A DNA stretch of 64,000 nt, taken from the NCBI GenBank assembly GCA_045837725.1, contig JBEWZL010000118.1:1-64000 (forward strand). Reading direction: 5' to 3'. Positions 1 to 64,000 of this stretch are shown here, in pieces; position 1 is the stretch's first letter; each line of letters opens with the position of its first letter. Made by a program: the position numbers and the translations under genes. The DNA is from Vermamoeba vermiformis (Eukaryota). Under the pieces are notes generated by a model, which did not search any database, was not told where the DNA came from, and saw nothing but the letters and a program-made list of their open reading frames with translations.

Positions 1-1152
1 TTTGCCCTGAATTTTGACAGTCAAATTTCATTTTTTTTGAACTCAAAAAATCAGATCTTATTCGGCAAATTACTGCCTTACATGGTCATCGATCGCTTTG
101 CAAGAAAATCGATCACAAAGATGATGTATTCTATCACTTATATAAGTATTTAAACCAAATATTTAAGCTTTACAGATTGAAATATCGCCGCCGGTTTTGG
201 GTGAAAAAAATTCAAGATCTTGCTTCGATTGCTGAATGTAAGATTTTGTAAGATTTTTTCTTTATACCAATATATTACTATAATTATTTGAGCCGATTAC
301 TGCCAAAATTAATCTCTCCTCACTATGCGTAAGTTAGATCTGTCGATCTGACGACTGGATCTACTTAAGGTTATATGATACTGCCCTCGATTTGCGTTTA
401 AATGTTAAAAAGTACCATATAAAGAGGGAATATTGTAATTATATTTTTTCAAATCATGATGTAGTATCGTTTCGCTGATAGATTTCAAAATTTTTGTAAA
501 AAACGGCGCATGGTTTGAACAGCTCTCTTCTGACAAACCAATGCTTACGATACGCTTTTAAGCACATACGATGATATACTAAGCTCGATTATTCATTGAA
601 AAAACTAGTGAAATGAAATTGAAGATCTGATCCCGGTTTGTCCGTCAAACTATGGGTCAACATTCGCTACCATAGAAATTGTAAGACACAAAAAATCAAT
701 CATATATATCATACTTATATAATATAAGGACATCATCGGTATTGAAGCTCACCAAAGGTGGCGTTGGTGTGCATTGCGGTACAATTGTGCCGTTTTTTTG
801 CGAAATTTCATGTAAAATAGATTTCAGTCACTTGTACGAGGTTGAAAAACTAAAATATTGACGCATTATGATAATATAAGTAATTGAGCATAGGCTGATG
901 TGATATGGATGATGGATGGCTCAGTGGTGAGCCACGACACGACAAATCAGTAAATTTTTTACTTTGCTAATTGTCGCCGTTAGTCTGAACCATGACATAT
1001 TAGAGAGATGGTTCTAGGAACTGAAAGTTATCTCAAAACATATACTACCAGTATATGATATTGAATTGAATTGAAATCAATAAGTAAAAAAGTAAACGAC
1101 TACATGCGTATCTTTAATATATCAATTAGATGGAAATATGGCAAGTGTTAAC

Positions 1153-2756
1153 TTACCCAAAACATTTTGGCTGGGAGTCAATAGCGTTACTCAAAGCATC
1201 AAACAACTGCAATATTTCATCGGCAGTACTATTCTCGTTCTCGAACATGACGAGCACTGAATGAAGAGCGACGTAGCCGTGTAACTGGACAATCTCATGC
1301 GGAGATTTTATCGCCTCAAGTCCGAGTCTGAAAGTTCAGATCAGCTTCATGTTTGTTTAATTAGGCATGACTTTACCGAATAGCAGTGGTTTTGACAACG
1401 TCACTATCATGCGTGGTACATTGAATGAGCATTGATAGCGCACTCGCTTGAATTTTCCAATCAATGCTCTTAAATTGATCCGCAACTACCGTACATAGTA
1501 CTTGATGCAGCTCTATCGCATAAAATTATATTAGCAACGGCTAGCTTTGTTGAAATTATACTAATAAGGCCTTATTAGATAATGCGTACCGTCTGCATTT
1601 GGAGTTGACGCATGAATTAGATCCAGCGCGGGTAATTCTGTGGGAATGCAGAACTTGAATTGGGTCATAGATCCCTCCTTCTAGTAATGTGTGTTGGTAT
1701 ATCATGTGTAATAATAACGTTTAAAAGCGGCATACCACCGAACAATAACGGCCAAGCGAGATCTGTAGTTCAATGAGAGCTCGGAATGCTTTGCTGAAGC
1801 GATCGTTTGGTTCTTTTACGTCTTTAAATGATAGACATGCTTTTCCGAGCAGATAAATTGCCGTTTCAATGTCTTTTTGGCCAATAAAGTTTGCTAGATG
1901 AACAAAATTGGCGCTCCAACTTCAAAAAAATTGATAAATTATTTGCGTATTAATTATATGTCATTAAGACTTACGTAATTCTATTGGAGCTAGTAGCAAA
2001 TGCTTCAAAGGCGAGTGGAAAGATAATGGACTTGTAACGAGCATCATTCCGCTCAAAAAATATTTTGTAAAAATCACCAAGGAACCAAAAGCCCAATCCA
2101 GCAATCTTTCCATTAATTTCGGAATATTCTAAAGCATTACTAAGTGTTTGGAAATTTTCTGGCGTTAGTTCCGAATCCGCCTGCAACAACATTAGCTACA
2201 CAATCAACAACGGGCTTATACGTACAGGGATATTGTGGACTAAACGTCTGCTAGTGTCCTTTATCGCTTCAGTAAGGTTATCTATGTTCTTCCTGTAGAA
2301 GATCAGCAATAAGATCCGAAAGTAGCACAAAATCTTACCTAACAAAATAATACCGCTTATAATCAGGAACAAAAACTCCTCCTATCATATAAAATTAGAT
2401 TGGTCGTATAATTGAGCCTTAACCGTACTCTCTAATCTGGTGGGAAAAAGATAAGCGTTGGCATCTGGAACTTGATTCAAAACACAGCAATTATTCTCCC
2501 AGCAGGCCAAATAATCAGTCCAATAAGCTTTTGAATTAATTATTCTCTGCCATTCCGAGCATACTTGAGCGATTGAGGCTGAATTAGATTAGTTAGCAAC
2601 TCGAAATTGCAATTAAATCGGGAGCACGCCATTAAATCGTGTATGTACATATTATTTAAATTAAATTATACCTAGAGATGTAAGTTCGGCTAATTTAAGG
2701 ATAGTAGATGTTATTTCCACTGGCAGGGCCTCAAAATAATTGCCAGAAAGTTCCAT
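1153..2756 (-). CDS. F-box protein with uncharacterised C-terminal region (multi-exon)
   Basis: ATG at 2756 gives MELSGNYFEALPVEITSTILKLAELTSL, an F-box LPxEI..IL motif; GT-AG introns; ORF 1971-2192 is an internal exon; probable last exon ends DALSNAIDSQPKCFG-stop near 1153 (3' end approximate). Confidence 0.65.
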
Positions 2757-3009
2757 GGGGTCTAGTTGATTGATACTGCTTCGTGGATTCCTCTTGGCTT
2801 AGGGAGCTATTAACAATTTGCCAACAAAAAACTTAATTTGTGACCGTAAGGTGACAAGACGACAGTGTAGGAATTTTCTACCTACGCGACTAACAACTAA
2901 TTTCGTGTCATTTGGCGAACAGCCGTATTACCTCACCCGATACTACTACGAAGGCATATATTTATAATAAAGCAAGTTATAACAAAATGAACAAAAGGGT
3001 TTGAATCTT

Positions 3010-6000
3010 TTATCGGCGTTTGGTGTCGTCCACGAGCTCCACGTATTCCAATCCAGAAAGGCTCTAAATATTATATTATTTGTTAATAAAAAGAATTGAT
3101 TTCGAAGCGACTCTGCTACGTACCGTCTTCTTCTTGCGACTGTTTTGGACCAACTTGATAATGACTGCAACACCAATGCCAACAACAGCGAGACAACCGG
3201 CAATAATGAGAAGAATATACAACGGATGCATACCTACAAAGAACAAATCAGTTAAAGTCTTGCGCAGGTGGATTGGATCCGGATGCGGATTGTACCTGCA
3301 GCACCAGACGGAGCTTCGACCACGTCAGTAGCAGGTGCGTTTTGCTCAACAGGCGTATACACAGGCACGGCAATAGGAGCTTGATAGACAGGCGTTTGAC
3401 CGACAGGTGCGGTGTAGATAGGTGCTTGAGCGACAGGCGTCTGAACAGGTGGTTGTGCCACGGGTACGGCGACAGGTGTGGCAGCTACTGGTGCTTCGAC
3501 TGGCGTTGCAACAGGAACGTCAACTGGCGTGGCTGCAACTGGCTCGGCAATTGGTTCTGAGAACACAGGAGGGGCGACAGGAACAACTCCGACGGGCACT
3601 CCTAAAAAGGAAAATGTTAGGTCGGATCCAAGACGATGAATTGGCTAAAGAAAGCATCTATATGACGAGAGCGTACCAGGAGCTTGCAAAGAGGCAGTCA
3701 AACTAGCTTGCAAAGGCTCAGAGCCCTCGTTGTAAATAGCAAACACAACGGTCGTCGACTGAGAAGTGGCCTCAAACGAGATTAAGTCGCTGGTAGCGTC
3801 AAAACGTTGTCCGGACACGGTGTCACTGCCCGCCGTAAAGTCGCTAATAGCAGGGAACTCGCCGTCATTCGAGACCAAAACAACAAAACTGCCAGTTTGC
3901 TCGGTTGATCGTTTCTTTGCAGCACGTTGGATGGACAAAGACAAAGTCGGGTTAGTGTCGCTTTGAGAACGAGTTGTGGTGAAGAACTGATATTGATTGG
4001 GTCCAACGTTAATTTGAGTGCCGCTAATAGGGAACGTCACTGGCGTTTCAACTAAACATAGGGCAGTTAGAAACAGAGCAGTGATGAGGTAGCGTCATCG
4101 AGGTCTTACTGTGCACAGCAGTGTTGACCGTGAAGTGGACAGTGATTGGACCCCAGTTGCGCACGGCAAGGTACGCCACGCCGTCGCCGCGGACTGGCGC
4201 AAAATGGCTGAGTTCGCCGTACATGTCAATGTCACGAACGTTGTCGCCAAAAGGAGGGAAGGCAGGGTACACGTCCTACAAATGTCAGATAAGCAAATCT
4301 TACATGCCAATTATAGTACCTCGTCTAAAGCAACAGAAACGTTTGCCTTGAAGTTTGATTGGGAAGTCAAATGAATTTCACCGATGTAGCGAGAAGGTGC
4401 TTCGAGGAGCGTACTTGGCACTTGCATGTCATGAGTGAAATAGATCCAAGTGTGACCGTTCACCGAGTGTTCGACGGAGGTGTCCAAGACGTACTCACCT
4501 AATAAATAAAGTTAATAATAACGTTCACTTTGGGGAGAAATTGTGGGTATTTAGAAGGGTCTGACATACGAATTCCAGTGGCTGCGAACTCATAGGTGTG
4601 ATTGACTTGAGTTGAATCAGGCGCAGCAAACAAGCCAGTGTAGAGCATGTAAGAAGTACCAGCAGTAAAACTCGATGCGGGCCAATAGACCATTTGACGA
4701 GTGACCACATCCGCACCTTCGACGAAGTTCTCGGTACGAGGCCAGTACAAGCGAGAAGCAATTGCGTGATTGGCAAATGTAGGGAACGGGTTGCTACTTT
4801 CATTGCTCACTAAAAAGTTGACTTCGCGCGTAATTTCATGATCGAAACCTTCAATGTGGTTGGTGAAGGCCAGATCAAAGAAGACTCCTTGATTGTCGAC
4901 GCCATTGTACGCCATCTTGTAGTAATGCCAGCGGTTAGGTTGAATTTGATTTTCGATGGTCGCTCCGAGAGTGTGTTCGAAGCGATCTGAAATTGCGTTA
5001 GATCGAGCTGGATGGAACATTCTCGAAACTTACTTTGGAAGGAGGCGACAATCGAGTAAGTCAACGAAACATCAGTGTCGTTGTTATTTTGTTGTTGGAC
5101 TTCAACGACGGCGTACCATTTGCCGTAAAGAGAACGAGATTTGTCGAGTTCCAAAAACAGATCTTCCACTGAAGACTCATAGGAGATCTCATTGGTCAAA
5201 GATGTAGGGAGTCTTCATAATTAAATTAGTTACGTGCATAGGAACGAAAATTCATCTTACCGGTTCTGGCGGAGTTGGATGCGAACATCAATGTCGTTCT
5301 CGCGGACGTTCAGAGCCAAATGGAAAATGGTAGAAATTCTTCGAAAATCGTTAGTTATAGTACAAAATTAATAACGAATGCTTACCTGAAGTCTCGTAAG
5401 AATGGTAATGAGCCAACTTCAACGGGGATCTCGTAAGCAACAACACGATTGGCCAGCTTATTGTGAGGGAGAACAGTGAACAAATTGAGAGTATAGACCT
5501 CTATTAAAAGTCATTAGACCGATGTCACTAAATGAATGAAGTCAACTCACCCATGTACCGAGGTGTCACAGACACATTTCCGAATGCAGTCTCGGGACCA
5601 GTATAGACAATTGCTACGGCATAATCACGACTAGCAACATCTTGAGTCTGTCTACCAGCAATGAAGAATTCGGTGGTCTAAAAGGATCGTGATACTAATT
5701 AGTCATTTGTACAAGATGTGGTTGGATCACGCGACTAAAATTTTAACTTACCGCGTCACTGTTGTTCATTTCATAAGTAATAGCGTTATTGACATCGAGC
5801 ACAATTGTATTGTAGAATCTCAAAGTGATTCTTTCACTAGGCAGTAAAGCACGAGGCAAGTTGACTTCGAAGTACACGATAGCTTCGGGGACTTCTTGGG
5901 GGAGCATGAAATAAGACATTCGAATCATATGCAAGCGATTATTTAAGAGGACGACGTCGTCTGTTTGGTCAAGGCCGCCAATGGATCGATCTGATCGATG

Positions 6001-7445
6001 AAGTGTCAAATTAGTTCGCTGAAAGTGACATCTTGACACGTGTCATTTTTCATTGCATATTGAGCGGAATAGCTCGCAATATTGCCGTTATTAATAACAG
6101 TTCGTTCTAACGTACCGACAAGTGATACGGTGAAAGTAGTTTCCAATTCCAACTCGGCGGTATTGAAGAAACCCAAGATCCATTTCGTGCTAGTCATGTT
6201 GAGGAAGTCTGTGATGGGAATTTCCTCGAACAAAGTCAAGCGATAAACAGTTTGATTGAATTCGTTGAGGAATTGAGTTTCAGCTGCGACAGTAGCACGC
6301 TCCAAATGACGAGCAGGAGTTGGATAGTCACCTGATAAATTTGTTAGCTTAATGTCTTTATGTTATTTAATATTATGTCATACCTTGACTAATCGTAAGC
6401 AAACGTTCGAGTGCGTTTTCGTTCAAGATTGGAGTCAAGCTATCGAAAGCGAGATCGAATCTAACAGCTGTTGTCTCCATAAGCACGTTTGCAGTGTGAT
6501 TAATTACTACATGATAGTAGATGATTTCCATTGGTGTTAATGTCTCGCGGGTTGGTTGATTGAGCTCGAATGGCGTATCCGCTACAGAAAAAATTATCAA
6601 AATGTTAGAGCACTTCCACAAATAGAAATCTAGCGATAGTCACGATAAAGCAAGTTTAGACGATCGAAATGCGTCGGTGAAATAAAAATTGTGCGCATCA
6701 GCGAGACATACCAAGCAATAAGTACGTTACATTAAAGGAGGCATTAACCTGCTGTAAATTATAAACTATGACATAGTATACTCCTTCGGCAATATCTGTT
6801 GAGGGCCAAAAAGCGACACCACGCGAAGCTAAACGAAATCCAGATCAGTATTTGTGGATCTCAATGTGATCGAGTAGTTTATCGTTAATAATACTTACAT
6901 TGGGCTTGCGCTAAAGCAAGTGATGTATCATTTGGGAATTCTCTGCTAAGGGCGACCGTCAAGTTGGTGCCAAACTCCTCATCTTAAAAAAATCAGAACT
7001 GTTAATTTCAAACTTGTCTTAAATCCTTCGAAGATTATTAAAATTAAGTCTTCGTATTAGACCAAAGATTAGCAAGTTCATAATTTTAGGTCCGGTTGTG
7101 CTTCATGACATCCAAATTGACAGTTCGCTAGCATATTTTCAAATATTACTGACCTTCCTCTAAATATTCTTTATCTGTTGTAAAAATAGCGAGGGCAACA
7201 GACCGATTGGCCAATTCCTCTTCTGTGAGCAATACTTGGTAGATCAGAACTCCGCCGGGCAGTAAAAATCCAGGCGCAAATTCTCCGGGCTGAATTTCAA
7301 CTAATGTAGACATATTAATATATGTTAATTTATTCTAATAATTAAACATAATTAAATGATTGTGTGACGAACCTGGATCCTCTTGAGATCGAACAGTTGA
7401 CAATGTAATTGCCAATAAAGCAATTACTACTAGTCCTTTATACAT
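3010..7445 (-). CDS. Large type I single-pass surface protein: signal peptide, repeated beta-rich domains, Pro/Val/Thr/Ala stalk, TM helix, short tail
   Basis: N-terminus MYKGLVVIALLAITLSTVRSQEDP; exons in ORFs 6373-6621, 6006-6305, 5743-6039, 4810-5199, 4499-5020, 3645-4040; xPV-repeat stalk in 3252-3599; TM LYILLIIAGCLAVVGIGVAVII followed by RKKK and a tail ending EYVELVDDTKRR-stop. Confidence 0.8.
3300..3600 (-). repeat. Coding low-complexity (T/A)PV repeats forming a mucin-like stalk
   Basis: ATPVDVPVATPVEAPVAATPVAVPVAQPPVQTPVAQAP in ORF 3252-3599. Confidence 0.8.
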
Positions 7446-7599
7446 TGACTGGTACTTTTGAGGTATCTACCACAGCACTGTAAAAAAATTACCTGTCAAC
7501 ATCGACTGACATTTCCCTTTGACTATTCCGCTTTAATTTACAATCCGTCAGTGTTATCAGATTCGAAACACCAATCGCGCCGCTCAGCCTTTTAGATGA

Positions 7600-7885
7600 A
7601 GTTTCTCTGGCCAGAGAAACTGCATGTGAAACCGAACCCACTAAAAGTCAGCTCAAGAAATGCGTAGTTTTCGAACCACCTCCTTTCGCAAAACAAGTTG
7701 CAACAGGGCAGACGCTACAGCCGTCAATTCGGTGGAGCACCAGGCTTACCTTTTGGTATATCTACGTTGTGGCAGCTCCATCCCGAATTCTCGCGATGCA
7801 AGCTACCTTTACATAGGCGATCGAGCAAATCGTAAGTCCTTCCACGTGCGCAGCCAGGAGTGAGTAACCTTGATGAGCTTTTCAT
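7600..7885 (-). ncRNA. Candidate structured RNA, class unknown
   Basis: Long stem 7726-7742/7770-7789; closing stem 7650-7658/7868-7879; hairpin 7664-7679; perfect 22-nt palindrome 7600-7621; A-C mismatches on + become G-U pairs on -. Confidence 0.45.
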
Positions 7886-7952
7886 TGATCAAGAACTTAA
7901 TTGAAGGCAGTTAATCGTTTATTTGAGCTCTGACTTTTTAATGACGATTCGC

Positions 7953-9408
7953 TCAAATTGAAATGAACTTCAAATCTTTAGGGTAAGCATTGATCATATT
8001 CTGCAGTATTTTCACGTTATCAGCATCCAATACGGCAGAATGAAATGGTTTGTTTGGTTGTCGTTGGTCTCTGCTGTAATTAATAGTCTGCATGACATCG
8101 TCCGTAGTAACAACAACGTGAACAGGACCATCCGGCTGTATCTCTAATACTCTTCGAATTGCTGTTCTAAACGCTCTATTTATGATTTCATTGATGTCAT
8201 CTGCATTCGCGCCTTCTAATGCTTTGGCAATAACATCGTGATCTATTTCAGTGCTCAAAGTATCTTGTCGATTATCGTTATGTCCTAGTATAGCAATACG
8301 AGTCAGCAACAACTCTTTACGAGCTGCTTCGTCCGGGTGTTTAAGGTGAACCAAATTGACTTTGCACGAGGCAAACCTGCAATAATTCAATTAACTTTAC
8401 CGCAATTCTCATCATATTCTTAGATATAAGCTATATTATACGTACAATTTTACAAATGGTTCGGTGATGACGTACGGATAGTTGCTGTATATCATCAAAA
8501 TTATGTCGTCCCGATCTGAAACTTTGCGTTAATAAGGCCAATACTATAGGTGTACTTACAGTTGTTTACTATTTGAATGAATTCATTAGCTAGCTTTGGA
8601 TCGCTGATAATTGGATTGGTGCCCACCGGTGTATTGTCAAAATCGTTGACCATTAGCAAAGTCTTCTTGCCTCGCGCTTGGGCCGCCGTTAAAACTTTCA
8701 AAAATTCTTCGGTAAAGCTAAAAATACGATTCGTTAGTATTGGTTTAAACATATTTAATATTCAAGCGTCGCTACCTTGGATGATTAGCATTGGCTATAA
8801 AGTTCAGATCGTACAGAAAAATTGAAAATAATTCGTTCTTATCCTCGTTTTTCTTAAATAAATCGGCCATCTTATAGAAGTAACCCGATCCAGTGCCATT
8901 ATACAAGCAATTCTTATTTAACACGTCTGGTAATAATAATTAGATTTGAAACGTAGCGGATCAGCTGTTACACGAGCTTACACGGCGAAATAAGGACCTC
9001 TTCTATGAATCTTTTCACATTATTAGCTAGAGGCACCTCGTTTAGGCAGAGAATGTCGCGGGAGTACGCGTGCATCCGAGAGTACAAAGACCTCCACTGA
9101 TCTCCAATAGCCTTTTGATTGCATCGAATTAATTAAGGTATCCAATTCCATAATGTATTGTATTACTTTTTTGTATTCGTGATCATATTTGAAATGCGTC
9201 CAGCGCTCAAAATATAACGCTTGCCATAACCTAAATGAAAAAAATATTCAGCCCCGGATCGTTAAAAATTAAAATATTAATTTAATAATTACCTCCAATT
9301 AGTGGTATAATTTCGCCATTGGCGACAGACGCTCGAGGATTGCACCAACGATATCACATCCAATTTTCTAAATATAAGTTCTACAATCTCGCTCGATAAG
9401 CTCTCCAT
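7953..9408 (-). CDS. F-box protein fused to a degenerate AAA+ ATPase-like module
   Basis: Start MESLSSEIVELIFRKLDVISLVQSSSVCRQW (F-box); Walker-B-like KTLLMVNDFD; AAA lid pattern HPDEAARKELL...IDHDVIAKALEGANADDINEIINRAFRTAIRR...VTTDDV. Confidence 0.7.
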
Positions 9409-9578
9409 TGCTCTTATTGTAAAATTAAATTAAAATTAACTGGATTGAACAGCTACTTTTGTTATTAATCATGCCACGTGTTACTATTTCTGCCGGAAAA
9501 TTTAGGAATGACCACGTCACGTTTGCGCTTGCTAGAACTTAGCTAATTCTTGCTAGGAATGTAAATATTCTAGTCACG

Positions 9579-9738
9579 GCGTAATCAACGCGGCTGGCGG
9601 ATTATAGGATGCTGCTAAGGTCGAAGTTCGCCGCAAGTACTTGTACTCGCCGCGCTATCTCACTTGAACGTTAAGAACAACGGCGGTCGTCCTGGATCGC
9701 GTTGGGTTGGCTCAAGACAGACCTGTTACGCAGTTTTT
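9579..9738 (+). ncRNA. Candidate ~160-nt structured RNA ending in a T5 tract (possible Pol III transcript)
   Basis: Nested stems GCGTAA 9579-84/TTACGC 9726-31, TCAACGCGG 9585-93/TCGCGTTGG 9697-9705, AGGATGCTGCT 9606-16/GGCGGTCGTCCT 9682-93; G-U pairs on +; TTTTT at 9734-38. Confidence 0.5.
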
Positions 9739-10014
9739 AATCTGTTTTGTGTCAATTAAGCCTCCCAAATTACTAGTACTAACACTAGTATTATTACGCT
9801 TTGATCAGTTTATCAGCCGAACGCACGTCTTAATCAATACTAGATAAAATCTTTTTCCATAGTTTTTCTTAAAGCTAGGTTATTGGCCGGCTCAAGCAAA
9901 TAATGCGGGTCGTGTTCCAAATATAGCAACCAAAAAGTTTTGTACTCGAAGTTTTTCTTGTTTCATTCTAATTTTCGTGTATCAGTTAACTACCGCACGT
10001 CACTAAACTTAATC

Positions 10015-10188
10015 ATGGACAACGACTTTTGTAACCCGACTGACCCACTTGTGACTTGGCCTCGCCCCTCTCCTCGCATGCCTGGTCCTTACTTCCCCGG
10101 GGACGACGATCCTCAATGGCCTACCGACCCTGTTCCTATTCCTAGAATCCCCAAAATCCCTGAGCCTATGCCAGAATACTACATATAA
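10015..10188 (+). CDS. Small Pro-rich 57-aa protein
   Basis: ATG 10015 after A-rich leader; MDNDFCNPTDPLVTWPRPSPRMPGPYFPGDDDPQWPTDPVPIPRIPKIPEPMPEYYI; AATAAA about 50 nt after the stop. Confidence 0.5.
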   Translation: MDNDFCNPTDPLVTWPRPSPRMPGPYFPGDDDPQWPTDPVPIPRIPKIPEPMPEYYI

Positions 10189-10630
10189 AGCGGGCACAGA
10201 GTTTAAAAATTCGGATGTAATTCCGATTGTCTCACAAATAAACTAATAGCAACTGTTATTGAGAAACATTGCTGTGCTTACATACGTGGTTCATCAGCGC
10301 TACTCAAACTGCACATGTGACCACCGGAATGACGACACAGATCCGTTTTCACCCACAAACAAACAGGTATGCAAAGCAATTACTAACATAATGATGATGC
10401 GCATTCATTACAAAAGTAGGCAACTGATCAGTTAATGTTCGTTACTCGTACATTTTAAGCCAGGTTTCTTTCTTCTTTCTTTCTTAAGACATGAAAAACG
10501 TTTCGGCAAGAAAGCTCTTCCCAATTTTCTTTTCGTAAATTTTAAACGTAATACTATTACAACCATTTACTACTAGTTGTACTACTTCGTACACGCAATT
10601 ACGGGAGCAAGTTTTTGGATTTTCGGCAAT

Positions 10631-11269
10631 ATGAAGAAAATTACGATAGCGTTGCTCGTGGCTACATATGCTTTCTTTATGGCTAGTGGCTATGTCTACC
10701 TAGTTGCCCCTACTACACCGAAGGACTGCCAGGCGAGCGACTACAGCTTGGGAATTGAGATCTCACCTTTGGAATGCACTTACACCGTAGATACGAGTAC
10801 TCCACCCAAATTTTCGCCATTTTATGCCATTGCCACTTGCAGCAAATATTTTCTTTATGAATACAGCTGCGGAACTACGGATATGTGCTCGAATCCTCCG
10901 TACTTTTGCACAGAATTTAATACTATGCCTCTTGGATGCAATAGCCATGATAATTTATATTATAGCTGCTATGATGATTATGCAGAGGCTCTAGCTCAAC
11001 TAGGAACCTCATCCTTCGTACAGATCGCCGAATCCAACGTTGATCAATGCAGCAATGTGGCCAACTACAAAGTCTATCCTATTAATAAGTGCGTCGAAGC
11101 GCTCCACCATGGCGACGAATGGCCTGCAGTGCAATATAAATGCAACAGCACGCATGTAGCGAAATCTTTTTTCTATGACGAAGGGTGCAGAAAATTCGCT
11201 TTCCTCGAATATCATCAATTGAATACTTGCGAGGGTCAAAGAAATATTTATACTTGTCAAGGGTACTAG
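10631..11269 (+). CDS. Secreted cysteine-rich protein (intronless, 212 aa)
   Basis: Signal peptide MKKITIALLVATYAFFMASG; many spaced Cys; AATAAA immediately after the stop. Confidence 0.75.
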   Translation: MKKITIALLVATYAFFMASGYVYLVAPTTPKDCQASDYSLGIEISPLECTYTVDTSTPPKFSPFYAIATCSKYFLYEYSCGTTDMCSNPPYFCTEFNTMPLGCNSHDNLYYSCYDDYAEALAQLGTSSFVQIAESNVDQCSNVANYKVYPINKCVEALHHGDEWPAVQYKCNSTHVAKSFFYDEGCRKFAFLEYHQLNTCEGQRNIYTCQGY

Positions 11270-11486
11270 AATAAATAAAAATTAATTATTGATCGTACCC
11301 GATCTGGATCCACTACTAATCTCGTCGCATTTTGCATGCAACATTAACCAGTAGAAAATTCGGGATTATACTATTAAATAGCGTTGAGCAATATTTGAAA
11401 ACTAAGCACCATTTCGGGTGTCAATTTCAAGCTACATCCGTAAAATTGCGATATTTACATTCAGTTCAACTTACATCGAGTCTAAT

Positions 11487-12189
11487 TTATGCGAAATCAA
11501 AGCTATCAATATCGGGTATAGCTTCGTCTTCTTTCTTTTTCTTTTCTTTGGTCGCGATCCTGTTCTCGACGTTTTTCAAAGCTCGTTTGTAGTCCTCATC
11601 GTTCGGATCTAGTTTCAACGCCTCTTCATACGCTGCTTTTGCTTCTTGGTCCATACCCTTCCATTCATAAATATACGCGACAGTAGCTCTAATCACAATA
11701 TTGTTCGGCCATTTTTGAACTGCTTTTAATGTCAAATCCAAAGCTTTGTCGAACTCTTTGACAGTCAGATAAGCTGCATTAAGATTATCCCACTAAATAA
11801 TGATATTAGTATGCCAAATTTAAGTCTTCAACATTTACTTACAGGCTCTAGAAAATTGGGATCAAGTTCGATCGCTTTTTCAAAGCATTCAATTGCATAA
11901 TCGAATTGTGCTTTTTCATATGCCTCGAGCCCTATATATTTTTGAATTATTAAAACAATATTATGATATTTTCAAGCTGCTGACAAATTGAATCTGAAAA
12001 CGGCAGATTTACTTTTCACTTTAATAACACTAAATTCCGCTCTAAATATTGCTAATAATTAATTTTATAATTACCTTCAATATTCCATGCTTCAGGCTCA
12101 GTCGGCTCTTTTGGCTTCAATTGGCCGCTTGCTATCAACTGTTGCACGAGTCTTTGCAAAGACGCTTCATCCAAATTATTTAAATCCAT
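11487..12189 (-). CDS. Small TPR-repeat protein
   Basis: MDLNNLDEASLQRL...EAWNIEG-LEAYEKAQFDYAIECFEKAIELDPNF...AKAAYEEALKLDPNDEDYKRAL, TPR consensus across 3 exons. Confidence 0.8.
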
Positions 12190-12386
12190 TTGTTATTGTT
12201 GAATGTAGGCTTAATAAACGTGTAAATACCTTGTTACCAAATTTAAATTTAGCTCCGACAGTCACGTGTTGCAAATCCTGAAACAGATTATTGGCACCTA
12301 TGTCAATCATAAATTTCGTATCTATGAACAGCAGACAACGGTGTAATATATATTTTTATTTTATATAATCAGTAGAAGCAGCATTA

Positions 12387-15300
12387 ATGTTTTTACCGCA
12401 CATCGAGGCTCTGGGGTTGATCAAACCCTCACCAGGTGCGTTTAAAAATTAAAATTGGTCCGTGGATAAAATCTAACTCATATTTTATCGTGCAGAGTCG
12501 TTTATTTTGAAGAAGTTCTCGCTGCAAGTGAAAAAGAATATAACATCTGAAGTTACTCGATTTTTACAGCAAGAGGGAATTCAAAATCAAAATGATTTAT
12601 TTTCAACTCCAGGTAATATTGCTGATATAACATTTTTATTCCAACTTTTAATTCATTCAACTTTTTCGTCGGCCGAAAAAATCTTTTAGACAGATCGATT
12701 ATTTTCACGATAAATAAGTGCTTGTATGACAATTATCAATCGAATAATGTTATTGATGGAATATTTACGATTATGCTCCGTAACGAATCAAATAATTTAA
12801 TTATTGGATCGGAATAAAATTTAATCGGAGGTTTATTGACGATAATTTTATTAAAACAGCTCATGTACGGTGGATTTTAGAAAGTGTTGGACCTGCATTT
12901 TCTTTACCGCTCGAGGACGAAACAATTATTGATGCCGCTGTAGATTTGTATAGACAATGGCTCTTATCGCCTCCAAATATGCGTCCGCATGGTATCAAAG
13001 AAGATGAGCAATATTTCTTTAAGGTATACGAGATTAAGAAGCTTTTTGTGCATTTATTTCGCTCAACGTCCGCCAGTGGATGCGAAAAACAATTTTAGAT
13101 CTTTAATTTTGAAGCCAATTATTTATTGTGAAAATATGATATCATCAACGTACTAATCACTACTGATGTAGGAAATGTTTCTGCACATGTCTTTATTATT
13201 CGCTCCAAAAGAAGCAGCAACGCCCGAAAAATTAGCTGTTCATGTAAGTTTCAAATACAATAATGGCCTATAGGATTTTATGCGCACTTTTTATTCCAAC
13301 TTATTGAAGCTATTTTTACCTCACCATTTGTTTACTGAGCGTATTAAATTTAACCATGATTTGCCTTTTATGGCAAGTGCACGATGAATAGTTGCAATAT
13401 TTGATTTTGTAACTCGCTAACCATTCTACGTAGATTCGACTTTGCCGCGCAGTGCTTACAGTGTATTTAACATTGGCACATAAACTTGGACCATCTTTGG
13501 CTGAAAGTACTTGGGAGGTACGTGCTAATTAACGCATTCTTTTAATTTATATTTGGCATCGTTAATAATCGTTATAATGCAATTTACAAATGATTTTAAG
13601 CGAGCAGAATAATTAGAGAGCAAATTATTTTTGTTTTTTGAAAGCTCGTAAGAGGTCAGGTTTTAATCGATTTTTCTCCAAGGCATGGTTGAAGACACTG
13701 ATGGCAGTAGTCGATTGTATATATCAACGAGGCCCTAAAGACCAACTGCACATCGAATTGTTTCCCGTCGCCAATCAGGTCTTGCACGAGACCTGGTTAT
13801 TGTCACGCACGACCAACAATGCCTTGTGGACTTCGTTCGGAGATTTAGCGCGCACGTGGTTGAATTCTTCCGCTGTGCTGCAGTGGTGCGCGACTTCTTT
13901 CGGCTTGACACGTGCTCAGTTGTACAGGCTTTACGGACCTGAATGGGGCACACCTAATGTTAGCTTGGAAGTAGCTCTGTAAGTAACACGACGTTATAGT
14001 TTTATTTGCTATTGACGTATTTAACGAAAAATTACGCTAGTGATGAAAAAACTACAGCGAAGACAACGATCGAACTTGACACGGAGACAATTTACTATTT
14101 TTGGTATAGAATGATTAGTATCCTTAACTTACCGATAAGAAGCAACCCAATGTACTATATTAATAACCCATTTTTATCCTTAACTGACGCACCAGATATC
14201 ATTGGAAACCTCCACACAACGTTGCGAGATCCCGAGTTGTATCGACTGGCGTACAACGGATTGAACAAGATGGTTGACGCGTACCTTGAAGCATGCAAGA
14301 ACCCGCCACCTAATGTACGTACATACGATTAGATTAATGTTAATCAAGGTACAATGCTTAATTTATGCCTTAGAAAACACCTCCTTCGGGCAACACTTTG
14401 ATCCAGTTACTTGGCAAGTGGCTGTTTGACGCAGTGTTAGAAGATAGACCTGGGTAAGTGTACATGCATATTATTTTGTTGTGTCAGAAAATCAAACCTA
14501 TCGATAAACGAATCGGATGCAATTCATGAATTTTATTTTGACCTTTTTTTATTAGATTCGAAGAAGGTACTTCGCTTGCAGTATCCTCCTTGTGCAAGAT
14601 TTTCTGCTTCAGTCTCGATAGAAGATTCAGTCCGACTTACCTCTCCTTGTTCTGCTTTTCACTGAACAAAATATTGCAAAAAGACATCTCCGACAAAGTT
14701 CTCATCTCTGCTCTCGTTAATACACGTCAGTTATTCACACAACAACTTGAAGGCATTAACGTGCTCATTCCTGCGTTTTTGTATGCATTTTCGAGAGTTT
14801 GGGTACGTGCTACTTTACAGATCTGAAACGTTGTCACGTCGATACTAATAGTCTATTCATTTGCATAGACCAAGACAGGCCCTGAAGCCAACGTCCGTGG
14901 CGCGTGCATTGACATTATGTCGACCATTATTGGCATGTCCACGCACTACAAAGAGACCAAGTTGTGCAGTTTGAGTTTGCTGTACGAAATTACGTACGTC
15001 AAAGAAGAAGGCAATACCTTGCCTGCTCCTCCACATGATGTGCTTACATATGCTCAAGTAAGTATTCAACCGAAATAACTTGCTTCTAGCGTACTACGAA
15101 TCCAGATGCATTTTTCCATTCCGGCCCGCAAGCACCTTTCTGACCTTTATTTTAGATTGATGCCCATCTGAGAATGCTACTATTACGTGGTCTATCATTC
15201 GAAGAATCCTCTCGTAATTTGCAAAAGATTTTGTGGTGCATCCAGATTTTGGTGGTCGATCTTACGCTCAAGCAAACCATTTCATACGGGCGTTTGGTAC

Positions 15301-18300
15301 GCACAGACAAAGTAATATATTTATTTGCAGTACATTTAAGCTAACCAGACTCAGATATCATCCGATGATGAAAAGTTTGTCAAGTACGTCGTTACACGCA
15401 TTTTGAACAGCATTACTAGCGGCACATGGAGCGCTGATGTCATTCAAACGTCGTACCAAGTGTTGAGCTGCTTGACTCCTGTTTATCCATGCTTAGACGA
15501 GAAGAATAAGGTGAGATTAAGACCGGTTCAGATCCGAATCTATATCGCACTTCTCTAATCTGTGACTTTAATAGCTTGCTAGATTGATCATTGAAACACT
15601 GTCCAATCACGTGATCAAGTCAGTTGACAACAGAGTCACGTGCGTAACTCAAGCGCAACGAGAAGATAACGAGCGTATTATTGTCGGAGCTTATCAGTCG
15701 ATTGCTGATTGGCTCGTGACAGCTGATTGGCCCAAGAAGAAAGGGTACGAATAACTTCCTAATTTGGTAATTTCAGAACTAACATGTTCACACCAGAGTG
15801 CCTAAAAAGTTGGCCGAGTTGCTCGCCAAAACCATCACCGCCGGCTTAACAGTTAGCAAAGTAACCATTCGCACAAGAGTATAGTAGTCACATACATTTA
15901 CTATAGCGTTAATCTTTTACTAGGACCCTTCACCATTAAAACAAAACACTCCAACAGATCCAACGGAAGTCGATTCGCCTCGAAAGCTGTCGTCTTCTGA
16001 TAAGATTAAAGACGCTGCTGAATGCGTGTTGACAGTTTTGACACGTGTCATGGGCTCGTACCCGTCATTCGTTGGCCCTCAAAACATGTCCAGTGTCATC
16101 TCCGAGGAAGATATTTACAAGCAGATCACTCAAGAGTACGCTAAGAAACAAGTATGTTATTGCCGTATGGTAATCTATCCATGACTAACGACCACGTGAT
16201 TTTCAGACCTCAAAGGTGTCTGCTAAGCAGTTCAATCGTATTTTCTTGTTGGACGACAGCATTATTTTGAGTGCTTTTGATTTGCCGTCTGCAACTGGAG
16301 ACGAAGCCAAAGTCGTTTTGATTGTGCGTGACAAGAGCGGTCGTTACAGTTGGACAGCTGAGTTGAAGTATTTCGACAAGTTCAGACCTAAGAACAAAGG
16401 TGCCACGACTCCCGTGCCCACCGCAAACAATCCCAACAATCCACCTGGCTCACCGACACCTTCAGTGTTAGACCCTGCCGAGAGCATGGTTACGAGCACT
16501 GGTGCTGAGCCAGCTGAACTCGCTGACGCTGGATTCGATGATTGCGTTGATGCAGGTGACCCTGTTATCCCCGTTGAAGACGACTCTATCAACATCTTGC
16601 CTATTGATTTGCAATCGTAAGTTTCAATAGTAAGCATGGCAAAGTAAACTAACGCAAGCATCTATAGTAAAATTGTGCAAGGAGATTTCACGGAGATTCT
16701 TAGTTTTATTGAAAAGAAGCGCGGCGAACAAAAGTTGAGCGAGCAGATCTTGCAAGAGACTGCTACTCAAGTAGAAACTGAACGCGAGTACTTGAAGAAG
16801 AATCAGTATGGGTACGTCGGGCACTAACATCATACAATATATGTTACTTATTCTCTGTTAGTATGAACCACCATGTTACCTTCCAAGTGCCCAAGAAGCG
16901 CGACATTTACGCTGGTGACTGCAAGTTCCAACACGCTCGTATTTTCTTAAATCATTTGGGTTTATTATCTCCAAGCAATGTTGGACGATTATCAGTGCTC
17001 GATGTTAATAACACTGCATTCATGGCTGACTTGAAGATGCTCGATCAAGTTTCTGAGTAAGTCTCAAAACTGGATCCGTTGACTTGAGAACCTTATTCTA
17101 ACCACTATATGTTTTTTATAGGCGAGATTCACTTCAAATTGGTGTTGTTTACGTCAGCAAGGGTCAGACTACTGCTGAGACCGTTTATTCGAACACATCC
17201 GCTACACGCGATTACGCTGACTTCTTGGCATCGCTTGGCTGGTTGGTATGTAGTTTATTTTTCTGATTTATATGATTATATGCTAAATTTAAATAGGTGG
17301 ACCTCTCCAAGCACACTGGCTTCAAGGGCGAGTTTGCAACTGAGCCTGTTGCCTCGCAAGCTAACTTTAGCAACAAAGCTATTTATTACGCGAGCTACTC
17401 TACGGAGCTTCTTTTTGCAGTGTCTACACTACTGACCAGTGAGTAGAACGGATCTAAGTACTAAATCTGGTTGCTGATCTCTTCGTTACTTTTTTAGCGG
17501 ATCCAAGTGTGAAGCCTAAAGAAGGCGAATCGTGGGTTGATATGAACCACGAGCTTAGAAAGAAGATCATTGGCCATTCTAATGTAATGGTTGTTTGGAT
17601 CGATGACTTTGACGATTACAGACCCAAACAATTGGTAAGAACAATATTAATTCTCCTTTTGCTTGGATTAGGCGCTTAGCGCTTATTTATAATGCTTTAC
17701 GTTTAGCAAACGATTGGTGTTCCCAGTTTGCTCAGATCTCACACACCGCCACCAACACAAAAAGAAGTTTTGACCCCGAAAGAAGTTCGCATCAGCGCTG
17801 TTGTTGAAGGCGCAAGCCCGCCAGCTGCTCGCGGTGACGTATCTTCTTCTTCTGAAGATAAAGTGCGTAGTCCTCTCGTTAAGAAGGCCCAAGATGGCGT
17901 CGAGACCACCAAAAAGATCTCGCTATCTGACGACAAGGTGCGTTATTTTGAACAGACATGTGATACTTTAGATAGTACCCGAGGGCTAATATATTTATAC
18001 TATAATATAGTTGACGGATCGAAGACGCAAGCACGGATCTATTGGTCGTGGCACGCCAACCAAGATTGTTGCTAGCACCAAGACTGTGACTCCAATCATC
18101 ACTCGAGCTTCAGCGAACCAGACTGGTGTTCATATTATCATCCAGCCTTTGCAATCTGGTCTTTATAGACTGCGAACTTTGCGTGATGGCCGCGTAAGTT
18201 TTATCAACTTTATTTTTTTACCGCGTGTATTCTGATTCGGTCACATCTAGCCTGTTATGATTGGCCCTATTCTCGACAACATGATTGTCGGCAAGCACCT

Positions 18301-18797
18301 CTTGGCAGACCTTGTTCGTCGCACAGCAATCTTTGCGAATAGATTGATCCGTAGCAAGCCAGATAACCCTTGGATCTCACCACTCGCAGCACGTCAAATC
18401 GCATTGCACCAATTGGCGTCAAAGTACAAGCGAGAGATGACCTTAGAGGAGTTCTACACCTCATTATTTATTAAGAACGGCACTGGGTATGTGTTTAAAT
18501 GAACGTCCTTTAGTGCCCTATTTGGCTAACCGTAGTTTCTTATTGCAGACTACGCCCTTCACGCTCTCAAACACGCGTCAAAGAATCGACTTTGAAGTCA
18601 AAATCTGAGCTTGAAATGCTCCAAAATGATGATAACGTGTTCTCGGATGATGAAGGTAAGTTGATTAGTTGTAAGTGCATCCGAGAGCGGATCTGACTCG
18701 TTTATTTGTAGACGCCCCGAGCAGTCCTCGTACTAAGAAAGAAAAGAAAGAGCGAAAGGAAAAAGAGAAGAAAGAAAAAGAAAAAGAAAAGAAGTAG
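12387..18797 (+). CDS. RALGAPB: Ral GTPase-activating protein beta subunit-like (C-terminal Rap/Ran-GAP-like domain)
   Basis: N-terminal AHVRWILESVGPAFSLPLEDETIIDAAVDLYRQWLL; PPSGNTLIQLLGKWLFDA; VLIVRDKSGRYSW; GAP-like region with KIGVVYV, FLASLGW, RKKIIGHSNVMVVW (Asn-thumb position is His); GPILDNMIVGKHLL; many introns. Confidence 0.8.
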
Positions 18798-19071
18798 ATC
18801 CGGCGTACGTCGTTCATTTTCAAAACGTTTTATTGTACAGTGTAGAAGTTTCATTATTATAAATTAATTGTCACTCACAATTCTAAACATCTTAATATAC
18901 TTATTTGAGGAAGTCCATGCAGTTTTTCGGTCATGGCTAGCAAATCGGCCATTCAATTTTGAAATAACTTTATTTTGTTCCTGATAAATGCCGCAGTCGA
19001 TATTTTTGGTGAGTGATGGAGTTAGGCAAAGCTATGCGTTTGTTGGAATCGTGTAATGAAAAACCCAAACA

Positions 19072-20169
19072 TCAGTCGTGTTTGATCCACTTCAAATTCT
19101 CCCAACAATGTTCCTCAATTGCGTCTTCCAAATCACGAGGATAATAAGCTGCATTATTGTCCGCTAATAATTTCATTATATCGTAGTTCTTCGAAAGAAC
19201 TGCTGAAACGACGCACAATCTACCAACTTCTGCATCGCACTTAAATCCATATTTGAACATTTTTTTAGCTGTTCTAAGATCATTGTTTGATACTGCTTGT
19301 GTTAGGATCGTAAATAAATCAAGTTCGTCTCGTTGATCTTGCCGCAGATCCGTCATAATTACTTTGAGCGTTTTATAATCTTTTCGTTCCTGAATAATCT
19401 CTACTATATTTCTTTCATAATATTCTAAATTTGAGTAATGACCTTCTTCGATTAATTTCTTTAAAAACGCAGCATGGCCGTTTTCTAAGGCCCAAACTGT
19501 CATTTTCTGTTTCGGATCATCATCATCTCTTAGTCGCCTCCTTTCAGTGGCTGTCATTAATTAATTAATATATGCTCACGATATTATACTACAACAACGA
19601 TTGAATAACCAAAAAAAATTGGTTCGAGATCGCACGCGTTGAGACCGATCTAAAACAGCAACAAAGTAATTGTGCACTTACCTCGCATTTTCTTTACTTC
19701 TGCCGTGCATGTATCATATTTTTCCTTCCACGTCAATTGCGCAAATTCGTCTTCGTCTCGATCGGGATCTTCCAAAATTGTATCATAGGAAAACGCTGAA
19801 TGTCCGCCATATTCTTTCCTATATCTATACTCATAATCGCGACCTTGCTTCTTAACGATATTTAACCATTTTGAACAGACTAGACTTGCTGCGGGCAGAT
19901 CTTTCCATAATAATAAATCAATTATGGCCTCAATTAATTCTGGTAATTGCATTGCAACATCCACACTAAATATTAATGAGAATAAATAAATAGTACGAGG
20001 AGATCAAGCTTGAAAATCAGATTGGTAGCCGTCTGGTCCCATTTTAAAAAATACTGCATATTATTCACATAATTATTATTAATACCTTGCATTACGTTGC
20101 GAATCTATAGCTTGTTTCTTTTCTGGTGACCACAAATCTGGATCTCCAACGCGTTTCCGTTTTGGGCAT
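19072..20169 (-). CDS. F-box plus ankyrin-like repeat protein with N-terminal basic NLS-like segment
   Basis: MPKRKRV...; F-box QLPELIEAIIDLLLWKDLPAASLVCSKW; ankyrin-like WALENGHAAFLKKLIE and SAVLSKNYDIMKLLADNNA. Confidence 0.7.
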
Positions 20170-20374
20170 TATTAAGAAATAATAGTGTTCTGGATGCAAG
20201 TACGATATTGATAAGGTACAGGCAGACGTGTGCTATTAGATTCTACACAAAAAATTTTTTATTGCAAAATACAGAGAAAAGCATTATTTAATTAAAATGT
20301 GACTGTTGAATCACCGATATCGGGTGAATAGAAACGCTCTGATTCTTCAGTTTTGAAATTAAAGAAACTTCGTT

Positions 20375-20829
20375 TGTAGTGCACTATTAATTCATCTGGC
20401 ACGTGAAACTCAGTATGTTGAATATTTACTTTGAGTAGCCGGTTGGGGTTTTTCGGCTAAGTTAGTAGGATTTTCGGAGTTGGTGAATGATTCGTTGATC
20501 TGCTAATGTAGTAGAGTGTAGTCATGGATCTCGCAAATTCTACGGGCAATACCATACCAAAACGCAAACTTTCCGTAGAGGCCCTATGGCGCTCTTTGGC
20601 GCTGTGCAGATCCACGCGAATCAGATCTGGCGGGTCGCTTTTTCGCGATTGAAGAGCAGGCTGTATGCGTTTGATGGCGAAATCTCGTTCAAGCTTATTG
20701 TTCGTCCCCGTTCATTCAATTGTACCATGTGTAACAACGCTGTTTTATCCAGATCGAAGCTCAAATCGTTCGAAAGCGCTGTTTACTGCTGCCGTTTGCG
20801 GGAATCGAGGCTCTTTGCCGTGCACTGTG
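20375..20829 (+). ncRNA. Candidate ~455-nt multi-branched, pseudoknotted RNA, class unknown
   Basis: Terminal helix 20375-84/20820-29; hairpins 20437-58, 20462-20506, 20539-79, 20585-20606, 20633-50, 20654-20703; long-range stems 20525-31/20608-14 and 20624-30/20749-55; G-U pairs consistently on +. Confidence 0.6.
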
Positions 20830-20940
20830 TATTCTAATGTTTATTCTTCTGCCTAATGATTTAATTGGCGCTCTTAAAATACGCTGACCAGCTTTGCTAC
20901 AAAAATAGACGGAGTCCGGCATTATTATCGCTCACTAGAA

Positions 20941-23390
20941 ATGGCCAGCATATTAGATACCCCTCAAGAAATATTTTATTTAATTGCTCAATACGATCTC
21001 GATTTGTTGGACCTCAGAGTGTTGCTTTGGAGCTGTAAAACACTAAATCGGCGTGTGGGAGAAGATCTGCCGTTACAAAAATTATTTCTCGATAATACAC
21101 CGTAAGAACGATATTATTACATTGCTATTGCACGTTGTAGCAGCTTCATTCGAATTTTGAAACAAATTTAATTTTAAGATCGGGCTTGGATGTAAAGTAC
21201 TCGGCGCTACACGACGATCATTATATTGAGAATCATTAAATATATATTAAATACAAAATTAATTAAATAAGGCGTCGTTACAATAACTGACTTCCTCAAT
21301 CCAGCGTTATGCTACGCGGAGAAAGCGGTTCTGTACGACGCAAGTTCATCGAAGAAAAAACTGCAGTAAGTACCAGTTATAGAATAGAATATTATTTGTA
21401 TTCACGATTCCTTGTCAGTACGGTATACGGTGCAACGATCCGGATGGGGTGCTAATGAGCTTTCCGAAATTAACGCCAAAAGAGATCCTGAAGGTGTTGA
21501 AAGTCGCTAACAACAAAATAACGCGCGAATTAAATCGGCAAATCATTGTCGATGACATTCTCAAGGCAGACGCTGATAAAGTGCTTGATTTTATTGTTAA
21601 GGTACCAAGATCTCGGTTGTAATTTCTTGCTTAATGATATTGATATTAATATACAGAGTTTGATCGAGAACGCTAAACCTGAAGAAAAGAATTCTTCGAT
21701 TATCGAACTTTTGTCGCTTTTTTTTGGATCTTTCCTTCCTGATGTTTCAAAGCTGACAAAAGACGGATCTGACGCTCATATTAACGCAATTATGACGAAA
21801 AAAATTATGCTTGTCTTACTGAAGTATATGCATGAGCACCAAAGCATCATTCTGGCGAGTATCATAACTGCATCCGCTACCCCTGTGTCGTGGTCAAATT
21901 CAGTAAGCCGAAAAAATACCGGCATAACATAATATATGATTATTATAATATCTTTCTAGAATCTTGCGCCGTTGGATGTGTTGGCAGCGTTGTTTAAGCT
22001 TTTCCCGACTTATCCGCAATTTAAATTCGATCTCAACGCGCCAATCGGCAGCGACAATCATCGTTCATTTGTCCCTGGCTATTTAGTAAGTTGTGCTCAT
22101 TAAATTTTTATTGTTCGGTTGAAGTTGGTAGATCCGGATCTACGACATTACAGCTTCACATGCAATATTCTAATCGGTCTATTTTTCATATAAGATTCAC
22201 CCACTTGAGTTTTGTGTGGCTATCAATGCTTCTGATGCATTCACCTTCTTGATGAAGAACGGATCCAACCTCGACAAAGAGGGACCGTACTTGCCTTTAG
22301 CATTATATAATTATCGATCGAACACAACACATCTCGTTCAAGAAATTGTTGCGTACAAATGCGGTAAGCATTGTATTGTTTAAAATCAAATGAAATTGAC
22401 GTGTTTTACAAGACATCAACAAACCTTTACCTGGGTACCTTCAATACGTCCAGGCAACAACCATCTTAGGCTGGACGTTAGATTCATTTAAGGATGCTAG
22501 ATCCCGTGTGGATCATTGGTAAGCATCTCATTTAAGCTAATGTTCAATATGAATTATTTAAATTGATGTTTAGGTTCATCGAGTACTTGTTGAACAACGG
22601 TGCGAAGTTGTCGAAAGAAGAGGAAGAAAAGTTTTTGAAAATAGAACTGAAGCGCTGGTCCTATAAAGCAGCGCATATAGCAAAACAACCCACTGGGTAC
22701 AGTACAGCGTCTCGTCGAGTGTAAGATCCACAATTTTTTAGTAGGACCAAATCTCAGGCGTTTACCTAATTAGGAAAATTGACTTCGGCACTCGCACTAG
22801 CGTCAGATTCCAAGATCCTCATCAAGGATATACTTTGCTCTTAAACAGTACTGGCGAGTTCGAGTGTGTCTTATGTACGTACTTCTTTCTTCCTAAAAAG
22901 GAAATAATAGCCATTTCAGACTTTGTTTAAAATTTAAATATACAAACTAATGCTATTTGGAAGCTGGCACGTACACGGGCAATTGGATCCCGGGCAATCA
23001 AAAGGGCACGATTGTTTGTAAATCAGCGAAGAGGCGACAATTTATCAGCTGGGGCAGCTATGGCTATGGTGGTAGGGAAGAAGTTGTTAATGACGAATGT
23101 ATATTCAACTTTTACGTGGTTTTGTAAGGACAGTTGATCGAAATTTACTCAGTTGTTACGCGAATTAATATTCTATTTTAGGATGTACGATGATACGATT
23201 GCTGTTATGCTCGAATGCGTTCCACAAGGTTCATTCACTAATTATAAGGATTTGTGGAGAGCTTATTAGTAAATCTGTGACTCTCGAAATAGCCAACTTT
23301 TCAAAGGCTCAATCGATCACCCTACAATTAGTAGTGCATTTAATTATAGCACCTACAGCACCGGAGACTTAGTTGCCAAGCATCCACGTT
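20941..23390 (+). CDS. F-box plus ankyrin-like repeat protein with beta-rich C-terminus (3' end approximate)
   Basis: MASILDTPQEIFYLIAQYDLDLLDLRVLLWSCKTL (F-box); ankyrin-like HPLEFCVAINASDAFTFLMKNGSNL and FIEYLLNNGAKL; many GT-AG introns. Confidence 0.65.
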
Positions 23391-23534
23391 ACAGTTTGAC
23401 AGTCACATAACTCCTGATACTAACGGATGTACACTTAAAGTTGGATCCAACACTTATGATCCAACAGCCCGCAATCATTTGACCCACGATGATTCCATAG
23501 TTTTTTTTGAATCGTTGTGATCACTGCACCTCAT

Positions 23535-23677
23535 AGTAGTTATGATAATAGATGACTACTGTAACAGTGCACTATTAGGATTGCGTGATGCAGCCTAACA
23601 TTGGAATTCCGCATGATTTCCGCATGAAACAACATACATTCGGCTAGGTGCTGTCTTGAGGTCGCCCTGTTACAACT
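23535..23677 (+). ncRNA. Candidate structured RNA, class unknown
   Basis: Stems AGTAGTTAT 23535-43/ATGACTACT 23552-60 and TGTAACAG 23560-67/CTGTTACA 23667-74; inner TTAGG..CCTAA hairpin; shares motifs with the 7.7 kb and 20.4 kb elements. Confidence 0.4.
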
Positions 23678-23798
23678 ACGACCACGTGTCATGAAAATTT
23701 GACGTGTAATGTCACGTAGAAAAAAACCGGTTTTTTCTTGACGCCAAATATAACGTGGAAATTGATAGTTTGATCAAAGCGCAGCAACACGACTCGAT

Positions 23799-24218
23799 AT
23801 GGCAGAGGTAGTGCATCATAATCATTTTAAATTTGAATTCGTTTCTAACGTGCGAGATTAGATCACCCTCAAAATTGAAACCGGCTACTCCGGCGGTGCC
23901 CCTCCTAACAGAAGATATAGAGCGCTGAAACACTATGAAGTGAAGGTAATCAAGTCAACTCAAGCTTAAACGAACGAATTTAAGAACCACAGAATAATTT
24001 CGGAATTTAAAAGATCCATAATTTTAGTTTCTTATCTCTCTAAACAGATATCGCCTGACGCAACTATGAAAGAATTAAAGGACCTTATTAAAAAAATCGC
24101 CAATGAAGCTCAGGTCGACTATTCTCCCGAGTTTCGAGGTTCGCTAACCAAATCCGTGGCACAAGCTGGCTTAGTTAACGGAAGCGTGCTGCAATTTCAA
24201 AATGGAATGAGAGATTAA
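23799..24218 (+). CDS. Small stand-alone ubiquitin-like (beta-grasp) protein without C-terminal GG; absent from ORF track
   Basis: Three exons splice to MAEITLKIETGYSGGAPPNRRYRALKHYEVKISPDATMKELKDLIKKIANEAQVDYSPEFRGSLTKSVAQAGLVNGSVLQFQNGMRD; ISPDATMKELKDLI and KSVAQAGLVNGSVLQF follow Ubl patterns. Confidence 0.65.
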
Positions 24219-24384
24219 TCACCACCTTGTATTATTTATCACCCTTAAATCAAAATAAACCTTCGGTGAATTTCGTTGGGACACGAAGATTTTTCGCGGT
24301 ACTTGCAGGTCCCATCGATCAAATAACAAAAAAAAAAGTTAAAATGCTCGATACTACAAAACGACATCAGATCTGGCACCACAA

Positions 24385-27300
24385 ATGGCCGATGATGAGT
24401 TGAAACCAGGATCGAACGAGTTTAAAACCGGTTTTAATCGGGTGGCAAATTCTACAACGACTAATCAAAAATCATACTACGATTTATCTTCGTATTTATT
24501 TGCCGTCGCTAACCAAAGAGAACAGCTCGATCTTGACAAAGGTATTGATTTTATTTATTATTTTATTTGTTAATTAACAAATAAATTGACAGTCGTCTTT
24601 AAATATTCTAATTTATTATATTCCTTTCACGAATATTAGTTAATTTTTTGTTAGTGAGGAACCTAGGACATCTTGATCCCTTATCCGAATTTAACGAGAA
24701 CAATAATCCTCTTTACCTCGCCATAAAGTCGCCTTATATTCCTACAAGTAAGTCAATATTATTCCAATACTGGACCGAGAAATGACACGGTCATTTAGGC
24801 GTGGCGGATCTGTTAATAGCCAGAGGCTTCGTTTTGGAAAAATTGTCCTATAAATTGCTTGAAAATGCGCCAGTAGATAGAATTAAATACGCGTGTGAAC
24901 ATTTGTTGGATCTGGAATTGACAAATCAGAACTACAACGCTCTACATTACGTTATAAAATATCGCGACCTTCCCGACAAGACAGGTAATATTATATAGCT
25001 ACTATATTAGCATTTAAATTAATATACGACTTATTTTGACTTTAGAGGTGCTCGAAATTCTTTTAAAACATTTCGTGGATGTGAACGCCGTAAATGCGCA
25101 AGGAAACACGCCGATCTGCTCTGCTATACGACGTCTTGATAAGAAGACAGTTAAATATCTATTGAAGCAAAAGATCCAGCCAGTAACCCTCAATGCAACG
25201 CAAAAAAATTTGCTGCGGATCCCGCCATTGCAAGCACTCGAACTCGGTCCTGGTTTAGGTAAAATTGCCAATGTTAACATAGTAATATACGTGAATAATT
25301 GTGTAAATAGGAAAATTGACAGCGCACGAAGCAGAGATGATTGAAATTTTAAAATTGTTGTTGGATGCCGGTGCGGATGTCAACGGACCAACACCGACGG
25401 ACGGATGCACTCCATTATTAGCTGCGCTGAACAACAACAGTCCTGTTATTGCCAAATTCTTTATTGGTACGATTATGAATAAGTTGCGAATTCAATTTTA
25501 ATTAACTTTTTCTTAGAACGAGGCGCGATCTCCTCGCCTGACGGCAAAGAGCTAATTAAAGCATGCGAATATAGGTACCCTGATATATTAAAGATGCTAA
25601 TTGAGCGAGGAGCAATGCCTAGGCTTGCAATGGGCCGTTGCGACCAGACATTGTTTCATTACGCTATTGGACGCTCTGGCAGAACTCTCGTAAGAATATA
25701 ACTACTAATTTGTGGCTAAAATAATGTTATTATAATTTATAAATTAAATTTGGTCTTATTTATTTTATTTAGACAGCCGATGAAAATCAAGCGTTGACGA
25801 TGCAATTAATCGAAATTCTCGCGCAAAGTGGAGTTGATATTAATAAACCTGATGGTAAGCATAATATAATATATATTCATATTTATAAGCTTACCAATAG
25901 ATCATTTAACTAACTAATATGAAATAATTTAGAATTAGGAAGAACGCCGCTCGTACTGGCGTTTACGTTAGAGCAGTTCCAAGTACGTAAAAATATAATT
26001 CATTAAAAAGGAATTTTAATTTAATTTACATCGATTTAGATGCTGCAAAAATACGGCGCTGACTTGACGGTGAAATTTAAAGGCAACAATTTGATCCACT
26101 CGCTGATTAACTCAAACGACACAAATCTAGCTTACGTACTATCGCAAGGTATGCATTTACCCTATAATACGCCTTATAACGGGACTGCATTTAATTTTCG
26201 ATCGGATCCAATCACTATAATTTCGGATCTGAAAAAAATTGCCTAGTTTGTATATTTTTTATTTAATCTATGTAATTTTGCCAATATTCGTCAACAAGAA
26301 TTTATACTTAATCTTTGCTAATGACCGCAAATAGGCGTAGTTTCAGTGGACGAACAGAACGATAAAGGACTTTGTCCGCTGCACCTTGCCACAAACTTAA
26401 AAAAACTATCTGTCGTAGAACTGCTGCTCAAACACAACGCGAAGATTGATGTGTTGGATGGTGACGGCAGAACTGCGTTGATGTGCGCTGTGAGTAGTTT
26501 GGAGATCTTTGAAACACTCGTAAGTCTAGATCTACCGCGTATCAAAAAAAAAACACGCAAAAAGACTACAAAGAGATGAATTTTTTAATAACTATAGCTA
26601 TGTTAGGGAAAAAATTACTATAATACCTATTGTTCGATGAGATCTGATGTGTTCAGGAAAATTTAACTATCTTATATTATAAGAAAGCTATTAATTAATT
26701 TATTAAATAAGCAATAAGATGCGTTATAATATTTTTAAAATTTGTTAAAGAACTTGTACTTATAAAGTGCTAATACTTTTCCACAGCTGCGCCACGGCGC
26801 GGACTTCATGGTGAGCGACAACCAAGGCAACAATATTTTGCACTATGCAATCAAAGGAACTTCCAGCACATTCATCGCACTTGCCAAATATAGTAAGTCG
26901 CCTCAATTAATTCCCTTTGGCAAGTCTGTATTGATACGATTGAATTTCAGTGACGAAAGATCAAGCGCAGATATTAGTCAACCAAAAAAATTCCGATGGG
27001 AAAGATCCGCGACAACTTATTCCTCGCCCAGAAAATGTACGTAAAACTGACAACTTTTGGACATTTTTTTGCGTGCTAGAAAACTCAAATTTTGCTTCGG
27101 CGATCCGTCCTTTTCAGGACTAAAATAAGATTACGTACGGATATTGGGTCATATTTTTTTATGATCTTTTTAAACAATTCAGTGACATTAACGTCAAAAA
27201 AAGACTTCGCTTGATGAACGAGAGCTAATTACTGACGAAATGTATTGAAAACGTGTGCTAATGTGCATGTAATTCCCCGACAGATCTTCCACAAATTGCT

Positions 27301-29118
27301 GACGCTGGACATTGACGTGATAATGAAAATCATTGACGTGTTTCAATGCAGCAAATTGTTTGAACATGAATTAGGTACCATTGATTTTATTGGTTGTAAG
27401 TATAGCTAATAATATACCACTAGTTGCACTTGCCAGAGGCTGTGCTTACAGCGAATTCGATTCTTCGCATTGGGACACATCAACGGAAGCCGTTCATGAA
27501 ACAGCACCGATCTTCGCGCTGCCGTTCGAATCGATTATTGCAATAATTCTGTTGACACCTGTCAAAGACATCGCGTCATTCTCAATGACATGTCGTCACT
27601 TCAAGTTATTGTGCGATAATAATACTACTTGGAAAATAATTGCTGAACGAGATGGACTCCGCGAAGTGTCAACGTGTCAAAATGTCAAAAAAAGTTTCGC
27701 GATGAAATGGCGCTATCAACGCAATGTGAGACAAGGTACGTAAAGCAAATTTCGAAAAATTTCTAGTTTTTTCTGATTTCCTTATTAGGCAAGTTTTATG
27801 TCCGTCACGTGAAGCTGCAAAAATCGGCGACTGTACTGGCCCGGCAAGAAGAAAATGAGGTGTATGGCATTCAAGCGGCGGAAACACTCACCGTCGACTG
27901 CGATCTCGCTGCGAGATTAATCGCTGTCGCGAACAAACATGGTGAAGTCGCGCTCATTGATATGAAAAGCTTTGCGGTTATTCAGGTATATTGAATCTTT
28001 GCAAGTTTTTCACAAACGAAGCACCTTTTCCATTAAATTTACAACAAAATTGCCACGTCAACTTTTTACGATCGTTTCATTGATTAATAATAATAAGAAT
28101 TCTGACTTATCGTTTTTTTTTGCAAGGAATTCACGGGTGAAAGTGCCCGCGCAGAAAACCCCGCGCATCTTCGTACAGTGATTAGTGCGAAGGACAAGTT
28201 CATCGCCATGCGCAACAGTAAATCATCCGAACTTTACGGAAGAAGTTTTGACCAAGAAAAACTCGATGTTCTGGCTGCTAACTGTTTGGGTACTTCAAAA
28301 ATACTAAATTTAATAATGACGGTTTCTAATTTCGATGAAAAATATAGGTTTTAGTTTTGAAGGCGATTTAATCGCAATTCTTCATCAGTCTAAAGGGTGT
28401 GAAATTAGGAACTGGAGAACGAAACAAAAAGTTTGTTTTATCGCAGGAATATACTATAATGTAGTACTCAACGGTCACGTGGTTGCATTGTGGGATCAGA
28501 ATCAGAAAACAGAGCTTTGGGACATCAATACAAAAAGAAAAATTTTCACTTCGAAACTGCCAAATACACTGAGCGTACTCCAGAAGTTCGGAAAATTCAT
28601 TGTTTCTACATCGGATCTCGTCGAATTCATCGATTGCGAGCAAAAAATTTCACTACCGTTGCCAGACAATGGACTGCAGCGCAGAATAAGTGCATTTGCA
28701 AGCAATGAAGATGAGCAGATCTTGCTGTCGACGGATTATGCAGGAGAAGAATTCATATTATGGCAGCCTTATCAAACTGATATTACAAAAATACGAAGAC
28801 AGCTTACCGTGAACTTGTTTGACAAAGATCACAATAAGGGAACGGTACGAAAGATCCAACCGGATCCAATCACGAAAATTTCTTAATCATTATTATTAAT
28901 ATTTTATTTATTAGGGAACCATCGCCATTACAAAGGACTTTGCTTTCACAGTGGGCAACTATCAGGTTGGCATTAGAGTCTTTGACCTCACCGCTGGTAA
29001 ACTGCTCTATAACATTCCAATGGCTGTGAGTCAAATCAGTTCGTTGAAGCTCGTCGATACGTACTTAATTGCTGCTTTAACGAACGACACGATTGCAATT
29101 GTCAACTTTAATTTGTAG
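24385..29118 (+). CDS. Ankyrin repeats, F-box and WD40-like repeat protein
   Basis: Ankyrin: GNTPICSA, GADVNGPTPTDGCTPLLAAL, GLCPLHLA, DGRTALMCA, GNNILHYA; F-box LPFESIIAIILLTPVKDIASFSMTCRHF (27518-27603); WD-like EIRNW, TELWDI, IRVFDL; stop at 29118. Confidence 0.8.
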
Positions 29119-29172
29119 CTTCGTTTCTCGACGTGTAACAGCAATAATTAAAGAGCTTGAATTTACTTGAAT

Positions 29173-29308
29173 GCGACACTTTTATGTTGTTGGATTCGGT
29201 TTGTTCTACCACGCTGAACAACACAGAGCAGTGCAAGATAGTTACCACTCGTTGCACCCAGCAAAATGATGATATCTGAAGTTAGGCGATGGCAGTACGT
29301 TTGGATCC
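29173..29308 (+). ncRNA. Candidate structured RNA with a C/D-like kink-loop motif
   Basis: GGATTCGG 29192-99/TTGGATCC 29301-08 encloses TGTTC/GAACA and GTGCAA/TTGCAC hairpins and ATGATGA-tat-CTGA (29266-79). Confidence 0.3.
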
Positions 29309-29378
29309 GTTTATTGAAATGTAAGTAACAAAAAGTAAACTAAACAATTAGTCTAGACAGACCAGTGGCCTAGAAAAG

Positions 29379-32300
29379 TTACTTGATCACAGACCCTAGT
29401 GCAGAATAATCTTTGAGGAGCGGATAAATGTGTTGATAATGAGACATCAACATGGGTACGTAATCAACGACTGTTTCACCGACGTTGTTCTTGATCGTCG
29501 CTTGAGCTCCACCTGTCAATAGACAAACCTTGCCGTTAGCACGTGTCATTTTTAGTCAGTGCCGTAAACAGAAAATTGCTCATGGCAAAACAGATACTTT
29601 GACGGCAGCAATTGTCAAAGATCTTTGATTTTTTCACCGATCGTGCATGAACTTTTTACGTACCATCGAGGAGTTTGAATGCAATCAAACAGTATTTTGA
29701 CGCTTGTTCGCACGAGTTCAAGTTGCACAGCATTGCTTCGAGTGCTCCGATGTGGAAGTGACGACACACGATGTGCAGTGCTGTGTCGCCAAAGTTGTTT
29801 TGCACGTTCAAATTTGTGCCTGGACACGTGATCAAGTAATCCACAATGGGCCACAGATCGACCGAGTCATAGACATCGTTGTTCTCTTCGCTCTCGCTTT
29901 GCCTTGCTTGTACTGCAAATGCGAATGGGTTTGCTACACCGGATCCAATAGGCTGCAGTTTTGTTCTGACGCGCGTTGTGTAGTTCATCGGAGCACCACT
30001 GACAAACACGTGCTGTAACAGTGCCATCAATGGAGTGTTGCCATCTTCATCTCGTGCATTGATCTCAGTCGTGTCTCGTCCAAGGAATGACTTGAAGAGA
30101 TTGAGATTAATAGACACCCCGGAAAGTTGTAGCATTGAGTGCAAGATCGTAGTCGAGGATTTTTGTTTGTGAAAGGCCAGTGGCTTGTAAAAAGATGCTA
30201 ACACATATATGGTTAGGGCGTGGCTGGAGTCTATGGCAGGTTGATTACCTTGCTTGGCAATATTAAGCACTTCACTCTTTTCTTTAGCTGTCAGCGACCG
30301 CAGTAACATTAGGGTCTGCAAGCACGTTTCACCTTTGTTATTTTCCAAATTAAGGTTGATATTGCCGTTCTCGATCAGTTTCATCAAGTTTTGGACATTG
30401 ATCTCCTGCCCCTTGCAGATATCGAGTAACCTTACAATAGTCTGGTTAGTGCTGTCAATTGTTTATAACCAAAAGGCCGAGCTTACAAGTGAAATGGCGT
30501 ATCGCCACGAGCGTTGCGATGATTCCATAAGTGGTTTAGTTCGCGCCATTCAGTTGGTTCAGCTAAGTTAATGGTAATAATCGAGGGTTCCAGTAGCGAC
30601 TTTCCTTTGGTCGCAACAAGCTTTCGAAGAAACGTATAAATGGCGATGATCAAACGATGCAGGTACTTACCATATGCAACAGAGTGTTGCCAAGACTATC
30701 GGTCAACGACAAGTCGGCACTTGAGCATAACACTTGCCAGTATTGCTTAATTTGGGTGGTGATGTAGCACGGCAAACTAACAACGTGGTTAATTATTTGA
30801 GTTGTCACTTGTATTTTGGACTCGTACGGATGTTGTTGCTTGACACGCCATCGAGATTTTCTATGTCGGGCAACCCAACCAGGTTCCCTTAACAAGAAAT
30901 ACAAAGTTACAGGAGCCCCCGTACTGTCGCTACTGTTGCAATGTTATTATGTATGCAAGCCAGTGTAGTACTACTACTTACGTGGGCAGGCTAGTTTCAA
31001 CCGGAGAGCTCAGCATCATTGTGTTAGAATGCGTGAGCCATTGAGTCGTCGAAAAGACGTTGTTATTGATTGCTGCCAGTATTGTAAGTGCTACAGGGAG
31101 TATTAGTGCAGGCACGATACGTTAGTCATACGAGTAGAAAAAGTTGCGTACGTGTCAGTCTCAGTCCGCCACTCCGAGCATTCACATTTGCACCTCGTTT
31201 GATCAGATACACCATTGTCTCACAGTTGCAGAACATGGCTGCATGATGCAGTGGTGTAAAGCCATCGACGTCCCTGTATGATGTACCATCAGTGCGAGTG
31301 GACTAATTGATCTTAGAAAGGCAATTACCTTGCCTCGAGGACGTTCTCTGAAGTGTTTTGAAGTAGCAATTCAAACAGCTCTGGCGTTGCAATACATGCC
31401 ATCAAATGAGTCAACGAGCGATTAAGTAGCTGGGAGATTGTTAGTTGAAGTTGCTGTGAGAGCGCATCAGAATTACGTACCTTATCCGTCAAAGTGAAAT
31501 CAATGCCTTTTTGTTTCAGCAACATTGATATCATATCATATGCCGTTGAATCGTTGTATATGACACAAGCGGCATTGTTAGCTTTGTGTGCGTTGTATCC
31601 GTAAAACAATGCCATCAATGGCGTCACTCCAATCTCATCTTGTGCATTAATATTTGCTCCTTGTTCGAGCAACAGCCGTGCCAAATCAAAGTGCTGCAAG
31701 TACAGTGCTGCGTGAAGTGGAGTCCATCCGTGCTTATCCTGTTAAGTGGTTTGATTAGCATCAAAATCAGCAAGTAGTTGACATGTTAATTCTTACGGCA
31801 AGGTTCACATCGGCGCCGTACTTCAAAAGAAGCTGTGTGTTTCTTTGTTTGTTGTCTCCTGAGGTCGATGATTTGCAAAGAATGAGCAACGGAGTCTCTC
31901 CAAACTCTGATCGAGTGTTGATGGCGCCTTTATGGCGTGCAATCAGCTCTTCAACAGTTCGCATTGGAGTGGGCTCGTTTGCAAGTGCTTGAAGTACCCA
32001 GTTGTCCGGTGTCCCTGGCAAAGGATTGGACGATTCTGCGGGGATAGTGTTCGGGATCAAAGTGTGGTTCGACGATGCAGAAAAAAGCTCTTCGAGGTCA
32101 ACAGCTGATTGTTGCGCCGGTGGTGCTTGATTCGAGGTAATAAGAGCACCAGTCAAGAGATCCAAGATCGGATTGTCATGTGGTTGAACACTGCCTTGTA
32201 ATGGACTAGTAAATACTGAATCAAGTAGTGTCTGTGGATTTGTTGGATGCTGTACAGCCGATACCCATCGTTGAGGATGCAGTTCAAAAGATGTGCTTGA

Positions 32301-34351
32301 CGAAGAAGAGTTGGCACAACCATACGTAGCGGTGTTGATGAGGGCCAGGTAATGCACCAATGTCAGGCCGTCTGCATCTTGTTGGTAATCCTTTTGACTC
32401 AGTAGTGCATTCACACTAGTGCGTAGTAATGATGGTTACTAAGCTGCGTAAATTAACTAAGCTGCAATATAGACTTACAGTACTGAAGATGGTAATCTCT
32501 CCATCGCTCGGACCAAAGTTACCACCTTGAGAGAGCTCAAATCAAAGCCAGGTTGACTGATTACTCGATAAAACTGTATTCGGCGTCAGTTTCGATCAAC
32601 GTTCATAAAATCATTAACACTAAGACGTTACCTCTGTTTGCTTAGTGTTCAACAAAGCATCGAGTTGATCTGGCGTCCACCTCACATGATTCTTCTCCAG
32701 TAACCACGACAGGGCAGCACTAGGACTCTGAGGAGATAGCGCAAGCTATTTCGCGTAATTAAGGCTAGTGTTTTCGCACAGGCAGTACTTACATCTACAA
32801 AAGATCGACCGCTATACGTCTTGTTGAAGTCGCAGCGACCAACCAGAGATGACAAAACCTTTTCAACGGCTAATAAATAGCATGTTAGACGAATTAGTTT
32901 GATTTTAGCCGTAAATAGTGCACGTACCAAGATCCGCGTCTAATAAGTATGTAAGGCCACTGCGAGGAAGCAACAAGTGCATAAACACTGGTATGCCCTT
33001 CACAAGCTTGTTAGGATCGCTGCCAAGAGTCAAAAGATGATTGTAAACAATGCTTGTTCGGGCGTGTAGAAGTGGTGAGTCGTCTTCAAGTGGTGAGTTC
33101 GGATCTGCTCCGAGCGAGATCAGAAATGAAATTCGGTCCGTGTCGGAAGATATCACGGCTACTTTGAGTGGATAGTCCTAATTCAGTTAAAGAGGGAAAT
33201 AACAGAAGCTGTATAAAACTTTACCTCGTTCTTGCCGTAACAATAAAACGCCGGTCGAAATTTGAACTGCGAAGCAACTCTAAAAATTTATTAGCAAAAA
33301 TAACTGAGTACGATAGCTCACTTACGCACGGTTAATATTGAATCCACGCTCTTTGACTAAGTAGGTCAAATTATCAATTGATAATGCTGGGTCCAACATG
33401 ATATCCTCGTCTTCAATTGGGTCCAAGAACGGTAATAGAATGCTGCTAATTGAGTGCTGGTAGGCTGATTCTCTCTGTAAAACTATCGTTGTGCCAAACC
33501 CATCGAAAGTCCTACCTACAGAGTTGTAGGTTCGTGAAGCCGTTTGGGCAACAAGTAGTTTGATATGAGGCGCAGAATCTAAGAGAGAAAGTTTGCTTTC
33601 AGCTATTCCGACCCTCTCAAGTTTCTTCAGGCCAGCAAGAGAAAGTGGCAGCAACTCAATATCAAAGTTCATATATAGCTCTTCAATATTGGACAGCGCC
33701 TATATGAAGTGAAATTAAAAAAGATACACAGCGAAACGGCCAAGCCATACCGAAACCAGTTCGTCAATCCCCTTGATTGTTCCTTTGTTAAGACGAATAT
33801 TGAGGAGCTTCAGATCTTTGCAAAGCGGAGATTGAGTGACGGACAGATCAATGAGGTCGTCAGAAACATAGATGTCCAAAGAAACACGACGCAGGGATCG
33901 GATTTGAAAAAGTTGATCTAAGAAGCCTTTAGAGCCTTCTCCAAGATGTATTTGCAATATTATATCTTCTATTGACTGGCAATAGCGAAGGAAGAAGGCA
34001 ATAAACGACTTGGTGGTCGGAACAAGTTTCGATCTGGCAACTTGCTGATCCTGTGTCCATTTGATTGATTTCCAAAAAATAGGAGTTTTCAAGATATCTT
34101 GCCAACGTTTACAAACCTTAGATTTGATTAATAATAGAAGATAGATTATTTGAAATGTAATAAATTATATTAATAGAATAAAAATAAAATTCGAAAAATA
34201 ATCTCCACTTGCGTAGTGGAGGATAGAATGGAATAGATTTTTCTTATTGAAAACCTTTTTTGAAATATTTTCTTACCGAGATCAGCTTTGCTCGTTGAAT
34301 GCTGTGAAGGAGGCCAAAAATGTTGCGCCATACGTCATCAACGATATCCAT
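29379..34351 (-). CDS. F-box, LRR-like region and many ankyrin repeats
   Basis: MDIVDDVWRNIFGLLHSIQRAKLIS-VCKRWQDILKTPIFW (F-box); LRR-like LRRVSLD, LKLLNI, LKKLERV; ankyrin FGETPLLILC, GVTPLMAL, GNTPLMAL, GDTALHIVC; stop at 29379. Confidence 0.8.
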
Positions 34352-34503
34352 TGCTTGCGTTGTTAGTACGTTCTCATTATTCTGAGTTCGTCCGAATGAC
34401 ACTTGTGTGTGTCAGCGGTCCCAGCAATTTCATTGAAAATAAGTACGAGATAAAGCAATAAGTTTAGCTAAACTAATGAACCACTCCTTGATTTATTGTT
34501 AAT

Positions 34504-36006
34504 CTACATGTCAACACCAAAGTGGATCAAGTCACTCGCTTTAAGTTGGAACACATCCGCGTCATCTTCGATCGCGACATCACCGTTAGCACCTGACGCT
34601 ACGAAAACAATTTTTTGTGGTGCAATGCCGTAATTAGCAGCGATATTTCGCTTCAAGACGTTGAACATTTCGATCTGATCCATCGGTTCAGTGAACGACA
34701 ACACGACGGGCTTGGCAGGCTCAGTGCTGCCCATGCGCTTCGCTTGCAATATAATGTTAGGGAAGTCGACCTTCATGACTTGGCGTAGTGGGTACTGTTC
34801 ATTTTTGAACTCATCCCATTCCACAGGACCTACAAGAAGCGACAGGTTAAGGTTAGATCCAGCCATCGAAAATCTTGCGCATTAGCACTATTAGGCATAA
34901 AATAGATTTGAAATCGAGCAATAGCCTCATGTGGCCCTAGTCTTTTAAAATAAATTTGGTGACTTACGAGTGTCATCGCTGCAAGCCATGGGATTCAAAG
35001 TGACGAGATAAGCACCAATGCGCATCAATTCTTTGGGAGTCCAGCGCACACCACAGTTCTGCGCACCCTCTTCGTACACTTCAATCTTGCCGTCAATCTG
35101 CACGCCATGCACATCCGTTACTTTGATGAAACCTTCTTCGACTTGCGGCACGGATTTCTCTTGCCACATGTACATCGGAAACTCGAGTTCAATGTACAGT
35201 TCGCGACCGAGGCCGTAGAGTTTGCAGGTGCCAACGTATGCTTCGTGGCCTTGACCGCGCAATCTCAGCACCAGATGCAAGTTGCTATCTAATGGAAATG
35301 CATTTGTTAGGTTTTTTAGTAAGCAGGGATACTTATTGCAAAATTACAAAACGAACTTGAAGTTCTATTTTGGACGATCTAAATCTGGATGGAAATTTAA
35401 AATTCAGAGGAACGTACTATCTTGAATGTTGTAGTCTTCAATCGTTCTGCCGTCTTCAAGTTGCTTGCCAGCAAAAATTAAGCGTTGTTGATCGGGAGGA
35501 ATGCCCTCTTGGTCTTGGATCTGTTTCGCGGGTTAAATTGTATACAGTGGCTTACTTATCATGATTTAACGTACCATCAACTTGATCTCTTCGATGGTAT
35601 TGTCTTGAGCAACTTTCAAGGGAATAGCTTTGCCAGTAAGAGTCTGAAAAGTGAGATGAGATCGGGAACAGGTCTCAGCAAGCATCAAATTTTAACTTAC
35701 AGTGACAGTAATATTTATATTGCCAGGAGCACCAGGTTTTGGTTTTTCCTTGCAAACAATTGTTGCGTAAGGTGCGACGTTGGACAAAGTTACGTTATCT
35801 TCCAATTTTACATCATTAAAATACCAATCGCAGTCTAAATAAATTTAATTAATTTCATTAGGAGATATTTTAATCAAATTACCAGCCCAAAATGTTTTTT
35901 GGTTTGTACGAAGCAGATTCTTCAAAGCCTTAAGTGGAGCAGTAGAGTTAATTACGACAGGATGAATCTTGTCGATTCCACGCTCATATAAATATACAGT
36001 AGTCAT
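34504..36006 (-). CDS. Multi-Ubl protein: divergent Ubl, ubiquitin-like domain ending LRLRGQ, Ig-like domain, C-terminal beta-grasp-like domain
   Basis: Spliced [76 protein letters not shown]; then [15 protein letters not shown]...[18 protein letters not shown]. Confidence 0.8.
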
Positions 36007-36363
36007 TGTGCTTCTATTCAATTTGACAGAAAGTGAATTAATTTCCAGCCAACAAAATTTACTTGAATCCGGCACGTGGCTTGATATTCTGAGAAATGGC
36101 CCCAAAAGAAGAGTTATAATTTGCCAGCTAGCTAAACTTGCGCTTGCCTTTGTCTAGTAAGGACTTTCGTTTTTGAGCAGAAAACTGGATGAGTTCAAAC
36201 AAACATCCTACATGAACTAATATGGCAGACTACGTAGGACTAAGATATAATTTATTAGAGACTAATAATGTGACAAAATTGTTAGCACAAGAACGTTGCC
36301 TCAGTCATGCAAGATCGACGAAACTAAAACAACGTTTCAGGCACCAGCTAGATCCAGCTTTGC

Positions 36364-38167
36364 TTAACGAGGGGTGTTGTTTCTATCGTAGATAGCTTGA
36401 GCCATATCCTGTTGCAAAGTAGGATTGTCTTGGATCAAGTCAGCGATCGAACCCAAAGTGTAAGTGACGATAGTAGGGTTTTTGACGATAGTTGCAACCC
36501 AATCTCTCCATTGATCAGGCTCGTACAAAGCAGGGTTACCACCGAGCAAGCGAGTGTTTTCAGAGCTGTTCTCGCTGTAGCGGATCTGCAATTGGCGTCT
36601 GAGGTCCTCGCGCATCTGGTTGAACGAGAAACCGAAACTGATGCCACCACCGCCAGCATCACGCTTAGTGTCACGCATGTTACCGTCGTTGATACCAATC
36701 TTAGCACGTTTGCCTAAATTGCCACATTAACACAGGATCTTCTAAGAACTAGCAGATGTGACTTACCAGGAGCAGAAGGGACGGCAGTGGTGCGAGTAGG
36801 AAGCTTAGTGCTGGGAGTAACATCTTGAGTAGGGTCATTGGTGGGAGTGTTAGTAGCAGGAGCATCGCTCTTGGGGGTAGTTCCGTAGCTGAAAAAACAA
36901 ATCCGTTAGTTCAACTCTTTAACATCATATCTCGTTACTAATGAGCCACGCGAATATAATAGAATATTTATATTGTCTTTAGTGCTTACCTGAAAGAAAT
37001 ACCGAATTGGGTCTTGACGTAATCCTCATCGAGCTTGGTGAAGTTGCGGATGTCGGCCAACTCTTCACGGCGAACAGTACCACCCAATTGGGCTTGCATG
37101 ACGTAGTGAGTACCGAAGTAGTCGAAGAATTGGAAGAATCTAACATATAAGGTTAACGCAAAGTGCAAAAAAATTCGGCCGATCTGCCGATCAGCAGCGG
37201 ATGACTCGAGACTTACTGAGCCTTAGTCGCTTCAGAATAACGAGGCAATCTTCTTAAGAACTCGCGGCAAGCATAAGATTGCTTCAACAAGAATGGAGGG
37301 AACAACTTGACGTCGTAGAAGATGTGTTGCTGCTCGGTAACACCGTATCTGTAGTTGCGGTTGTCTTGAGTGAAGCTAAACCGATAGACATTAGTCATAT
37401 GCTCGCATACACTTATAATCTGATAGATAAAGCGTGATTGGATGCAAGGTCATACCGAATCTGGCGAGTCTCCTTGGTGTTAGTGAACGAGAACATGTTG
37501 CCCAAGTTCAAGCTGATACCAGTAGAGCGAGCCTTGGTAGTACGGAACTCGTCGACAGTGTTGAACACCTATATTATTACACGTAATTAGCATCGGTAAA
37601 CATTTAGACGTTTGGCGTGTGTCAAATCTATCCGAGCCAAATTTTCATTATTAATTATTCGGAATTCAAATATTAGCCCTTTGCAATTAAAAAATAGTAT
37701 ATGGCTACATTTAAAGCCAAACTACTAATACTGCGAGTCTACGGTGTGGATTTGAATAAAAAAGTAACAAATTTCGCTCGCAACCAAATCAATTAATATA
37801 GTTAATTCGACCCGCAAATAATATTCTATTATGATAATTGAGAGCCTTAAGATGAGGCGCAAATAATTTCAAAGCCAAAGAGGTTCTAGAAGCAACTTAC
37901 ATTGGTTGTTCTGTTAACGAAGGTATCAGGAGTAGAGATAGAGTCAATCTCCATAGGAATCTCGTAGTCCTTATCATCATAAGGAGAGGTGAAGGTTTTG
38001 CCCAACCAAGTCAATTCGATGGGAGACATCTTGAGTTGCATGGTGACAAGATCGAAACCAATGCCAATCTTGTCGACACCGCGGAGCTTAGGGGCGGGTT
38101 GACCTCCATCAAATTGAGCCAAAGCACAGGCCACGAAAGAAACAAATAACAATGTGCGGAGTTGCAT
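36364..38167 (-). CDS. Secreted MACPF (perforin-like) domain protein
   Basis: Signal peptide MQLRTLLFVSFVACALA; IGIGFDLVT N-terminal motif; MACPF signature FFDYFGTHYVMQAQLGG; LLGGNP...WRDWVATIVKNPTIVTYTLGSIADLI. Confidence 0.9.
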
Positions 38168-38445
38168 CTTGGAACGTTGGAGACTGTTGGATTAGGACGC
38201 TAGAATTCGCTGGATCGAATTCAAGGTGTGGTCTCTAGGTGCAAAAATAAGTAAGTTTGAACAGGAAAAAATATCGATTTTGTTTTTACCTTGCAACTGT
38301 CAAACATGTTTTTTCCATGTTGACATTTGTCTGTCCGGTGATTCATTGGACGGATCCCATTTAAATTCACACCTTGTACGCGATTAGCGCCTATAGTAAA
38401 GTGTCAAACAATGCTTACGGGTGAAAAACTTGCTTACTGAAAGGT

Positions 38446-38750
38446 TGGTGCCATTCCGATTTCGTACAAGCCCGTTTGGTGATCTGATTTGAAGTCGCTT
38501 GAAACCGCAGTATGGTGCTATGATACGTATTTGATGACGTTTTCAAGCTTACAGTAAGCGTGCGAGTGCATTTTTGAGTACGTTTTGATTGACATAATTG
38601 ACGTTGTCTCGCTTCGTGATCTGGTTTAACCGGTTAAATTGCAGCTCATGGTGCAATATAATCTGTTTTGTGCAACATGTACAACAGATCACGTAGCATC
38701 CCATCGTTCGCACGAACTGAGGCTCGTCTTATCTTGAATAGTAGCGTCAG
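38446..38750 (+). ncRNA. Candidate structured, pseudoknotted RNA resembling the 20.4 kb element
   Basis: TGGTGCCAT 38446-54/ATGGTGCTA 38512-20 crossed by GCTTGAAA 38497-504/TTTCAAGC 38541-48; perfect CGTGATCTG 38615-23/CAGATCACG 38685-93; TTGACGTTG 38598-606/TAGCGTCAG 38742-50. Confidence 0.5.
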
Positions 38751-38856
38751 TCGTTTCCGTGGCTATCCTTGATAACTAACGTAATTACGGCCATTATGAT
38801 GGTAATTGAGTTGAATTGGACAATCCAACACTAACCTATTAACGGCTATTGAGTTG

Positions 38857-41625
38857 TCACTTGGTCTTGTTCTTCCGTCTCTCCCTCTCCATGTCTCGAA
38901 GCACATTTCGCTGGATCTTGCCTGTGGTTGTCATAGGCAGCTCTTTGACGAATTCAATTTCGCGCGGGTACTCATATGCTGCGAGGTACTTCTTAACGTG
39001 CTCTTGCAAACTCTTTTTAAGCTCGGCATCCTCGACGGTACCTAATTTAATTCAGTTCGTTAGTTTGGGACCGCGATGAACAGTTATTGCGCTAGCATGC
39101 ATAATAATTGAATACCTGGCTTCAGTACGACGAATGCCTTAACGATTTCTCCGCGGGTTTCGTCGGCTACTCCAATAGCAGCAGAGAGTGCTACGGCTGG
39201 ATGGCGCAGCAAACAATTTTCAATTTCAGAAGGACCTGCGAGTATAGCATAATTAATACGCATTACGTATTACGATGTTTGAGGAGGTTATCGCCTCATT
39301 AGCGATGAAATACCTATCCGATAACCAGAGCATTTAATAACGTCGTCAGATCTGCCCACGAACCAAAAATAGCCTTGTTCGTCCTTCTTTCCTAAGTCGC
39401 CAGTAACTAGCCAATCACCGACGAACTTCTTTTTCGTCGCTTCTTCATTTCTCCAGTATTCCAAAAACATAACCGGATGTGGCCTTTTGACCGCAATGTT
39501 ACCCGATTGTCCTGCTGGCAATACTTTGCCCTGGCATATCATTAGACTATAGTCAGCGTTGCATATATTTTCTTACTTTATCGTCAATAATATCGACAAT
39601 GGCGCCGGGTGTAGGACGGCCAATAGATCCGGGTCGAACATCCATAATCGCCGAGCAATTGCCCAACAACAGGTTAGCCTCTATAACGATAGGTTAGCGC
39701 TTCGTATACTAGATGGCAGTGTAAGGTTGTGCACGTACCAGTTTGTCCATAGAACTCGTTGATGGTCACCCCGAATGTCTTCTTTCCCCAGTCGAGCAAC
39801 TCTTGTCCGAGACTTTCACCACCGCTGCCAATGCTGTACATGAATTTGCTTGGCGGAATGTTGTGTTGTCTCATCAACTTGAGTGCTGTGGGTGGCATGA
39901 ACGCGTGTCTTACTTTGTGTTTCTCCATCAACTCGAAGCTGAAAGTGCATAATGTGAGTCACTATTAGCTATCTAAGTCGCGCTTAACGTACACGAAGTT
40001 CGGGTCGAATTTACGCTTCGATCGATAGGCTAAGACGGGAACACCGTGATGCAGAGAAGGTAACAAGACGTCGATTAAACCGCCTATCCAGGCCCAATCC
40101 GCAGGTGTGTAGAACAACAGCGAGTCATCGTTGTGCTTCGGAAATAGATTGTGAGGGAATTCAACTCCGGGGAGATGTCCCAACAGTACACGATGTGCGT
40201 GAAGGGCGCCTACAAAGCGGGTCAGAAAATTATTTGGAGGTGCTATTAATTGTTTACCTTTTGGAGGACCAGTAGTACCCGAGGTGAATATAATAATGGC
40301 TGGATCTTCGCTCGATGTTTTCATCGTCGTGAATCTGTACGGCATCTCCGTGATCAACTCGTCAAACTTGACGATCAATTTGCCAGCTGCTTTCAATCTA
40401 CGAATATGGACATAAGATAAAGCAAGTTATAATCAAAGCTTACGTCTCCATAGTGCGTCTATTTAATCCCGTGGAGCTGTAATCTGTAACGACAATAGTT
40501 TCCAAATTAGGCAGCTCATGGCTTAGCTCAGCGACTTTTTGCAAGTCCTCAGCGTCAGTTATCAATATTCTGCAGCAAATAGCCATTAGCTCAAAGAAAA
40601 AAAAGAAAAAAGGGCTCGCGGACCTCGCGTACGTACCTAGCCTCGCTGTTATTCAATCTGAATTTGATAGCTTCGTGGCCAAACTGCGTAAACAAAGGGA
40701 TAGCAATGCAGCCTATTTTATACGCTGCGATGTGGGAAATCACTAACGGAGAACTCGATGAGAATATACTCCCAACTTAGTAAAGGATCCGCTCTCACTT
40801 ACCAGTTTGAGGGCTCTGCGTCAATAAAATGCCTATTCTATCTCCTTTTTTAGCGCCATACTTTTCCTGCAGAATGTAGCCCAGTGCATCAGAGTACTAG
40901 CATTAAAAAGTTAGTTCAACGAATTGAGTGGATTGGCGCGGCGTGCGAGGTACCTTCTTTAGTTGATTAAAGTTCAAGTTGATTGTTCTGCCCGACTCAT
41001 CTTCATATATGATGGCTGTATTAGCGCCGTAGCTATATAAAGAAGAATAATTAGCGAATTGAATGTTGCTGAGCTGCTTAGTCTACATGCTCGCGTCCAA
41101 AGTACTTACCCATTCCTGATATGCTTATCACATATATCATCGCCGATATTATAGTACTCGGGAATATCCCACTTGAATGCTGAATAGATATCTTCGTAGC
41201 TTTTGCCTTGTGGTAGAAGCGGGAAGCGTTTGGGAGCTAAAAATAGGCAATATATTAGAAATTATGTTATCGCGTAGTCGATGTGCTGCAAAATGCTCTG
41301 TCTTAGCAATTTGTTAAAGCAAGCTATCAATGCATCTATTTTATTTACCTTGACTTGCCAATTTTCGTCTCCTCTGAGAGCGCAATGAAGCCGAGGGAAC
41401 AGCTATTCTAGAATGATATTTAAAATTAGATTAATATTTTGCCTTGTATGAAAAGATAACAAGATAAAAAGAAATCTGGCCAGATTCGTCCCAAAAGACA
41501 CTAAGGCGGCATCCTATTTACCTCGTGCCCAACACGCGTTTAAATATTCCTATTGCCAATAAATATTAGTCTAAGGCACTGGAATGGTTTTTCTATTGAT
41601 CCGTACTTGACCCAAAAGATAGCAT
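38857..41625 (-). CDS. AMP-binding acyl-CoA synthetase (acetyl/medium-chain type), probable mitochondrial presequence
   Basis: [42 protein letters not shown]...[28 protein letters not shown]; Arg-rich N-terminus starting MLSFGS. Confidence 0.9.
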
Positions 41626-41821
41626 TGCGGCTAAGCAAGAATGATAGCGTCAAGAATATAATATACTGCTATTTAAAATGCGTAATTGTTGTCTCTGTTC
41701 TTGATCTGGTGCGTAAGTGCTAAAACGGTCAAAAAAGATTTTATTACATTTTCTGCTAGAGAGCGACACAAAAGCTTCGTACTTGTACATATACACGCTC
41801 ATTTATTAGTATAACTTGCAA

Positions 41822-42049
41822 ATGTGCCATACCGTCACCGTTGTTTTGGTATCTGCTTTCTTTGGTCTCGTGGCCGCTGCTGGCGCTATTATCTTTGCAA
41901 ACTTCATTGGAGAAGGATTTGATAATCAATTAATATTGTTGATTATTGGCATTGTATTAATGGGCATTGGTGCTGCTGGATTGTTCGTCTTGTTGATGAT
42001 CTGCTGTAGGTTCACTTGTTGCGATAGGTCAACAGCGATAGTCGATTAA
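41822..42049 (+). CDS. Small two-TM membrane protein with Cys-rich juxtamembrane tail
   Basis: Two hydrophobic stretches followed by CCRFTCC; intronless ORF in AT-rich flanks. Confidence 0.65.
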   Translation: MCHTVTVVLVSAFFGLVAAAGAIIFANFIGEGFDNQLILLIIGIVLMGIGAAGLFVLLMICCRFTCCDRSTAIVD

Positions 42050-42280
42050 ACAATGTAAGTACATATTATATAACATATTTATAAAGCGTAAATAATATTT
42101 CATGATTCGGTTGCGAAATTGAAATTATTCGATTTTCGAATCCTCGCAATAAAAAGATTCTGTTTGCAAACTGCGATATTTAAAATAATTTTCGACGTAA
42201 AGATTATTAGAGCCATTACATGACGCTGTTTTATTTATTTACAGGACTAATCAATATTTTATTTTAGATTTAACGAAAAC

Positions 42281-42746
42281 TTGCCTTGTAGTAGTATAGC
42301 TGATTAGAATAAACCATGTAATATATTTCCGCTCCAAACATTCGGTCAACTTTATACTCGACTGAAGACCAGGCACGAGGCCTTTTCGTATCCAATAACG
42401 TGAGTACGTTTACGTTTTTACACCTGAATTACTTTGTTTACGCTCTTCCAATTAAAATCGAAGAAATTGTAGTCTTCAAAATGATACAGAGGCCTAGGCA
42501 ACCATCGTAAAGCGGTCACGAGCGTTGCGTGAAAAACAAGAGATCGTGTTCGTGAACAGATTCAAGTGACACATTTGGCTTATTACCGTAAGACAATATG
42601 CAACCAAGTTACTATGTATGGAGTAGAAGGCACGTGCTTCGTTGAGCATAACTCCTTATTAAGTATATTTATTGTGTGTTCGAAAAAAAGCTTGAAACAG
42701 ATCGCATCTCGCAGCAACGTAAAATGTCGATTGACGGTTACTCGCC
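42281..42746. ncRNA. Candidate large structured RNA (strand uncertain)
   Basis: AGGCCTTT..GTATC 42378-92/GATACAGAGGCCT 42483-95 crossed by TGAAGAC 42363-69/GTCTTCA 42472-78; TTGCCT 42281-86/AGGCAA 42496-501; CGTTGC 42523-28/GCAACG 42714-19. Confidence 0.35.
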
Positions 42747-43366
42747 AAACTAAACTTCGTAATACAATAATAATGTAGTATAGTAAATAGATAGGAGACT
42801 AGTCGGGTCTTCGCGCGTGGTTGTGTATAAATGTTCGTTGTTGGGAGCCAAGTTTTATTGCAAAGTTGAGCCACGAAGCACCAAAGCGAACAAATTGTAT
42901 TTGTTTAATTAGTGGCCAATATTAATATTCATTGTGCGAGGACTTGATCTATTTGCAATAGTTGGAAGGAACGTCTCTTAACTGCCTTCCGAATTGGTGC
43001 TTGTTTCATAAAACTTGTATAAGAAATCGTAATTACAGTTAATAATATTTAAACACGTAAGTAGAAAGTAAATGAACTGGTGCGCGAGGAGATATTAAAT
43101 CTGGATGGATTAACCATAAATTTTTATTTTTTGATTGCTCAATGAGATTAACATCGCATTAATATTCCATAATGTTTTTAGTCCAAATTAATACAGATTT
43201 TAATTGCGGTTAAATTTGGTTTCAGTTTACGACCCAGGCGGTATTTTTCACCAGATTAAAGTTGTAGATCTCCTCGGGCTACAAGCGAGCATCGCCACCA
43301 TATTTTAATTATAATCGTATTATTTATTTATCACCAGAGTACAGGTATTGATTTTGTTTCTGTAGC

Positions 43367-46300
43367 ATGTCGAAATCCGAGTTTATTTTTGGTGCTGACG
43401 GAGACGAGGACGAAGGTAAGCATTTTATACTATTTAAATGACCTATTATCATAAAAAAGAGCTTTGGCGCAAATAAGAATCGATCCCAATAGCGCCAATA
43501 ACACGATCGGCTTTTTAGTAAATTTTTTCTTTTATTCTCGAATAATTGCCATCATTTAGTGCATATTGCTAGTCAGCAAATATAGGCTAATATAATAATA
43601 TTATTATAGATCAAGACGAATTTGTCATTGACGATTCTTTGGACACACTCGATCGCATAAAATTGTACATTAAAAGTGATCTTGTTCTCCACAGGTAAGA
43701 ACCTCCATATAATATTTATAATGGCTCCATATTGAGCATTATATATTCATATTTTTAATTTTGCTACACGGCGGAATGAGCTTCGGCCGAACAATGCCAA
43801 TATTCCATATACCGACAAGATCTGTTCGCCTTGGCTTTAACTTACCTGTTTGACGTCGAGCATTAACCGATTTTTTACCGATAGATTGTATTTGGTGCGC
43901 GATCTGGCCGAAAGTGCTCGAGAGATCGGATTTGAAGCCACAAACGAACATTTATTGCCTATTTTTGATGATTTGAAGCTTGATCCGGAGCCTCCCGTCC
44001 GTCAGGCATTTGTTGAGCAATTGCCAAGCATTTGTCGATTCTTCAAAGAGGTACGTGCTACAAAATTGAATTTCAGTTCGCTATATTTTTAGCATCCTTG
44101 GATCAAATTTAAAAAATATTACAAATTGGTCCTAACGATTTATTAATGCGATTATTGCTATTTTTCAGTTAATTATCTTTTTTGGAGCGAGTAAATCTTT
44201 TCTAACGTGTGCATCCGAATTTAGCAAGGAGATGATGGCTACAGACGATTTCTCGAGAAATTATTGCCTATTGTGGCTACATTTGCTACAGACTTGAACC
44301 CGCAAGTACGTCAATCAGCTATGGAGACCTTGGTCGAGATCGGTCAAATCGTTGAACGAGCAGATCTTGCCCAACACGTGCTGCCAATTGTGCGAAATAT
44401 GGCACGCGATAACAATGAAGAAGAGCACCGCGTACAAGCAGCACAATTGATCAACGAGTTGGCACCTTCACTCGAGGCACCTTTGTTGGACGAATTTGTC
44501 GTGCCGCACGTGCAATTGTTGACCGGTGATCCCATGTTCCGCGTGCGCAAAGCCGTCGCGAGCAACTTGGGCAATGTTTGCACCTCACTGGGCGTCGACA
44601 AGACTTCGGAATTCATCGTAAGTACCGAGCCTTAGACAGGTAGAGTTGTGAACCTGGTGTCTCACGATCTATTTTTAGCTCCCGTTGTTTGTGAAGCTCG
44701 CAAGTGACGAGATCTGGGGTGTGCGCAAAGCGTGTGCTGAGAGCTTGGTGAACATTTCTGAGAACGTCACTGCCGAGAACAGAAAGAAGACTTTGACCTC
44801 CGTGTTCGAGTCTTTGGCTGAAGATGTAAGTCGTCGTGTGATTGGTCATTGCAATTCATGAACGAGGTTTAATTAACGCTAAAAATAGCCTTCACGTTGG
44901 GTCCGTAACGCTGCGTATCAAATCTTGGGTCCGTTCATCGCCACTTTCCCTGGTGTTGACGTAAGTTCTATTATTCGTGAACGAGGTTACTTTCAGTGAA
45001 ATACTTAGTGCTCGGCAGGTGTTCCAAATATGGTATTAACTGGTGAAATTTCAGGTCACTGACTCGTTGCTGGGCTATTACAAAAACATGGCCGAGGACA
45101 GCAAAGACACCAAGTTCACCGACAGCGACAACGTGCTGTACTGCGCCTTCAACTTCCCTGCTGTCTTGCTCACGCTCGGTCGAGGTCGTTGGATCGAACT
45201 GAGCGACCTGTACGCCAAACTGGTCAAAGATCTGCAGTGGAAAGTACGCAGGACTTTGTCGTTCTCTTTGCACGAAGTCGCAAATATTCTTGGTACTGAA
45301 CTCACCGAGGAGCATTTGCTGAGCACTTTTGAATTGTTCTTGAAGGATCTTGATGAAGTAAGTAACCTCGATCTCAAAAATTTTATTTTTATTTTTTTTC
45401 TATTTATCTGAACTATTGGAATATACTTATTAATGCTCTGCGGTGATGGTATTAATTTTAAATAATTTTTAGGTCAAGGTTGGAATTATTGCTCATTTGA
45501 CTCAGTTCTTTGGCGTCTTGTCTCAAAAGAGCCGCGAACAGTATCTGTATATTTTGACTGAAATTCAAAAAGACAGCGTCAACTGGCGATTCAGGAAGTT
45601 AATAGCGAAGTAAGTCTTATTCAATCAAGTCGAAAATTAAATTTCAGATCTGTTCGATCTCGCGAAACTAATCGAAATTTTTCTCGTTAACAGACAAATG
45701 GGAGAGTTAAGCGAACTGTATTTAAATAGCATCAACAACAATAACACCAACACTAATGCCGAAACACCTAAACCAAGCGAAAACAAAGAAAAGACCGAGG
45801 AAGACGAGATCCGCGAAATTGAAAAGAGTTTGATGCCTCAAGCACTGCCTCCGGGTGATGTTATCGTCTCTGTCACTTTGGCTCTACTTCACGACTCTGT
45901 TGCTGCGGTTAGAAAGGCTTTGCTTAAAGGAGTAAGTCAAAATTTTAATCCAAGATCCGCTCTTTTTTTTAGGATAAAATTCTTAAAAAAGGGTCCCCCT
46001 AAGATTCTAGCGAGTTATTTGACTCGTATTAACGACTATTACATTAGATTGGTAAAATTATAAATATTGTGGATAAACTGCCCGAGAAGAGGAAGGTATT
46101 CTTGGACGAAATTAAATCATTGGTCGACAGCAATGTTTATCAGACGAGGCAAATGTAAGTACTTATTGCATTCATTATTATGCACCATATTAGATGATAT
46201 TCAATTCCTCTGGCATCATATTTTAATTCTATCGAAATTTTTCGATCCGCTTTAAAACGACGGATCTGCATCAAACCGACAAACCTTTATTGACCTTGCA

Positions 46301-46733
46301 CTACAATAGGTATGGAACTATTGCCGAGCACTCTGTAACGCACGTGTCGGCCGAATTATTCGAAGCAGAGTTGTTGCCCTTATTGTTGGAGAAGGCGATG
46401 GTCGATCCAGTTCCGAACGTCCGAATTACTGCTGCTCGCGCGATGAAAAAATTATCCGAGCATGGTAAGTGCTTCAAGGAGAATACTAGCACTAGAGTAT
46501 GAGCTAATTTTCATGAATTAGAACCGTTTTCAAAGAACAGTAAAGTCATGGATGCGGTCGAGACACTCAAAAAGGACAAAGATCGCGACGTCATCTTTTA
46601 TTCTGGCGGTGATCCTCCTCCACGAGGTCGACCAATTGATGAGCCTTTGTTACCTGAGGAGGTGAGTTGAAATGGAAAAATGTTTACGCTTTGACTTTTA
46701 TTGACCGAATTCTCGCAGCGAAACTCAAAGTGA
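43367..46733 (+). CDS. PPP4R1: Protein phosphatase 4 regulatory subunit 1-like HEAT-repeat protein
   Basis: DPEPPVRQAFVEQL, DPMFRVRKAVASN, DEIWGVRKACAE, CAFNFPAVLLTLGRGRW...DLQWKVRRTLSFSLHEVANILG, DPVPNVR. Confidence 0.85.
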
Positions 46734-46800
46734 CAAGACTAAACGGAATTTAAAACAAAACGACAATTCGTGTAGTAAGTGCAATAAAACAAACGTTAAA

Positions 46801-46961
46801 CTCGAGCTTGGTTTATCAAGGGATTTACCGATCAACGACACGCATCAAAGGACATGCCACAGGGTGTGTAGAACTATTCCTTTCCGTGTGTCTCGGGCAG
46901 CTAATGGGAATTCAAAGCGACTGGTCTTAGACCAGTGGCTGGCTTTGAATGTTGAATAGCT
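46801..46961 (+). ncRNA. Candidate two-domain structured RNA between convergent genes
   Basis: GACACGC 46837-43/GTGTGTC 46886-92; AAAGGA/TCCTTT; CATGCC/GGTGTG; perfect ATTCAAAGC 46910-18/GCTTTGAAT 46942-50 enclosing ACTGGTC-TTA-GACCAGT; G-U pairs on +. Confidence 0.45.
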
Positions 46962-47030
46962 AGGTCGTGACTGTGCCAGAAACTTCCAAAACAGGTCGTG
47001 CCTTTTCTGAACTACGGCCATTTTCGATGC

Positions 47031-49673
47031 TTATTTCGCTAGTACATCTCGCACAAGCTTGATATGTTCGAACGGAATAATATCGAATTGGCTTAAATGA
47101 ACGAAGAAAGCATTGAACTCCTCCGTGTTTCGTGAAGTGGTGCCGTGCTGATGCCTGTCCCAGTGATAGTGCAAGAGAGATGCAACGGCATTGCACAGCG
47201 AAGGTATGATACGTCGTGCGAGACTAGCAGCAGTGAGCGGCCAAGAGTGAGGCACAGCGTGTTGAATAGTTACGTCGTCTGGATGGATCCAAATGTCTGC
47301 GAGATAGGCCTGAAAGGGATGCGTCCGTTTCTGAGTTTTGTTGGTCCATTGCTTTGGCTTGTACGGCGAGTCACGCCCAAACCAAGCACCTCCCTTGCAG
47401 AAGGTGTGTACTGCAAAGTTGTCGTCGTAAGTGTCTTGGTACCACAGCGATTTGATCAGGGGCATAAGAATTAAGTTCAATAGTCTGCGGGTGAACTGAT
47501 GAATGAGTCCAATTGGCGACTTCTTTCTTTGCTTTTTTGGTATTTGCAGTCTGAATGGACTTGGGTTCGGAGTAATGCTGCCCCACATATTGCCCGTGAA
47601 ATTCCATTCGTGATCACTAACAACATACTTCGCATTGCCCTCTGCGCGTTCAATGCGACTCCGAAGCTGTTGATAGTCCGGCACTGCCATATCTAGCTGC
47701 CGAATTAACTTGTCGCTGAAACTTTGAACGAGCCTCATGAAGTCGGAAACTTCATTGTGTTGCACATTCAAAGCTCGAAAAAGTGCAGAACTTTGGCCAT
47801 CGATTGTGGCATCCACATCTAATAAACATTGTTGTTGAATATTAATCGTTCTATTCCATTGAAATTCATGAAAGAATCGTGGCCTCGGCAAGTTGTGTGT
47901 AAGATTAGTCGCTGATTCAGCCGTGTTTGCTGCTATAATATCTTTGACCATTGATCGTGCTCTGTCGATCGCCTCTTCAATAGTCGTAACGTGAAACCAA
48001 TCAAACACGTGAGAAATATAATCCATGGGACCTCCAGCGTAATATGATTTCCAAACAAATATGCCACTAATTGAGTTCTCTCCAACCAACCGAAATATCA
48101 CGTGATAGATCACGTAGTCGTTAACGTACAAACAGAAATTGATGACTGTGTAGGGTTCGTTGATCCATTTGCTAACTTTTTGTGTACCAACGCAGTAATT
48201 TGGACCAACGGACTTGAAGTGCCAGAGAAGAGTTGCTAGCTCAGGGTACGTTTTGTAGAGCTCATCTATGAAGTTCCGATGAGATTTCAAGTACGCCCGG
48301 TCATTGTTCTTTCGTTTGAGTGCTGCAGATGTCCAGTACCAGGCACGCGTGATGTACTCCCAAAAAGTCGTTGATACGGTAGCGCTCTTATTGTCATATA
48401 AATAAGCTCCATAAGTCATGTCCGAAATTTCCAACAATTCGCTGGGAACGCACAGCGCTTGCGAGCAATAAAAAGTGCGCCAGAATGAGCTGCTGCCGAT
48501 AAATTTGCAAAAATACGAACTCGTTGTTCTAAACGTGAGAATTGCTGGCAGATCCGTCAAGTTCAAAATTGATTGAAGGATCTCCGTAGGCATGTCAGCT
48601 AAGTAATTGAATCCTCCATCGCTTTCATGCCAACAGTGGCTGATTTCAGGGACTAAATTGACTGCAATAGATCGTTCTCGGCTCAGTGCCTTTTGTTCTC
48701 GATTTCTTGCGGTGCAAGTCAGTCGCATGTTAGCGAAATATTCGAGCGTTGTATTCTCGTCTAACATTTCTTCCAAAATGCGTGGCTCGGCAGCGAAATC
48801 TGGTGGCTAATTAATAATGCAAATAAAGATACGTGTTATGCAAGACTTACTTCCCAAAGGCAGATCTACTTTTCTCATCGGCATTTTTGCGATGTAGCTG
48901 ATCCATTCGACAATCAAATCGTCCGGCGTCTCCGAATAATCTGACCGTGATATTAGTTTCTATGAGCGATAATTCACATTTATATGTACCTCCAATTCGC
49001 AGAACATCGAGCTCGATGCAATGAATTTTTAATGTCGATAATAATGTTCGTTGCAGGTTTGCGTCAAGAGAGAAATCTAATACCAACTTCTTTATGTTCG
49101 GATAAGCCACCAATAATTCATTGACTTGACTGAGCAGTCGAGTGCTATCCTCTGGCGAGAAACTGCCGCCTCGGATGCCGAATCCTTCGAGCTTAATGTT
49201 TCGCACTATTAGAGCATTGATAACACGTACTAATGGTTCGATAATATCGGATGGTAGGTCCGTATGGTACGGGTAACGAATGTAAAGGTGTGATAAGGAG
49301 CTGTTACGCAGAAGGTTCTCACACAACAGATCGAGTAACTCTGTTTGTTGGGCAGGATTCAATTTATCTGAAATTTCTATAGTGGCATTAATAGATATTA
49401 CTAAGATTTATGCGCGCATACCTAGCTCTAAATATTGAACATTGTCCGATTTGGCCACTCCGTCAATTAACTTAAAATTATGGGTGAAGCTGGGCCAGCC
49501 CTGCACTTTTTGAGCACTATATTAATACGCTAAATATTCTAATAATTAAAAAATTATTTAAAATTACCATTTGTTTTCCATTTCGTTCGTGTATTAATGA
49601 AATAATCAGCTAATGCTTCATCATTGACCGTGACTTTGTCAAAGTCTATCCAGCCGTAGGCGCCAAACTCCAT
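47031..49673 (-). CDS. RNI-like LRR region, internal F-box and large unknown C-terminal domain
   Basis: LLRNSSLSHLYI, IKKLVLDF, LDENTTLEYF (RNI-like LRR); F-box LADMPTEILQSILNLTDLPAILTFRTTSSYF; long last exon (ORF 47031-48776). Confidence 0.7.
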
Positions 49674-49842
49674 GGTAGCGTTGTCGGTAAACAGAAATAA
49701 TCGAGATCGATCCAAGAAAGCCCAACCCAAAATCTTGCAGGAGGCAATTCCACCAATAATCCAAGAATTAAATACCTACGTCAGTTAACTCGAGCGTGTT
49801 GGTTCTCAACCGTTTATTTACACAACACAAATTGGGTTCTTT

Positions 49843-64000: not shown

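Follow-up and report, generated by a model that had tools for sequence, protein, structure and literature searches.

A structured noncoding element that has not been catalogued is probably present between two protein genes in the Vermamoeba vermiformis DNA analyzed here, a stretch of 64,000 nucleotides (contig JBEWZL010000118.1, positions 1 to 64,000) that is called the window below. This element, B, lies on the + strand at 38431-38729. Our best overall explanation, which we prefer tentatively, is that B is an RNA gene, that a second noncoding element about 18 kb away (element A) is an old paralog sharing its core, and that both act in the manner of scaffolds. A preliminary description had reported an ordered series of short motifs common to A and B and interpreted the two as members of one family of pseudoknotted elements. 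Its observation holds in part, and its interpretation has partial support.

Setting and fold of element B

Element B is located inside a 690-nt gap between two - strand protein genes, within intron-rich eukaryotic DNA. Its parts and neighbors are the following.

36364..38167, - strand: gene of a MACPF-domain protein (PF01823, E 4.7e-9 on exon 36364-726; putative exon joining)
38299..38354, + strand: two strong hairpins upstream of B, which may be the 5' part of B or a separate promoter-side element
38431..38560, + strand: core of B, in which P1 (38431-39/38552-60) encloses P2, a P3-like stem-loop-stem, P4 and a small hairpin
38446-54/38512-20, + strand: P2-like helix of 9 pairs, 3 of them G-U, the first crossing stem of the preliminary description
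38457..38497, + strand: P3-like arm with an 8-pair stem, an internal loop and a distal stem (pairing probability 0.48)
38497-504/38541-48, + strand: P4-like helix of 8 Watson-Crick pairs, then GCTTA, the second crossing stem of that description
38542-51, + strand: TTCAAGCTTA, the longest exact word of the collinear chain common to A
38570..38577, + strand: A-U5-G stretch between the two domains, similar to an Sm site without the 5' purine (found with a loose pattern, not with the strict one)
38600..38729, + strand: 3' domain, in which a 9-bp helix (38615-23/38685-93) closes a three-way junction
38629-665 and 38668-84, + strand: long arm and short hairpin of the 3' domain, followed by a hairpin (38706-17) and closing stems
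38857..40426, - strand: 3' part of an AMP-binding (acyl-CoA synthetase-like) gene (PF00501), tail-to-tail with B and ending at 38857

The reported position of B just upstream of the opposite-strand MACPF gene was correct. The start codon of that gene (38167, -) is about 280 nt away, and the MACPF match itself falls in a downstream exon. The first exon carries RNA reads. Two distinct versions of it (38050-38210) were seen in sequencing run X18 and also in run X11, which suggests diverged alleles, paralogs or mixed strains, and its occurrence in viral contigs was confirmed in 0 cases. The exons of the AMP-binding gene share 74/78 and 57/64 residues with a Vermamoeba vermiformis EukProt protein. 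The best named non-amoebal relatives of this enzyme are bacterial, with about 60% identity, and one other amoebozoan match occurs among the 120 matches listed; an old gene transfer is possible. Elsewhere in the window, 60765-62228 (-) encodes an intronless 487-aa right-handed β-helix protein with a signal-peptide-like start, which is unusual in an intron-rich region.

The folding of B was examined by domain. In the 3' domain, the z score was -5.4 on the + strand versus -1.7 on the - strand for 38600-730, and -7.2 versus -3.3 for 38610-700. The three-way junction ranked first of 5112 GC-corrected 100-nt windows, and the helix probabilities of the domain were 0.94-0.99. Taken whole, the fold of B was no better than chance (z -1.1). 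P1 of the core had a pairing probability of 0.78, the z score of the whole 5' domain was only -1.3, and the P2-like helix had a probability of 0.01 in a model that allows nested pairs only. The two crossing stems of the preliminary description can indeed both form, but as a crossing pair they do not stand above chance: an equally good pair arose in 17/300 shuffles of 38440-552, 52/300 of 38428-565 and 118/300 of 38425-735. The P1-P4 model of the core also costs 6.6 kcal/mol before P4 is added.

Sm sites follow the consensus RAU4-6GR and lie between hairpins. Element A has no Sm-like site, even with the loose pattern that detected the stretch in B. Strong folds (z -3.2 to -5.2) were also seen at 52781-52880, 23481-23600 and 11256-11380, within intergenic DNA or close to it, and no motifs shared with A or B were seen in them. 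Both strands of the region 63330-63745 fold strongly; it contains several hairpins, has an almost perfect palindrome near 63486-63504, and looks like a transposon end.

Variation, reads and homologs

Of 21 run entries, 17 cover part of the window, and four were compared (X18, X5, X10 and X11). The evidence from X11 is one contig of depth 3, in which errors are possible. This contig was identical to the window at 38303-371, had 38372-424 (53 nt) swapped for 8 letters, and differed from it across 38425-596 (172 nt) by 6 substitutions and 3 gap letters. Its link with a more diverged MACPF contig of the same run is similar depth alone and was unused as a rate estimate. One of the six differences listed for the core falls in P1-P4, which take up 67 of the 130 nt (p 0.10), and the P2-like helix was identical. 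Three differences were located in the distal P3-like arm (38475, 38480 and a deletion at 38488). By inspection, the differences at 38480 and 38536 strengthen local hairpins. T38542C breaks one edge pair of P4, and G38536T destroys a TTTGATG word common to A and B. The 1-nt deletion in the core argues against coding. We rejected A and B as protein genes, because none of the five open frames tested had a significant Pfam match, the 59-aa frame of B had no homolog, and the relative of A described below carries radical residue changes.

No reads over 38374-841 were found in RNA run X18 (13 million records), in which depth on the exons flanking B reached about 75 and 8. The strain of this run is clearly diverged in exons, with 81/110 aligned reads less than 90% alike. 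As the library selection is unrecorded, the absence shows only that B was not abundant there. A partial read of X18 (depth <1) lies within 38299-38371, the region of the two upstream hairpins. A contig of run X5, with its end at 38729, sits entirely inside B; because this run is probably DNA, the contig was not counted as expression of B.

Searches of known families and other genomes were largely silent. Rfam gave 0 matches at the gathering score in the whole window, and at E<=10 only chance-level matches, 1 over B and 2 over A. The window contains no tRNA, and model, fold and repeat searches revealed no third family member within it. Four patterns had 0, 4, 0 and 7 matches in viral contigs, all 11 of which failed to align to the window; matches numbered 0 and 0 in prokaryotic genomes and 0 in phages. 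A metagenome scan yielded 87 matches, and among the 86 loci screened the best blastn E was 0.22, which was taken as chance. In literature searches, which mostly left subscription journals uncovered, long structured RNAs of Vermamoeba or tubulinean amoebae were not found described, nor was a report of an amoebozoan telomerase RNA. The accessible text of the V. vermiformis genome paper (PMC7125106) has no mention of non-coding RNA, ncRNA or telomere.

Some of these results would also be expected if B were a cis-element or a relic, either the fold of a read-through or promoter-associated transcript of the flanking genes or a decayed non-autonomous mobile element. The missing reads in X18 fit this, as do the existence of other strong hairpins in the window and the lack in B of a Pol III-type run of at least 6 T, a TATA box and a B-box pattern. 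However, the fold of B favors the + strand, opposite both neighboring mRNAs, its sequence was kept in X11 while the adjoining 53 nt were replaced, and the window contains neither another close copy of it nor a long direct repeat. We consider this origin quite unlikely and retain the view that B is probably a structured RNA element in its own right.

Element A and its relation to B

Element A, at about 20320-20860, lies between two divergent genes with F-box-like first exons (named by eye). The word TGAATCACCG occurs only upstream of A (20307 +) and of B (38336-38345 -), in opposite orientation, and CGGGTGAA precedes both A (20321 +) and B (38418 +), the B copy being deleted in X11; both are possible promoter words. 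The features of A are as follows.

20542..20705, + strand: proposed counterpart of the B core, with P1 (20542-49/20698-705) and P2 (20560-66/20666-72)
20649-53/20688-92, + strand: P4 of the A core; TTCAAGCTTA is at 20688-97
20586..20783, + strand: part visible in the relative P0125, conserved at 20586-705 and 20736-783 and diverged at 20706-735
20750..20813, + strand: 3' motif series CAGATC, GAAGC, ATCGTTCG and GAAnnGAGGCTC, matching B at 38685-725

The 112-codon open frame of A retrieved a single relative in both searches, P0125, which is a spurious 68-residue ORF. Mapped to A, P0125 shows at least 7 changes in the 168 nt of the conserved blocks versus 12 in the 30 nt of 20706-735 (Fisher p 4e-7). 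Its radical residue changes and its earlier frame end imply constraint on a non-coding sequence, not on a protein. Element A had no folding signal on the + strand (z -0.35 to +1.3). Its core model lies 2.4 kcal/mol above the free minimum, with a P4 of 5 pairs (-1.2 kcal/mol) and a pairing probability of 0.00 for the short hairpin. The minimum-energy arm of A (20645-53/20715-23) was discarded, as 4 of its 9 pairs are impossible in P0125. Two forced changes in the relative, G20667A and T20701G, break a pair of P2 and of P1 unless they are compensated upstream, beyond the coverage of P0125. G20667A shifts A toward the sequence of B.

Two registers relate A to B. The first is the motif series of the preliminary description (20615-830 with 38600-750), and all of its motifs were found: GATCTGG (20624 and 38618), CAGATC (20750 and 38685), G(A/T)AGC, ATCGTTCG (20765 and 38703) and GAAnnGAGGCTC (20802 and 38714). 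Rarity in the window is limited to the last two, ATCGTTCG with 3 copies and GAAnnGAGGCTC with 2, the latter in A and B alone. Counting both strands, there are 15 copies of GATCTGG, 87 of CAGATC and 218 of G(A/T)AGC, and the loose pattern TTGT-N5..11-ACAA occurs 13 times per strand. GATCTG and CAGATC are moreover the two strands of one helix round a palindrome and thus count once. The ordered series is therefore real as an observation, but its significance is only modest (p 0.002-0.05, uncorrected). Block chains as good as the observed ones appeared in 19, 45 and 50 of 1000 shuffles and in 58, 108 and 149 of 3162 real windows; for exact-word chains the counts were 7, 16 and 108 among 3000 pairs of real sequence drawn at random. 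A plain local alignment reached a score of 52, with a null of 41.8 +/- 7.8 from 430 windows.

Two motifs of the series were not kept in the relative of A. GATCTGG is altered to GATCTTG in P0125, where the helix persists only if 20750 is A (codon-compatible), and the TTGT hairpin falls in the diverged block and is lost. P0125 is compatible with CAGATC, GAAGC and ATCGTTCG (to 20783), and GAAnnGAGGCTC is beyond its reach. The reciprocal check with structural models failed, since single-sequence covariance models of A and B did not find each other convincingly. The model of the B 3' domain had 13 matches at E<=10, A not among them, and among the 42 matches of the model of the A 3' half, B came 21st and 37th (E 5.8 and 8.9). 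With nhmmer, A versus B gave E 11-32. Single-sequence models are weak, so their failure lowers the kinship of A and B without excluding it. The paralogy put forward originally is plausible but short of proof. The motifs are the weaker part of the evidence for it, and support comes from the second register.

The second register joins the cores (B 38431-38560 with A 20542-20705) through GATCTG, GTCGCTT, GCnGTATG, TTTGATGnCG and TTCAAGCTTA, followed by the 3' motifs, in local and block alignments; MAFFT reproduced only the TTCAAGCTTA block. For the extended chain (20600-830 with 38470-740, ranges picked after inspecting the data), 2, 3 and 9 of 1000 shuffles did as well, as did 0, 2 and 10 of the 3136 real windows. 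Chains over the whole elements were matched by 4, 18 and 81 of 1000 shuffles and by 13, 20 and 138 of 3000 random pairs. With one of the three gap settings, B ranked first of 3106 windows for A. In B the GATC helix is located 3' of the core; in A the corresponding 5' strand falls upstream of the core or inside it.

The helices of the B core follow the order P1, P2, P3, P4, P2', hairpin, P4', P1'. A descriptor of this order, with thresholds chosen after A and B had been seen, gave 13 matches from 249 anchors; B ranked first among them and A shared 7th place. Only B (7 nt) and A (12 nt) had a P4-to-P2 gap of at most 15 nt, the next being 40. The descriptor is loose, with 5.1 matches per shuffled strand and 39 matches in 1256 strands scoring at least as high as B. 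At fixed anchors, A forms an 8-pair P1 and a 7-pair Watson-Crick P2 at the offsets of B. The null rate was 236/200000 and 179/100000 (0.12-0.18%), or 550/20000 (2.8%) without the P3 anchor; these rates are optimistic, because the thresholds, again set after the fact, are A's own values. The 5' strands of P1 and P2 in A are unrelated in sequence to those of B, as in fully compensated helices.

These data could also be read without kinship. B would then be a real structured RNA, mainly its 3' three-way junction, A a separate conserved non-coding element, and their common words the product of chance among several registers. The failed covariance and nhmmer searches, the several mutually exclusive A/B registers, and the loss in relatives of two motifs of the series and one word of the core register all point this way, and the chain p values of 0.002-0.08 would lose significance once a few hundred intergenic pairs were compared. 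Against it stand the in-register P1 and P2 of A, the first rank of B for A, and the restriction of GAAnnGAGGCTC to the two elements. We rate chance similarity as possible but somewhat unlikely. Judging from two sequences and post hoc tests, we lean toward A and B being paralogous and sharing a knotted core.

Two orphan conserved elements with such a core would provide a first handle on this RNA family, and the core register yields base-level predictions at 20546, 20565 and 20750.

Comparison with known RNA families

Several families were set aside. The 5' hairpin of 7SK RNA contains GAUC/GAUC helices, and the likeness to this metazoan RNA lies in such helices and in a length of about 300 nt. 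However, the Rfam model was silent, and the B helix 38615-23/38685-93 is unbulged, without the flanking bulged U's of a HEXIM site; 7SK was rejected on these grounds. The accessible part of 10.1101/2023.02.19.529146 places HEXIM in animals and their close relatives, other groups having no more than patchy HEXIM-like sequences. Box C/D snoRNAs, including U3, which carry box C (RUGAUGA) and box D in a terminal k-turn, were rejected for want of RTGATGA in A or B and of an Rfam match; the TGATGA at 38532 in B is altered in X11. Group I/II introns, IRES and SRP RNA were dismissed by eye against their known motifs, with Rfam silent.

Telomerase RNA offers more points of likeness. Telomerase RNA cores have the same helix order as the A/B core, and the P6.1 of telomerase RNA has 4 pairs. 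Like telomerase RNA, B places a three-way junction after a closed, knotted core, has a P3-like element beside the knot and an Sm-like stretch, and left no reads in a library of mRNA type. In contrast, the short hairpin has 6-7 pairs instead of those of P6.1, B lacks a template, and A has only a non-canonical candidate, ATACCATACCA (20549-59). This 11-nt stretch, a 2.2-copy 5-mer, sits in the linker between P1 and P2, at the position that a telomerase template would take, with a slot chance of 231/63960. If it were the template, A would be the telomerase RNA of this amoeba, whose low abundance would fit the missing reads, and B a template-less paralog. However, the implied telomere repeat would be unusual, and 20674-77 can pair with part of the candidate. 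By eye, U5 precedes P4 in A, but the U-A polarity in P4 looks opposite to that of the triple-helix arrangement known at the pseudoknot junction. The template should hold 1.5-2 telomere repeats 5' of the pseudoknot (accessible part of PMC4993307). Neither A nor B contains a CCCTAA/CCCTAAA-type template, and the available text of PMC3622300 deduces TTAGGG as the ancestral telomere repeat for Amoebozoa. We find this identity very unlikely, and return to the reading of A and B as noncoding paralogs.

The closest architectural parallel is with RNase P and RNase MRP. The order P1-P2-P3-P4(5')-P2(3')-hairpin-P4(3')-P1(3') of their C-domain can be drawn for both A and B, with a stem-loop-stem P3 and a P4 3' strand that ends in GCUUA right before P1, and here too there would be two paralogs per genome. 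The CR-I patterns GGAAnnTC and GAAAGTC are absent from both strands of A and B. Strict CR-V is also absent, although a 15-mer of B matches 5/6 consensus positions. A and B differ further in having no single bulged U, P5, or six- or eight-nt CR-IV, and no specificity domain (P7-P14, CR-II/III). Their P4-P2 gaps are short, and a large domain is appended 3' of P1. Between P4 and P2 no GARAR was found in either element; B has AGU there and then P2. Since the catalytic and substrate-binding hallmarks are missing, we did not file A and B as RNase P or MRP.

According to the accessible parts of the published descriptions, the helix order of the RNase P/MRP catalytic domain is that of the B core (10.1101/2020.03.17.996132, PMC2996960), the P4 pseudoknot of nuclear RNase P is made by CR-I and CR-V, and RNase P and MRP are two paralogous RNAs (PMC2996960). 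RNase MRP has a P8 pentaloop GARAR, a 3-bp P5 next to CR-I and a six-nt CR-IV (PMC13184271). It is conceivable that A and B are themselves the RNAs of RNase P and RNase MRP in a very divergent form, since these are likewise two paralogous pseudoknotted RNAs, of 300-550 nt (accessible text of PMC2996960), with matching helix order and the CR-V-like 15-mer of B. We judge it extremely improbable: Rfam is silent even at E<=10, CR-I, the specificity domain and the P4-P2 GARAR loop are absent, CR-IV as given in the available part of PMC13184271 was not found, and RNAs that abundant normally leave reads.

In the explanation that we prefer, B would be a stand-alone noncoding RNA gene of about 300-430 nt, presumably transcribed from the + strand between the protein genes, with a 130-nt core knotted by a putative pseudoknot and then the very stable three-way-junction domain. 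A would be an old paralog that kept the core (P1, P2, the P3-like arm and a P4 pseudoknot ending in GCUUA) and the 3' motif series, its periphery having diverged. Both may act as non-catalytic scaffolds for protein assembly, built like the RNase P/MRP catalytic domain. Their P3-like loop would load Pop1/Pop6/Pop7-type proteins, as in the yeast telomerase RNAs, and the B 3' domain would bind a stabilizing or specificity protein. The yeast RNAs TLC1 and TER1 carry a P3-like Pop6/Pop7 site outside RNase P/MRP, according to the accessible part of PMC13303942. By this analogy, a Pop-protein scaffold is the likeliest role for A and B, though its overall probability is low.

A bolder possibility, which we consider improbable, is a third, tubulinean branch of the RNase P/MRP superfamily. 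It would combine the P1-P2-P3-P4 core with a domain 3' of P1 in place of the specificity domain, and its members would be Pop scaffolds or altered ribozymes, A possibly being an amoebozoan telomerase RNA. If the core does derive from RNase P/MRP, a ribozyme family with two eukaryotic members so far would be extended, and the two elements would bear on how the P3-like module entered telomerase RNAs.
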